Below are positions 1 through 64,000 of a stretch of DNA of 64,000 nucleotides, piece by piece. The stretch lies in NCBI GenBank assembly GCA_965219415.1, contig CBDCNP010000002.1, positions 3,296,001 to 3,360,000 of the forward strand, in the 5' to 3' direction. The DNA is from Candidatus Marinacidobacterales bacterium (GTDB taxonomy: Bacteria > Acidobacteriota > Vicinamibacteria > Marinacidobacterales > DATDRI01). Position 1 is the stretch's first letter; each line of letters starts with the position of its first letter. Position numbers and translations under genes: made by a program. The notes under the pieces were generated by a model, which had not been told where the DNA came from, searched no databases, and saw only the letters and a program-made list of their open reading frames with translations.

Positions 1-75
1 GGTTTTCTTGCTCACTGGGGCGCGCAACCCGGTCTCTTCCGCACCTGAACCACTGCCCGCAGCCGCGTAGCAACA
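1..75 (+). mobile_element. Right-end segment of an IS1-family element (its TIR continues at 1521-1538 after the IS1111)
   Basis: Nearly identical to 7185-7259; cttgatggcggaagcacc resumes at 1521. Confidence 0.85.
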
Positions 76-145
76 TATCTGGACTCCTCTAGTCAAGCCC
101 CTTTCTTTCTAGTCACGCCCCTTTCTTAATAAATCTTCCATCGAA

Positions 146-358
146 GCTGCGCATCCATCGCGTCGTGACGAGTGGGTCAGACTGCAAACGTATCTTCGGC
201 CTCAGTGAGGAGCGTCTTGGGTGCTCCGGGCCATGATGGAAAATCCGCGCGCGAGGAGCCAATCACTTTGAACGACCTCTTAGGGCCAGTGTTGCTATTG
301 GCTTGACCCCGCGCCGGTCCGACCGGTACGCCATCAGTTGGATGGGTATCGTCGCAGC
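146..358 (-). ncRNA. Predicted bridge/seek RNA of IS1111 copy 1
   Basis: Closing stem gctgcg/cgcagc (353-358 with 146-151). Target loop closed by agccaat/attggct (257-303) with guides TAGCAACA and AAGTG. Donor loop (~185-245) with guides TTCCATCA and AGATA. Confidence 0.8.
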
Positions 359-405
359 CTCTTTTGGAAGGGAAAAAGGAAAACACGAAAGTGGAGCCTC
401 TAAAT

Positions 406-1437
406 CTAAGCGGCCACCGGCGACTGGAATTCACTCTCGCGGGTGGAGACGGCCCAGACGATCCGGGCGAGTTTGTTGGCGACAGCAATCACGGCCTTGT
501 TGTGTCCCCGCGAGCGGTGGACCTTCCGAGCCCAGGCGCGGAGCTTGTCGGGCGGGCTCTTGCTGACGTTCGCCGCGCGGAGCACGGCGCGCCCGCCCTG
601 GGTGAGGAGCATACGGAGGTAGGAGTCGCCACGCTTGGTGATGCGTCCGAGGCGGCGAATGTCGCCACTGGAGTTTTCCTTGGGAACTAGGCCGAGGTAG
701 CTCGAGAAGCGGCGCCCCGATGGGAAGCGGCGAAGATCGCCGACGAAGCCCACGATGGCGGTCGCGGCCAGAAGTCCGATGCCGGGAATGGCGAGAAGTC
801 GTTGGACTTCAGGAAGCTGCTTGGTGAGCGCCTTGAGCTCGTGCTCGATGCTAGCGCACTTGTCCTTGAGTTCTCGAATCTCGGAGCAGGCATCACGGAG
901 ATGCGAACGGAGCACGTCGGGCAAATCAGAATCAGCGTCTTCGACGAGTTCGAAGAGGGCGGGCACGACGAAGTGAGCGCCCTTTGGGATGATGAATCCG
1001 AGTTCGCGCAGGAGCCCGCGTACGGCATTGATGCGTGCGGTCCGTGTGGAGAGCCATCCTGAGCGCAGGCGATGGAGCGCAGCGAGGGTGTGCTGGTGCA
1101 CGGACTTGATGGGTACGGGAAGAAGCTCCTCGTTCCTGTAGGCCTCGAGCAACGCCTTCGTGTCGGCGCGGTCGTTCTTGCTCCCGCGTCGATACGGCCT
1201 CACGAGGTGAGGTGGGAGCAGGACGACGTCGTGTCCCAACCTTCGGAACGTCCTTGCCCAGAAGTGAGCCGAGCCGCAGGCTTCGAGAAGCACGGTGGCA
1301 GCGCTCTGTTTGGCAAAGAACGACACCAATTTGGGTCGACTCACACGGAGTTGCTTGGACACCTTCCCCGCTTCTCCCGAGATGGCAATCTCGAAGACGT
1401 TCTTTGCAAGATCCACAGCGATTGTCGTATCTTTCAT
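406..1437 (-). CDS. IS110-family DEDD transposase/recombinase
   Basis: AVDLAK, LLEACG and KNDRAD (DEDD RuvC-like motifs); C-terminal GLVPKENSSG with the catalytic serine; GGAGGA RBS before the ATG at 1437. Confidence 0.95.
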   Translation of the reverse strand: MKDTTIAVDLAKNVFEIAISGEAGKVSKQLRVSRPKLVSFFAKQSAATVLLEACGSAHFWARTFRRLGHDVVLLPPHLVRPYRRGSKNDRADTKALLEAYRNEELLPVPIKSVHQHTLAALHRLRSGWLSTRTARINAVRGLLRELGFIIPKGAHFVVPALFELVEDADSDLPDVLRSHLRDACSEIRELKDKCASIEHELKALTKQLPEVQRLLAIPGIGLLAATAIVGFVGDLRRFPSGRRFSSYLGLVPKENSSGDIRRLGRITKRGDSYLRMLLTQGGRAVLRAANVSKSPPDKLRAWARKVHRSRGHNKAVIAVANKLARIVWAVSTRESEFQSPVAA

Positions 1438-1538
1438 TCGGACTCCTCCTTTTCGATGCGTATTCGACTGACTTTGGCACATCGATGCCGTCTATGTCAG
1501 TGGAGGAGTCCATTCCATCACTTGATGGCGGAAGCACC

Positions 1539-1704
1539 TGCGGCGGTCGAACAACGGTGCACGGAGATGGCCCTCCAGCATGCGGATGCGGTGGGCGACG
1601 GCGGCCGGTGTGACCTGAAGTTCCTCGGCGGCGCGTACGAAGTTCTCGTGCCGTGCGGCAGCGTCGAAGAAGCGGAGGCAATCGAGCGGTGGCAGGGCCC
1701 GCAT
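1539..1704 (-). pseudogene. LysR (GcvA/AmpR-like) regulator, N-terminal HTH only
   Basis: LPPLDCLRFFDAAARHENFVRAAEELQVTPAAVAHRIRMLE...LFDR, cut at the IS1-type TIR. Confidence 0.85.
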
Positions 1705-2466
1705 GGTGCCCCACAGCATACAAGTCTATTTTGTGTTGACATAAATTGTTTTTCTCATGTTTCAGGCTCAACTTGCTGCGTTACTGCGCCCTAGCGTGCG
1801 CGATACGTGCTGGCAGACATAGTAGTAGCGGGCGTTGGGGGGTGCGTCGTCAGGGCCTGTGACTTGTGATGATGACTAATTTAAATTATGTCTATGTAGT
1901 AGAAAACTATTACTGTAAATAACTTACAGAATTGTATATATAAAGGCAACAGGATGTGTCGCCAGACTATCTGATGAGGCACATCCCTCTGGCGGGGTGG
2001 TAGGGACAGCACGATGACAAGGACATGCCAAGCAACTGGAGAAGCCGTCCTCGTCCCTCGGATTCCAAGGGCGTCTAAGCTGCTGATTTGTGGTCTATTT
2101 CAAAAGGGCCGAGTTTTGGCACAGGACGGGATGACGCGGGCGTATCGGTCATCGAATACACCCTTCAATCCGGCACCAGCCACGAAACCTGGCAGCGCAA
2201 ACAGCGAGCGGATCGACTGGGAATTTTTCACTCGGTTAGCCTATCCTAAAAATGGACCACTTTTCAGCACCTGATGAAGTACTGGATACCTTTTCCACAC
2301 AATGAGTTACACTGTTTTCCGTCAGGACTTACCCACACGAATCCGCGTAGACCCCTTATTACTAACGACTTATTCTTGTGGACCCTTAATTTCTGTCTTA
2401 GATTCTTGTTTGGTAGTCCTGCCGGTATCCTTAGATCGTTCAACTTATTAAAAAGGGGGACGTACC

Positions 2467-3680
2467 GTGGACTCGGATCCGAAACAGTCTCTCTCGGCTT
2501 CAGACCCAACTGGCTCGTGGGGCGCGCACCCAGAGCTCAAAGCCGCTAGCGCGGTCGCGCCCTTTGCCGAATCCTCTCCTGCGCCAGTGGTGCATCCGGT
2601 CGTTGCGGCGACAGCGCGCAAGAAGGCGCAGCCTAGCAAAGGCCGTATCATTGCGGTTGGCGGCGGCAAAGGCGGCGTTGGCAAGAGCATCATTACGAGC
2701 AGCGTCGGGATCTCCCTTGCACGGCACGGCAAGAAAGTGGTGGTTATCGATGCCGACCTCGGCGGAGCGAATCTCCATACTTGCTTGGGCTTGTCCACAC
2801 CGTCGCTCACGCTACGAGCAGCGTCGGGATCTCCCTTGCACGGCACGGCAAGAAAGTGGTGGTTATCGATGCCGACCTCGGCGGAGCGAATCTCCATACT
2901 TGCTTGGGCTTGTCCACACCGTCGCTCACGCTGAGCGATTTCATCAGTCGGCGCGTCGAGTCGATTGACGACGTGATTCTCGAGACTGGCGTCAAGAACC
3001 TCGGACTCATCAGCGGCGCACACGACCATCTCGCCGCGTCGAATCTGAAATATGGTCAGAAAACCCGACTCTTGTCCTGTATCGCTGCCGTGGACGCCGA
3101 TTTCGTCTTGCTCGACATCGGTGCTGGGATCTCGTTCAACATCGTCGACTTCTTTCTCATTGCGGAGCAAGGGCTCCTCGTCGCGATCCCCGAGCCGAGC
3201 TCGATCGAGAACGCCTACCGCTTCCTAAAAATGAGTTTTTACCGTCATCTGTGGCGCGCTTTGAAGTCGAGCCCGGTGCGCAAAGTAGTTGAGCAAGCGA
3301 TGGACCAAAAGAATCGCGACGGCATCCGCACGCCCATCGATCTTCTCGACGCTGTGGAGCGTCGCGACAGTGCTACCGGACGCTATCTCAAGGAGCAAGC
3401 CTTCTCGTTTCGGCCGCGGCTTCTGATCAATCAGGTCCGCTACCCCGAGGACGAGGGTCTCGGCGCGTCGATGGCCAGCGTCTGCCGTCGCCATCTCGGA
3501 ATCGCTATCGACGCCATCGGCTCGGTGCGCTTCGACGAGAGCGTTTGGAAGGCGAACCGCAAACGCAGACCTTTCATGCTCGACTTTCCCGAATCCGCAG
3601 CAGGAAGCTCCCTTGAGCGTGTGGCACAGGCTTTGATGTTCGGGCCACCCACTTTAGCGCGCACGGAGAGACGAAGTTGA
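2467..3680 (+). pseudogene. MinD/FlhG-like P-loop ATPase, frameshifted by a 119-bp tandem duplication
   Basis: GGGKGGVGKS deviant Walker A, DADLGGANL and LLDIGAG motifs; 2694-2812 is repeated at 2813-2931. Confidence 0.85.
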
Positions 3681-4372
3681 TGCTAAGACGGCTCAGCGAG
3701 CAAGACCATTATCAAGTTCTCGAGGTTTCGTACGACGCGAGCTCCGAAGAGATCCAGTCGGCCTTCGAGACGGCCCGCGACATCTACTCTCACGAAGCGC
3801 TCGTTTCCAGCTCGATTCTGTCGGACCGCGAGCGCCGTCGCACGTTCCACCGGATCTCGGAGGCGTATCAGATGCTCATTGCTGAAGAAAGCCGCCGTCT
3901 CTACGATAAGAGGCTCGGGGTTCCGGAACCGGTCGTGCGCCGGGAGCAAGGGTCGAGGTTCGCCACCGCCGACAACGTCGAGGCGACGTCCACGAATGGC
4001 GACGTCGCTCCGTCCGAGGCCCACGCTGAGCGGGAGCACGTCTCCGCCGACGATGTCGAGACGCCCGAGAAAGCGGCGGGCTCGGAGAGTTCCGTGCGCG
4101 AGTGCCCGCTACAACTCGAGACGTCCGCAGAAGCGACTGGAGCGTTTCTTAAGGCGGCGCGACAGGCGATGGGACTCGAGTTGGCAACCATCTCTAAAGA
4201 AACGAAAATCGGCTGCTCCATGCTCGGATATATCGAGAACGAGAGACTCGATCGCCTCCCGGCCGCGGTCTATTTGCGCAATTTCACCAGGCAATTTGCC
4301 CGTTGTCTCGGGCTCGACGAAGATCAGGTTTCGACGACCTACTTGGAGCGCATCCACCGCCTCCAAAGCTAA
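3677..4372 (+). CDS. J-domain-like N-terminus plus RodZ-like HTH protein
   Basis: DHYQVLEVSYDASSEEI (J-like, no HPD motif); C-terminal GAFLKAARQAMGLEL...ISKETKI...PAAVYLRNF (HTH_25-like); overlaps the ATPase stop codon. Confidence 0.75.
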   Translation: MMLRRLSEQDHYQVLEVSYDASSEEIQSAFETARDIYSHEALVSSSILSDRERRRTFHRISEAYQMLIAEESRRLYDKRLGVPEPVVRREQGSRFATADNVEATSTNGDVAPSEAHAEREHVSADDVETPEKAAGSESSVRECPLQLETSAEATGAFLKAARQAMGLELATISKETKIGCSMLGYIENERLDRLPAAVYLRNFTRQFARCLGLDEDQVSTTYLERIHRLQS

Positions 4373-4432
4373 CGCCCGATCCCGCGCTCACAAGCTGCTA
4401 TAGTTAGGAGCTTTGGACGGGAGGTCTCTCTT

Positions 4433-4784
4433 TTGCCCACGCTCTCCGTGGTGATCCCTTGCTACAACGAGGCGCTTACGATCGAGACGATCGTCGACGC
4501 GGTTTCGAAGAGTGAGATCGAGGATCTCGAGATTCTCGTGGTGGACGACTACTCGACGGACGGAACCCGCGACAAACTGCGTGAGATCCAGGAGAAACGT
4601 TCGATCGAAGTCGTGCACCACGAGCGCAACATGGGCAAAGGCGCCGCGCTCCGCACCGGGTTCGCACGCGCGACGGGCGATATCGTCATCGTTCAGGATG
4701 CCGACCTCGAATACGACCCCCGCGATTACATGAAGCTCGTTGCACCCATCCTGGAAGGCAAGGCCGATGTCGTCTTCGGTTCCC
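4433..4784 (+). pseudogene. GT2 glycosyltransferase (DPM1-like), truncated
   Basis: [29 protein letters not shown]; cut after VVFGS by a TGT-ended IS terminus at 4785. Confidence 0.9.
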
Positions 4785-5005
4785 TGTGCCTTCTATTTAT
4801 TCATCCGCGCGCCCCGAACTTGATTAACCTCCGGTCTGCCAGCATCATGCCGACATGGCCGACATGATTTCGTCGTTGGTTCCCGCTCTCATCTCTGCCT
4901 TCAAGGCTCGTCGTGAGTTAACTCTCGAAGATGTCGCCCTTCGGCAGCAGCTCGCCGTCCTCCGCTGTTCGGTGAAACGGCCGCGGCCCTCGAATGTCGA
5001 CCGCC
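4785..5005 (+). mobile_element. Left end and N-terminal remnant of an IS481-like (integrase core) element
   Basis: tgtgccttctatttattcatcc end, then ...RRELTLEDVALRQQLAVLR; related copies at 5974-6079, 18804-19038 and 27684-27779. Confidence 0.65.
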
Positions 5006-5049
5006 CAAAGGTCGGTGGCTAGGCCGCGGAACAGCTCATCGTATCAAGC

Positions 5050-5713
5050 GTCGATCAGATCCAAATCGGGGGATTTTGGAAACTGCCGGTGTTGGAGGCG
5101 CTGGTGGATGCCGCCCATCGGGCTGGCATTGGAGTGGACGCCGAGGCGCGGCACGTGAGCGCCATGCGCACCGCGGTTCGGGCCGGTGTTGACAGACTGC
5201 ACGTTGTCTTCGCAGCCAGTCCATTATCCGAGTACAGCGACGAGGACATGAGGCTACTCGTACGGGGTGCGAAGCCGGTGGCCCTGGGTCCCTCGTCGAA
5301 CATTCTCCGCGGTCCCTACTTCGTCTCTACGATGGAGATGCGCCAGTCCTACGTCCGTGTCCTGGATTTTCCAGAGATTCTGGATCACCCTCTGCTTCCG
5401 GAAGCAGTTTCCTCCAGACATTTACGATTATATGCGCCGAGGTGGGATTGTCTCCGATGGAGGCGATACAGAGCGCGACCTTACGAGGTCTTGGAGTAGT
5501 CCCCAATCCATTCCATGGGCGATCGGTGCGCGTCACGATGAATCGACGGAACTTTTGCTTGACAACCTTCATTCGCTCACCGTCAACTTCCACGTCCCGT
5601 TGCCTCAAGAACTCGCGAACTTGGTCGAACCGGCACAGATGCAGGGGGTAGACGCCGATCTAGGAACGATCGAGGTAGGGAAATTTGCCGACCTGATCGT
5701 CGTCGATGGCGAC
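5050..5713 (+). pseudogene. Amidohydrolase-family fragments
   Basis: LEALVDAAHRAG, GLSPMEAIQSAT and DLGTIEVGKFADLIVVDGDP occur in different frames. Confidence 0.7.
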
Positions 5714-5806
5714 CCGTGAGGTCAAAATACTCATGCGGCTTCCCGATGGTAGAAACGTAGCAACCCGCAAAGCCGTTCGAGGGAGCGCACCTTGCGCTCG
5801 GACTGA

Positions 5807-5973
5807 GGTGCTTGCGCTGTTTGCTGTTGGTGATGTGTACGTATCCCTTTGCAAAAAAAGCGCTTACGCTCCATTTAGCGCGCGGGGAAGGTCGCGAGCG
5901 CTATTTTGGCTGTAATTTAATGCAGCATAAAGTCTTAGCGTCATCTCACCAACACTTCAATGGCGGAAGCACC
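5807..5973 (+). mobile_element. ~166-bp MITE with IS1-type ends (family A), copy 1
   Basis: ggtgcttgcgc...gcggaagcacc; six copies in the window; ends resemble the TIRs of the 6080-7277 element. Confidence 0.85.
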
Positions 5974-6079
5974 CGTAACAGCACCCAAAACTCGCGGTCG
6001 ACATTCGAGAGCCGCGGCGGTTTCACCGAACGGCGGAGCACGGCGAGCTGCTGCCGAAGAGCGACATTCTCGAGAGCCA

Positions 6080-7277
6080 GGTGCTTCCGCAATTAAGTGT
6101 TGGCGGCCAGCCCCTAACCGGTCTGCGTGCTAGAGTTTGAACCAGAATTCCGAAGACACAGTTCTCTCATCGTCAGGGCCGAGCCAAAGTGAAGAATCGC
6201 AGATGTCTCAATCTCATGTCCGTTGCGGGGCAAAGTCAGTTCCGGAAACATCGTTCGCCACGGATTCTACCGAACCAGGTCCGGGAAACGCCGTCGATAC
6301 CGGTGCGGCGAGTGAGGAAAGACGTTCTCCTCGACGAAAGGCACGCCCTACTATCGTCTCCAACATCGAAGAGCTACTTTCGATGTGGTCATCGCTCTCA
6401 GAGTCGAGGGTGTCAGCATTTCCGCGATTTCCCGGATCAAAGGGATTGCCTGGAACACCGTCGCCCGCTGGCTCGAGAAGGCAGCCCAAGTGTGTCGTCG
6501 ACTCAATCACAGAAGGATCGCTGGCTTCGCTGCCGAAGAGCTTCAAGCCGACGAGATTCGCACGTTCGCGGGCAACAAGAAGACACCGAGTTGGGTCTTC
6601 GTTACAATCGAAGTCTGGTCTCGGCTCTGGCCATCGACGGTGACGGGAAGGCGAAGCTACCGGAACACTCACGCTCTGTTTCGCGACCTTTCGAGACGGA
6701 TGAATTTCGAGCGTCTTCCCTTGATCGTCACGGATGGATTCGAATTCTACCAGAAGGTCATCCGTCGCTTCTTCGGTCCAGCGTGTCTCTACGGCCAGGT
6801 CCTCAAAACGCGCAGGAACGATCGCATCATCAAGGTCGAACGGAGAGCGCTGCACGGAGCCGCGTGGCGATTCGAAGACGCGCTCAATAACTCCGAGGAC
6901 TCCTCGACATTGAACACGTCGTTCATCGAGCGGTTGAATCTGACCATCCGGCAAAGCTCGGCATACCTTTCGAGACGAACGCTTTCCCACGCTCGCTCGA
7001 CGGAGAGGCTCGATGAGCACCTGGAGTTGCTCCGTTGCTATTACAACTTCGTCCGACCGCACGGAGCTCTGAAGTTCGGACGTGAGATCCGAACTCCGGC
7101 TATGCAGGCCGGTCTCACCACGCGACGGCTCACCTTTCGAGACATCTTCTTGGCGACGACGATTCCTTTGTGGTCGCGGATCGAGGTTTTCCTGCTCAGT
7201 AGGGCGCGCAACCCGGTCTCTTCCGCACCTGTACCACTGCCCGCAGCCGCGTAGCAACACTTGATGGCGGAAGCACT
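6080..7277 (+). mobile_element. IS1-family element (Zn-ribbon, HTH, DDE); transposase inactivated
   Basis: TIRs ggtgcttccgcaattaagtgttg / caacacttgatggcggaagcac. Reading CPLRG...RYRCGE*GKTF has TGA at 6313-6315. DDE region 6385-7254 (ADEI, TDG, FIERLN, YYNFVRPH, TPAMQAG). Confidence 0.85.
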
Positions 7278-7597
7278 ACTTTCCCCAAAACTTAGGTCCA
7301 ACTTCAGAGTAAGAAGTTTGGCGAATTGTCCCCACCGTGGAAGCCGTGGGAAAGTAGAAAACTCGAAGAGTTTTCCAAGGTCGCAAAGCGACCGGCTGGA
7401 TGCATACCCAATCCTGTGGAAAAAGGAACGGCGCACCCCCACTTCGTGGTGAAGGTATCAGATCAAGCGGCGATCCATCAAGCGGCGACGTCGCGTCAGG
7501 CAAGACCATCGGCCAGGTGTTTATAGCGGTCGATGCGCCGTAGCCGGATTTGCCCGGGGAGGCGATGAGGCCAAAGAGCAGAGCGACGGCAGATTCC

Positions 7598-7841
7598 GGT
7601 GCTTCCGGCATCAAGTGTTGGTGGCTGCCGCGTAACCCGCTCGTGTGCTAGAGTTTGAGCCTGATTTCGAGAGACGCAGTTCTTTCGGCGATGCGGGCTG
7701 GGCTGACCACACGGTGCCTGACGTTCAGAGACACCTTCGTGTGCACGCCGACATCCTTATTGATGGCGTTCGCCGACACAGGCAGGCCAACTGACACTAG
7801 CATTCAAACACGGCGTAGCAACACTTGATGGCGGAAGCACC
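7598..7841 (+). mobile_element. 244-bp internally deleted derivative of the IS1-family element, with an empty IS1111 target
   Basis: Both TIRs present; gtagcaaCActtgatggcggaagcacc at 7815-7841. Confidence 0.75.
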
Positions 7842-7850
7842 GGATCGAGC

Positions 7851-8489
7851 ATGAAGAAACGTTCCCTCCGATACGCTGGCGACAAGGCCGTTCGCGCTCT
7901 ATTGGAACGTTATGCGTGCCCGACGTCATTCCATGTCATCCGCACACGACTCCTCGGCAACATCGCGACGCCCAGGCTCGACGCATCGCCACTCCGAGCT
8001 ATAGAGAGCTGTTGGGAAGGTGAGTTGCCGGGGTTCGACAATGTCGGCGCAGCCAGTGAGCTATTCGAGTCCCTGATGGGGCTTTGGAACGAACTGGCAA
8101 GGCATCAATCGGCAACCAAGCCATTCCGTTTGACACGGATGGAGGCTAAGCCGGATACGGATGACATTCGCCGCTTGTGCCGGACCCGCACCGAGGAGCT
8201 TGAAGGCTTCATCGACGGACTGTTCGGTGACGTGGAGCTCATGGATCTGCCCGAACGGGCCAACGAGGCTCTGGACAACCTCGGCAAGATCTATGCCATG
8301 ACCCGCGGTATCATCGATCTCCTGGAGAGAGAGTCGGCGTCAGAGAGGGACCTTAGGGGAATTCTCAAGGACGTTGGGGAGCTCTCACACATCGCAGAGA
8401 AAGAACTGCACGCAGTAATGCTTGCCTGCAAGCGCGCCCGCCAACAGACCCTTTCCACTATCGCCGTGGGCAAACCCACCGTCCATTGA
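7851..8489 (+). CDS. Hypothetical protein (212 aa) resembling accessory proteins seen beside IS66/pRiA4b loci
   Basis: Intact ORF with protein-like composition; the family resemblance is from recall only. Confidence 0.6.
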   Translation: MKKRSLRYAGDKAVRALLERYACPTSFHVIRTRLLGNIATPRLDASPLRAIESCWEGELPGFDNVGAASELFESLMGLWNELARHQSATKPFRLTRMEAKPDTDDIRRLCRTRTEELEGFIDGLFGDVELMDLPERANEALDNLGKIYAMTRGIIDLLERESASERDLRGILKDVGELSHIAEKELHAVMLACKRARQQTLSTIAVGKPTVH

Positions 8490-8910
8490 AGGGAAGTGTC
8501 ACGAGCAGCCGGAAGTAGTTCTCACCAGGGCGATGTCCCGGAAGTGGCGTCGCTCAGATGCCGATTTGTAACGTTGCCAGTGGATCAAGTTTTGGCACAG
8601 GACGGGATGTACCGGCAAGAGAGAGATTGACGATATGAAGAACAGAATGAAGGCACGAGCGACGACAGCCCTGCTAAACCTCACAATTCAATTGCCGGTC
8701 GTTCTTCTCACCGCGTACCTTACAGCCCACTTCACGGTTAGGAAAGCCCGCCACGGAGCAAGAGGAGCAGGAACAGGAATACGTAGAAAACTTGCAGGAA
8801 GCGGGTCCGTAACGAGGCAGAGCTGAATGCCAGGAGCATTCGCAGGTGGATCCCAAAACTCTTGCCTATTGCAAAGGACCTAGAGGACTTCGTCAACGAC
8901 AAAGGACTAT

Positions 8911-9060
8911 CCCGTCCTGTGCCAAAACTCGGCCCTTTTGAAATAGACCACAAATCAGCAGCTTAGACGCCCTTGGAATCCGCGCAGAATCCAGGGTATT
9001 TCGCGCCGCAGGGCTGACTTCCGACCCATGGGGCTGGCGGATGAATAAATAGAAGGCACA
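8911..9060. mobile_element. 150-bp MITE (family B/C); inverted copy at 14768-14916
   Basis: cccgtcctgtgccaaaactcggcccttttgaaatag ... gatgaataaatagaaggcaca. Confidence 0.75.
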
Positions 9061-9273
9061 GCCAAAACTCGGCCCTTTTGAAATAGGCCATAAATCAGCA
9101 GCTTAGAGTCTGTGTTTGCGACCGGGCCAAGGGCCGTAGGCTTTACAATCGTCTGGCCCGAGGGTGTTATCTTCAGATCCATGATGACGTACCACTCGCC
9201 GCCGCGAAACGGCCAATCCTGGCAGGTCTAAACCGCGGAATCAATGACGGATCGAGTTTTTGCGGAGCACAAG

Positions 9274-9438
9274 GGTGCTTGCGCTGTTTACTGTTGGTCA
9301 TATGTACGCATCCCTTTGCAAAAGCGACGCTTACGCTCCATTTAGCGCGAAGCGAAGGTCGCGAGCGCTATTTTGGCTGTAATTTAATGCAGCGTAAAGT
9401 CTTACGTCATCTCACCAACACTTAATGACGGAAGCACC
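9274..9438 (+). mobile_element. MITE family A, copy 2
   Basis: Similar to 5807-5973. Confidence 0.85.
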
Positions 9439-9498
9439 CTGCGTTTCGTTTATCGCCCAGGACAGTGACGACTGGTCTAAATGCGCCCTGGATCGCGA

Positions 9499-11151
9499 TT
9501 ACGAGCAGCCTGGGATCCGGAGCTGCTGTCCCACCTTAATAAGGTAGCGGGGGGCGCGGACGTTGTTGACCTCGGCCAGCTCCTGGGTGGTGACACATCG
9601 ATACCGGGAGGCAATGCGCCACAATGTGTCGCCTCGGCGAACGATATAGATTTCCATCTTGCCGTACGGGTAGTTGGCTTCGTGAAGCTCGAAAGCCGTT
9701 TCGACCAAATCTCCCCCAACACATCGCTCCTCGTAGTAGGGCACGAGTAGTTTCGGAATGGTAATGGTGGCGCCGGCCTCTGCCCGTTCGCCGGGGCTGA
9801 GGCGAGGATTAAGATTGCGTAGCGTGCGGAACCAGCCGTTCGCGCTTTCGACTTGCCCCAAGCAGATCGTGAGCTCGCCGAGGGACGCTGCTCTTTTGAG
9901 AATGAGCTCGGTCAGCCCGTTTTGGTAAACCGGGAACTCGAGGTTGTAGTCCTCAGGGTGAAGAAAGAGCCACGTTGCTGCCAGTATGCGAGGGACATAC
10001 TCCCGGGTCTCCCTGGGGACACGATAGTAGACTCGCTGATCCCAAAAGCCGGTCTTGTATCGCCGTTGGAGTCTCTTCATGCGAGACTCGCCACCGTTGT
10101 AGGCGGCGAGCGTCATCTCGAAACTTTCGTTCAGGATTTCGAACTGTTCGTTGATGTACGCAACGTTGGCACGCGTCGCTGCTTCCGGATCGAGACGCAT
10201 GTCGAAACCATCTACCTCTCGAAGACCGTAACGCTGCCCGGTCGAGCGAATGAACTGCAGCAGGCCGGTCGCACCGGCGTGTGAAAAGGAATGAACTCTG
10301 CCGCCGGTCTCGGTGGCGATCATCGCGAAGAGTAAGGCTTCCGGAAGACCCGCTTCTTCATAAATGGGCGCGATCTTGTCCCGAAGGTATTGGTAGTATT
10401 CGTAGGAGCTCATCAGCATCGGGCGGTTCCATGTGAGCCAATCGTCGAGTGCTGCCTTCACCGGTCCGTTGAGGCTGATCATCTCGCGAAGGTCATTGCC
10501 GCGAAGAAGCGCCACCGTGTCACCGAGCTCCGGCATCGCATTCAGGAGCGACGGCGCTCCAGCCTCCAGCGAAAGATCCTCGTCGATCTTGTCGCCCTCA
10601 TTACTCAACGCCTCCAGCTGCGAAGCCTGATCGGCGAGCGTCACGTTTTGCTCCTCGACGAGCCGTCCCATGACGTCGAAGAATCGGAGGGGATCGCATC
10701 CTTCGGTCTCGACGCACTGGTGAGCACCTACCTGAAGCCGCTCTCCGAGTCGGACCAGTTCCTCATCGGCTGCAACTTCGCCGGTCGAAAGCCGTTCGAG
10801 AATAGCGCCAAACTCGTCTTCCACTTGGGCGAGTTCCCGATAAAGTGCCTGGACCTGTTTCGAGGGATGCGGTCGCGCCTCTTCGGCGGCTTGGGCAGGC
10901 GGAGCTGCTGACGCCGGAGCGGGCGGGGGGGCAGAAACGTCTTTCCTTCCGCCGCAGCCGGTGATCGCCACCGCGAGAAACACTGTGAGAACTAAGTGCG
11001 TGCCGTATCGACGATGGAGTTGGACAAGCTCACGGACCTGCATTTCAGCGCGCACCTCGTGGACATGATGTTGGAATATCGGGCTATCGGCACCCGCTAT
11101 ATTAGCTTGCAGCAAAGCTGCTCTCGAGGCAACTCGCTGCGGCAGATTCAC
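9499..11151 (-). CDS. MltD-like lytic transglycosylase (SLT plus LysM), probable lipoprotein
   Basis: AMIATETGG, SHAGATGLLQF, LAAYNGGE, ETREYVPR, YIVRRGDTLWRIA; lipobox-like AITGC, so the true start is probably downstream of 11151. Confidence 0.85.
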   Translation of the reverse strand: MNLPQRVASRAALLQANIAGADSPIFQHHVHEVRAEMQVRELVQLHRRYGTHLVLTVFLAVAITGCGGRKDVSAPPPAPASAAPPAQAAEEARPHPSKQVQALYRELAQVEDEFGAILERLSTGEVAADEELVRLGERLQVGAHQCVETEGCDPLRFFDVMGRLVEEQNVTLADQASQLEALSNEGDKIDEDLSLEAGAPSLLNAMPELGDTVALLRGNDLREMISLNGPVKAALDDWLTWNRPMLMSSYEYYQYLRDKIAPIYEEAGLPEALLFAMIATETGGRVHSFSHAGATGLLQFIRSTGQRYGLREVDGFDMRLDPEAATRANVAYINEQFEILNESFEMTLAAYNGGESRMKRLQRRYKTGFWDQRVYYRVPRETREYVPRILAATWLFLHPEDYNLEFPVYQNGLTELILKRAASLGELTICLGQVESANGWFRTLRNLNPRLSPGERAEAGATITIPKLLVPYYEERCVGGDLVETAFELHEANYPYGKMEIYIVRRGDTLWRIASRYRCVTTQELAEVNNVRAPRYLIKVGQQLRIPGCS

Positions 11152-11295
11152 CAGTCAGATAGGCCGGGCTATCCCTTCCTGTGCCAAAACCCGGCCCTTT
11201 TGAAATAGGCCATAAATCAACAACTTTCCTGCCGCTCACCATTGACGGTGTATGGAGGGCGCGGGGTACAAGAGTGGGAGCAGCACCACCAAGCC

Positions 11296-11390
11296 GGTGC
11301 TTCCGCCTTCGCTGCGCATTAAATGGAGCGTAAACGCCTCTTTTGCAAAGGGATGCGTGCACATCACCAACAGTAAACAGCGCAAGCACC
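11296..11390 (-). mobile_element. MITE family A, internally deleted copy
   Basis: Both GGTGCTT ends retained; 95 bp. Confidence 0.75.
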
Positions 11391-11559
11391 CTTGGGTCCG
11401 GAAACCGATGCAACGTGTCCACGGACTTGAGAAAAGCCAGGAACTTGGGAGGTTTCAATGAAAGACAATAGAATGATTGCCGAGTTGATATCGGAGTTTG
11501 TAGCGCAGTTGGAGAAGCAGCTGCATGAGCTAAATTCACGAATTACTACTGTTCTTGCT

Positions 11560-13219
11560 GAGCCGGAGGCTTCTGAACCGGAGGCTGCTGGGCCAGAGGC
11601 TGCCGAACCAGAGGCTGCCGAGCCAGAGGCTGCTGAGCCGGAGGCTTCTGAACCTGGGCTTGATCCAGTTTCGTGGACACTTTCTGAAAGGCGGATACGA
11701 TGTCCACAATGGCAAAGACAACGCAGCCCCGGCGACCCCGCCGGGAGTTTGATGACGAGTTTAAGGCAGGCGCGGTCCGGCTGGTGCTTGATGAGGGCCA
11801 GAGCGTGGGTCGGGTGGCCCGGGAGCTTGACCTCACCGAATCGGCGTTTCGCAACTGGGTCCGTCAGGCCCGGGCCGATCGGACGAAGGGCCGGACGGGC
11901 TTGACGGGCGTGGAACGCGAGGAGCTTCGGCGGCTCCGCAAAGAGAATCGGCGGTTGCGGGTGGAGCGCGACGTTTTAAAAAAAGCCGCGGCCTTCTTCG
12001 CGAAGGAGAGCGAGTAAGATTCGCGTTCATCCAGGCGGAGAAGGCCACCGTACCGGTCGTTCACCTGTGTCAGATTCTCAACGTCTCTCGGAGTGGCTTT
12101 TATGCCTGGGTACGTCGGCCGCCGTCGGCCCACGCGCGCCGGGACCGCCAGTTGCGCGTGTTGATTCGTGCCTCCCATGAGGCGAGTCGCCGCACCTATG
12201 GGAGTCCGCGGATTTATCACGACCTGCACGAGCAGGGGTATCGAGTGAGTCGGGAAGCGGGTGATTCGGTTGAAACAGGCAGAAGGCCTCATTGCTCGAG
12301 TACGCAAACGCTTCAAGCGCACGACGGTAAGCGGTCATGGCCAGCCCGTCGCGGCCAATGTGCTCGGGCAAGACTTCGTCGCCGATGCGCCGAACCAACG
12401 GTGGGTCGGGGACACGACCGAGTTCGTGATCGGCAGCGGCGGGAAGCTTTATCTCGCGGCGCTCCTCGACCTCTACTCGCGATTCCTCGTTGGATGGGCC
12501 GTAAGTGCTATTAACGACCGTCACCTGGTTATCAAGGCGTTGCGGATGGCACTGAAACGTCGCCAACCGGCCGCGGGGCTCTTGCATCACTCCGATCAGG
12601 GCAGTCCGTATGCCAGCAAAGACTACCAACGTCTCCTTGAGACGCATGGCATGACCGGGAGCATGAGCCGACGGGGCAACTGCTACGACAACGCCGTCAT
12701 CGAGAGCTGGTTCTCCACGGTCAAGCACGAGCTTGGGGAGCATTTCCTCAGTTGCGGCGAGGCCAAGATGGCCCTCTTCGACTTCATCGAGGTATTCTAC
12801 AACCAGAGACGACGACACTCGACCCTCGGCCAGGTCAGTCCGGCCGAGTTTGAACGACGGATGAGGACTTCGCCAGCTTAACTAAACCGTCTACGAAACC
12901 GGATCAAGCCCAACCGGAGACTGCTGAGCCGGAGGCTGCTGAGCCGGAGGCTGCTGAGCCGGAGGCTTCTGAACCGGAGGCTTCTGAACCAGAGGTTGCT
13001 GAGCCGGAGGCTTCTGAGTCAGAGGCTGCCGAACCGGAGGCTGCTGAGCCAGAGGCTGCTGAGCCGGAGGCTGCTGAGCCAGAGGCTTCTGAGCCAGAGG
13101 CTTCTGAGCCGGAGGCTTCTGGGCCGGAGGCTTCTGAGCCGGAGGCTGCTGAGCCGGAGACTTCTGAGCCAGAGACTTCTGAGCCAGAGACTTCTGAGCC
13201 AGAGACTTCTGAGCCAGAG
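11560..13219 (+). repeat. 15-bp tandem repeat (gagccRgagRctKct), about 26 units, split by IS3
   Basis: Six units at 11560-11649, one split unit, and 19 units at 12926-13210. Confidence 0.95.
11655..12912 (+). mobile_element. IS3-family element (orfA 11700-12017; orfB ending at 12881)
   Basis: TG...CA TIRs tgggcttgatcc / ggatcaagccca; 3-bp TSD ACC; A7G slippery site at 11978-11985; DDE motifs WVGDTT, HHSDQG, NAVIES; an extra frameshift near 12253. Confidence 0.95.
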
Positions 13220-13443
13220 GTAGACGATGGCGATTCGCAATCCCAGGAAGACCGCGCAAAGTAATGGACGGCAATAGAACTGAGACAGGGGATAGGCGTT
13301 AGTGCATGAAATCTGTGATCCGCAAAAAAGAAGATCGCGTACCGCCTGGATCGACTTTTTGCGGAGCACAGGAGGTGCCAACGGGCGAGGGAGATGTTGG
13401 CGAACGGGTTGCTACCCTTGAACAATCCTTCGCCAGCGAGTCG

Positions 13444-13887
13444 ATGATGCACCACTACAACCTATCGACGCGCCACGTGTTCCAGACGCGACGCTCGGAT
13501 ATTCGCTCCGAGACGTTGGCTGCGTCGCGGTCCACCATCGAGGTGGCCACCCGCGGGCATGCGGTGCCGTTACCCGGATTCCCCGAACACTTTCTAAGCA
13601 TCAGGAACACTTGGCTCGGCGCAGTGGGCTGGCTCATCCAGGGACCCGAGCACCGGGTCATGGTTCAGTGCGTGACAGCCTGGACGATTGAGGGCGCAGC
13701 AAAGGGCGTGCGCTGGTTGGGGACGGAGCTACCGGAGGAGTTGGACTTGCCTTGTTGTCTGGTCAAGCTTGGACTACCCCTGCTTAAGGAGCCCGATTCG
13801 GCAAGTTGGCTTGAGGATGCCGAGCGGTGCATTAGCTGGGCGATGCTACCTACGCCTCCTCTTGGCAATGGCACAGGGTCGCCCTGA
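13444..13887 (+). CDS. Hypothetical protein, paralog of 17101-17509
   Basis: About 76% identity over 136 aa (manual count) to the minus-strand copy. Confidence 0.7.
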   Translation: MMHHYNLSTRHVFQTRRSDIRSETLAASRSTIEVATRGHAVPLPGFPEHFLSIRNTWLGAVGWLIQGPEHRVMVQCVTAWTIEGAAKGVRWLGTELPEELDLPCCLVKLGLPLLKEPDSASWLEDAERCISWAMLPTPPLGNGTGSP

Positions 13888-13896
13888 TGGGTGTAT

Positions 13897-14004
13897 TGAA
13901 CCGCCCCGGGTTTCCCGGAGACTCTAACTCTTGAGAGGATGGAGTCATGACAAGACGAAGCAGGTATTCACCGGAGGTGAAAGAGTGCGCAGTGCGGATG
14001 CTTT
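13897..14004 (+). mobile_element. IS3-family (IS51-like) left end with orfA start, truncated
   Basis: tgaaccgccccggg end; MTRRSRYSPEVKE.AVRM. Confidence 0.7.
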
Positions 14005-14170
14005 GGTGCTTCCGCCATTAAGTGTTGGTGAGATGATGCTAAGACATTACGGTGCATTTAATTACAGCCAAAATAGCGCTCGTGACCTTCGCTGCGCATT
14101 AAATGGAGCGTAAACGCCTCTTTTGCAAAGGGATGCGTGCACATCACCAACAGTAAACAGCGCAAGCACC
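14005..14170 (-). mobile_element. MITE family A
   Basis: Reverse complement of the 5807-5973 family. Confidence 0.85.
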
Positions 14171-14399
14171 AGAGTGTGCACTAGGCGCCGTGCTCTGCCT
14201 GCGGGCGTTGATTGATCAAATTCTCGCGGCGGGGCAAACCAAGACCTATCGCTATGCCAAGCGATACCTTGATCGCCTTGTCGCACTGGATGGCTGCGTG
14301 AGGGACTACCGTGAGGTACCCGACCACCGAGGGTATCTGGAGCACTTGCGAGAAACGCATAGCCGCAAACGGAGCTTCTGGAAGCTCGTCGACGGGTGA
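14171..14399 (+). pseudogene. DUF6880-like C-terminal fragment
   Basis: LRALIDQIL...YRYAKRYL...H..YLEHLRETHSRKRSFW. Confidence 0.6.
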
Positions 14400-14566
14400 C
14401 CGCCGTCCTGTGCCAAAACTCGGCCCTTTTGAAATAGACCACAAATCAGAAGCTTAGACGCCCTTGGAATCCGCGCAGAATCGAGGGTATTTCGCACCGC
14501 AGGGCTGGCTTCCGACCCCTGGGCTGCGGGTGGCGAGCGACAGGCCCACCGGGGGTGCGCACGGCG

Positions 14567-14767
14567 TGAAGAAAATCCGTTGCGCCATCTATACGCGAAA
14601 GAGCGCGGAAGAGGGTCTCGAACAGGATTTCAACTCCCTCGATGCGCAGCGAGAAGCCTGCGCCGCGTATGTCGCGAGCCAGAAAGCGGAGGGCTGGGTG
14701 CTGCTGCCAACTGTCTACGAGGACGGAGGGATCTCGGGAGGAACCCTGGAGCGCCCGGGCCTACAGC
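14567..14767 (+). pseudogene. Large serine recombinase, N-terminal catalytic fragment
   Basis: IRCAIYTRKSAEEGLEQDFNSLDAQREAC...YEDGGISGGTLERPGLQ. Confidence 0.9.
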
Positions 14768-15190
14768 TGTGCCTTCTATTTATTCATCCGCCAGCCCATG
14801 GGTCGGAAGTCAGCCCTGCGGTGCGAAATACCCTCGATTCTGCGCGGATTCCAAGGGCGTCTAAGCTTCTGATTTGTGGTCTATTTCAAAAGGGCCGAGT
14901 TTTGGCACAGGACGGGATACTCAACACACACGTTCCAAAACCTTCCGACACAGTGCGTCTCCATTAGCAGGAGCGGATCGGACGTTCGTGAGGCTGGCCT
15001 TCGTATCAGTAGGCCAGGAGCATTTTGGGGTGGTGTAGGAGTTGCGACCGCTGGCATCGTGATGATGCTACTTCCAGAACAAGCGAGAGTGGACATCGCC
15101 TTTTCGCCTCATGAGTTGCGCGTATCAAAGACCGTTGGATTTTAAGGAAAGATAGCACAACACGTTCTTAAATCTAGGAGAGAGGGTACA

Positions 15191-15409
15191 ATGCCAGACT
15201 TCCAGTTCGGTTCGGTACTGCATGAGATGTTATTTGTGGTTTCACTGTACGCATTCATGCGGGCAAACTATATCATCGTGCGTGAGGGACGTGAAGCTAA
15301 TGTCGGCCAAGGAATGCGTATTATGGCGGTGGTTTACTCGGTTGTTTTTGGATTTTACGCGATCGCTGGATTACTTACTGTCACAGGTATTGCCCAAACA
15401 CTCAAATAG
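15191..15409 (+). CDS. Small AT-rich two-TM membrane protein
   Basis: AGGAG RBS; two hydrophobic segments. Confidence 0.5.
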   Translation: MPDFQFGSVLHEMLFVVSLYAFMRANYIIVREGREANVGQGMRIMAVVYSVVFGFYAIAGLLTVTGIAQTLK

Positions 15410-15414
15410 CGTCG

Positions 15415-15606
15415 CTAGCCAGTGTCCGCCTTGACTTTAGCGCGGTCCCACCGTGCCCGGACGGCTTTTCTTGCGATGGCCTGTCGCTGTTCTGGTGTGA
15501 GCTTGGCAGCGCGGGCCTTGCCTAGCATGACGGCGGCGGGGTTCTTGCCTTCGGCCTCTGCCTTGGCGATGAGTTCCAAGAGTTCGGCGCTTACCTGATC
15601 TGTCAT
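15415..15606 (-). CDS. Small basic protein (KARAAKLTPEQRQAIARKA motif)
   Basis: Motif shared with the neighbouring ORF. Confidence 0.65.
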   Translation of the reverse strand: MTDQVSAELLELIAKAEAEGKNPAAVMLGKARAAKLTPEQRQAIARKAVRARWDRAKVKADTG

Positions 15607-15708
15607 TTCACGCCCCCCCAATCATCGGTTTGATTCTATCAGGCGTGGGCTAGCCGCTCAACTACCTTTGCGCATTTTGCTACATAATTTCCAAATTGAA
15701 ACTAGGAG

Positions 15709-15957
15709 CTAGGGTTTCCATCTAGCGTTAGCGGCTTTCCTGGCGATCTCGGAGCGCCGCTCTGGGCTCAACTTCGAGGCCCTGGCGCGGCCACCGACGA
15801 CGCCTCCCTTGCGGGCGCGTTCCGTCAGTTTCGGATTCGTCGGCTTGGCTGGCTCAAGCGGAGTCCCGTCCAGCCGCTCGCCGATCACCTGCTCCAATAC
15901 GGAGCGGGCATTGACGGCAAAATCGTAATCCTTGGGAAGTCCTTTGCGTCTAGGCAT
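15709..15957 (-). CDS. Small basic protein (KGG..GGRARASKLSPERRSEIARKAANARW)
   Basis: Recognisable motif; next to an IS1/IS1595-like end (aatttcaaaagaccccactacc, 16001-16022). Confidence 0.7.
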   Translation of the reverse strand: MPRRKGLPKDYDFAVNARSVLEQVIGERLDGTPLEPAKPTNPKLTERARKGGVVGGRARASKLSPERRSEIARKAANARWKP

Positions 15958-16022
15958 GGTCGCGATACTGCCAGACGGCGAGGCCGGAATCAAGCCCTCT
16001 AATTTCAAAAGACCCCACTACC

Positions 16023-16272
16023 CCGTTGCTTGGTTCGCAGTCCCAGACGGTCCGCCTCGGCCTTCACCTGCCGGAGCGTTCCGTGCTTTCGGTACAGCGC
16101 ATAGAGAGTCTGGACCGTTTCGGCCTCAGCCTCGTTGATGCGCAGCGTGCGCCCGTCCTGCTCGTAGCCGAGCGGTACATGGCCGCCCATCCATAGTCCC
16201 TTGCGCTTGGAGGCAGCGACCTTATCGCGGATCCGCTCGGCCGTGACCTCTCGCTCGAATTGCGCGAAGGAC
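16023..16272 (-). pseudogene. Large serine recombinase, central fragment
   Basis: FAQFEREVTAERIRDKVAASKRKGLWMGGHVPLGY...INEAEAETV. Confidence 0.85.
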
Positions 16273-16438
16273 GGTGCTTGCGCCGTTTACTGTTGGTGAT
16301 GTGTACGCATCCCTTTGCAAAAAAGGCGCTTACGCTCCATTTAGCATGCAGCGAAGGTCACGAACGCTATTTTGGCTGTAATTTAATGCACCGTAGGGTC
16401 TTAGCGTCATCTCACCAACACTTAATGGCGGAAGCACC
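16273..16438 (+). mobile_element. MITE family A
   Basis: Similar to 5807-5973. Confidence 0.85.
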
Positions 16439-16760
16439 CAAATACGTCGACTACTATCATTCGTGCCGGACTCATTTGTCGCTTGAGAAGGACGCGCCTG
16501 AGCCTCGCCGGGTAGAGTCACCGGCGATGGGCAAAGTGAGAGCCATTCCAAAGGTCGGTGGTCTCCATCATTAATTACACTCGACGCGCTGCTTGAGTCC
16601 GATCCGCTCGGAACGGCTGCCGGACTTCGCACCAGCTTACACCTCTACCCCTGAGTAGAGTCGACGCCGGCTCTTAAAACGTCCTACATGAAGACGACCA
16701 AAGCATTCCGGTTGCAGGAAGTTCGCCAATCTCATACAGCTCGAGTTTATGGAAGGGACA
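16439..16760 (+). mobile_element. C-terminal remnant and right end of an IS481-like integrase-core element
   Basis: YVDYYHSCRTHLSLEKDAP...VGGLHH; the end gagtttatggaagggaca is an imperfect inverted repeat of tgtgccttctatttattc. Confidence 0.7.
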
Positions 16761-16909
16761 GGGACGGATCCGCAACAAGCTCCTCACACCTCTGTCGGCA
16801 AGCGCGAATGACGCTTGGCCCCATCGTGTCGCGAGAGCGACTTGGGGGCATTCTCAACTACTACTGCCGTGCTGCGTAGATGGTCGCCGGCGACGGTAGC
16901 CCCTCGGCG

Positions 16910-17103
16910 GGCTCGACCGGCGTAGCGTGGAAACAGCACACGCTTCGATATTCGCTCTCGACTAGGTGGTCATCTGCATGGTGACGACCCGCCCGCCCAA
17001 GACGATTGTAAAGCCCACGGCCCTTGGCCCGGTCGCAAACACAGACACTAAGTTGCTGATTTATGGCCTATTTCAAAAGGGCCGAGTTTTGGCACAGGAC
17101 GGG
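16910..17103. repeat. Extended family-B end; near-identical copy at ~30245-30447
   Basis: ...ggtcatctgcatggtgacgacccgcccgcccaagacgattgtaaagccc...ttttggcacaggacggg occurs at both loci. Confidence 0.8.
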
Positions 17104-17509
17104 GTAGCAACGCCCAGCTAATGCACCGCTCGGTATCATCAAGCCAACTTGCCGCGCCGGGATCCTCAAGCAGTGGTACTCCAAGCTTGACCAGACAACA
17201 GGGCAAGCCCAACTCCTCCGGTAGCTCCGTCGCCAACCAGCGCAAGCCCTTCGCTGCGCCTTCGACCGTCCAGGCTGTCACGCAACGAACCATGACACGG
17301 CGCTCGGCTCCCTCGATGAGCCAGCCCACCGCGCCGATCCAGATGTTCCTGATGCTTAGCGAGTAGTTGGGGAATCCGGGTAACGGCACCGCCTGGCCGC
17401 CGATGGCCACCTCGATGGTGGACCGCAACGAGGCCAGCGTCTCGGGGCGAGCATCCGAGCGTGGCGTCCGGGCTACGTGGCGCGTCGATAGGTGGTAGTG
17501 GTGCATCAT
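17101..17509 (-). CDS. Hypothetical protein, paralog of 13444-13887; C-terminus clipped by a family-B end
   Basis: MMHHYHLSTRHV...ERCISWALLP. Confidence 0.65.
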
Positions 17510-17680
17510 CAACTCGCCGCCGCTCAATTCTGGGGCATCCTCGCCCACCTGGGGGCCTTTGTCGGACGCCGCCGCGTTGCCGTACTTCTTGCTGGGTTGT
17601 GCGCCGTCGGGGGAATCGAGCATCAAGGGCAAGCCTCTCTCCAGTACTGCTCCGCTCAAGTCTGATTTTACAGCACATCG

Positions 17681-17950
17681 GGTGCTTCCGCCATCAAGTG
17701 TTTGCTACACGGCTGCGGGCAGTGGTACAGGTGAGGAAGAGAGCGGGTTGCGCGCCCCAGTGAGCAGGAAAACCTCGATCCGCAACCACAAAGGAATCGT
17801 CGTCGCCAAGAAGATGTCTCGAAAGGTGAGTCGTCGCGTCGGGTGCTTCCGCAGTCAAGTGTTGGCGGCGGCCGCGTAACCTGTTCGCGTGCTAGAATTT
17901 TAGCCTGATTTCGAGAGGCGCAGTTCTTTCGTCGATGCCGGCTGGGCCGA
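17681..17950. mobile_element. Fused right-end (17681-17840) and left-end (17842-17950) fragments of the IS1-family element
   Basis: Two ggtgcttccgc TIRs. The right end carries one extra base in the IS1111 target and is unoccupied. Confidence 0.75.
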
Positions 17951-18432
17951 GTTTTGGCACAAGACGGGATCTACAACTCGTCGGCCCGTCGTCTAGAACA
18001 AACCGCGAAGCGAATAGCTTGGCCGTCGTGTCCCAAAATACAAACGAACTCTAGGACCCGTGCGCCGGGCCGTAGCCGAGATTATCATGGAGAGCGCAAC
18101 CATCAAGGGCTTGGCAACGCCTTTGTGTTATTGGACACGACGGGGTTGGCCGCCAACACTTCATTGCGGAAGCACCGCTCGTTACCTTCGCTGTGCCCAA
18201 AATGTCCCCCGCCCCACGATTTCTTTGGACAGTGATTTGAGAAACTAAATCAGACGAGGATGACGATATGTCCAGAGGAATGAAGGGGGAATCTGTGGTT
18301 GCGCAGGGAGCCCGGAGGGTGACCGAAGTGCTCTCAGATTCAGCGCGTGGCGTCAAGGGCTGGTGGTCGTCGCGGCGCAAGGTGAGCTTGGTATTGGAGC
18401 TGTTGCGTGGAGCCGAACTGGAGACGACGAGC

Positions 18433-18598
18433 GGTGCTTCCGCTATTAAGTGTTGGTAAGATGACGCTAAGACTTTACGCTGCATTAAATTACAGCCAAA
18501 ATAGCGCTCACGACCTTCGCCGCGCGCCAAATGGAGCGTAAGCGCTTTTTTTGCAAAGGGATATGCACACATCACCAACAGCAAACAGCGCAAGCACC
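18433..18598 (-). mobile_element. MITE family A
   Basis: Reverse-complement copy. Confidence 0.85.
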
Positions 18599-19126
18599 GG
18601 AATGCTTTGGTCGTCTTCATGTAGGACGTTTTAAGAGCCGGCGTCGGCTCTACTCAGGGGTAGAGGTGTAAGCTGGTGCGAAGTCCGGCAGCTATTCCGA
18701 GCGGATCGCGTCGTGTCCAAAAACACAAACGCACTCAAGGCCCACGCGATCATGGCCGGTCTAGACCGCGCAATCAACGCTGGATCGACTTTTTGCGGAG
18801 CACAACCCGCAACAGCACCCAAAACTCGCGGTCGACATTCGAGAGCCGCGGCCGTTTCACTGAACGGGGGAGGACGGCGAGCTGCTGCCGAAGAGCGACA
18901 TTCTCGAGAGCCAGCTCGCGACGAGCCTTGAAGGCAGAGACGAGAGCGTGAACAAACGACGAAATCATGCCGGCATGGTGCCGGCAGACCGGAGACTAAT
19001 CAAGTTCGGTGCGCGCGGATGAATAAATAGAAGGCACAGGTTGCGGATCGAGGTTTTCCTGCTCAGTAGGGCGCGCAACCCGGTCTCTTCCGCACCCGTA
19101 CCACTGCCCGCGGCCGCGTAGCAACA

Positions 19127-19410
19127 TATCTGGACTCCTCTAGTCAAGCCCCTTTCTTTCTAGTCACGCCCCTTTCTTAATAAATCTTCCATCGAAGCTG
19201 CGCATCCATCGCGTCGTGACGAGTGGGTCAGACTGCAAACGTATCTTCGGCCTCAGTGAGGAGCGTCTTGGGTGCTCCGGGCCATGATGGAAAATCCGCG
19301 CGCGAGGAGCCAATCACTTTGAACGACCTCTTAGGGCCAGTGTTGCTATTGGCTTGACCCCGCGCCGGTCCGACCGGTACGCCATCAGTTGGATGGGTAT
19401 CGTCGCAGCC
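19127..19410 (-). repeat. 284-bp tandem duplication of the IS1111 non-coding (bridge RNA) end
   Basis: Same sequence as 19411-19694 and 76-359. Confidence 0.9.
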
Positions 19411-19480
19411 TATCTGGACTCCTCTAGTCAAGCCCCTTTCTTTCTAGTCACGCCCCTTTCTTAATAAATCTTCCATCGAA

Positions 19481-19693
19481 GCTGCGCATCCATCGCGTCG
19501 TGACGAGTGGGTCAGACTGCAAACGTATCTTCGGCCTCAGTGAGGAGCGTCTTGGGTGCTCCGGGCCATGATGGAAAATCCGCGCGCGAGGAGCCAATCA
19601 CTTTGAACGACCTCTTAGGGCCAGTGTTGCTATTGGCTTGACCCCGCGCCGGTCCGACCGGTACGCCATCAGTTGGATGGGTATCGTCGCAGC
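19481..19693 (-). ncRNA. Predicted bridge RNA of copy 2 (extra copy at 19197-19409)
   Basis: Same sequence as 146-358. Confidence 0.8.
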
Positions 19694-19740
19694 CTCTTTT
19701 GGAAGGGAAAAAGGAAAACACGAAAGTGGAGCCTCTAAAT

Positions 19741-20772
19741 CTAAGCGGCCACCGGCGACTGGAATTCACTCTCGCGGGTGGAGACGGCCCAGACGATCCG
19801 GGCGAGTTTGTTGGCGACAGCAATCACGGCCTTGTTGTGTCCCCGCGAGCGGTGGACCTTCCGAGCCCAGGCGCGGAGCTTGTCGGGCGGGCTCTTGCTG
19901 ACGTTCGCCGCGCGGAGCACGGCGCGCCCGCCCTGGGTGAGGAGCATACGGAGGTAGGAGTCGCCACGCTTGGTGATGCGTCCGAGGCGGCGAATGTCGC
20001 CACTGGAGTTTTCCTTGGGAACTAGGCCGAGGTAGCTCGAGAAGCGGCGCCCCGATGGGAAGCGGCGAAGATCGCCGACGAAGCCCACGATGGCGGTCGC
20101 GGCCAGAAGTCCGATGCCGGGAATGGCGAGAAGTCGTTGGACTTCAGGAAGCTGCTTGGTGAGCGCCTTGAGCTCGTGCTCGATGCTAGCGCACTTGTCC
20201 TTGAGTTCTCGAATCTCGGAGCAGGCATCACGGAGATGCGAACGGAGCACGTCGGGCAAATCAGAATCAGCGTCTTCGACGAGTTCGAAGAGGGCGGGCA
20301 CGACGAAGTGAGCGCCCTTTGGGATGATGAATCCGAGTTCGCGCAGGAGCCCGCGTACGGCATTGATGCGTGCGGTCCGTGTGGAGAGCCATCCTGAGCG
20401 CAGGCGATGGAGCGCAGCGAGGGTGTGCTGGTGCACGGACTTGATGGGTACGGGAAGAAGCTCCTCGTTCCTGTAGGCCTCGAGCAACGCCTTCGTGTCG
20501 GCGCGGTCGTTCTTGCTCCCGCGTCGATACGGCCTCACGAGGTGAGGTGGGAGCAGGACGACGTCGTGTCCCAACCTTCGGAACGTCCTTGCCCAGAAGT
20601 GAGCCGAGCCGCAGGCTTCGAGAAGCACGGTGGCAGCGCTCTGTTTGGCAAAGAACGACACCAATTTGGGTCGACTCACACGGAGTTGCTTGGACACCTT
20701 CCCCGCTTCTCCCGAGATGGCAATCTCGAAGACGTTCTTTGCAAGATCCACAGCGATTGTCGTATCTTTCAT
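19741..20772 (-). CDS. IS110-family transposase
   Basis: Translation identical to copy 1. Confidence 0.95.
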   Translation of the reverse strand: MKDTTIAVDLAKNVFEIAISGEAGKVSKQLRVSRPKLVSFFAKQSAATVLLEACGSAHFWARTFRRLGHDVVLLPPHLVRPYRRGSKNDRADTKALLEAYRNEELLPVPIKSVHQHTLAALHRLRSGWLSTRTARINAVRGLLRELGFIIPKGAHFVVPALFELVEDADSDLPDVLRSHLRDACSEIRELKDKCASIEHELKALTKQLPEVQRLLAIPGIGLLAATAIVGFVGDLRRFPSGRRFSSYLGLVPKENSSGDIRRLGRITKRGDSYLRMLLTQGGRAVLRAANVSKSPPDKLRAWARKVHRSRGHNKAVIAVANKLARIVWAVSTRESEFQSPVAA

Positions 20773-21334
20773 TCGGACTCCTCCTTTTCGATGCGTATTC
20801 GACTGACTTTGGCACATCGATGCCGTCTATGTCAGTGGAGGAGTCCATTCCATCACTTGATGGCGGAAGCACCGCCTCCTTCACGTCGCACCGGCGTGGA
20901 GCCCACGAACTTGTAATCTAATAGACGCGCTCAACAATCCCAGCTGGATAGAAAACGCAATTTGGGGTACGCGCAGGACTCCCAGCCAAACTTGACAACG
21001 GGCTCAGTCGCACCAACGTTGAGCCGACCTCTGAGCCGGTGCCACCCACAGAGACTACCGCGTTTCATTCATTCGGGGTGGCCGTCAGGCCGTGAAAAAC
21101 TTGACAGTACCTCGGCCGTACCCAACAACGTCTCGCGCGCGGGAAAATCTAAATCTGTAAAACAAACTATTGAAGCGGAACCGTGGCGAACGGCTGGAGC
21201 CCGGAAACGGCGGGCGCGCCAAGCCAATTGGACACGACGAGATCTCTGGAGGAAAACTCATGGCCCGACACCATACCTATAGCATCGAGTTCAAGGGTCG
21301 AGGTCGAACTAATGGCCTCGATTTCGCCTATGAG

Positions 21335-22399
21335 CTAGCGGCGTCCAATCTCGACGTTCGAGTAGGTGACGCCTTGAATCGACTCCGCGCGCTCCTGAAT
21401 CCCGAGCTCGACGTAGTGCTGGCTCGGACTATACGATCGGCGGTAGTTGACGGTAATCATCCGATTGCCGTTCATGAAAACGTTGGCCTGATTTCCAGAG
21501 CCTGACGGTCCCCACGCAATATTCCAAGTGTAGGTCGTGGAGGGGTCCCAGTTCAGGAAAGAGTTGCCCTCGTCGTGCTGCTCACCTTGCGCAATCCATC
21601 TTAGGCGGAGATAAGGTCCGTTGTGCCTCGGGTCCAGCTTTTGAAGGTGCACGCGGAACGGGTTCGCCCGATAGTCCCCTCGGGTGGGGTCCCACATTCC
21701 GAACAGCATGAATTGATCGAGGCTGGGGTTGGAAGGTTGCATGCCCCAGGTGTCGAACTGCACGTAGCCGGAGACCACCGGACGGATAACGTAGCGGATG
21801 AAGTTATTCTTCTTCTGGACCTGCCAACCTTGGGACGTGAACGTCCCGCCCGAGACTTGCCCGATCGAGCCACCATTGGTGAGGGCATCGGTGAGGATGG
21901 CGTTCCCGTCGCCGCCGAGGATCGGTTCCGGTTCCTCGGGAACGATGAAGTTGGCGATCATGGAAGTGAGGCGAATGGTGCCTAAATCCGCGTAGGCACG
22001 CCAGAAATGCTTCTGCGCGCTCAGCTTCTTCTGAATCTGCCAGGACGTCTGTCCGTCCGAGCCTTCGGGGATACCCCCCGCCCTAGCCACGATGTCGTTG
22101 AAGCCGCGGTCGGACGCCACCTGGAAGGTGTAGGTCGGTTCCCCGTCGGTCGTGGCATTCTTGACTGTCAGTAACGGGGATTGCGAGCTGACTTCTTCGC
22201 CCGACTCGGGGCTGACAATTGCTGGTGGAACGGTACTCGGGGCGGTAGCTAGTGTTGGCTGGCCCTCGCTGCTTCCAACCTCCGTGGGAGAGCTCGAAGT
22301 GGGCGACGGCCCTTCCTCCAAGGTGCAGGCTCCGAATAGAACCACGAATCCGAGTGCGAATCCGGCTAAAATCAACTGTTTAAGTCGGTTGGCGTACAT
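21335..22399 (-). CDS. Lipoprotein with Ig/FnIII-like and beta-sandwich regions
   Basis: GGAGG RBS; lipobox LFGAC; Ser/Pro linker; YTFQVASDRGF...HFWRA. Confidence 0.75.
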   Translation of the reverse strand: MYANRLKQLILAGFALGFVVLFGACTLEEGPSPTSSSPTEVGSSEGQPTLATAPSTVPPAIVSPESGEEVSSQSPLLTVKNATTDGEPTYTFQVASDRGFNDIVARAGGIPEGSDGQTSWQIQKKLSAQKHFWRAYADLGTIRLTSMIANFIVPEEPEPILGGDGNAILTDALTNGGSIGQVSGGTFTSQGWQVQKKNNFIRYVIRPVVSGYVQFDTWGMQPSNPSLDQFMLFGMWDPTRGDYRANPFRVHLQKLDPRHNGPYLRLRWIAQGEQHDEGNSFLNWDPSTTYTWNIAWGPSGSGNQANVFMNGNRMITVNYRRSYSPSQHYVELGIQERAESIQGVTYSNVEIGRR

Positions 22400-22459
22400 G
22401 CTCGCTCCTCCGTCACCGCCGGGGGGCTCAAGCTAGAGGACCATCGGCAGATGTTGGCA

Positions 22460-22800
22460 AACCTCGGATCCGTTCCGGTTTCCGTGGAAATAAAAATGGC
22501 GTCACCTCCTTTTAGCGAAAAGAAAAACTCGCTAGGAAAGAGCGAGAATGAGGATTACGCCATGAAGAAGCCTACCACCATAACGTCCGGGTTGGTCAGA
22601 GAGTACCGGGGGTTCATAGAGCTACGACTTCGGAGACGAGTGCCCGAAGCGATCGAGCTGGTGATGGAGGAGGAAGTGGCCCAGGCGCTAGGCTGCCCAG
22701 CTTGGGAGCGCACGGAAGAGCGTCGCGGCTACCGGAATGGAGCCGAGATCCGTCGAGCGACCACGTCGGTGAGGACACGGGAGCTGCGCGTGCCGCGGGC
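22460..22800 (+). pseudogene. IS256-family transposase N-terminal remnant
   Basis: IELVMEEEVAQALGC..WER...RRGYRNG...ELRVPR. Confidence 0.75.
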
Positions 22801-23454
22801 GTCGTGTCCAAAACCACAAACGAACTCAAGACCGGCGTGTCGCGGGCGTTTTGGATGAGAGGTGTCTAGGCTTGGTTGGCAATGGGAGCTAGAAAGAGAG
22901 GTCTGCTCGGGCGCGCCTATCACAGAGCCAGTGCCGCGTCGGCTGGTTTCTGCGAATTTCGAGAACGCCTCTAGGATTCGAGCTTTCAGGCTCCGTTCGT
23001 ATTTTCGGACACGACGGGATGCAAGCGGCCTTGGGAAAGGCGCAAGGTGCTGACCCGCTGGGCATTCGAGTATTTGGACCACACGGGAGATCGAGACGAC
23101 CGAATCTCCTCTCGCAGGTAGTAGAGACACTAAACTGCTGATTTATGGTCTATTCCAAAAGGGCCGAGTTTTGGCACAGGACGGGGACAGGGCGTCAGCG
23201 CTTGGTGCCGCGGCCTTCGCGTGGGACGGTCAATGAAGATTCAGCCGATATCCTTCAGCTTGGGTTGGGCGGCCCGGCGTATCTCTGTAGCAGCGACGGC
23301 CGTGCGCTCAGACACGTCTAATCTGAAACGTCCCGGCGAGCGGGGCTTGAGTTCGTTTGTGTTTTTGGACACGACGGCAAACTGCTGACCCGCTGGGCGT
23401 TCGAGTATTTTGACCAGACCGGGTCAGTGAGCGTAATTCAGCACAATTCTCTTT

Positions 23455-25849
23455 TCATCGCCATCTCTCGTATTGTTGCCGCATCGTCGGGAGCGCTCGT
23501 TGAAATCGCGCATCGATCTGTTGGTACAGGGCAATCAACCGCCGCTCCTTTTCTAGACGGCTCAACTCCGGCGATGCTCGGATGCGATCTCCGTTACAGC
23601 GTGCGTTGGCCGCCGCGCCTCGGATGCGGTTGATGGAAGCCCTGATCCGCCGGGAGGGATGTTGTCCGGAAACGGTGTTCGCGAAGGCGTTGAACCAATT
23701 CGAGATCTCGTAGAACTCGTTGCTGTATCGGGTAAACGTTCGTAGCGAAGGCGGCTGAAGGCTGGTGAAGCCAGTGATCAGGCCGGCCGTGCGGGGAAAC
23801 GGTTTCGGCCCATTCTGTTGTGTATTCCACATCAGCTCGTCGAGACCAGTGATGACCACATTACCGAGATGGCCTGTCCAGCTGCGGACGAACGTCTGTA
23901 TGTGAAGCGGGGATATCCCGAACGACCGGCCGACGAGGCGGTAGGGTTCCGGCGTGGACCGCGGAAAGAATTGCTGCTCGGGCAGCCAGCTCTGCATATA
24001 CGCGGGAATGATCTCGTCACCGAAAAAGTTCCGATTCGTCCGGACCTCGACAACTGGCTGCGCGACAGCCGGAATCCAGCCGATTGCCAAGTTGCCGTGA
24101 ATCAGCGACCAGACGAATCTCCAGCCGGCCAGCGAGTTGACACCGGTGGCGAGATCAAGGGCCACCTCAGGAACTTTCATGAACATGGCACCGATCTGGA
24201 ACGGCGTGGGGATGCGGATGTCACTGTCGCCGGCCACGTCGTAGAGGGTGAGCCAGGATGCCTTGTCGTATTGTGTCTCCGCCTGATAGGCAGCGAGCCG
24301 GGCGTCGTCAGACGTGTTGTGGAGCCAGACAGCCCACGTCATGACGCTGAGGCAGAGCCCGGCCAGCAGTGTCTTGTGCGCGTGCCGCGTCCGTTCGTCG
24401 TCCCACCAGGAGTCACTTCGGTGGAGCCGTGCTCGCGGCCGAACGATCTCGTAGAGCTGGTCGAAGCCCTGGATAGCCGCGTTCATGAACGGGACTGTGT
24501 GCACGTACATGCGTCACGCTCGTGAGGCACCGATGTTGGCGAAGTCCGCCGAGATCATCCGCGCCGATCGCGCGGCCGCGTAGTTGGTCGCGCCACGCGC
24601 GCGGGCCTTCTGGAACTGGTTGACGCGCCTGCCAGCCTCCCCAATCCACGCGGGGCGTGTCAGCAGGTAGACGAGTCTCGAGCCCCACCGCCGGACCTTG
24701 GCCGCAGTGACGGTCGTCTGGTCTTCGATATGTGTCTCGGATTCGACCAGTGCGGAGAAGAACCCGCCCTGCAGGACGTACTCGCGCATCACCTCGGAGC
24801 GGTCGGTCGCGAGGTCCTGGATGGCGTGCACGCTAACCGGCAAGCGTGGAAAAGAACGGGATCTGCCAGTAACGCCCGGCCACGAAACCCGACAGGGTGT
24901 CGCGAAAGAAGTTCTTGATAATGAACATTGGCATCGTGGTGATCATCGCGGACACGGCCGTCTTGAAGGTGGAGAGCCAGCGGATCACCGACGGCATCGG
25001 TTCTTCGTCCAAGCTCTGAAGCATCGCCGCAAGCGCATCGTCGTGAATGGCGAACCGTGTGCGTCTGTGCTGCACAATGGCCGCTATCGTGTATTGATCG
25101 CGCGAGGGCCGTCCCATCACCATGGTGGCAAAGGTTTGGCCCTCTCGATGCTGGACAACGGTTTCCAGGAGTTCCGCTTGCGCGCGCGCGACAAGCGCGT
25201 TGTAGATGTTCCGTGCGAACATGCCGCGCAGAGCAGAGGTCAGATCGTCGGTGGATGCGGCGGCAACAACGTTGGACAGTAGTGATCCAGCGGCTCGGTT
25301 GGAGGTGCGACGTAGCGGCGTGACCAACGGTATCGCACCAGCCCTGTAGCGCTTGGCCTCGACCGGCGTAAGGTACCGCATCTGCACGTAGTAGCGGAGC
25401 ATCGCACGATGGAGGGCAATGATTCCGGCAGCGAACGACTTGATGTCGGGATGCTGTTCCGCATACCGCTGGAGCGCCGCGCTGTCAGTCGGAACGGGAG
25501 CGCTTGTACCGCTGCCGTGCGATTCGGCTCCGCCTCCTCCGTGCCGCGCAGCGCTCAGCGCGTACCAGATCGCGAGGAACAGGTGGTTGCGTCCCTTGGC
25601 CGCCACGGGCGTGACGAGATCGCGAAGACTGTACGGAATGTCCCGGCGCGGAACTCGGCCGGTCCCATCGGCAGATTCTTCGAAAGCGCCGTAGCGCCAG
25701 ACGTACTCGGCCAGGGACTTTGCGTGGTTGATGTGTTCGAAGCGCTCACCGACCGCGTCGTTGCCGAGCCGCTCGCCGATCGTCTGCGCCGCATGCCAGC
25801 GATGGACGAACTTCGTGCGAGCGGTTCGCAGTTGTTCTTGCGTGAGCAT
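23455..25849 (-). pseudogene. LPD38-like (large polyvalent protein / phage internal protein) gene in three pieces
   Basis: P.FIIKNFFRD, DF...G...VPFMNAAIQG, IRIPTPFQIG, TNRNFFGDEIIP. One frameshift at ~24836 and one in-frame TGA at 24514-24516. Confidence 0.7.
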
Positions 25850-26510
25850 TGGAGCTTTCTCGCGTCCGGCGTCGGCCGGTGTACGTTCCCTCCAAGGGCT
25901 GGTGTCTGTCGCTGGAGAATACCCTCCATACTACAGTCGCGCGCGTGACTCTAGCACGAGCGACTGCCAACTCAGGAAAGTACGCGGGTGCGCATTCTTG
26001 GAGACGTTTGCGAGCGATATCAGGGAGGACTCGAACCGCGTCGTCACGGCTCGTATCGCCAGGTCAGCGACCGAGACGAGCAGATCAAGCACACACGGAA
26101 GTCAGCGAAGGCCTTCTCTTGGGCTTCGACCACTTCTCACAACGGATCCGAACCGACCAATCGAGCAGGTAATAGGAATTATCGGCCGAAAGCCGTGACC
26201 AACCCTCAGCCTCTTGTATCCTCATAGCTGGCTGCTGGCTCCAAGCCAAGAGCTGCCACCTCGGCGAGTCGCGTCTCCTGTTCCGACGTACGAACGAAGC
26301 GCGCAGATGTCAGAATCTCGGCCACATTACGTGGCTGCAATGGAAGTCTCACCAGACGCACCGGCGTCAATGGCACCCCTGAAAGTGGCGGGGCCACGAT
26401 CTATCGGTGACGATGACATGGAAGATCGTTCCGGGCCGAACCTTCACCGATCCGCGGTCGCTGGTGAAGAGGAGGTCTGGACGGTCAGCCGTTCATCCAT
26501 CAGGTGGCTG

Positions 26511-27066
26511 TCATGACTGCTCCTCCGCAGACCGCTGCTGTGCCTCGTCGGTCAATGTGATCGACTCGCCAGGCATGAGCGGGAGGTCGATGGTAGTCTC
26601 AATGCCATCGGCATCGGTAACGATGAGACTGTCCGGCCCGTATTCGTCGGCGGGGACGAAGGCAGTCACCTTGAGATGCTGATCGCCAAACAGCGTGGTC
26701 CGGTACACCACGTCGGAGCCGACCAGCGGCACGTCGTACTCGCCGAGCCGCGCGTTCGCAAAGGGCACGGGCACCTCCGGGGGATACGCGGTATCGACTG
26801 CCTCCTGTTGCGCTGGCCTCCCCACCAGCCACGCCGCCCCCAACAACCCCACGAACACCGCCAACGCCAACACCGGCATTGGCGATATCGCCCCCGGCGG
26901 CAGCACCCCCGCATGCTCCAACAGACGTACCAACGCCATGCCAGGCAGTAGCACCAACAACATCGCCACCGGGACCGTAAACGTGATCCTCACCAGCACC
27001 AAATCCATCGTCCACTTCATCCACTTCATCGACCACACGTAGGTCCGCTTCGCCATCGTCTGCATC
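26511..27066 (-). CDS. Hypothetical membrane protein (two TM segments)
   Basis: Two hydrophobic helices plus an acidic soluble domain; start uncertain. Confidence 0.5.
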
Positions 27067-27315
27067 GTCCCCCGAGAATGCCGCAAGGAGCGCAGGCGTG
27101 CGCCCGCCCGCGTCGCCAACACCCCCGGCACCAGTACCGGGGTTCCACTGGCGACGTGCAGTAGGGGACACGCCGCCGTCCCTTCCAACGCCTCACCCTG
27201 AGCGCGACGGTTCGCCCATTGCTGCATGTCGGCAGCGACGCGCCGCCCTTCGGCCGTGTCCGAGCGTGTCAGCGCCTCTCTGACGCCGCCTTCCATGCCT
27301 CTTTTGTGGTCGTTC

Positions 27316-27779
27316 CCGTCGTGTCCAACAACACAAACGGACTCGAGACGCGCGCGCCAAGCCGTCGCCGAACTCATCCATCATTATCATAGAGAGCGCA
27401 AACATCAAGGACTTGGGAACGCGTTGATCGCAGCCGAAGAATGCGTCGGCAGTCCTCACGGTAACGTGCCGATGTTGTACGCGATGGGGCGGCTTGCTCA
27501 TTTATTCCACCGCGCCGCCGCATAGGAGTTCGGGCGCGCCAAGCTGGACGGAACGGATGCTCCGGAGGAGAGTTCTGCTCGGGCTCGCCTATCGAAGACC
27601 CCGTCCTGTGCCAAAACTCGGCCCTTTTGAAATAGAGCATCAATCAGCAGCTTAGTGTCTGTGTTTGCGGCCGTGCCAAGGGCCGAGCGCGAACAAACGA
27701 CGAAATCATGCAGGCATGGTCCCGGCAGACCGGAGACCAATCAAGTTTGGGGCGCGCGGATGAATAAATAGAAGGCACA
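27316..27779. mobile_element. Composite of IS481-like remnants (ccgtcgtgtcc end, YHRERKHQGLGN fragment, family-B end, TGT end)
   Basis: The same motifs recur at 18023-18140, 18707-18803 and 22800-23016. Confidence 0.6.
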
Positions 27780-27915
27780 ACTCAGTTGGGCGCGCAACTC
27801 GGTCTCTTCCGCACCTGTCCCACTGCCCGCAGCCGCGTAGCAACATATCTGGACTCCTCTAGTCAAGCCCCTTTCTTTCTAGTCACGCCCCTTTCTTAAT
27901 AAATCTTCCATCGAA

Positions 27916-28128
27916 GCTGCGCATCCATCGCGTCGTGACGAGTGGGTCAGACTGCAAACGTATCTTCGGCCTCAGTGAGGAGCGTCTTGGGTGCTCCGGG
28001 CCATGATGGAAAATCCGCGCGCGAGGAGCCAATCACTTTGAACGACCTCTTAGGGCCAGTGTTGCTATTGGCTTGACCCCGCGCCGGTCCGACCGGTACG
28101 CCATCAGTTGGATGGGTATCGTCGCAGC
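27916..28128 (-). ncRNA. Predicted bridge RNA of copy 3
   Basis: Same sequence as 146-358. Confidence 0.8.
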
Positions 28129-28175
28129 CTCTTTTGGAAGGGAAAAAGGAAAACACGAAAGTGGAGCCTCTAAAT

Positions 28176-29207
28176 CTAAGCGGCCACCGGCGACTGGAAT
28201 TCACTCTCGCGGGTGGAGACGGCCCAGACGATCCGGGCGAGTTTGTTGGCGACAGCAATCACGGCCTTGTTGTGTCCCCGCGAGCGGTGGACCTTCCGAG
28301 CCCAGGCGCGGAGCTTGTCGGGCGGGCTCTTGCTGACGTTCGCCGCGCGGAGCACGGCGCGCCCGCCCTGGGTGAGGAGCATACGGAGGTAGGAGTCGCC
28401 ACGCTTGGTGATGCGTCCGAGGCGGCGAATGTCGCCACTGGAGTTTTCCTTGGGAACTAGGCCGAGGTAGCTCGAGAAGCGGCGCCCCGATGGGAAGCGG
28501 CGAAGATCGCCGACGAAGCCCACGATGGCGGTCGCGGCCAGAAGTCCGATGCCGGGAATGGCGAGAAGTCGTTGGACTTCAGGAAGCTGCTTGGTGAGCG
28601 CCTTGAGCTCGTGCTCGATGCTAGCGCACTTGTCCTTGAGTTCTCGAATCTCGGAGCAGGCATCACGGAGATGCGAACGGAGCACGTCGGGCAAATCAGA
28701 ATCAGCGTCTTCGACGAGTTCGAAGAGGGCGGGCACGACGAAGTGAGCGCCCTTTGGGATGATGAATCCGAGTTCGCGCAGGAGCCCGCGTACGGCATTG
28801 ATGCGTGCGGTCCGTGTGGAGAGCCATCCTGAGCGCAGGCGATGGAGCGCAGCGAGGGTGTGCTGGTGCACGGACTTGATGGGTACGGGAAGAAGCTCCT
28901 CGTTCCTGTAGGCCTCGAGCAACGCCTTCGTGTCGGCGCGGTCGTTCTTGCTCCCGCGTCGATACGGCCTCACGAGGTGAGGTGGGAGCAGGACGACGTC
29001 GTGTCCCAACCTTCGGAACGTCCTTGCCCAGAAGTGAGCCGAGCCGCAGGCTTCGAGAAGCACGGTGGCAGCGCTCTGTTTGGCAAAGAACGACACCAAT
29101 TTGGGTCGACTCACACGGAGTTGCTTGGACACCTTCCCCGCTTCTCCCGAGATGGCAATCTCGAAGACGTTCTTTGCAAGATCCACAGCGATTGTCGTAT
29201 CTTTCAT
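28176..29207 (-). CDS. IS110-family transposase
   Basis: Translation identical to copy 1. Confidence 0.95.
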   Translation of the reverse strand: MKDTTIAVDLAKNVFEIAISGEAGKVSKQLRVSRPKLVSFFAKQSAATVLLEACGSAHFWARTFRRLGHDVVLLPPHLVRPYRRGSKNDRADTKALLEAYRNEELLPVPIKSVHQHTLAALHRLRSGWLSTRTARINAVRGLLRELGFIIPKGAHFVVPALFELVEDADSDLPDVLRSHLRDACSEIRELKDKCASIEHELKALTKQLPEVQRLLAIPGIGLLAATAIVGFVGDLRRFPSGRRFSSYLGLVPKENSSGDIRRLGRITKRGDSYLRMLLTQGGRAVLRAANVSKSPPDKLRAWARKVHRSRGHNKAVIAVANKLARIVWAVSTRESEFQSPVAA

Positions 29208-29308
29208 TCGGACTCCTCCTTTTCGATGCGTATTCGACTGACTTTGGCACATCGATGCCGTCTATGTCAGTGGAGGAGTCCATTCCATCACTTGATGGCG
29301 GAAGCACC

Positions 29309-29673
29309 GGAGCGACAATCAGAAGATCGTGTAGATGAACGGCGCCTCGGTCAGTTTCGTCGAGGTCATGAGCGCTGTGATCACCGCCAGTTGAGATTGG
29401 TGTCGTTTGAAAAAGGTTTCTTGCCCCACGCTGGATCTTGGTCCACGGAACCGTATCTTTGGCAAAGGCTGCGTTCCAGAGCGACAGATGGGTGCCGACC
29501 CATAACTCAAGGCCAATCCATGCGAACATCGCCAAGAGTGGGATGATGATGACGGGCTGTAAGAACAGCTTGAGGACGCCGCAGAGGCCCGATCTCTGCT
29601 TCGGTTGGAACAGCAGCCAAAGCGTAGCGACGCCTAACCAGAGAAGGACCGCGATCTCACGGTTGTTGAGCAT
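29309..29673 (-). pseudogene. Membrane protein N-terminal fragment truncated by the IS1-type TIR
   Basis: MLNNREIAVLLWLG... hydrophobic; ends at the TIR. Confidence 0.55.
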
Positions 29674-30515
29674 TGGAGAAACACCGCCGCTGTTCTGATT
29701 GCGTCTGGACCGCGCTCGAGAACTCGGGAGCTATAATCGGTGAGCGCTCTTCCTCCCGGCTTCGCTGGCAGCGATGCAGACGGTTGTCCTCTATGAAGTT
29801 TCAATTTTCTCTTAAGCGGGGGGCCTTATCCTCCATCGCTACCCTCCCCGCTATCCAGCAGGCCGAGGCTGTAGCCCAACCGGTAGTTTTGCCCCGTCTC
29901 GGACGACCCGAAGCCGACCCGCGGTGTTCCGACGAAGCGGTGTCCGACCAGCCATCCCGTAACCGAGGTCTGCGAGGACGCCCGCCGGATGCTTGGCTGC
30001 TGCGGGCTGTCAGCCCGGTCATCGTCTCCCGGCCCCACAGCGCCCCCTGTGGCTTGCCCGCCCCACGAAGGCGCCACACCCCCGTGCCGTAAAGCTCAGC
30101 GGCGTCGAGGGTGTCGGGTCGAAGCCCGACACGCCCCGGTCCCGGAAGCCTTCGGCCTCGTGCACTAGCAGCATCCGCACCCGCACGTCCGCTGACAGGC
30201 CCAGCGAAGGGTCCGACACTACCAGACCGCTGCCGAGCCCTCGGTGCGCTCGACCGGCGTAGCGTGGAAACAGCTTCAGGAACACGCTTCGATATTCACT
30301 CTCGACTAGGTGGTCATCTGCATGGTGACGACCCGCCCGCCCAAGACGATTGTAAAGCCCACGGCCCTTGGCCCGGTCGCAAACACAGACACTAAGTTGC
30401 TGATTTATGGCCTATTTCAAAAGGGCCGAGTTTTGGCACAGGACGGGAGCGGGAAGGTGGCTTCGCCTCTTTCCTTTACCGCCCGCTTCCTACGCCAGCG
30501 CCCCTTGTTGCAACA

Positions 30516-30602
30516 CCGTGAGGTCAAAATACTCATGCGGCTTCCCGTTGGAAAGGTGCAAACTGCTGACCCGATGGGCGTTCGAATATTTTGACCAGAC
30601 GG
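30516..30602. mobile_element. 87-bp MITE (family E)
   Basis: ccgtgaggtcaaaatactc ... gaatattttgaccagacgg; half copies at 5714, ~23049-23088 and ~23378-23422. Confidence 0.6.
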
Positions 30603-30788
30603 CTAGTTGTCAAGACCTTAATCTAGGAAATTCCGATTTCTAAAGGGCCGAGTTTTGGCACAGGACGGGGTAGTAAGTTGGGCGCACGAACGAATTCATG
30701 CACCAACGCCGATAATTTCGGGTGGGAATCGATATTCGTGGTAACTCAGCAAGTTGGGTCGCATCGGTCCATTGTGTCGATCACCTTC

Positions 30789-31636
30789 TCAATTTGACTT
30801 ACCCTTCGGCGCCAAGATCGGTTCGGGTAAGCCCTCGACGATGCGCGTTGATTCCACGCTGACATGGACGATGCGGCGGATCATCGCGATCAGCTCGCGT
30901 GGATCGTCGAACCAAGCATTGGGATCGTTGACGATGCCACTTTCCTTGTCTCGCGTGATTCGGTAGCGGTCGATGAGCCACTCTAGCGGTGTCCGCCCGT
31001 TGACCTGGTACTGGTGCACCCCTAGCGGTATCCCGCCGAGTCGGAGATGGTCGTTGACGATAAGGATCGTCCTGTCGTTATCGGAATATCGCATCGCCCG
31101 CTCACCGACTCGGAATTGCTCCGGTCGCGGTTCTCCGAGTTGTGTGAAGGTAACGTCTAGCGGATATTCCTGGCAGGTCTCATAGCTGAGATGAAGTTCT
31201 GCAAGCTCACGCCCAGCTCTCGCAAAGGCATGGAAATCGTGTGCGAGCGGGAGGCGCGGCAGCTCCTTCGCTAGGTCGTTGGCGAAGTGCTCCCGGTAGC
31301 TGGGCGCATGCAGAACGCCGTAGACGTAATCGAAAATCACATCCTTGGTGATTGAGTTGTCGCTGTAGCGTACGCGGAAAGCGCGCAACGCCGTGTCCGT
31401 GATGTTGTCGATACGCTCCAATTCCTGTCCGACGCCCGGAAGGGTGCCCTGCGCATCCGTCGGTTGCTGATACCTGTAGCGCGGGAAGCATTGTCCGTTG
31501 AACATCAGTTGGATATCCGGCATCAAATCGACCACGAGGGCGGAGAACGGCTTGGTCGAGCCGATGCCCGGGACGCAGATCGCCCGGTTTTCGATCGCGC
31601 TGTTCGGGAAAATCCGGTCAAGTTGATGTTTTCGAT
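30789..31636 (-). pseudogene. Type ISP restriction-modification enzyme, C-terminal specificity domain only
   Basis: GQCFPRY, ITKDVIFDYVYGVLH, LAKELPRLP, GRELAELHLSYE, YQVNGRTPLEW, SGIVNDPN; truncated by IS6. Confidence 0.9.
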
Positions 31637-32442
31637 GGTATTGTCAAATTGAGCTGGTGACTGACAGAATGGTCCAATGAAGACCGATGCGCCAAGCTAC
31701 CACGGCTATCGATTTCCACCGGAAATCATCAGCCACGCCGTCTGGCTCTACCACCGATTCTGCGTGAGCTTTCGAAACGTCGAAGAGTTGCTCGCTCAGC
31801 GAGGCATCACGGTTTCTTACGAAGCGGTCCGACTGTGGTGCATTAAGTTCGGGCCGGAATACGCTCGGCGACTGAAGCGTCGGCAGGGTCGTCTCGGTGA
31901 CACATGGCACCTGGACGAGGTCTTCATAAAGATACAAGGTGAACGCCAATACCTCTGGCGCGCGGTAGACCAAGATGGTGATGTAATCGATATCCTCGTC
32001 CAGCCTCGCCGTGATCAGAAAGCCGCCAAACGATTCTTCCGCAAGCTGTTGAAGGGGCAAGGCCGTCCGCCCTGGCAGCTGGTCACCGACAAACTGAGAA
32101 GCTACAGCGCCGCTCACCGCGAGGTCATGCCGTCCGTCGTCCACGACACTGACCAGTACAGAAACAACCTAGCCGAAGTCTCGCACGAACCGACGCGACA
32201 ACGGGAACGACAGATGCGGAAGTTTAAAGCTCCTGGGCAGGCGCAACGATTCTTGACCGTGCATGGACTCGTGCAAAATCTCTTTCGCGTCGGACGGCAT
32301 TTGTTGCAAGCGCATCATCATCGGGAGCTACGAGACCGCGCTTTCATCGTCTGGCAGGAGGTAACCTGTGCCGTCCGATGAGAGCAAAGGAAGTCAGCTC
32401 GACGCGATAGGTTCGCTCGCTCAACGTCAACTTGACAATACC
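31637..32442 (+). mobile_element. IS6-family element
   Basis: 16-bp TIRs ggtattgtcaa(a/g)ttga; no flanking TSD. Confidence 0.95.
31677..32381 (+). CDS. IS6-family transposase
   Basis: YRFPPEII..AVWLY, WHLDE, YLWRAVDQDG, VTDKL, NNLAE. Confidence 0.95.
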   Translation: MKTDAPSYHGYRFPPEIISHAVWLYHRFCVSFRNVEELLAQRGITVSYEAVRLWCIKFGPEYARRLKRRQGRLGDTWHLDEVFIKIQGERQYLWRAVDQDGDVIDILVQPRRDQKAAKRFFRKLLKGQGRPPWQLVTDKLRSYSAAHREVMPSVVHDTDQYRNNLAEVSHEPTRQRERQMRKFKAPGQAQRFLTVHGLVQNLFRVGRHLLQAHHHRELRDRAFIVWQEVTCAVR

Positions 32443-34505
32443 GGCGGAGGGAAAGACGGTCGACCATCGCTCGGACATCTTTTCACTCGGCACCGTCCTC
32501 TACCAGATGACCACCGGGGAGAAACCGTTCAAGGGCGACAACCCGGGAACGATTTTGTCTTCCATCATCCGCGACACTCCCACCACCATCACCGGTTTGA
32601 AACCCGAGCTACCCCGGGACCTGGGCCGCATCGTGAAACGTTGCTTGGTCAAGGACCTCGATCACCGCTACCAATCGAGCAAGGACGTCCGGAACGATCT
32701 GGAAGAGCTCCAGCAGGATCTAGCTTCCGGGGAAGTATCCGCGGGAGCGGTGGCAGCTCGCCCTACCGGTATCAAGAAAAGCTATCTCCTGGCGGTGATC
32801 GCGGCGGTAGCGGTGGTCTCGGTGGCGACGACGTATCTATTGCTGCGGTCGGATCGACAGCCGCAAGGTCCAATCCAGGGAACCTTTTCCGAGCTCACGA
32901 CCCAGGCGGGCGAGGAGGTCTACCCTTCTCTCGCCCCGGATGGCGACTTCGTCGTCTACATGAGCGAAACCTCGGGTAACTGGGATATCTACCTACAACG
33001 CGTGGGCGGACAAAAGGACATCAACCTAACCGAGGACTCCCCCGAAGACGATAACACTCCGGTGTTCTCGCCAGACGGAGATCAAATCGCCTTTCGATCG
33101 GAGCGTCAGGGGGGCGGCATCTTCGTGATGGGCGCCACCGGGGAGTCGGTGAAACGGATCACGGATTTCGGCTACCACCCCGCCTGGTCTCCGGACGGCG
33201 AGAGTTTGGTGTTCGCAGAAGAGGGATTCCCGGGACCGCTCCAGAGAGCCAGCATCAGCCAGCTCTGGACGGTGGAGGTCGGATCGGGAGAGACGCGGCT
33301 GATCTCGGAAGGCGATGCCGTACAACCCAACTGGTCACCGAGCGGCCACCGCATCGCCTATTGGGCGGTGCCGGAAGGAGGGCAAAGGGACATCTTGACA
33401 GTCGCCGCCGAGGGCGGTGACCCTATCCGAGTGACCGACGACCCGCCTGTGGACTGGAATCCCGTCTGGTCGCCGGACGGCGGCAGCCTTTATTTCTTGA
33501 GCGACCGCGGCGGCAGCATGAATCTGTGGAGAGTCTCCATCGACGAAGGCTCAGGCAAAGTGCTGGGAGAGCCCCAGCCGGTAACCACGCCCTCACCGTA
33601 CGTGGCTCACCTTAGTATCTCGGGCAACGGCGATCGCTTGGTTTATGCTTCACGCATTCAGACTTCGAACATCCAGAAAGTGGGTTTCGATCCAACTGAA
33701 GAAAAGATATTGGGACAACCCGTTCCCGTCACTCGCGGCTCCCAAACCTACGGCCTCGGCAACGCCAGCCCCGATGGAGCCTGGCTGAGTCTTACATCCT
33801 CGGGAACGCAAGAGGACGTCTTCATTGTCCGGCCGGTCGGCACCGGGCTGCGACAGCTCACCGACGACAGATACAAGGATCGCCAACCCCTTTGGTCGCC
33901 GGACGGGGATCGCATCGCCTTCTACTCCGATCGAAGCGGCACGTACCAGCTATGGACCATTCGGCCGGACGGAAGCGGACTCGAACAAGTTACCGACGCC
34001 AGCGAAATGGATCTGCTCTACACTGTTTGAGCACCGGATGGTTCCCGCATGGCGAGCGTGGACGCGAACACGGGTATTGGCTACATCTTCGACCCTCGGA
34101 TACCTTGGGGTGAGCAGCAGCCGCAGCGACTCCCACCCTTCGAAGAGGACGGGGGCTTGGACCCCGTCGAATGGTCGCCCGACGGGAAATGGCTCGCTGG
34201 TGTCCTTCGCTCGTCCGACGGAAAATATCTAGGCCTTGGTATTTTTTCGTTCGAGTCACAAAAACTACGAACTCTTCGAAGGGGATGAGTACGCGGGATC
34301 CACGTGGATGCACGATAGCAGAAGGCTCATTCTGGCGACCGATGGGAAGCTGTTTCTATTGGACATCCGAACCAAAGAATCTCGCGAGCTGCTAGCAACG
34401 CCCGAGGGCTGGATCGGAGGCCCCTCCCTCGCACCGGACAATCGCACGATTTACTTTTCCCTCGAGACGCAGGAAGCCGACATCTGGCTCCTGGATCTCA
34501 AGTAA
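32443..34505 (+). pseudogene. Ser/Thr kinase-TM-PD40 (TolB-like) protein, N-truncated and disrupted
   Basis: VDHRSDIFSLG kinase C-lobe, a TM segment and repeated P.WSPDG; TGA at 34028-34030 and a frameshift near 34265. Confidence 0.85.
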
Positions 34506-34600
34506 CCGAAGTCCAAACGGAACTTTCCCACCCCTATTCCCGTTATGGCGATCCCATGACCGCCCTCCGATACGAGTAGGCCAGCCCTCGTGTTAGCCTA

Positions 34601-35419
34601 TTGGGAGTGTCACCAGAACCGGTCCACCTGACCATCAATTCCGAGCGGCTCGCTCGCCGCATCCTCATCTTCTGCATTCTCGCCGAGATCGTCTTCGTAT
34701 TCCTCGATTACCACATCAACTACGGGGAATGGACGTACATCGGAGCGATGCGCCGCATGTTCAATACTGCAAGGGAAGATGGTCTCGCCTCGTGGTTCGC
34801 CATGACCCAAACGCTCCTGGCGAGCCTCACCCTGGGACTGATCTACCTGTCGGAAAAGAATGGACCCGGGCCGCGATGGAAGTCATGGGGATGGCTCGTA
34901 TTGACCTTCTTCTTCTTCTATTTGGCCATCGATGACGGCGCCCAACTCCACGAGCGCATCGGGAACACTTTCAAGGAAGCCTTGTGGAACTCGACGGGCG
35001 CCACCTTCGACTTTTTCCCGAGCTACGCTTGGCAAATTCTTTTTCTGCCCTTTTTCGGCGCTCTTGGGCTATTCATGTTCGGATTTCTCTGGTACGAGCT
35101 CGGTTCGAGGTCGTCACGCGTGCTCTTGATGACCGCTGTCTTCTTACAGGTGGTCGCGGTTGCTATGGACTTCGTGGAAGGTCTCGAGGCCGAACACCGC
35201 TGGAACCTCTACACAATTATCGCGAATCGGTATGACCTGGAGCCTTGGACCCAGGCGCGGTTCGGCGAGACGGCGTTCGACGCACTGCGTCACTTTTCCA
35301 AATCGTTCGAAGAGGCGATCGAGATGGCGGGCATCTCGATTCTGTGGTTCTTGTTTCTGAGGCACCTGAGCCACGTCGCGGGCGATCTAAGAGTCCGTTT
35401 CGTCCGAGCAGGGTGCTGA
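34601..35419 (+). CDS. Multi-pass membrane protein
   Basis: About six TM segments; LAIDDGAQLHE motif. Confidence 0.7.
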   Translation: MGVSPEPVHLTINSERLARRILIFCILAEIVFVFLDYHINYGEWTYIGAMRRMFNTAREDGLASWFAMTQTLLASLTLGLIYLSEKNGPGPRWKSWGWLVLTFFFFYLAIDDGAQLHERIGNTFKEALWNSTGATFDFFPSYAWQILFLPFFGALGLFMFGFLWYELGSRSSRVLLMTAVFLQVVAVAMDFVEGLEAEHRWNLYTIIANRYDLEPWTQARFGETAFDALRHFSKSFEEAIEMAGISILWFLFLRHLSHVAGDLRVRFVRAGC

Positions 35420-35560
35420 AAAAGTCACGGCACCCTGCGCGAGCGGAGCGAGCCCGGCCCAAGTGAGTCGACGACGGACGCCGAGCGAGGAGCGAGGCGC
35501 CAAGGGCGCGAACGCGGAGTGAGCGCGCATTGAGATCAAGCCGTGCTCGGGCACGCTCGT
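35411..35560. repeat. MITE/IS-end-like element truncating the VWA gene
   Basis: gggtgctgaaaaagtc end followed by gcgagcggagcgagc-type repeats; VWA-like sequence appears to stop at this boundary. Confidence 0.45.
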
Positions 35561-36745
35561 GCAACCACTCTTACCACGGAGTCTTCCCAAGCTTCTTTGT
35601 CCACCGAAGCGAAGAATGTCTCTTCGTTGCTCACGCAGGCGATCTTGGGCACATCTTCCAGACCGAGCCGATACCTGGTGCCACTATCTTTGTATGTGAC
35701 GTCGATACCGCCCAGCTGGTACTCGCCGGGCTCGTCGCTCGGAATACGGTACGTCACCCAGAGCCGCCTCTCTTGACCCGAGAAGAGAGTCCCCAGATGG
35801 AAGACGACGCGACGGCCGTGGCGTTCCAGAGGGTAACCGGTGGCCTCAACCACTTCGACTCCCTCGCCAGGCTGCAAATTCACCGCGACGGCCGTGGCGA
35901 CCGTCTCGCGGGTCGCTTCGAATTCTTTCGCGAAGATCTCTGCCAGTCCGTGGGCGCTCTCGAGAAAGTAGTAGTTACCGGTCCCGCCATCGGCCAGCGT
36001 GCTCATGAGGTACTCGTTGAGGTCGGCGCCAACGCCGACGGTCGAAAGCACCTGTTCTCGATCGGCGAACCGCCGCGCCCTCATGGAGAGGCCCTCGGAA
36101 GAGCTATCCCCGTGATTGGCCAGGCCATCCGAAAGGAGGACCACCCGAGCGAATCGACTCTCTGCACGCGTGGAGGAGATCGTCCGGTACGCCAGATCCA
36201 AACCGGCGGACACGTTGGTGTTGCCATCGGTGCCGATGCTTCGGATTCTGTCTGACCAGATCGATTTGGAGCGGGCCGTGGCGGGTCTCAATGGGATGCG
36301 GAGCTCCGCGCCGGTCGAGTAGGTCACCAGGGCAAAACGATCCTGTGCGCCGAGCTGCTGGATGAGCTCGAGAACCGCTGCGCGGGCGTAGTCGATCTTA
36401 TCCCCAGCCATCGAGCCCGAGCGGTCGAGAACGACAACGAGATCGGTTCGGGAGCAAGCTCGCCTGATCTCTCTTCCGTTCTTCGGCGGAAAGCACGAGC
36501 TCGACTTGGACGAGCCCGTCACTTCCCACCAAAACCGCGCCTTGGCTTGTCCGTGACGCGAGAGCAACCGTACCGTTCGACGCGCGAGCTAGCTCGATCG
36601 AACCGTCCGTGCGTACAGAGGCCGCGTGGTTGATGAGAACGCCGGCCAGCAGCGTGGCGGCGAGGAGCACGCCCACGAGGGACAGGGGTGCCTTCAAAGG
36701 TCGGTTGGGTTTGGGTGTTGGTATCGCGTCTGACATCGTCTTCAC
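35561..36745 (-). pseudogene. VWA-domain (YfbK-like) protein, frameshifted and truncated
   Basis: MIDAS motif VLDRSGSM, LLSDGLAN, LADGGTGNYYF; the N-terminal TM lies in another frame (shift near 36455). Confidence 0.8.
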
Positions 36746-37662
36746 CTCTCTGAGTTAGGTTGAGTAGTCGTCGCGGTCGGAGGTGGTGGATTTCGTGAAG
36801 AGCTTGAGCCAAGAGAGGAATCTGGGACAAATAGCGGAGCGCGAACGTCCGCAAGGCGCGATACAACAGCAGGCGCTGACACAGCGCCCCGGTACGACCG
36901 TTCCGCTCAAGCTGAAGGATCAGAAACGCAACGTGGCGTTACAGGAGGATCGCAACGAAAGCGCGAGCGACGCCTTTTACAGCTCGGAGTCGGTGTTGCG
37001 TCAGCTCAACCGAGGGGCCTACGCAAGAAAAACACGGGCACAGCTGATGGACCTTCCCGCTACCGACCCTAGTACCGAGGACGCGCGGGCGGGCGAGGCG
37101 TTCGGTGACGCCTCCCAGGAGGCGTCAGCCTATGAGTTCTCCGCCGACAGGGAACAACAGGGTTTGGAAGAGAGAGCCGGGGCACGTTCCGCAGGTCGCC
37201 TCGTCGAGACCGCCGACGGTCGAGGTGTTGTGTTCGTTCCACCGATGACGGCGCGGCTTCCTCGGTGACGAGCATCTGTACCTCTGGCGCACGCTCGTCG
37301 ACTCCGGCGCCACCTACCGTCAAGGGTTAGTACTTCGAGTTCCTGGTCTCTTCGAGTGGTTGAGCGCGCGCGTGATCGATTCAAGTGAGCTCACCGGTCA
37401 TGCTTGGCTCGTGCCGGGGTTTGGGCATGACGCCGCAGAGCTCTCATCGATTAGTGATGAAGCGCTAGTTTTTCGGTACCAGTTCGACGAACCTTTTACC
37501 GACGTCGCAGGGCTGCTGAAATTGGATGCCCTTGCCGTGGTCAGTAGCAGTCGATGAAGAGGTGCAAAACGGGGGGACAGCCTTTGGATTGAGTTGTTTT
37601 GGTGGCGAGGAGACAAACGAGGAGCGTTGGGTGGAGGAGTGGCGGGCTCAGGAGAACGCCAG

Positions 37663-39093
37663 TTAGACGGGACGCTTGCTCGGCCGCTCGAACGTCTCGT
37701 ACTCCTCGATCGGTCCGTTTTCTTTCAACCGAGCCTTGCTGACGCGCTCCATCCCGGTCCGCGGCAGGTCCCGACACAGATGGATCGAGCGTGGGAGCTT
37801 GTGAGGGGTCAACTCGCGCACGCAGTGGTCGTAGAGAGCTTGGCCGGTGGCCTCCTCACTCAGCACAACATACGCTTGTAGCTCCACGCCATAGATGTCG
37901 TCAGGCACCGCGATCAGCGCCGCCTCGGAGACTGCCGGATGCGATCGCAAGACGACTTCCACCTCGCGGAGAGAAATGTTCTCTCCCGACCGGCGAACGA
38001 TGTCCCCTCCGCGACCTGTGAAGTGTAGATAGCCTTCGGCGTCGATATGCCCCACGTCGCTGGTGCGGAGCCAACCTTGTTCGGGAAGGGCCTCTGCCGT
38101 CGCCTCCAGGTTGCCGAGATAGCCGGACATCAATCCTTCTCCACCGACCCAGATCGCTCCATCCTCATTGGGTTCGCAGCGACGACCATCGGCGTCGCGG
38201 ATCTCGACCGTTTTTCCAGCCACCGGCCGGCCGACCGATCCGGGGAGATGAGACTCCCCGAGTCGTTCCATCGTCACCACTCCGCCCTCGGTGAGGCCGT
38301 AACCTTCGACCATCTGGAATCCGAATCGCTCCTCACACTCTGCCCGCAGATCATCTTGCAAGCCGGCACACGTCACTTTGCGAAGACTGCTGGAACGCTT
38401 GCCCTTTTGCTCGCGGGCGAGCAAGACCGGAATCGCTCCGATCAAAAACGCCTGGGTCGGTCGCAATGAGTCCACCTGGCCCCAGAAACGGGAGAGGCTG
38501 AAACGCTCTACCCAAACGATGGTTGCCCCGGAGAGGAGCGCGCCATAGACGCTGGTGACCTGAGCGTTCATATGAAAGAGCGGAAGCATCATGAAAAGGC
38601 GATCCTCCGCCGATAGCTCCATCGCCTCCACCCAAACCCGTCCGCCCGTCTCGTAGTAGTCGTGAGAAAGCATGCAGCCCTTGGGTTTTCCGGTGGACCC
38701 CGATGTATAGAGAACCGCAGCGGTACCCTCCGGCAAAACCACGGTACCTTGGAGGTCGGCGCACTCCTTCAACCCCTCGGGATCGACCATCAGGCGGACA
38801 TCCGAATGCTTGGCCAACCAATCCACCTCCGCGGGTGGTGAGGCCGGGTTGATCGGAACCATGACCGCGCCCGCGCGGGTCAGGCCAAACCAAATGGCGA
38901 GGAATTCAGGGGAGTTGGGAAGCCTTAGGAGGACCCGATCGCCAAGCTTGACGCCTGCGCTTTCGAAGCGGTCACTCCACTCGTCGCTCGAGGCGAGCAT
39001 CTCCGAAGCAGACTGGGTGCGGTCTTCACCGACCAGGAACGGCTGGTCGCCACGGTCCCGGGCCCGCCGTTCGAGCAGCTCGTAGGCGGTCAC
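37663..39093 (-). CDS. Acyl-CoA ligase (CaiC-like)
   Basis: YTSGSTGKPKG, EGYGLTE, RRSGENIS; the GTG start overlaps the upstream stop. Confidence 0.9.
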   Translation of the reverse strand: MTAYELLERRARDRGDQPFLVGEDRTQSASEMLASSDEWSDRFESAGVKLGDRVLLRLPNSPEFLAIWFGLTRAGAVMVPINPASPPAEVDWLAKHSDVRLMVDPEGLKECADLQGTVVLPEGTAAVLYTSGSTGKPKGCMLSHDYYETGGRVWVEAMELSAEDRLFMMLPLFHMNAQVTSVYGALLSGATIVWVERFSLSRFWGQVDSLRPTQAFLIGAIPVLLAREQKGKRSSSLRKVTCAGLQDDLRAECEERFGFQMVEGYGLTEGGVVTMERLGESHLPGSVGRPVAGKTVEIRDADGRRCEPNEDGAIWVGGEGLMSGYLGNLEATAEALPEQGWLRTSDVGHIDAEGYLHFTGRGGDIVRRSGENISLREVEVVLRSHPAVSEAALIAVPDDIYGVELQAYVVLSEEATGQALYDHCVRELTPHKLPRSIHLCRDLPRTGMERVSKARLKENGPIEEYETFERPSKRPV

Positions 39094-40268
39094 TAGGCTT
39101 TCTTTTTCAGGTAGCCCTCGATGCGGTCCATCGCCTCTTCCAGCTTGTCGTAGGGTTCGGAGCCGAAACAAATTCTCAGATGACCTTCACCCGACGCTCC
39201 GTAGAAGGTGCCCGCTTCGGTGGCCACATGAGTCTCCTTTAGGAGCTCATCGGCGAGCTCATCGGACGATTTTCCCCAGCCACTGAAATCAGGAAACGAG
39301 TAGATGGTGGCGTGGGGCTTGTCGCAGTTCACGTTGGGCATCGCGTTTAGCCGGTCGTGCACTAGGTCCCTCCGACGTCGGTCCTCCTTAACCATCTCCG
39401 CAACGCAGTCTTGCGGGTTGACGACCGCGGCCAGCGCTCCCTCTTGAGCGAAGACATTGGGATGCGTGGTCTCGTTCAAGACGACTTTGTAGACCGCGTC
39501 CACGAATTCTTTCTTCGCGGCGACGTAGCCCAGCCGCCAACCATCCATCGCGTACGCCTTGGTAAAGGCGAAGGTGCTGATGGTTCGATCCCGCATTCCG
39601 GGAAGACTCGCCAGGCTGAGGTGTTTGTGATCATCGTAGAGAACGTACTCATACACCTCGTCCGTCAATACGAGCAGGTCATGCTTAGTGGCAATCTCCG
39701 CGAGTGCAGAGACTTCATCATGAGTAAAGACTCTTCCCACCGGGTTGGCGGGGTTAACGAAGACGATCATGCGCGTCTTGGGTGTGATGGCCTTCTCCAA
39801 TGCGTCCGGGTCCAACCGGTACCCTTGCGACTTCGCGAGCGGAACGGTGACCACCTTGGCCCCCAAGAGCTCGATCTTCTTGTTGTGCTGCGGATAATAG
39901 GGCTCGAAGACGATCACCTCGTCTCCTTCCTCGAGACCCGCCATAAAGGTTGCGAAAGAGGCTTGCGTCAGCCCATTGGTCATCAAAACCTCGTCCGGTG
40001 CCACTTCAATACCGTTATAGTCTTTGAGCTTCTGGGCCAGCGCTTCGCGGAGCTTGGTGTTGCCACGGAGATCACCGTAGTGCACAACGCCGTTATCGAG
40101 AGCTTTCTTTGAAGCGTCCTTGATGTGGGCCGGTGTGTCGTACGAGGGTCGACCTACCTCCAAATGGATGATGTCATCCACGCCCTTCTTCTCCATCTCA
40201 TGGGCGACCTCGAACATTCCAAAGTTCTTATCGATCTGACTTGCCAATCGATTGGCGGGCCATTTCAT
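39093..40268 (-). CDS. PLP-dependent aminotransferase, class I/II
   Basis: NPANPVG, TDEVYE, FTKAYAMDGWRLG. Confidence 0.92.
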   Translation of the reverse strand: MKWPANRLASQIDKNFGMFEVAHEMEKKGVDDIIHLEVGRPSYDTPAHIKDASKKALDNGVVHYGDLRGNTKLREALAQKLKDYNGIEVAPDEVLMTNGLTQASFATFMAGLEEGDEVIVFEPYYPQHNKKIELLGAKVVTVPLAKSQGYRLDPDALEKAITPKTRMIVFVNPANPVGRVFTHDEVSALAEIATKHDLLVLTDEVYEYVLYDDHKHLSLASLPGMRDRTISTFAFTKAYAMDGWRLGYVAAKKEFVDAVYKVVLNETTHPNVFAQEGALAAVVNPQDCVAEMVKEDRRRRDLVHDRLNAMPNVNCDKPHATIYSFPDFSGWGKSSDELADELLKETHVATEAGTFYGASGEGHLRICFGSEPYDKLEEAMDRIEGYLKKKA

Positions 40269-40291
40269 CGTTTCTATACTCCTCAGCTTAG

Positions 40292-41986
40292 CTAGTACCC
40301 GTCCAGAAGCCTGTAAGGGATTGAGAAAAAAGGAGAAATCGCAAATTCAGGGCTAGTCTTCTGAGGGGGTGTCGATTAGGATCGTGTCGTTGAAAACATC
40401 CGATTCTAAATGACTTAACTCCAAAGGAGACCAGCCCTAAATGCGAAAAACGATCAACCCACAGCCAAATCTACGTGCGCCCTGGCTGGAGCTGGAGCAC
40501 GCACGCGAACTCGAAACGATCTCGTCGCCGCTCGATGCCCATCCTAAACTCAATGAGCTGGTACTGCAAGACCTGAAGTCGGTCACCCCATCGGCAGGGA
40601 GCGATGTTGGTCGTGGGGGAATGAGCACGGAGCAGGTTCTCCGGGCGTTGTTGGTCAAGCAGCTGAATCAGCTCAGCTATCGGGAGCTGGCGTTTCACTT
40701 GGCAGACTCTCGAAGCTATCGGACGTTTTGCCAGCTCGGCATCATAGAGCCGACCCCGTCGAAGTCGACCCTAGCAGCAAACATCAAAGCCGTGAAGTTC
40801 GAAACGCTGGAGCAGATCAACCGAGAGCTGGTGAGCGTTGCCGAGGATGCTGGGATCGAAAAGGGAAGAAAAGTACGAGTGGAACTGCACGGTAGTGGAA
40901 TCAAACATTCATCCGCCTACAGACTCCGAGCTTCTTTATGACTGTGTTCGGGTTCTCACTCGCCTGATGTGCGGAGCTCGCGAACTGCTGGGTACAGTAG
41001 TGGTCTTCGGCAATCGAACGCGTCGAGCGAAGAGACGTCGACTGGGAGTTCTGAACGCGAAGGATAAGCAACAAAGGCGTCGCGTCTATCGAGATCTACT
41101 GAAGGTGACGGAAGAAACCTATCGCTCCGCTCAACGCGTTGCAGAACAGTTGGAAGAGTCGGGCTTGACCGAGCCTGTGAAGCGAGCGAGTACGGAGAGG
41201 ATCGCCGCGGATTTTGCGCACTTTCTCGTCCTCACCAAGAAAGTCATCAACCAAACCCAACGCCGAGTGATCGACGAAGAGCGTGTGCCTGCAGAGGAAA
41301 AGGTCGTTTCTGTCTTCGAAGAACACACCGACATTATTCGCAAAGACCGGCGCGAGACCCTCTACGGTCACAAGGTGTGTCTGACTGGTGGTTCGTCCTC
41401 GATGATTTTGGATTGCGTGATCTTGGATGGGAATCCGGCCGATTCAACTCTCGCGGAAACCATGATCGACCGTCAAGTCGAACTCTACGAGCGGGCCCCG
41501 CGCCAGGTCGCCTACGATGGCGCGTTTTCTTCAAAGGCAAACTTGGAAGCCATCAAAGGCAAGGGAGTTGAAGATGTTGCCTTTACCAAAGCTCAAGGTT
41601 TCGCCGTGACCGATATGGTCAAGAGTTCCTGGGTCTATCAACGCCTGCGGCGATTTCGCTGCGGGATCGAAGGCGTCATTTCGTTCTTGAAACGAGTCTT
41701 TGGTCTCGACCGATGCACATGGCGCTCATTGCCTTCTTTTAAATCGTACGTATGGGGTTCCATCATCACCTGCAATCTACTGGTGATGGCGAAACATCTA
41801 TTAAGATAATAACTATTACTCTTCCGCTCCCATAGCCTTGGATTCCTGACGATTCGCCTCTCGTTTCGTCCAAGATTTTCATTCGCTCTCAACCCTACGA
41901 AGTTCCCTACCGAAAACGTATAATACCCACATCTTCGGTAGGCCTGTCGCACACCACAAGTTATGGTGTTTCTGGACAGGAACTAG
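40292..41986 (+). mobile_element. IS5/ISNCY-like element; transposase 40441-41809 frameshifted near 40883
   Basis: TIRs ctagtacccgtccagaa / ttctggacaggaactag in a CTAG context; RV(D)CTVVESNIHPPTD, YGHK, AYDG, RCGIEG. Confidence 0.88.
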
Positions 41987-42415
41987 CTAGTTGTTAGACT
42001 CGGGCTCCAGCTCGAAGTACGGCAAGTGCGTTCCTTCGATCTCTTCGAACCGAACTCGCACTCTCGATCCAATGCTTGCGGTGCGATTTCCGGCAACGAT
42101 CTTGCCCACAATGCGTGGGCCTTTATCCAAATCTATCAGTCCCACGGTGTAGGGAACCTTGCCTTCAAGGTTCGGTCGAAAGGCGTGGTGTACCACCGTA
42201 AAACTCCACACCGAACCGAGCCCCGAAAGCTCCTCCCACTGGAAATCACGAGAGTGGCACTCCGGACAAGCGGGCAGGGGTGGCAAGCGCAACTTACCAC
42301 AGCCACCACAGACTTGCGCAACGAGCCTCTCTTCCTGGCACGCCTGCCAAAAGGGCCGGCTGTCGGGATCGGGAATTGGCAAAGAAGCGCGTTTTTCCAA
42401 CTCACTCGACTCCAA
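41987..42415 (-). CDS. Zn-ribbon OB-fold protein (DUF35/ChsH2-like)
   Basis: PFWQAC, CGGC...CPEC, GSVWSFTV. Confidence 0.9.
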   Translation of the reverse strand: MESSELEKRASLPIPDPDSRPFWQACQEERLVAQVCGGCGKLRLPPLPACPECHSRDFQWEELSGLGSVWSFTVVHHAFRPNLEGKVPYTVGLIDLDKGPRIVGKIVAGNRTASIGSRVRVRFEEIEGTHLPYFELEPESNN

Positions 42416-43556
42416 GAATCAAGCTACTGTGCGTTGCGAAGATACCACCGCTTCCGCTCACCAGCGCCACCTCCGCGCCTTCGACCTGCCGCTCACCACA
42501 GGAGCCCCGAAGCTGCTTGACCGCCTCGGTCAGGTGGAGGATTCCGTCGGCGTGGGCCTGCGAGAGGAGTCCGCCATGCGTGTTCACCGGTAGCTTACCC
42601 CCGAGGGCGGTGCCGATGCTTTCGACATAGGGTCCCCCCTCACCTTTTTCACAAAACCCGTAGTCTTCGAGCTGCACCAGCGCCGTATAGGTAAAGGAGT
42701 CGTAGAGCTCGGCGACATCGATGTCCTCCGGCTGAAGCCCCGCCATCTCGAAGGCCCGTGGCCCCGCCCTAGCCGCACCACTCTGAGTAAGGTTTGCGGA
42801 GGTGACGAAACGGTGCGTATGTTGCTGCGCGGCGCCAAGGATTACGGTAGGTCGGTTCGCGAGATCTCGAGCCCGTTCCAAAGAAGTGATGATGAAGGCG
42901 CCCCCGAAGTCGGAAATGAGCGAACAGTCGAGCAGGCGAAAGGGCTCCGCTATCCATCGCGATCGAAGGTAGTCGTCCATGGTGATCGACTTGCTCATCT
43001 GAGCGTTGTCATTCATCGTGGCGTGACGACGGGTGGTGACCGCGATAGCACCCAGCTGCTCGTGGGTCGTGCCGAACTCGTGCATATGTCTGCGTGCGAA
43101 GAGCGCGTAGGCCGGGGCCGCCTCGACGAGGCCGAAGGGCTCTTCGAAGTCTTCATATCCCCATCGAAACTTGCCGTGGGTGGGGCGACGCTCCTTCAAC
43201 TGTGACCACATCGCGTCGGCACCGACGTAAAGGACCATCTGACACAAGCCGGACTCGATGGCTCCCGCGGCAACCGCCGCAGCTGCACACGGGGTTGCAC
43301 CGCCGATATGCAGATCGAACGCGAACGAGGGTTGGATGCCCAGCGCCGCGGCGAACTTGATGGTATGTAGAAACTCGGGGTCTCCGTAGGGTGCGTGACT
43401 CAGGATCCCGTCGATGTCATCGTAGGACAAGCCGGCGTCTAGGACGGCATTGTCCGCCGCTTCGACGGCGAGCCGGACATTCGTGAGGTCCTCTCGCCTC
43501 CCGATGCGAGCCTCGCCGATACCGACGATCGCATAGCGTTTACTAGGGTTGGCCAC
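42402..43556 (-). CDS. SCP-x/Ltp2-type thiolase-family protein
   Basis: LLDCSLISDFGGA, AELYDSFT, VNTHGGLLS. Confidence 0.9.
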   Translation of the reverse strand: MANPSKRYAIVGIGEARIGRREDLTNVRLAVEAADNAVLDAGLSYDDIDGILSHAPYGDPEFLHTIKFAAALGIQPSFAFDLHIGGATPCAAAAVAAGAIESGLCQMVLYVGADAMWSQLKERRPTHGKFRWGYEDFEEPFGLVEAAPAYALFARRHMHEFGTTHEQLGAIAVTTRRHATMNDNAQMSKSITMDDYLRSRWIAEPFRLLDCSLISDFGGAFIITSLERARDLANRPTVILGAAQQHTHRFVTSANLTQSGAARAGPRAFEMAGLQPEDIDVAELYDSFTYTALVQLEDYGFCEKGEGGPYVESIGTALGGKLPVNTHGGLLSQAHADGILHLTEAVKQLRGSCGERQVEGAEVALVSGSGGIFATHSSLILGVE

Positions 43557-43619
43557 CGAAGGAAGATATCAATATTGTTCCGCTTATCAAAACTGCTAAA
43601 GAATTATGAGGCAGGAACC

Positions 43620-44000
43620 TCCGGCCGATCCTTTCCGTAGCTACGAGAAGCGATGACGAACGCGCAGGTCGATCTGACGGGGCTCGACGAGCCGGCTCGG
43701 ATCGAGGCCTTTCGTGTGTCGGCCAATCTGTTCTCCACGAGGGTCTCTCTCCGCTCATCGGGCGCGGGTTTTCACCGCAAGAGGACTCTCCGGCCGGTGA
43801 GCCGGTCGCCATCCTCGGCCACGGTTCTTGGGAGCGCCGGTTCGGGGCGGACCGTGGGATCGTCGGCCGACAGATCGTGTTGGACGGAAACCCAACCACC
43901 GTGGTGGGTGTCATGCCGCCCAAGCTCGAACTGGGTTTGTTTCGAGACGTAGAGATCTGGACTCGACTCGCCATGGATGAAACTAGCCGCCGTGATAAAC
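43620..44000 (+). pseudogene. ADOP/MacB-type ABC permease fragment
   Basis: VSANLF, GRGF, WERRFGAD..IVGR.I.LDG....VVGVMP. Confidence 0.75.
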
Positions 44001-44152
44001 TCGCCGCTCAAGCTCCATCGAAAGGTTGGGCCGGAGTGTGTTTTGGCTTGCCGGCTATCTCGATTCACGAGGTTCCGACACCGCACTAGCAAGCGGCTTG
44101 GCGCGCTCTTGCTCGATCTCGATAGGGCATGTTTGGGCCCGGAGGTAGGGCC

Positions 44153-45708
44153 GTGGACACGATCGGCAAGTATAGAGTTCTCGCAAAGATCGGCGCAGGC
44201 GCCATGGGGGTGGTTTACAAGGCCCTCGATCCTGGCATCAACCGCATCCTCGCGGTCAAAACCATGTCCGCCGATCTGGCCAGCGAGCCAGAGCTCCGCG
44301 AACGATTCGAGCGTGAGGCCCGGACTGCCGGAAGGCTTTCCCACAAGAACCTGATCACCATTTACGATCTCTTCGAAGAAAAGGGTCGCATCTTCATCGC
44401 CATGGAGTATTTGGACGGCGAAGAGCTCAAATCGAAGATCGCTCGAGCCGAGCCGATATCACTCGAGCGCAAGCTCCGTTGGATGCAGGAGCTCTCGGAA
44501 GGCTCGAGCACGCTCACCAGAAGGAGATCGTCCATCGGGATATCAAGCCCGGCAACATATTCATCACTCGCAGGGACCACGTGAAGATCTTGGATTTCGG
44601 TATCGCTCGCATTGCCTCGTCTGAACTCACGAAGTCCGGGATGGTGATGGGGACGCCCAACTACATGTCTCCCGAGCAAGTAATGGGCAAGCGGGTGGAC
44701 CACCGCTTAGATATTTTCTCTGCGGGCGCGGTTTTGTATGAACTACTCACTTTCCGCAAGCCCTTCACCGGTAAGTCATACCATGACACGTTCACGAACA
44801 TTGTGACGCAGGATCCGGAGCCTCTGCAGCGGGTCGAGCCATCCCTCCCCCGGGAGCTCACGGCCATCGCGGTGCGAGCACTCGCCAAGGACCCGTCCCA
44901 TCGCTATCAAAGAATAAAGCACTTCACGGGGGACCTCCGTCAAATGGCAAAGGCTCTCGACAGCCGCAGACATTACATTCAGCAGGAGACCAGAAAAGTC
45001 GTCGACGGTCTGGATGGATTGCTCCGGGAAAACGAAAAGTGGCTCGAGTCGTTTCCAGCCGCCGGTGCCACGAGAGAATTCGTTAGATGGCTTCGACAAC
45101 GATTGGATGCGGGTCAGAATCCAAACCACGCCCTCGGACTAGATCCTGATCCAGGATACCTCGAGTCCGTGGAGATGCATGCCCGCGCCGTGCGCGCATA
45201 CGAACGTGCCGCCGGTCGCGTTTCACGCGCAAAGGAACGCCTAGCCAATAGTGCGAGCGAGCCGCGGCCAGAGACTCAGGCTGTCGACGGACGTCCTGTA
45301 GAAGAACGCCATATCGCGGAGCTTCTCTCGAAAGCCCATTCCTTTTATCGTAGGGGCGAACTCCGACGAGCTCTCTCGGTCGTGGAAGGTGCGCGGAACC
45401 TGGATCCCCATCACGCCGAGGCGAAGACTCTCTACTCTCGTGTCACCGCCCGCCTGGAGGAGGAACGGATCGAAGAAGGGAGGGCCCGGCAAGCGGCAGA
45501 GCTTTTTCGAACCGCCGCCGCCAAGTTCGATACCGCAGATCTCGCCGCGTGCCTACCCTTGCTCTCAGAGATCTTCCGTTTGCAGCCAGACCACCTGGAA
45601 GCGACCGCTCTCCAGGAAAAGGTTCAACAACGGATTAAGGAAGCCGCGGACCGAAGCCTACGAAAAGGTGACGAAATGGGAAAGCGCGGACCGACCTCGC
45701 CGAAGTAG
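44153..45708 (+). pseudogene. Ser/Thr kinase with TPR-like C-terminus, frameshifted near 44500
   Basis: [34 protein letters not shown], split over two frames. Confidence 0.85.
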
Positions 45709-45749
45709 GGCGGTCAATTCAGGGTACCTTGAGCTCTGGAAAAGGATTC

Positions 45750-45778
45750 TTGACTAATCGTTCCAAAATGGCTATAGT
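45750..45778 (+). promoter_or_regulatory. Sigma70 promoter of the tetR operon with a probable overlapping operator
   Basis: TTGACT-17 bp-TATAGT; imperfect palindrome ttgactaatcgttccaa. Confidence 0.7.
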
Positions 45779-45799
45779 ACGGGTGCGTCTGAGATAGCG

Positions 45800-46399
45800 A
45801 TGGCGAGGCCGAGGGAGTTCGACCGTGATGAAGTGCTGGATCAGGCCATCGAGGTGTTCTGGCAGCACGGGTACGAGGGGACATCGGTACAAGACCTGGT
45901 CGATTCCATGGGGATCAACCGGGGCAGCCTCTACGGCGCCTTCGGTGACAAGCACGGACTGTTCCTCGCCGCACTGCATCGCTATGAAGAGACTTTCCAC
46001 TCGACGATATCGGAGAGGTTGGCGGAAGGTGGGTCGCCGATGCAAGCCATCCGCCGTGTCTTCGAAGATGTAGTTCGAGAATGCTCGTGCGACGAGGGTC
46101 GAAAGGGCTGTCTGATGACGAACTCAGCGGTGGAACTCGCCGCTCATGACCGCGACACCGCGGCGCTGGTCGCCGCGAATTTCACACGGCTCGAGGAGGC
46201 CTTTGTAAAAGTGCTTCGGCACGCGCAGTCCGATGGGGAGCTCGGCAAAAAGCAAAATCCCAGGGCGCTGGGGCGCTTTCTTACCAGCAGCCTTCAGGGC
46301 CTACGAGTCATGGGGAAGGCGTGCCCGGATCGGGTACTTCTCCGTGACGTGGTACGAGTGACTCTTTCCGTTCTAGAGGAGACCAAAGGAGACAACTAA
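45800..46399 (+). CDS. TetR-family regulator (NemR/ComR-like)
   Basis: MARPREFD, GYEGTS, SLYGAFGDK, GCLMTN. Confidence 0.92.
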   Translation: MARPREFDRDEVLDQAIEVFWQHGYEGTSVQDLVDSMGINRGSLYGAFGDKHGLFLAALHRYEETFHSTISERLAEGGSPMQAIRRVFEDVVRECSCDEGRKGCLMTNSAVELAAHDRDTAALVAANFTRLEEAFVKVLRHAQSDGELGKKQNPRALGRFLTSSLQGLRVMGKACPDRVLLRDVVRVTLSVLEETKGDN

Positions 46400-46740
46400 T
46401 GGCAGACGATGCGAAATACGTGACCTTGACCGAGGAGAACTTCAAAGGCGAAGTGCTGGAAAGCGGAAAGCCGGTGCTGGTGGATTTTTGGGCCAGCTGG
46501 TGTGGCCCTTGCCACATGATCGCCCCCGCCATCGAAGAGCTGGCTTCCGAGTTCGATGGGCAGGCTACCATCGGCAAACTGAACGTCGACGAGCAGCCCG
46601 GCGTCGCCGAACAGTACGGGATCCGATCGATTCCGTCCTTGTTGTTCTTCCAGGACGGCAAGGTCGTGGATCAGGTCGTGGGGGCCGCTCCCAAGAAGTC
46701 CCTGGCCGAGAAACTGACCAGCTTGATCCCGGTCGCCTAA
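46399..46740 (+). CDS. trxA: Thioredoxin
   Basis: VDFWASWCGPC. Confidence 0.95.
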   Translation: MADDAKYVTLTEENFKGEVLESGKPVLVDFWASWCGPCHMIAPAIEELASEFDGQATIGKLNVDEQPGVAEQYGIRSIPSLLFFQDGKVVDQVVGAAPKKSLAEKLTSLIPVA

Positions 46741-46835
46741 CAAGGTAATTCAATGCGGGTGGGGGGTGACTCCGTTATCCCCCTTTTCGTTTTCCCCCTC
46801 AATCCGTCAAATGACTTGGAGTATGCTGTGGCGCA

Positions 46836-47756
46836 ATGAAAGTAGCCATCTACGGAGCAGGCGGCGTGGGCGGGTACTACGCGGCTCGTCTCGCTCAGGC
46901 GGGTGCGGACGTTCATCTGATTGCGCGGGGCCAGCACCTGCGCGCACTCAAGGAGGTAGGTCTCAGAATTCGCAGCCCTAAGGGAGACGCCGAGCTTCGC
47001 CTCCCTGCCACCGAGAACGCAGAGGATATCGGCCCAGCCGACTATGTCCTGTTCTGCGTCAAGTCGTTCGACACCGAGAAGGCCGCAGCCCGTTTGCCGT
47101 CCCTCCTGAAGAGCAACACCGCGGTAATTTCTCTCCAAAACGGCGTGGACAACGAGGAAAAGATCGGCGCGGCTGTAGGCCTCGATCACGTGATGGGGGG
47201 AGCATCGTTCATCATGGCCACGATCTCCGAGCCGGGCGTCATCGAGCACATCGGGGAGCTATCGCGCATCGTCTTCGGCGAGCTGGATGGAAAACCGAGT
47301 GATCGAGCCGAACGCTGGCTGGCCCTGTGCCACGAGGCAGGAATCGAAGCCGAGCTCTCCTCGGACGTTCGCTCCGTGCTGTGGAACAAGTTCGCTTTCA
47401 TCTGTGCCTTCGCGGGGATGACCGCGACCACGCGCCTTCCGGTTGGCCCGATCCGGGAAGACGAACTTGCAATGAAGCTCGCCAGGGGAATTATGGAAGA
47501 GGTCATTGCCGTGGCTCGAGCGGAAGGCGTCGGCCTTCCAGAAGACGTGGTCGATAAGTTGCACGAACTAGCCATGAAGCTGAACCCGGAGTCCTATTCC
47601 TCCCTCCATTATGATCTGACGCACGGAAAACCGATGGAGCTCGAAGCCCTACATGGCACCGCCCTCCGGTTGGCGAGAAAGCACGGAATCGATACGCCCC
47701 GATGCGAAGTGGTCTACGCAATCTTGAAACCATGGGCGGTGCGCAACCAAGGTTGA
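46836..47756 (+). CDS. panE: 2-dehydropantoate 2-reductase
   Basis: GAGGVGG, LQNG, LWNK, SSLHYDL..GKPMELE. Confidence 0.9.
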   Translation: MKVAIYGAGGVGGYYAARLAQAGADVHLIARGQHLRALKEVGLRIRSPKGDAELRLPATENAEDIGPADYVLFCVKSFDTEKAAARLPSLLKSNTAVISLQNGVDNEEKIGAAVGLDHVMGGASFIMATISEPGVIEHIGELSRIVFGELDGKPSDRAERWLALCHEAGIEAELSSDVRSVLWNKFAFICAFAGMTATTRLPVGPIREDELAMKLARGIMEEVIAVARAEGVGLPEDVVDKLHELAMKLNPESYSSLHYDLTHGKPMELEALHGTALRLARKHGIDTPRCEVVYAILKPWAVRNQG

Positions 47757-47759
47757 TCG

Positions 47760-48560
47760 GTGACGGTTCGGTTCTTGAGGATCAACTCCTTTGCCGATCA
47801 CCCCTTTTCCGGAAACCCGGCAACGGTTTGCTTCCTCCAAGGACCCGGAAGCGACGGCTGGATGCAGAGGGTAGCCGGGGAAATGAATACCGGCGGAACC
47901 GCTTTCCTGTCCGGAAGCGGCGGTGAGCTCGGCCTCCACTTTTTCACGCCGAAGGTTGAAGTGGAGCTCTCGGGCCACACTACCCTTGCCGCGGCACATG
48001 CCTTGTGGGAAGAAGGGCTCTTACCATCGAACGCCGTGGCGCGATTTCGAACCAAGGCCGGCTCTCTCGGGGCCGAGCGCCGAGGAAGGTGGATCGAGCT
48101 CGATTTTCCAAGCGAGCCGCAGCGGGCAAGCGAATGCCCCGACGATCTCGAAGACGCGCTGGGAATCGCTGCGCTCTACGTCGGCCGGAATCGATTCGAT
48201 TACCTGGTGGAGGTCGACTCCGAGGAAGCGCTGCGCCAGATGGACCCCGATTTTCCGCTACTCGCCACCATCCCCACGCGCGGAGTGATAGTGACTAGCC
48301 CAAGTGGTGAGCGGGACTATGACTTCGTGTCGCGATTCTTCGCGCCCCGCGCCGGTTTGCCGGAAGATCAAGTAACCGGATCGGCACATTGCTGCCTAGG
48401 TCCCTACTGGATGGAGCGGCTCGGTAAGAAGGAGCTTCTCGCCTACCAAGCCTCTCGCCGCGGGGGGACTCTACGGGTCCGGGTCGAGGGAGAACGCGTG
48501 AAGCTCGCCGGTCAGGCGGTAACGATCATGAGAGGGGACTTGTCTATTCCCCCCGAATGA
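47760..48560 (+). CDS. PhzF-family isomerase
   Basis: FSGNPA, EVELSGHTTL, SRFFAP, EDQVTGSAH. Confidence 0.9.
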   Translation: MTVRFLRINSFADHPFSGNPATVCFLQGPGSDGWMQRVAGEMNTGGTAFLSGSGGELGLHFFTPKVEVELSGHTTLAAAHALWEEGLLPSNAVARFRTKAGSLGAERRGRWIELDFPSEPQRASECPDDLEDALGIAALYVGRNRFDYLVEVDSEEALRQMDPDFPLLATIPTRGVIVTSPSGERDYDFVSRFFAPRAGLPEDQVTGSAHCCLGPYWMERLGKKELLAYQASRRGGTLRVRVEGERVKLAGQAVTIMRGDLSIPPE

Positions 48561-48936
48561 CGTCGCCCGGATTCTCCCTTGGCCCTGGGGGATACACTCG
48601 TGTTCTCGGACACTCACTCCGGGAGCTTCGAAGCGGCTTTTCTTTTGAAACCCTTGATATTCCGCGTCTTATGGTCGACCCGGGTATCTGGCACGGTTGC
48701 TGCCAAAACGAGGGACCGAAGGTAGGTCCGGCCCGGGAAGCGGGGGGGATGGCTTACACGGGGGCTCGCCCTCGTTTCCCGGCCGGCCCTTTAACGCTCC
48801 GGTCCTTCATCTTCTGGTCGCACCCAAGCCACGTGGTTGGAAGACCCGACCCAGTCCGGGGCGCCCAAATCGCGTGGTTGATCGCGGCCCCGCTACGACT
48901 TGCCGAGCCGCTTCGGCTCGGCCTAAACTACCTACC

Positions 48937-49977
48937 GTGAGCACGCCAACGCCGTCGATCGACTCCCTCGGTCGACCAATACGCAATTTGAGGCTATCGG
49001 TAACCGACCGATGTAACCTCCGCTGCCAATACTGTATGCCGGAGGCGGAGTACGTCTGGCTCCCCCGAAAAGACCTCCTGACGTTCGAGGAGATAGGCCG
49101 CCTGGTGAACGTCTTCACCGATCTCGGCGTAGGCAAGCTGCGACTCACCGGCGGTGAGCCGCTGCTCAGAAAAGACCTCCCGGTGCTCGTGAGTCTCTTG
49201 ACCCAAAATGCCGATATCAAGGACTTGGCGATCACGACAAACGGCGTGCAACTAGCCGGGCAAGCCCGCGCCCTTTTCGAGGCCGGACTCGGCCGTGTGA
49301 CGGTCAGTCTCGACACCCTCCGCAGCGAGCGTTTCCAGGCCATCAACAAGCGAGATTACCTGGGCAAGGTTCAAGAGGGGATCCGCGCCGTCAAGGATGC
49401 GGGATTCAACGGCTTGAAGATCGACACCGTCGTTATCCGCGGAACAAACGAAGACGAGCTCGCCGACATGATCGAGTACGGCAAAGATGTCGGCGCGGAA
49501 GTACGCTTCATCGAGTACATGGATGTCGGCGGAGCAACCAAGTGGTCCATGGATCAAGTTTTTTCCCGATCCGAAATCCTGCGATCCGTAGAAGAACGGT
49601 ACGGCTCGGTCGAGCGCATGACCGAAGGGCAGGACCCCTCCGCACCTGCGGAAAGGTTTCTCTTATCCGACGGGACAATTTTCGGGATCATCTCGACCAC
49701 GACACAGCCCTTTTGCCAAAGCTGCGACCGAAGTCGGCTCACTGCGGATGGACAATGGTTTCTCTGCCTCTACTCCGAACAGGGCATCGACTTGCGACGG
49801 CCACTCCGGGGGAATGCTTCCGAGGAAGAGCTACGAAACATCATCGAGTCTAACTGGTCAGGGCGGAAGGATCGCGGTGCTGAGGAACGTCTGGGGATCG
49901 CGGCAAGGACTCCTCTCGTCGAAGCGGATGGACTGCGCCAAAACCCCCATTTGGAGATGCATACCCGCGGTGGTTGA
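48937..49977 (+). CDS. moaA: GTP 3',8-cyclase MoaA
   Basis: LRLSVTDRCNLRCQYCMP; FCQSCDRSRLTADG; C-terminal GG. Confidence 0.95.
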   Translation: MSTPTPSIDSLGRPIRNLRLSVTDRCNLRCQYCMPEAEYVWLPRKDLLTFEEIGRLVNVFTDLGVGKLRLTGGEPLLRKDLPVLVSLLTQNADIKDLAITTNGVQLAGQARALFEAGLGRVTVSLDTLRSERFQAINKRDYLGKVQEGIRAVKDAGFNGLKIDTVVIRGTNEDELADMIEYGKDVGAEVRFIEYMDVGGATKWSMDQVFSRSEILRSVEERYGSVERMTEGQDPSAPAERFLLSDGTIFGIISTTTQPFCQSCDRSRLTADGQWFLCLYSEQGIDLRRPLRGNASEEELRNIIESNWSGRKDRGAEERLGIAARTPLVEADGLRQNPHLEMHTRGG

Positions 49978-50080
49978 GATGTCCCTAGCCGTTCAGCCCC
50001 AACACCTTCCGAGGATCTCCTTAAACCTGTTAGCTACTTCATACCAGAACCCTTAGCGGTTCCCTATCGTGGCGGTAGTC

Positions 50081-50917
50081 ATGAGTCACCGACCGAGTGG
50101 TTGCGGAATCGGTCTCCGCAAAGAGCATTACGACTTCGTCCTTTCCGAGCGACCATCGATACCTTGGTTCGAGGTCATCTCCGAGAATTTCATGGGAGCG
50201 GGTGGACGTCCGCGACATATTCTCGAACAAGTGCGGCGCGATCACCCGATGGCCATTCACGGCGTTTCTCTCTCGATCGGCACAGCATCGCCGACCGATT
50301 CCATTTACTTGAAACGTCTAAAAGAGCTCATCGATTGGCTCGAACCGGGACTGGTATCCGACCATCTCTGCTGGACCGGTATTGGTGGCCACAACAGCCA
50401 CGACTTGCTGCCGCTTCCGTTCACCCCCGAAACGATACGGAACGTTGCCCGGAACGTTGGCGTGGTTCAGGAAACACTGGGACGCCGGATACTCCTCGAG
50501 AACATCTCCACCTACATCGAGTTCAACCATTCGCAAATGAGCGAATGGGAGTTCACCAGTGCGGTTTTGGAGGAGGCCGACTGCCATCTTCTGCTCGACG
50601 TGAACAACGTCTACGTGAATGCGCGCAATCACGGACTCGACCCCCGCCGTTACCTCGAAGGTATTCCGGAGGACCGTGTCCGGCAGTTTCACATCGCCGG
50701 ACACGAAGACCATGGAGATTTTGTCATCGACACTCATGACCATCCGGTCTGCGACGAAGTTTGGGCATTGTACCGAATGGCCGTAAAACGCTTCGGCCCT
50801 CAGCCAACGCTCGTCGAGCGCGACGCGCATATTCCCGAGTTCTCGGTGTTGCAACGAGAAGCCCAGCAGGCGCAACTCATTTTGGAGACGACCCGTGCCG
50901 TCCCCGCCACTCCCTGA
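50081..50917 (+). CDS. DUF692 / MNIO RiPP maturase (BufB-like)
   Basis: GIGLR, EVISENF, HGVSLS, SDHL, LLEN, LLLDVNN, HIAGH, IDTH, VERD. Confidence 0.93.
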   Translation: MSHRPSGCGIGLRKEHYDFVLSERPSIPWFEVISENFMGAGGRPRHILEQVRRDHPMAIHGVSLSIGTASPTDSIYLKRLKELIDWLEPGLVSDHLCWTGIGGHNSHDLLPLPFTPETIRNVARNVGVVQETLGRRILLENISTYIEFNHSQMSEWEFTSAVLEEADCHLLLDVNNVYVNARNHGLDPRRYLEGIPEDRVRQFHIAGHEDHGDFVIDTHDHPVCDEVWALYRMAVKRFGPQPTLVERDAHIPEFSVLQREAQQAQLILETTRAVPATP

Positions 50918-51728
50918 TCGACCTCCTCTACAAGCGCTCCAGGCTGCGATGCTCGGTGAGCTATTGGGCGAGGAGACGTTTGGGCCCGAAGCCCGCGCGC
51001 GCCATCTCCACAAACCTCCGCAGGGAACTCTGGAGGCCCGCTGGCACATCTATGCGTCCGGTTATCTCGCCCGCATCGTCGAAACGTTGGAGCACGACTA
51101 CCCCGCACTCAAACGGGTGCTGGGGAGCGCTCACTTCGAGGCATTGACCGAACGCTACCTCGACGCTCACTCACCACGATCTTTCGACCTTCGGTACGCA
51201 GGGGACCGTCTTGTTCTTTTCTTGGAGCAAGATCCATTGACCCACAAACTCCCCTTCCTACCGGATCTCGCCAAGCTCGAGTGGCACCTTTCGGAAGCAT
51301 TCGTGGTGAGCGATCCCGAGCCTCTTCTCTGGAACGAGCTCCAAGCGATGGCTCCCGAAGCGGTGTCCGAGCTGCCGCTTGACCTGAATCCCGGGACGGC
51401 GGTCATTCGATCGGCCTGGCCGATCATCGATATCCGCAATTTGAAGGACAAGAGCGACGACGAAGTCTCGCTCGAGGTCGAAGGGCGCCCATCGATCGCC
51501 CTCGTTTACCGCTATGGGTTGCAAGCCCGCTGCCGCAATCTCGACGAAGAAGACGCCCAGTTCATCGAAGCGGCGGTCGGTGGCACGAGCCTGGCGGAGA
51601 TCCAAACCGCCCTGGTGGAGGATGGCGAGGACCCGATCGCCGTCCAGAGACTCCTGGAACGCTTTCGTCGGTTAGTCGACGGAGGCCTTTTCTTGAAAGC
51701 TCGGAGGTCGCATGGTGCGGCCTCCTAA
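50895..51728 (+). CDS. DUF2063 MNIO partner (BufC-like)
   Basis: IY...Y..R....L...YP, DLAKLEW; overlaps DUF692. Confidence 0.85.
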   Translation: MPSPPLPDRPPLQALQAAMLGELLGEETFGPEARARHLHKPPQGTLEARWHIYASGYLARIVETLEHDYPALKRVLGSAHFEALTERYLDAHSPRSFDLRYAGDRLVLFLEQDPLTHKLPFLPDLAKLEWHLSEAFVVSDPEPLLWNELQAMAPEAVSELPLDLNPGTAVIRSAWPIIDIRNLKDKSDDEVSLEVEGRPSIALVYRYGLQARCRNLDEEDAQFIEAAVGGTSLAEIQTALVEDGEDPIAVQRLLERFRRLVDGGLFLKARRSHGAAS

Positions 51729-51745
51729 TTAAGTGGAGGATTCTA

Positions 51746-52024
51746 ATGAAAAAGCCCAGTTCAAGATCCCTTCTGGTCGCCTCTTTGGCCGGTGTTCTGA
51801 CCGTGCCTTTGGCGATGACAACCTTCGGCGGTAACACTTCTGCCCATGAGATCGAGGAAGTCCATTGTTACGGCGTTAACAAATGCAAGGCTACCGGCGA
51901 CTGCGGTGGCAAGGGACATTCCTGCGCCAACCAGAACTCCTGCAAGCGTGAAGGCTACCTTGACATGGACAAGGAGCTCTGCCTGAAGATCGACGGCGGA
52001 CGCTTGACCGCGGAAACAGAGTAA
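51746..52024 (+). CDS. Secreted six-Cys precursor peptide (BufA2-like)
   Basis: Strong RBS, signal peptide, VHCYGVNKCKATGDC...SCANQNSCK.EG...C....GG. Confidence 0.85.
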   Translation: MKKPSSRSLLVASLAGVLTVPLAMTTFGGNTSAHEIEEVHCYGVNKCKATGDCGGKGHSCANQNSCKREGYLDMDKELCLKIDGGRLTAETE

Positions 52025-52048
52025 GGCAAGTACAAACTCCATAGGAAA

Positions 52049-52080
52049 AGGCCGGCGAGGCCAGATTTCCTCGCCGGCCT
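52049..52080. terminator. 12-bp-stem hairpin after the precursor gene
   Basis: aggccggcgagg / cctcgccggcct; no U-tract on the + strand. Confidence 0.5.
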
Positions 52081-52100
52081 GTCCACACAGAGGAAAGATA

Positions 52101-52709
52101 ATGAGAATGAATTCCAAATACGTAGTGTCGGCAGCGGCTGCCGTTGTTGCAACTCTGAGCATCGGCGCTCCGATCGCACAAGCCGGGTCGCTAAAGATCG
52201 ATCCGCAACACTCTGCGGTCACCTTCCAGGTGACCCATCTCATGTTCACGAAAGTGGACGGTCAGTTTCGCGAGTTCGAGGGCACTTTCGACCTCGATGA
52301 AGACACCAACACGATCTCGAATGTCGTAGTGACGATTCAGACTGCCAGCATCGACACCAACGTCGAAGGGAGAGACAAGGACCTGCGTAGCAAGCGGTTT
52401 TTCAACGTCGAGAAATATCCCACCCTCACCTTCAAAAGCACCGCTCCTGCCAAACTGAACGGCAAGAAGGGGAAGATAAAAGGCACTCTGACCATGCATG
52501 GTGTGGAGAAAAAGGTCGTCCTCGACGCCGAGCTTCTCGGAAAGGGTAAGGATCCCTGGGGCAATTTGAAATATGGATTCGAAGCCACCACGGTTATCAG
52601 CCGAAAGGAGTTCGGAATGACCTGGAACGAGGCCCTCGAGGCGGGCGGTGTCTTGGTTGGCGACGAAGTGACGGTGAAGATCAACGTGGAAGCCGCACCC
52701 GCTTCTTAA
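52101..52709 (+). CDS. yceI: YceI-family periplasmic protein
   Basis: Signal peptide; IDPQHS.V.F, SIDT...RD.DLRS, DPWG. Confidence 0.92.
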   Translation: MRMNSKYVVSAAAAVVATLSIGAPIAQAGSLKIDPQHSAVTFQVTHLMFTKVDGQFREFEGTFDLDEDTNTISNVVVTIQTASIDTNVEGRDKDLRSKRFFNVEKYPTLTFKSTAPAKLNGKKGKIKGTLTMHGVEKKVVLDAELLGKGKDPWGNLKYGFEATTVISRKEFGMTWNEALEAGGVLVGDEVTVKINVEAAPAS

Positions 52710-52879
52710 AGACGAATTCGCCCTCAGCCTGATGGGGTGTGCTCTCCCGACGGTCGTCGGGAGGGGTGCCTGGCTAGGTACCTCGCGGCAATCCATATTC
52801 TGGGCGCCATGAGGTGCAAGGCCCTTTTTACTTTTCGCTTTACGATGTGCCCGATGTGGCGCACTCTCCGCTACTTATT

Positions 52880-53257
52880 ATGAGGCCCGTGTACATCCTG
52901 GCCGCCGAGGCCACAATCCTATTGCACTTGGCCTGGATCCTCTTCGTCATCACTGGGGCCTTTTGGTTACGCCGCCACCCCCGGTTGCAACTCGTCCACC
53001 TGCTCGCGGTCATCTATAGCCTGGCGATCGAAATCTTCCTTTGGATCTGCCCGCTGACTCACCTCGAGCAAGCATTTTGGAGGCGAGCCGGGGCTTCCGC
53101 TTACGAAGGAGCTTTCCTTATCCACTACTTGGAGAAGTTGATCTATTTCCGAGCTCCGCAGTGGCTCCTGGTAAGTTTGGCGATGCTTCTGCTCGCCGCC
53201 ACGGTAGGGCTCTACTTCCGTCCCCTCCCGCCTCGGAGCGCCGAGCGGGCGCGTTAA
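52880..53257 (+). CDS. DUF2784 membrane protein
   Basis: LHLAWILFV..G, ICPLTHLE, FLIHY. Confidence 0.8.
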   Translation: MRPVYILAAEATILLHLAWILFVITGAFWLRRHPRLQLVHLLAVIYSLAIEIFLWICPLTHLEQAFWRRAGASAYEGAFLIHYLEKLIYFRAPQWLLVSLAMLLLAATVGLYFRPLPPRSAERAR

Positions 53258-54273
53258 ACCTGTTGGGGTGCGAGGCGGTCTTCTTCTTCCGGCAGCCGAC
53301 GGTTCGAATCCGTGAAATAGGCTTCGAACACGTGAGAGACTTCCGGAAGGCTCTTCGAGGCGTAGATGTCCCGCCGCAGGGCGGCACCTCCCGGTAGGCC
53401 CTTCGAGATCCACCCGATGAGGGCCTTCACACGATTCACGACTAACTTGTCCGGCAGATACTCCTCGAGACTCTGGGTGAAAAACATGATCGCCTGTCGG
53501 TAGTCATTCATCGTGGGACGAGACGATTCCCTACCGCCGAGCTCGTCGCTCACTTGGCGAAACACCCAAGGGTTCTCGAGGGCGCCGCGGCCGATCATGA
53601 TGGCGTCCACACCGGTCTCGGCGACCATCGCTCGGGCATCCTTCGCGGATCGCACGTCTCCATTCCCGATGACCGGAATCGTTACCGCTTCCTTGACGTC
53701 TCGAATGACTTGCCAAACGGCCTTCCCGCGGTGTCGTTCACTGCGACAACGCGGGTGCACGGTGATGGCAGCGGCGCCGGCGTCTTCGAGCGCGCGGGCC
53801 ACCTCTCGGGCGTTGATGGAATCGTAGTCCCAGCCAGAACGGATCTTGGCGGTCACCGGGATAGTTGCCGATTTCACCATTTGAGAAATGAGCTGGCTCG
53901 CTCGCTTCACATCGCGCATGAGGGCCGCTCCCGCGCCGACCCGCGTCACTTTGGGAACCGGGCACCCCATGTTGACGTCGACCAGATCGGCACCAAACTC
54001 GTCGACCATATTGGCGGCGGCGGCGAGTCGCTCGGGATCGGTTCCGAACACTTGGACGCCTACCGGTCGCTCTTGGTGAGTCACGGCGGCGATCTCTCTC
54101 GAAGCCTGGCTACCCCGCGTCAACCCCTCGGAGCTAACCATCTCGGTCACCACCAGACCACAGCCGCCGAGCCGTCTCACCAAGCTGCGGAAGGCTCGAT
54201 CGGTATGCCCGGCAAGTGGAGCGAGTACCAAGGGCGGATTCACCTCGAGAGTATCGATGACCAGGGGCTTCAT
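53254..54273 (-). CDS. dusB: tRNA-dihydrouridine synthase
   Basis: LAPLAG, TEMVS, DVNMGCP, IPVIGNGD, MIGRG. Confidence 0.92.
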   Translation of the reverse strand: MKPLVIDTLEVNPPLVLAPLAGHTDRAFRSLVRRLGGCGLVVTEMVSSEGLTRGSQASREIAAVTHQERPVGVQVFGTDPERLAAAANMVDEFGADLVDVNMGCPVPKVTRVGAGAALMRDVKRASQLISQMVKSATIPVTAKIRSGWDYDSINAREVARALEDAGAAAITVHPRCRSERHRGKAVWQVIRDVKEAVTIPVIGNGDVRSAKDARAMVAETGVDAIMIGRGALENPWVFRQVSDELGGRESSRPTMNDYRQAIMFFTQSLEEYLPDKLVVNRVKALIGWISKGLPGGAALRRDIYASKSLPEVSHVFEAYFTDSNRRLPEEEDRLAPQQV

Positions 54274-54275
54274 AT

Positions 54276-54542
54276 CTACAATTCCTCGACCCGACTCTCT
54301 TCTACGATCCGGTACAGCTTGCGGGCTTCCGCCGCAGAGGGAGCCCTTTCAGGAATCTGCTCGACCTCGATCGTAAACCGCCGGTTCCAAAGCCTCAAAC
54401 CGAGCCGGTCTCCGGGCGCGACTTCCTTGCCCGCCCTCGCCGGCCTCCCGTTGAGAGTTACTGCTCCCTCTTCACAAAGCTCCTTGGCAAGCGTTCGACG
54501 CTTCACCAGTCGCGATTGCCTGAGGAAGTTATCTACTCGCAA
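54276..54542 (-). CDS. S4-domain RNA-binding protein (RqcP/YabO-like)
   Basis: MRVDNFL..SRLVKRRTLAKE. Confidence 0.85.
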   Translation of the reverse strand: MRVDNFLRQSRLVKRRTLAKELCEEGAVTLNGRPARAGKEVAPGDRLGLRLWNRRFTIEVEQIPERAPSAAEARKLYRIVEESRVEEL

Positions 54543-54580
54543 TCACCGAATCCACCAATTACTGGGGCAAATATTGGCCC

Positions 54581-55606
54581 TTACCGGCCGGGAGTCTCAC
54601 CTGCACCTTGTGCTTCCGTACCAGGCTCACCGGGCGTAGCGGTGCCCTTGGGTTTAGGGTCGAGCTGGATCACGATGATGGCCTGCTCGCGGAGCGTGGT
54701 GATGTATTTCTTGCTTTGTTCTTGAACCTTTTCTTGATAGATGGAGTCGGCGATCGTTTTGCGCACGTCTTCGACCGGCAGGGTCTGCTCCTCTGTCTTT
54801 TCCTCCACCTTCACGATGTAGAACGCAGACCCCATGCGGAGCACTTCACTCATCTCACCCGGGGCGAGGTTGAAGGCCACCTCGTTCAGCGGCTCGGCGA
54901 GCTCACCCTTTTCGAAGAAACCCAGATCGCCGCCCGCGTCACGCGTTGAAGAGTCTGAATGAAGTCGAGCCACTTCGGCAAAGCTCGCTCCTTGCACGAG
55001 ATCTTCATGGAGGCGCTTCGCCTTGTCGACGGCCTCGAACTCGCTGCTCGCATCGAACCGTACGACGACCTCACGAAGCCGAACCTTCGACGGCTCGGTG
55101 TATTCGGCGATGTGCTCCTGATAGTACTTTTCGATCTCCGGCTCGTTTACAGAAACCTTGTTGTCCACCTCGATGCGGCGGATCTCCTGAATGAGAAGGC
55201 CCCGTTCCCACTGTTTCTTGAACTGGCTCATGTTCATTCCTTGAAGTTCCATTTGGCGGACCAGTTCCGATTCGGACTCGAGGTTCATTTCCTCCATGAC
55301 GTTGGCCTTCCACTCTTCGAAATAGCGTGGTGGCACCTCGAGGCCTCTTTCGGTAGCGAGCTGTAGGACGAGCATGTTGTCGATCATGCTCTGCAGGATT
55401 TCGGGACGCAGCTCTGCCATTCGGGTTCGCTCCTCCTCTGGGCTCGGCGCCGGTCCCATCTGTTCGAGGACACTTTGGATCTCACGATCGAGTTGGGTCT
55501 TGGTGATGATCTTGCCGTTCACTTTGGCCACAACACGTTCTACTAATTCGGGTTGAGACGCGCCGAGCGTTCCGGCCAACGCGATTGCTATGATTGTGTG
55601 TGTCAT
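54581..55606 (-). CDS. SurA-like parvulin PPIase
   Basis: VVAKVNG.II, FAEVAR.HSD....GGDLG. Confidence 0.88.
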   Translation of the reverse strand: MTHTIIAIALAGTLGASQPELVERVVAKVNGKIITKTQLDREIQSVLEQMGPAPSPEEERTRMAELRPEILQSMIDNMLVLQLATERGLEVPPRYFEEWKANVMEEMNLESESELVRQMELQGMNMSQFKKQWERGLLIQEIRRIEVDNKVSVNEPEIEKYYQEHIAEYTEPSKVRLREVVVRFDASSEFEAVDKAKRLHEDLVQGASFAEVARLHSDSSTRDAGGDLGFFEKGELAEPLNEVAFNLAPGEMSEVLRMGSAFYIVKVEEKTEEQTLPVEDVRKTIADSIYQEKVQEQSKKYITTLREQAIIVIQLDPKPKGTATPGEPGTEAQGAGETPGR

Positions 55607-55653
55607 GATTTTTCTGGCCTCTTGATGACTGTTCACTGATTGCTGATAACTGG

Positions 55654-56628
55654 TCACTGTTTGCTTGCCGACGCGTCGCCGCGCGGCCGGATGTCATACC
55701 CATTGCGATTCATAAACGGGAAATCCAACTGCTCCGTGTCGATCCAGACCGGATAATGTTTCTCTAGGTCTTCGACAAAAAGTGCTAAGGCCTCGTCGCT
55801 CTTTTGGCGCAGTAGCTCAACCCGGATAGCCTCTTTTACCTCTTTCAGCGGCAAGTCGCGTGCCGGAAACGTTTGATCGACGCGGAAAATGTGAAACCCG
55901 AAGTCTGTCTTAACGACCGGAGTCAGCGTTCCTTTCTTGATTCCGAACACTTCTCTCTCGAAAGATCCGGGCAGCTCGCCACGGCGAAACGCGCCGAGGC
56001 GACCTCCGTTAGCGGCCTCGGGCCCTACCGAATACGCTCGGGCCAGCTCTTCGAAGCGAGATTTGTCAGTGGTCAAGTCGTGGCGCAGCCGATTCGCCTC
56101 CTCTTCTTCCTCAACCAGAAGCTGGGAAATCGCAACCGCCTCGGGGCGCTTGTAAAAGATACGGTTCGCCTCATAGTAGGCAGCGATCTCTTCTTCGGTA
56201 ACCTCAACGTCTCTCAAGATTTTAGCATCCATGAGCTTCTTGAGCGTCAGGTGGGCAGTCAGGTCACGAGAACTACCACCCACCGGTTCCTCTGACTCGG
56301 CCGGTCGAACTGGCTCCGGCCTTTCTAAGCCCGGCACCAACTGGGCGCGGAGCGCTTCGACCTCCCCGGGAGCCACTTCGATCCCCTCATCCTTGGCGGC
56401 TCGCAGCAAGAGCAACTCCTCGATGAGCTGTTCCAACAAGGCCGATTTCAGCTCGCCTCCGACAAGGGGAACGTCTTCCTCGCTAACCGCTCGGACGTAA
56501 GCTTCGAACTCGGACCGGGGCAGGACGTCGCTACCAACCTCTGCGATCATCGGATCCGCCGGGGGTTCTGAGCAACCCAATAGCGGCACAACAAACCCCA
56601 AAAATGTGGCCGCTTCCAGCCACCTCAC
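55654..56628 (-). CDS. PrsA-like parvulin PPIase lipoprotein
   Basis: Lipobox LLGC; FEELAR.YS...NGG.LG; KTDFGFHI. Confidence 0.88.
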   Translation of the reverse strand: MRWLEAATFLGFVVPLLGCSEPPADPMIAEVGSDVLPRSEFEAYVRAVSEEDVPLVGGELKSALLEQLIEELLLLRAAKDEGIEVAPGEVEALRAQLVPGLERPEPVRPAESEEPVGGSSRDLTAHLTLKKLMDAKILRDVEVTEEEIAAYYEANRIFYKRPEAVAISQLLVEEEEEANRLRHDLTTDKSRFEELARAYSVGPEAANGGRLGAFRRGELPGSFEREVFGIKKGTLTPVVKTDFGFHIFRVDQTFPARDLPLKEVKEAIRVELLRQKSDEALALFVEDLEKHYPVWIDTEQLDFPFMNRNGYDIRPRGDASASKQ

Positions 56629-59600
56629 GTCCTGGCCTCCTTCTCCCGCAGGCTAGCTCCTTCCATCTTAGGGTAGGGAGAGAGTTCGAGCAAAACTTCC
56701 CTCACTCGAAGGAGAATGTCGACAGCCCCGGTTCGAGTAAGGGGTAGCTTGAGGACACCCCCCGGCGTCATCCGCGCCCCCTCGAGATCCCCTGCGAGCT
56801 TGACCAAGTTCATTGGGTCCACAGGAGACGCGGGGTCGAATCGAAAGGCCAGCAGGTCGCCCTCGCGTTCGATCGCCACCACCCGCAAACGCTCCGCCAA
56901 GAGTCTGAGGCGAGCGTACTCGAATAGTCTTCCGAGCGAGTCCGGAATCGCTCCGTAACGATCTCCGATCTCCGAGGCCAACGCTTCGATGGTATCGGAG
57001 TCGCTGGCCGTGGAGACACGCTTGTAAACCGACATGCGTTGATTGATATCGGCAATAAACGACTCGGGGATCTTCAGATCTACCTTGAGGTTCAAGGAGG
57101 ATCGAGCCAGCTCCGCCTCTTCCCCGGACACCTCCTGAATCGTCTGCTCCAAGAGCTTGCAGTAGAGATCGAAGCCCACCGCATCGATGTGCCCGTGTTG
57201 TTCTCCGCCGAGTAAGTTCCCCGCCCCTCGCAACTCCAGATCCAGCGCCGCGATGCGAAAACCGGCGCCGAGATCGCTAAACTCGCGGATCGCGGCGAGC
57301 CGGCGCCGCGCAATGGGGGTCAAAGCGCTCTCATCGGGAACGAGGAAATAGGCATAGGCTCGCCGGTTGGAGCGGCCGACGCGGCCGCGGAGCTGATAGA
57401 GCTGGGAGAGGCCGAAGCGGTCGGCACGATTGACGATCAGGGTGTTGACAAGCGGTATGTCCAGACCGTTCTCGATGATGGTCGTGCTGACCAGCACATC
57501 GAACTCCTGCTGGATGAATCGAAGCATGGTCCGCTCGAGATCGGCCTCTTTCATTTGGCCGTGGCCGACTCCGATTCGAGCCTCCGGCACGAGCCGCTGC
57601 AGAAAAGATGCCATCGAATAGATCGAACTCACCCGATTGTGAACGAAGTAAACCTGACCGCCTCGTCCCAGCTCGTAGCGCAGAGCCTCAGCCAAGATTT
57701 TGGAGTCCAAGCGCGTGATGTAGGTCTGAATCGCCATCCGATCCTTCGGCGGTGTCTCGATAACGGAAAGATCGCGGATTCCAGAGAGCGACATGTGGAG
57801 CGTGCGCGGGATGGGAGTGGCGGTCATCGCCACGCAGTCCACTTGCTTGCGAAGCTGCTTCAACCTTTCTTTGTGCCCGACGCCGAAACGCTGCTCTTCG
57901 TCCACCACGAGAAGGCCCAAGTCCTTGGGTTGAACGTCCTTCGAAAGGAGACGGTGCGTTCCGATCACCACGTCAATGGCACCGGCGGCGAACTCCTTGA
58001 CGATTTCTTTCTGCTCCTTCGGCGTGCGAAACCTAGAAAGCATCTCGATTCGAACCGGAAAAGCGCTGAAGCGTGACCGGAAGGTATGAAGATGTTGAAA
58101 CGCTAGAACGGTGGTGGGGACGAGAACCGCCACCTGTTTTCCATCCATCACCGTCTTGAAAGCGGCGCGCATCGCGACCTCAGTCTTCCCATAGCCCACA
58201 TCGCCACAGAGGAGCCGATCCATAGGGAAGGGTGCCTCCATGTCACGCTTGACCTCTTCGATGGCCTGCGCCTGATCGACTGTCTCCTGATACTCGAACT
58301 GATCCTCGAGCTCGCGCTGCCAATGAGTATCGGGGGCGAACGAGTGGCCGGGTATGGCCTTGCGTGCGGCGTACAGCTTCAGGAGCTCCTGCGCCATGTC
58401 CCGCGTCGATTTCTTCACCCGGCTCTTGACCCGCTCCCACCCCGTACCGCCCAGCTTTTCGATACGCGGTTTCTGGGCCTCGGCGCTCGAGTACTTCTCG
58501 AGCAGGTCGAGCTTCTCTACCGGAACGTAGAGCTTGTCCCCTCCCAGGTACTCGAGAATGACGAACTCGCCGCTCCCCGACTGAGGCCCTATTTGACGAA
58601 GGCCGGTGAAGACACCGATCCCGTGATCGGCATGGACGACGTAGTCACCGACCTTCAAGTCCCTAAAGTCGGAAAGAAAACGACCGAGCTTGCGCGAACG
58701 CCTGCGCTCCGGCCGTGGAGGCTCTTCGAAGACGTCTCTCCCCGCAAACACCGCCTGACGGAGCGAAGGAAGGAGGAAACCGTGCGAGAGATTACCGATG
58801 TGAAGCACCACCGTCCCGGAAGCTTGCGATTCTTCGGAGGCCATCGCGGCAGAGATTTTCGCTTCTTCTAGAATCTCGATCAGCCGCTCCGCCAGCCCCC
58901 GGTTCCCGACAAAGACATGAATGTGACGGTCGTTGTCGAGCTGCTGCCGGATCTCGGCGAGGAAATCCTTGACCCTTCCCCGGAAGGAGGGAAGCAACTG
59001 GCTCGGCAGGTGAAGGGAGCCAGCACTGCCTGCGGACTCATCCATGACGTCCATCTCTTGGATGGTCACCGAACGGTTGCCGAAGTGGCGGGACAGATCC
59101 TCGGGAGTCAGGAGAAGCTCCGCCGGCTCTGGATAGGCGGTCTCGCCGTTGGCCGCGAGTTCTTCGTAGCTCTCGAGGACGCGCTCCCATTCTGACGCCA
59201 CTTGCCGGGTGATCTCAGCCGGCTCTTCGACGAGGAGCGTACCGTCCTGCAGATAGTCAAAAAGGGTCGCGCGATACTCTGCAAGGTGGGAAAGAACGAA
59301 GGAAGTTCCGGGGGGAAAGCCTTCTCCGTCGAGCCTTGCCTTCAACTCGGGGTCGTCACCGGACATCTCCAGCAGGCGGTCGATGAGGCGTTGACGCTCG
59401 CTTTCTCCGAAGATCCACTCTCGAGCCGGGTAGATGTCAGCCGATTCGAGCGAGCCGGTGGTACGCTGGCTCTCGGGGTCAAAACTCCGGATTTCTTCCA
59501 GGGTGTCACCCATGAACTCGAGTCTCAGCGGTTCGGTGCGCGAGGGCGGATAGATGTCCAGAATCCCTCCCCGTCGCGCAAAATCACCGGGGCTGACAAC

Positions 59601-60119
59601 GGGGTCCTCGTGCAGATAGCCGGAGTCGACGAGCGTGCGTTCAATGTCACTGGGCTCAATGATCTGCCCACTGCGAAGCGAAAGTATCCCCTTCGCAAAA
59701 ATCTGAGGAGACGCGGTTCGAAAGAGGAGTGCTGCAGCCGGTGCGATGAATAGCGCCGGTGTCTTTTGCAGCAAAGCTGCCAGCGCTCGCGCGCGTGCTG
59801 CGGTGATGTCGAAGTGCGGAGAGAGCCCGCGGTAAGGGTCAACCTCCAACGCGGGAAAAGGGAATATCTCTCGTTCGATTCCCATCGACGCGAGAAAAGC
59901 CGCCACGTCGGAGGAGACTTCCGCGACCCGCCTCTCGTGCGAAACAACGAGGAGGACCGGGCCTTGCTCTGAGGCGGCCAGAGTGGCTTCGACCAACGAG
60001 CGAGCCGGCCCCATGAGCCCGCTGACTCGTCGGCTGCCCCCTGAAGTCGCGAGGCCGGAGCGAATCTCGGCAAGCCCCACGTCCTCCAGAACGCGCGCCA
60101 GCTCGTGAGTCTCCAACAC
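56625..60119 (-). CDS. mfd: Transcription-repair coupling factor
   Basis: GDYVVH..HGIG, GDVGYGKT, DEEQRFG, TATPIPRT, QLRGRVGRS. Confidence 0.97.
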   Translation of the reverse strand: MLETHELARVLEDVGLAEIRSGLATSGGSRRVSGLMGPARSLVEATLAASEQGPVLLVVSHERRVAEVSSDVAAFLASMGIEREIFPFPALEVDPYRGLSPHFDITAARARALAALLQKTPALFIAPAAALLFRTASPQIFAKGILSLRSGQIIEPSDIERTLVDSGYLHEDPVVSPGDFARRGGILDIYPPSRTEPLRLEFMGDTLEEIRSFDPESQRTTGSLESADIYPAREWIFGESERQRLIDRLLEMSGDDPELKARLDGEGFPPGTSFVLSHLAEYRATLFDYLQDGTLLVEEPAEITRQVASEWERVLESYEELAANGETAYPEPAELLLTPEDLSRHFGNRSVTIQEMDVMDESAGSAGSLHLPSQLLPSFRGRVKDFLAEIRQQLDNDRHIHVFVGNRGLAERLIEILEEAKISAAMASEESQASGTVVLHIGNLSHGFLLPSLRQAVFAGRDVFEEPPRPERRRSRKLGRFLSDFRDLKVGDYVVHADHGIGVFTGLRQIGPQSGSGEFVILEYLGGDKLYVPVEKLDLLEKYSSAEAQKPRIEKLGGTGWERVKSRVKKSTRDMAQELLKLYAARKAIPGHSFAPDTHWQRELEDQFEYQETVDQAQAIEEVKRDMEAPFPMDRLLCGDVGYGKTEVAMRAAFKTVMDGKQVAVLVPTTVLAFQHLHTFRSRFSAFPVRIEMLSRFRTPKEQKEIVKEFAAGAIDVVIGTHRLLSKDVQPKDLGLLVVDEEQRFGVGHKERLKQLRKQVDCVAMTATPIPRTLHMSLSGIRDLSVIETPPKDRMAIQTYITRLDSKILAEALRYELGRGGQVYFVHNRVSSIYSMASFLQRLVPEARIGVGHGQMKEADLERTMLRFIQQEFDVLVSTTIIENGLDIPLVNTLIVNRADRFGLSQLYQLRGRVGRSNRRAYAYFLVPDESALTPIARRRLAAIREFSDLGAGFRIAALDLELRGAGNLLGGEQHGHIDAVGFDLYCKLLEQTIQEVSGEEAELARSSLNLKVDLKIPESFIADINQRMSVYKRVSTASDSDTIEALASEIGDRYGAIPDSLGRLFEYARLRLLAERLRVVAIEREGDLLAFRFDPASPVDPMNLVKLAGDLEGARMTPGGVLKLPLTRTGAVDILLRVREVLLELSPYPKMEGASLREKEART

Positions 60120-60124
60120 CGACC

Positions 60125-60625
60125 TTACCCGCCGTCTTCACGTTTGTTCTGGCCTCTGACGACCACGTCAATGAGACTGGAGGTGGAATAACCAGGAGAA
60201 AAAGGGAGCGATAAAACGCGCCCTCCGTAGGCTTCGACCGTGTCCCGGCCGACGATCTGATCGGTCGACCAGTCTCCCCCCTTTACCAGAACGTCCGGCA
60301 TCAGCTCCTGAATCACTCGCGCCGGTGTCTCTTCATCGAACGCTACGACGTAATCCACCGCCGCGAGGGCCGCCAAGATTTCCATCCGTTCCGCGAGGGG
60401 AAGGACCGGTCGTCCCTCCCCTTTCAGCGCGGCGACGGTACGATCCGCGTTGACCACCACAACGAGTCGATCTCCTTGCGCCCGCGCCTCCGCCAGGTAG
60501 CGAACGTGTCCCGGGTGAAGCAGGTCGAAACAACCGTTGGTAAAGACGAGGCGGATGCCGGCGGCGCGGAGCCGTTCGCGCTCTTTTCTCATGGCCTCGG
60601 AGTCGAGGAGCTTCGCGTCACTCAT
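60125..60625 (-). CDS. rfaE2: Heptose-1-phosphate adenylyltransferase (RfaE domain II)
   Basis: VFTNGCFDLLHPGH, LKGEGRP, PDVLVKGGDW, GYSTS. Confidence 0.92.
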   Translation of the reverse strand: MSDAKLLDSEAMRKERERLRAAGIRLVFTNGCFDLLHPGHVRYLAEARAQGDRLVVVVNADRTVAALKGEGRPVLPLAERMEILAALAAVDYVVAFDEETPARVIQELMPDVLVKGGDWSTDQIVGRDTVEAYGGRVLSLPFSPGYSTSSLIDVVVRGQNKREDGG

Positions 60626-61935
60626 TCTTCTTCGGGCAGCTTCATGACGATATTGGAAGAAAACTCCCAACGGTGAATGGGCCGATAGATTCCAGTATCC
60701 TTGATTCGCGAGTTGACGCGGAACGTATGGAGGGCGCGGTGGTAATCGAAGGGATAACCATCTCGCTGATGAGCGGCCACGTCCAAGAAGTAGGTCCCTT
60801 CCACGAGATCCAATCGACCGAGGATAAGGCTCACCTCGCCTTCCCCTGAAAGCGAGACCGGCGCGAACTCCTCGATTTGGGTATTGGTTCCATAGCAGCA
60901 AATACCATCGGCGTTGAAGATCCCGACCCCGAACACGAAATCCTTGATGGTTCCGCTGCTCCTTATTTTCAACCGGATGCTCACCGGCTCTCCGGTGTCG
61001 AAGACGTGACGGGGCTGACCGTCTCCTCCGATCAAGGCGGCTTCGCTGATCTCCACCTCTCGAGAGCCCCAACGGCCTTTTTCCCGCGTGGAAGACTCTT
61101 CTTTCTCGGAATCCACCGACTCCTGCTGCGGCTCGGCAAACTCGGCTACGGCTTGTTCCTCCGCAGCCGCCAGTGCACCCTCTTCGAACGACGTGACCTG
61201 TGCCAAGTACGCATCCACCACTTTCTTTGGATCGCCGCGCACCTGGATCTTTCCTCCGTCCAGCCATAACGCCTCGTCGGCGAGCTTCTCCACCAGCCCG
61301 AGGCTATGCGTTACCAGCAAAATCGTCTTCCCCCTCCGGCGGAACTCGCTAATTTTGTCGAGGCATTTGTGTACGAATGCTTGGTCCCCCACCGCAAGCA
61401 CTTCGTCGATGATGAGCACGTCGGGGTTCACGTGGATGGCTACAGCGAAGCCGAGCCTCATATACATGCCGGAGGAGTAGGTCTTGACGGGAGCGTCGAT
61501 GAACTCCTCGAGCTCGGCGAACGCCACGATCTCCGAGAAACACTCGGTAATCTCACGCTTGCTGAGTCCGAGCATGATCCCGTTGATGAAAACATTCTCC
61601 CGCCCTGTTATTTCGGGGTGGAAGCCCGCCCCCAACTCGATGAGCGCCGAGATTCGCCCCTTGACCTCCACCTCTCCAGAAGTAGGTTTGGTGATGCCGG
61701 CGAGGACTTTGAGTAGGGAGCTCTTCCCAGATCCGTTTCGCCCGATGATGGCAAACGTCGAGCCCTCCCATACGTTGAAGGTCACGTCGGACAGGGCGGA
61801 AAAGGTCTCCTCCGGTTTGAGGTCATCGATCAAGCTGCCCGTGAGTAAAGCGCTCTTTAGCGTGCGGAACTGCTTGCGGTGTGCATAGCGCTGATAGACC
61901 TTCGACAGATCGGAAACGCGAACCGCTATGCCCAC
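60622..61935 (-). CDS. wzt: Polysaccharide ABC exporter ATPase with Wzt_C domain
   Basis: GRNGSGKS, YSSGM, IIDEVLAVGD. Confidence 0.92.
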   Translation of the reverse strand: MGIAVRVSDLSKVYQRYAHRKQFRTLKSALLTGSLIDDLKPEETFSALSDVTFNVWEGSTFAIIGRNGSGKSSLLKVLAGITKPTSGEVEVKGRISALIELGAGFHPEITGRENVFINGIMLGLSKREITECFSEIVAFAELEEFIDAPVKTYSSGMYMRLGFAVAIHVNPDVLIIDEVLAVGDQAFVHKCLDKISEFRRRGKTILLVTHSLGLVEKLADEALWLDGGKIQVRGDPKKVVDAYLAQVTSFEEGALAAAEEQAVAEFAEPQQESVDSEKEESSTREKGRWGSREVEISEAALIGGDGQPRHVFDTGEPVSIRLKIRSSGTIKDFVFGVGIFNADGICCYGTNTQIEEFAPVSLSGEGEVSLILGRLDLVEGTYFLDVAAHQRDGYPFDYHRALHTFRVNSRIKDTGIYRPIHRWEFSSNIVMKLPEEE

Positions 61936-61939
61936 TTCG

Positions 61940-62719
61940 TCATACCTCCTCGGCGTAAGTGTCCCGCAAGCGATCAAAAAAGGCGTAACCAACCAAGAAG
62001 GCTACCACCGACCCCACCGACACCGCCAAGAGCCAAGGCCAATGCCCCAGGCTTCCGGTAAAGAGGGTCTGGTGATAGCCCACGAGAATGTGGGTCATCG
62101 GGTTGTAATTCAGCCAGCGCTGGATGTTGGGAGAGATATCCAAGTACGGGTAGATGACCGGGCTCGAAAAAAACCACAACATCATCAGATTCGCCATGAT
62201 GTTTTGAACGTCTCTAAAGTGAACCGATAGCGCCGAGAAGAAAAGAGATACCCCAAGAGTGAAGACGAGCTGGATAAGAATCACGGCTGGCAGGAACACC
62301 AACGCCACATGGATCTTTCCGAAGTAGATTAGGAACGCGAACAGGATCGGAAGCCCGAGAAAGAAATGAACCAGGTTCGAGAGCACTACCACGAACACCA
62401 GCACTTCGGCGGGGAAGAGGATCTTCTTGATGAGATTTCCGCTGGTAATGAGAACGTTTGAAGACTCCAGAACCGAGGAGCTGAACCACGTCCAGGGGAG
62501 AATGCCTGTAAAGAGAAATAGAGGATAGGGTTCGACCTGGAAGCGACCGGGCAGCACGTAAGCGAAGACGAATGTATAAATGAGCAGCTGAAGAAGTGGG
62601 TTGATGAATGACCAGAAAAAGCCCAGAACCGACCCGCGATAGCGGGCCTTGAGCTCGCGCACCACGAGGCTATGAATGAGCACGCGGTAGCGGACGAGGT
62701 TTCGTAAGTTCTTGAGCAT
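61940..62719 (-). CDS. wzm: Polysaccharide ABC exporter permease
   Basis: RELKARYRGSVLGFFWS..NP, FRDV, NPM. Confidence 0.92.
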   Translation of the reverse strand: MLKNLRNLVRYRVLIHSLVVRELKARYRGSVLGFFWSFINPLLQLLIYTFVFAYVLPGRFQVEPYPLFLFTGILPWTWFSSSVLESSNVLITSGNLIKKILFPAEVLVFVVVLSNLVHFFLGLPILFAFLIYFGKIHVALVFLPAVILIQLVFTLGVSLFFSALSVHFRDVQNIMANLMMLWFFSSPVIYPYLDISPNIQRWLNYNPMTHILVGYHQTLFTGSLGHWPWLLAVSVGSVVAFLVGYAFFDRLRDTYAEEV

Positions 62720-62749
62720 GACCTAGTGCTCGACCTGGCTTAATTCCTC

Positions 62750-62815
62750 CCCGCCTCCGCCCGGGAAGTCACTAACGGCTTCGTCGGGTCCCGCCGTAGC
62801 CTTGGCGAAGGCGGA
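62750..62815. repeat. REP-like palindrome
   Basis: gtcccgccgtagccttggcgaaggcggac, a motif type recalled from Acidobacteriota/PVC genomes; single copy here. Confidence 0.4.
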
Positions 62816-63029
62816 CCGGCCGGCGGCCCTGACGGGACGCAACCTGATAGCCTTGGGGCAAGTTGCGATTTGTAGCATCCCAGCAACTCCTTGTCAAACC
62901 AGCAACTTAGAGCAAGATGGTGTGCGGAGGTTCGGACGGAAGCGCCGTGCCTTGACCTGTGCTCGGGAAGGCGCTATATCCGACGACAATGCATCCTAGT
63001 GTGAATGATCAGGGAGGTCCCAACTCGTG

Positions 63030-64000
63030 ATGCTTACCCGTAAGCAGTTCCTCGAGCTTTCTAGCCGCGCCGCGATGGGTGCGGCCGCCTACTCCGCTTT
63101 TCCGTTGGTGACCAACCCCGCTTACGCACAAGATGTCCTGAGCTCGGAAGCCGTCCGCCGTGCCCATCGGTATCTCGCGGAGCACAAAGAGGAGCACATC
63201 GCCAAACTACAGGCCGACCTGCGGCAGGCCTCGGTGAGCTCCTGGAACATGGGTATCCGTGAGATGGCGGATCGGATGGTGGAATCTCTGCGCGCGCTCG
63301 GTTGCCAGGAAGTGAAGTTGATCGAAACAAAAGGATACCCTGGGATCTGGGCCTATTACGACGCCGGAGCTCCCAAGACCGTCGTGACCTACATGATGTA
63401 CGACACGCAACCCTTCGAGAAGGAGCGGTGGATGGCAGATCCCTTGGCTGCGGAAAGAATGCCGATGGATCCCTTCGAGGAGATCATCCTCGCTCGCGGC
63501 GCGTTCAACTCCAAAGGCCCGAACCGCTTCTTCTTGAACGCTTGTGAGGCCATCCTCGCCAGCGGCGGTGAGCTCCCGGTCAACATCATGTTCACCTGCG
63601 ACGGTGAAGAGGAGCAGGGTTCTCCCAACTTCCACGAAGTGCTTGACCCCTACCGCGAACGGTTGAAGACGGCGGACGCGATGCTCCAGGCCGGCCCCGG
63701 GCAGCAGCCGGACGGTTCGGTAGAGATGCGTCTCGGGACCAAGGGCATTCTCTATCTCGAGCTCGAGGTGAGCGGAGCGAAATGGGGGCGTGGCCCGCAA
63801 AAGATGCCGATCCACTCCAGCCGCAAGGCGGTTCTGGACAGTCCGGTCTGGCGGTTGGTGGAAGCCTTGCGCAGCATGTACGACCCGTCGGAGAACAAGA
63901 TTCTAATCGATGGCTGGCATGACGACATCCGCCCCCCAAACGAAGAAGAGTTGATGCTCTACAACGAGCTCGTCGCCACGCATCCCGAGCGACTGTTCGT
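63030..64000 (+). CDS. M20-family metallopeptidase with Tat-like signal (partial, runs off the window)
   Basis: MLTRKQFL signal; YMMYDTQP, ARGAFNSKGP, DGEEEQGS, IHS. Confidence 0.85.
   Translation, partial: MLTRKQFLELSSRAAMGAAAYSAFPLVTNPAYAQDVLSSEAVRRAHRYLAEHKEEHIAKLQADLRQASVSSWNMGIREMADRMVESLRALGCQEVKLIETKGYPGIWAYYDAGAPKTVVTYMMYDTQPFEKERWMADPLAAERMPMDPFEEIILARGAFNSKGPNRFFLNACEAILASGGELPVNIMFTCDGEEEQGSPNFHEVLDPYRERLKTADAMLQAGPGQQPDGSVEMRLGTKGILYLELEVSGAKWGRGPQKMPIHSSRKAVLDSPVWRLVEALRSMYDPSENKILIDGWHDDIRPPNEEELMLYNELVATHPERLF

What the first reader, a model, noticed from the sequence alone, without database searches (positions are those of the whole stretch)
146..358. Decodable IS1111 bridge RNA: both guide loops match the observed target and donor
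Seen on the minus strand: a stem-closed loop agccaa-TAGCAACA-ctg-[hairpin]-gttca-AAGTG-attggct. TAGCAACA equals the target left arm plus core, and AAGTG is the reverse complement of CACTT, giving the target TAGCAA-CA-CTT. That sequence is empty at 7252-7262 and 7816-7826 and split at all three insertions. A second loop carries TTCCATCA (234-241) and AGATAcG (189-195), matching the predicted circle junction aTTCCAT-CA-TATCTg with one mismatch. Established: IS110/IS1111 recombinases use such bispecific RNAs (IS621 bridge RNA, IS1111 seekRNA). Inference: this is a recently active, reprogrammable recombinase with a CA core.
Basis: partly seen in the sequence, partly recalled or inferred. Interest (0 to 1): 0.9.

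Follow-up and report, generated by a model that had tools for sequence, protein, structure and literature searches.

The report
IS1111-type insertion sequence with bridge RNA
This is a recently multiplied jumping gene whose own small RNA carries short copies of both its landing site and its own ends, a known kind of RNA-guided DNA recombinase, here in an uncultured marine acidobacterium.

Summary
Window 76-1518 is a 1443-bp IS110-family element of the IS1111 type: a 343-aa DEDD transposase on the minus strand, 9-bp subterminal inverted repeats and a 330-nt non-coding region downstream of the gene.

That region encodes a two-loop RNA.
- **Donor loop:** UUCCAUCA (241-234) and AGAUACG (195-189) match the joined element ends, with one mismatch.

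The genome holds about 30 near-identical copies. Among sites sharing the same left half, 28 of 99 with the matching right arm are occupied, against 1 of 210 with a 2-3-nt different arm.

In relatives the target-loop guides change together with the flanks (11 of 12 lineages clearly or partly; one miss). The stems keep pairing through compensatory changes.

The closest named relative is ISPa25 (46% protein identity) of the IS1111-attC group, which shares the RNA scaffold.

Expression could not be shown. This is a new, well-decodable member of a kind described in 2024, not a new kind. The target is one terminal repeat of an IS1-like element and its miniature derivatives.

The parts
76..1518 (-). 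Full element, copy 1 (1443 bp), flanked by the duplicated core dinucleotide CA (74-75 and 1519-1520 on the + strand; TG in tnp orientation)
406..1437 (-). Transposase/recombinase gene, 343 aa, with a DEDD RuvC-like N-terminal domain and a C-terminal domain carrying GLVPKENSSG
81..89 (.). Subterminal inverted repeat GGACTCCTC at the RNA-side end (RE). The partner is at 1503-1511.
1503..1511 (.). Subterminal inverted repeat GAGGAGTCC at the tnp-side end (LE)
167..349 (-). Conserved structured RNA region (183 nt), the stretch aligned across 14 homologues. It holds the 5' segment, the target loop module and the donor loop module.
249..314 (-). Target-binding module: basal stem 314-307/256-249, inner stem 303-298/263-257, internal loop and hairpin 288-273
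290..297 (-). 5' target guide UAGCAACA, complementary to TG-TTGCTA of the target top strand in tnp orientation. The match extends to 288.
264..268 (-). 3' target guide AAGUG, same sense as AAG-TG and therefore pairing with the bottom strand
234..241 (-). 5' donor guide UUCCAUCA, complementary to TG-ATGGAA (core plus LE). Positions 239-234 are also predicted to pair with 336-331.
189..195 (-). 3' donor guide AGAUACG, same sense as AGATA-TG (RE plus core), with one C-for-U difference at the first core position
7252..7262 (+). Empty target site in the right terminal repeat of an IS1-like element (about 6080-7279)
7816..7826 (+). Empty target site in the terminal repeat of a roughly 245-bp MITE-like element (7599-7843)
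19127..19410 (-). Extra 3' fragment of the element holding a complete RNA gene, abutting copy 2
19411..20853 (-). Full element, copy 2
27846..29288 (-). Full element, copy 3

Best explanation
Window 76-1518 is an active IS1111-type member of the IS110 family.

Its DEDD/serine recombinase (343 aa) is predicted to bind a structured RNA made from the 330-nt region downstream of its own gene.

One internal loop of that RNA reads the insertion site. [quoted passage not shown] The two overlap on the core TG.

A second module reads the joined element ends in the same way: UUCCAUCA on core plus LE, and AGAUACG on RE plus core.

The element would leave as a circle in which RE and LE abut. That junction makes a hybrid promoter. 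The recombinase then exchanges strands at the core between the circle junction and the target.

The target is the IRR-type terminal repeat of an IS1-like element and of its MITE derivatives.

- **Shown here:** anatomy, copy number, site specificity, guide-flank covariation and structural covariation.
- **Inferred from the published IS621, ISEc11 and ISKpn4 work:** that the RNA is made, that it binds the protein, and the chemistry of strand exchange.
For: 1. **Family.** PF02371 scores E 3.4e-24 and PF01548 E 7.8e-12. NF033542 gives 302.9 bits against a cut-off of 140. The C-terminal domain aligns to the ISCro4 transposase (9t56, E 2.4e-8) and the IS621 transposase (8wt6, E 9.1e-8), with the SG of GL-P----SG kept.
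2. **Copies and sites.** The own genome gives 35 DNA matches, 30 of them full or nearly full length. All rows with an intact tnp-side end are followed by CACTTGAT..GAAGCACC.
3. **Natural specificity test.** Among terminal-repeat sites sharing ...AAGTG, the arm TTGCTA is occupied 28 times and empty 71 times. The arms TTGGTG, TTGGCG and TTGGTA are occupied once and empty 209 times. Fisher p = 1.6e-14.
4. **Guide-flank covariation.** The longest exact run between the 5' target loop and the element's own right flank is 8, 10, 8, 7, 8, 9, 9, 4, 4, 7, 6, 3 in 12 lineages. The mean is 6.92, against 3.94 for the 132 cross pairs (one-sided Mann-Whitney p = 1.5e-5). The 3' loop anchored on the left flank gives 5.22 of 8 (9 lineages) against 3.01.
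5. **Clear retargetings.**
   - L047: UAACAAUCG / GCAGCG with flanks CCAG-TG ... TG-ATTGTTA.
   - G009: GCAACUGCG / UCCGGACG with TCCAGA-TG ... CG-CAGTTG, at two insertions.
   - L069: AAGGAUCG / CGUCUUUG with GGTCTT-TG ... CG-ATCCTT.
   - G351 and G453: UAACAACCG with CG-GTTGTTA.
6. **Donor guides track the ends.** RE AGATA, ATATA (ISPa25) and ATACA (L069) go with guides AGAUA, AUAUA and AUACA. LE ATGAAG with core GG (G153a) goes with UUUCAUCC.
7. **Structure.** On 14 sequences, 93.3% of cells pair, against 85.2 +/- 0.8 in shuffles. Twelve pairs change on both sides, against 4.5 +/- 1.5. No shuffle of 500 reaches either value, and slid controls give 2-5. G-U pairs (11 of 14 at one pair, 10 at another) fit only the tnp strand.
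8. **Published order.** In tnp orientation the order is complementary-to-top then complementary-to-bottom. That is the order reported for IS1111-type seekRNAs (PMC11187229, section 9 read).
9. **Promoter.** The predicted RE-core-LE junction gives TTGACT, an 18-nt spacer and TGGAAT, with TG before it. The integrated copy has no sigma-70-like site.
Against: - **No expression evidence.** The four RNA-library runs are kept as contigs. No contig covers the two-loop region cleanly.
- **No Rfam match.** None of the 4227 Rfam families matches the region.
- **One lineage fails.** In G027 the loop does not match its right flank (run of 3), and its tnp-side end is missing.
- **Imperfect matches.** Three lineages match only with 1-2 mismatches: G322, G153a and ISPa25.
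- **Weak 3' target guide.** It is short (5 nt here), and its signal over cross pairs is modest.
- **The donor 5' guide may be paired.** It overlaps a predicted helix with covariation (336-331 with 239-234). Two lineages (L069, ISPa25) carry a G there that keeps the helix but breaks pairing with the core. This stretch may therefore be paired in the free RNA.
- **Non-independence.** The relatives are kin, so the p values overstate the support.
Confidence: 0.9

Rival explanations
1. Only the target loop is a guide, as in the short seekRNA. The ends would be recognised by the protein through the subterminal inverted repeats. The donor-loop matches would then be structural strands, or leftovers, rather than working guides.
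For: - The 5' donor segment lies in a predicted helix (336-331 with 239-234) in which 4 of 6 pairs change on both sides.
- L069 and ISPa25 have G where pairing to the core needs C, and the upstream strand compensates.
- PMC11187229 (Discussion read) reports that the 70-100-nt RNA holding the target matches sufficed for ISEc11 movement. It also says how the ends are bound is unknown.
Against: - The 3' donor segment follows three different RE sequences exactly (AGATA, ATATA, ATACA).
- The 5' segment follows the LE and core change in G153a.
- PMC11208160 (passages) predicts donor-binding nucleotides in IS1111 RNAs, often in a multi-loop.
Confidence: 0.07
2. The guide-like words are DNA-level features, such as protein-binding copies of the target and ends, or scars of self-insertion. 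No RNA would be involved.
For: - No expression data were obtained.
- The element does insert into itself, as the tandem 3' fragments show.
Against: - The stems around the words keep pairing through compensatory and G-U changes, which makes sense only for a transcript of the tnp strand.
- Related elements ISKpn4, ISPst6, ISEc11 and ISPa11 yield such RNAs bound to their transposases (PMC11187229, abstract and section 9 read).
- The scaffold is shared with ISPa25.
Confidence: 0.03

Closest known systems
IS1111-attC group elements and their seekRNAs (ISPa25; ISKpn4 and ISPst6 as described in PMC11187229)
   Same: - The closest named protein in the plasmid collection is an 'ISPa25 family transposase', at 45.9% identity over 99% of the query.
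- The tnp-side end is identical (ATGGAATGGACTCCTCC).
- The RE design is the same, ...GGAGTCCA(G/T)ATA followed by YG.
- The RNA scaffold is the same: stem, 5' guide, GGCC hairpin, 3' guide, GAU(U/A)GGC(U/A) stem, then UGGCCCGG ... GGCCGAA(G/U)AUACG.
- The RNA lies downstream of tnp, and the guide order is top-complement then bottom-complement.
   Different: - The target here is not an integron attC site. It is the IRR-type terminal repeat of an IS1-like element and its MITEs.
- The right arm TTGCTA differs from the TTGTTA of several relatives, with a matching A-to-G change in the guide.
- The host is an uncultured marine acidobacterial lineage.
- The target core is TG rather than the CG written in most relatives' guides.
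[quoted passage not shown] 10, reference list only seen)
   Same: It has the same lifestyle: a site-specific IS1111-type element that hunts the terminal repeat of another transposon, in one orientation, and has subterminal inverted repeats.
   Different: The prey is different (an IS1-like element rather than the Tn21 family). I did not compare sequences with IS4321 or IS5075.
IS621 bridge RNA (IS110 group; PMC11208160, PMC11208158)
   Same: - It has the same bispecific logic. Two loops each hold two guide strands that read opposite DNA strands on either side of a 2-nt core, and the core is included in each pairing.
- It tolerates rG:dT wobbles.
- Its target is a repeated sequence.
- The C-terminal domain with the SG serine aligns (8wt6, E 9.1e-8).
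   Different: - The RNA here is downstream of the gene, not in the upstream left end.
- The strand order of the guides is reversed.
- The subterminal repeats are long (9 bp).
- The core is TG/YG, not CT.
- The donor-binding nucleotides probably lie in a multi-branch context rather than a simple internal loop.
- Only the C-terminal 140 residues align by sequence.

Membership tests
IS110 family, IS1111 group | DEDD (RuvC-like) N-terminal domain plus a C-terminal IS116/IS110/IS902 domain | tested here: met
   PF01548 E 7.8e-12 and PF02371 E 3.4e-24. NF033542 302.9 bits, cut-off 140.
IS110 family, IS1111 group | GL-P----S(t)G motif in the C-terminal domain (as given in PMC11187229 section 6) | tested here: met
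   GLVPKENSSG is in the translation. It aligns to GLTPRRYESG of the ISCro4 transposase.
IS110 family, IS1111 group | Subterminal inverted repeats of 7-17 bp with short terminal extensions | tested here: met
   GGACTCCTC at 81-89 and its complement at 1503-1511. The extensions are 5 and 7 nt.
IS110 family, IS1111 group | The longer non-coding region lies downstream of tnp; the transposase has about 330-350 aa | tested here: met
   330 nt downstream (76-405) against 81 nt upstream (1438-1518). The protein has 343 aa.
IS110 family, IS1111 group | Site- and orientation-specific insertion | tested here: met
   Of 31 occupied sites, 28 have the TTGCTA arm, 1 has TTGGCG and 2 are unresolved. There are 80 exact empty 11-mers.
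Bridge RNA / seekRNA | Two short segments matching opposite strands of the target and overlapping on the core, placed in a stem-closed loop | tested here: met
   Segments 297-290 and 268-264 lie between stems 303-298/263-257.
Bridge RNA / seekRNA | Guide-target covariation among relatives | tested here: met
   Self mean 6.92 against cross mean 3.94 in 12 lineages. Seven have an exact run of 7 or more, four have 4-6, and one (G027) misses.
Bridge RNA / seekRNA | A second pair of segments matching the joined element ends (donor) | tested here: met
   Segments 241-234 (8 of 8) and 195-189 (6 of 7). They covary with RE and LE variants in ISPa25, L069 and G153a.
Bridge RNA / seekRNA | Conserved secondary structure with compensatory changes | tested here: met
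   Twelve of 29 pairs change on both sides, and 0 of 500 shuffles reach this.
Bridge RNA / seekRNA | The RNA is made and bound by the recombinase, and is needed for transposition | tested here: inconclusive
   RNA-library runs are held only as contigs and do not resolve the region.
IS1111-attC group | Insertion into attC sites of integron gene cassettes | tested here: not met
   The target is the end of an IS1-like transposase-bearing repeat and of a MITE. The ISPa25 copy that was read sits between cassette genes of a class 1 integron.

The most novel reading that the evidence does not exclude
The junctions in this clade may carry a footprint of how strands are exchanged.

**Observation.** In 7 insertions of 6 lineages (G009 twice, L069, G351, G453, G322, ISPa25) the tnp-side junction reads TG and the RNA-side junction reads CG. 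The target guides mostly write CG. The 5' donor guide writes the complement of TG, and the 3' donor guide writes CG.

**Reading.** If the donor core (TG) and the target core (CG) really differ, a symmetric two-strand exchange with a 2-nt stagger should leave mixed outcomes. A fixed TG/CG outcome instead fits transfer of one strand cut 5' of the dinucleotide, followed by copying. A 2025 preprint proposes this for an IS110 element (10.1101/2025.10.25.684509, abstract only).

**Relevance here.** The window's element would be the special case in which target and donor cores became identical (TG).
Probability: 0.2. Interest if true: 0.6.

Novelty: new member of a known kind. Interest (0 to 1): 0.4.

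Why it matters
- **Ready-made candidate.** The element is a compact RNA-guided recombinase that is fully decoded on paper: 343 aa plus an RNA of about 180 nt. Its 30-odd near-identical copies argue that it works efficiently in its host.
- **Built-in specificity test.** The genome holds hundreds of near-target sites that differ in 2-3 guide-paired bases and are almost never used.
- **Natural retargeting series.** The relatives move from attC-like sites to the end of an IS1-like element, with a single base change in the guide.
- **No new principle.** PMC11208160 predicts such RNAs in 93% of IS1111 elements.

Tried and rejected
- **Rfam.** Nothing matched in 1-1700 except a chance miRNA hit (E 0.076). 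This gives no information either way.
- **RNA evidence.** Ten runs hold part of the element, and 3 are on record as RNA. All four runs laid are contigs. They touch parts of tnp. One error-free 152-nt contig spans 351-502, and short pieces touch 177-215. They cannot show transcription, ends or strand, so I draw no conclusion. One contig in the run of uncertain type joins 74 to 1519, which is simply an empty site.
- **Promoter scan of the integrated copy.** It found no sigma-70-like site. The two terminator-like hits are on the wrong strand and no more than the shuffles give.
- **attC hypothesis for the target.** I rejected it. The repeat carrying the site continues for more than 700 nt with a codon-like conservation pattern. 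It encodes a protein with weak IS1/rve_3 hits below Pfam cut-offs. The terminal repeats occur in both orientations.
- **Search for an empty G009 target.** A 14-nt stretch of its left flank found only the two occupied sites. The native core of that target therefore stays unknown.
- **G027.** Its loop does not match its flank and its tnp-side end is missing. I kept it in all counts as a miss.
- **L047 variant.** It is single-copy in its genome, so no consensus target could be built.
- **Literature.** None of the 8 listed papers contains 'Marinacidobacterales'. I make no claim of absence from print.
- **Not seen.** Supplementary files of the papers were not available. They may hold IS1111 guide tables that bear on novelty.
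- **Correction to a count.** The binomial used 14 printed rows, three of which are one junction. The corrected count, 10 of 12 distinct junctions, was tested.

Full report
**What is there.** Window 76-1518 is a 1443-bp mobile element.

On the minus strand it carries one gene (1437-406, 343 aa). The protein has the two domains of IS110-family transposases, PF01548 and PF02371. It scores 302.9 bits on NCBIfam NF033542, 'IS110 family RNA-guided transposase', against a cut-off of 140. Its C-terminal part aligns with the solved ISCro4 and IS621 transposases, and the serine-glycine of the GL-P----SG motif is kept.

The ends carry a 9-bp subterminal inverted repeat (81-89 and 1503-1511), with 5- and 7-nt extensions. 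The long non-coding region (76-405, 330 nt) lies downstream of the gene, and only 81 nt lie upstream. The seekRNA paper (PMC11187229, section 6 read) and the bridge RNA paper (PMC11208160, passages read) use these traits to define the IS1111 group.

| Feature | Window position |
|---|---|
| AAGCCAA | 304-298 |
| TAGCAACA | 297-290 |
| hairpin | 288-273 |
| AAGTG | 268-264 |
| ATTGGCT | 263-257 |
| TTCCATCA | 241-234 |
| AGATACG | 195-189 |

The 11-mer TAGCAACACTT is intact at 7252 and 7816. It is split at the three full copies, 76-1518, 19411-20853 and 27846-29288. The shuffles give 0.32 matches on average, against 7 observed.

The single-sequence fold of 76-405 closes the first loop with the predicted stems (z = -2.78).

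**Orientation.** Written in the direction of the transposase gene, the target is CATCAAG-TG-TTGCTACG. The 5' guide is complementary to the top strand of TG-TTGCTA. The 3' guide has the sense of AAG-TG and so pairs with the bottom strand. This top-then-bottom order is the one reported for IS1111-type seekRNAs and is the reverse of the IS110 type (PMC11187229, abstract and section 9).

**Activity and specificity in the own genome.** The 8.05-Mb assembly holds 35 DNA matches, 30 of them full or nearly full length. Of 27 rows covering 1-1443, 17 are identical to copy 1 and 8 differ by one base.

There are 80 exact empty 11-mers.

The site is the inner part of a terminal inverted repeat, GGTGCTTCCGCCATCAAGTGTTGCTACGC. 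This repeat ends two kinds of elements:
- A roughly 1.2-kb element whose repeat continues inward for more than 700 nt with a codon-like conservation pattern. It encodes a protein with weak IS1 and rve_3 hits, below Pfam cut-offs.
- A roughly 245-bp MITE-like element (7599-7843).

The opposite terminal repeats of these elements share the left half but read TTGGTG, TTGGCG or TTGGTA where the used repeat reads TTGCTA.

| Right arm after ...AAGTG | Occupied | Empty |
|---|---|---|
| TTGCTA | 28 | 71 |
| TTGGTG / TTGGCG / TTGGTA | 1 | 209 |

These counts come; two further occupied sites were unresolved. Fisher p = 1.6e-14. The positions that decide use are exactly those paired by the 5' guide.

**Relatives and covariation.** Near-identical to 89%-identical transposases occur only in records named Candidatus Marinacidobacterales. 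Among 61 related genomes, 8 have a match at E <= 1e-30. None of the 7 genomes of the same family has one, and 6 of 19 in a sister family do. This suggests lateral spread.

More distant elements were read in:
- G009 (61% identity, two copies);
- G059 (57%);
- G027 (54%);
- a Steroidobacteraceae record, L069 (46%);
- five loci found with a scaffold pattern in 401 genomes of the phylum, where the reversed-pattern control gave no hits;
- an ISPa25 copy on a plasmid (45.9%).

In 12 lineages the longest exact run between the 5' target loop and the element's own right flank averages 6.92, against 3.94 for all cross pairs. The high cross values come from lineages that share TTGTTA-type targets. The 3' loop gives 5.22 of 8 anchored positions, against 3.01.

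Clear double retargetings are L047, G009 and L069. G027 is a miss. G322, G153a and ISPa25 match with 1-2 mismatches. The lineages are kin, so the p values overstate the support.

The donor segments also follow their ends. RE AGATA, ATATA and ATACA go with AGAUA, AUAUA and AUACA. The G153a end, ATGAAG with core GG, goes with UUUCAUCC. In the 93% variants the end changes A to G and the guide changes elsewhere, leaving U-G and G-T wobbles. Wobble tolerance is documented for IS621 (PMC11208160, passage).

**Structure.** RNAalifold on 12 sequences recovers the basal stem, the inner stem, the hairpin and the GGCC stem of the second module.

| Measure (my column-mapped structure, 14 sequences) | Observed | Shuffles |
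|---|---|---|
| Cells forming a standard pair | 93.3% | 85.2 +/- 0.8% |
| Pairs changed on both sides | 12 | 4.5 +/- 1.5 |
| Shuffles reaching the observed value | 0 of 500 | |
| Slid controls, pairs changed on both sides | 2-5 | |

G-U pairs at several positions fit only the tnp strand.

A fifth helix pairs 336-331 with 239-234, which lies inside the 5' donor guide. Four of its six pairs change on both sides. In L069 and ISPa25 a C-G flip keeps the helix but breaks complementarity to the core.

So the donor-binding nucleotides are probably partly paired, or sit in a multi-branch loop, in the free RNA. This agrees with the remark on IS1111 RNAs in PMC11208160 (passage). It is also the main support for the rival in which only the target loop guides.

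**Expression and promoter.** The integrated copy has no sigma-70-like promoter. When RE, core and LE are joined by script, TTGACT, an 18-nt spacer and TGGAAT appear across the junction, with TG before the second hexamer. A TTGAC-like hexamer just inside RE recurs in the relatives read.

This fits the published idea that tnp and the long RNA are co-transcribed from the junction promoter (PMC11187229, Discussion). The public RNA libraries that hold parts of the element are kept as contigs and decide nothing.

**The one mismatch and the core.** AGAUACG is the common form of the 3' donor guide in the clade. The 93% variant has AGAUAUG, which is a perfect match.

Across lineages the tnp-side junction always reads TG (GG in G153a). 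The RNA-side junction reads CG in G009, L069, G351, G453, G322, G153a/b, ISPa25 and G027. It reads TG in the window's element and in L047. Most target guides write CG.

I could not find empty sites for the CG lineages, so the native cores are unknown. The asymmetry is unexplained, and its boldest reading is given as the novel case.

**Side structures.** Copy 2 is preceded (in window order) by a 284-bp 3' fragment that holds a whole extra RNA gene (19127-19410). Relatives show the same pattern repeatedly, up to three fragments in a row. Of 12 distinct fragment junctions, 10 lie at a TG or CG inside the element, where 15% is expected. This points to recombinase-made events at weak internal sites.

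A 2026 preprint reports tandem non-coding repeat units next to IS110 transposases, with half-matching boundaries, at large scale (10.64898/2026.08.14.744561, abstract and section 8 read). This is therefore not new.

**Verdict.** The element is a new member of the IS1111 bridge/seekRNA class, closest to the attC-hunting ISPa25 group but aimed at another transposon's terminal repeat. The kind is known. The value lies in a clean, highly active example with a natural specificity record.

Noticed in passing
window 19127-19410; also L031, L039, L040, L043-L046, L056: Extra 3' fragments of the element, most of them holding a complete RNA gene, stand in tandem after full copies. Ten of 12 distinct junctions lie at TG or CG inside the element. 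Similar tandem non-coding units are described in preprint 10.64898/2026.08.14.744561.
   Followed up: partly
window about 6080-7279 and 7599-7843; further ends at 5945-5972, 14006-14027, 16416-16437, 18432-18455: A family of IS1-like elements and short MITE-like derivatives shares 22-30-bp terminal inverted repeats (GGTGCTTCCGCCAT.AAGTGTTG...). The genome has several hundred such ends. Only the TTGCTA-type end is used by the IS1111-type element.
   Followed up: partly
LE and RE junctions in L127/L128, L069, L134-L137, L140, L149: The tnp-side junction reads TG and the RNA-side junction reads CG in most related lineages, while their target guides write CG. The native target cores are unknown.
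   Followed up: partly
window 331-336 with 234-239: A predicted helix with compensatory changes pairs an upstream segment (UGAUGG) with the 5' donor guide. The guide may be masked in the free RNA.
   Followed up: partly
own genome, contig C1 (2.07 Mb): C1 has no copy of the element and no exact empty target 11-mer. C2 and C3 hold all copies and all 80 exact empty sites. Contamination is given as 8.45%, so C1 may be another replicon or another organism.
   Followed up: no
window 96-127: The RNA-side end carries a tandem duplication of a unit of about 20 nt. The unit holds a -35-like TTGACT/GTGACT box, which therefore occurs twice. The 98% relatives and two own-genome copies lack one unit.
   Followed up: no
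L080-L083, L089: Several relatives hold 5' fragments of the element cut at the same position (1-305). This suggests a recurrent break or a second element inserting there.
   Followed up: no
window 11503-13288: A long array of 15-nt tandem repeats (family D1) is unrelated to the finding.
   Followed up: no
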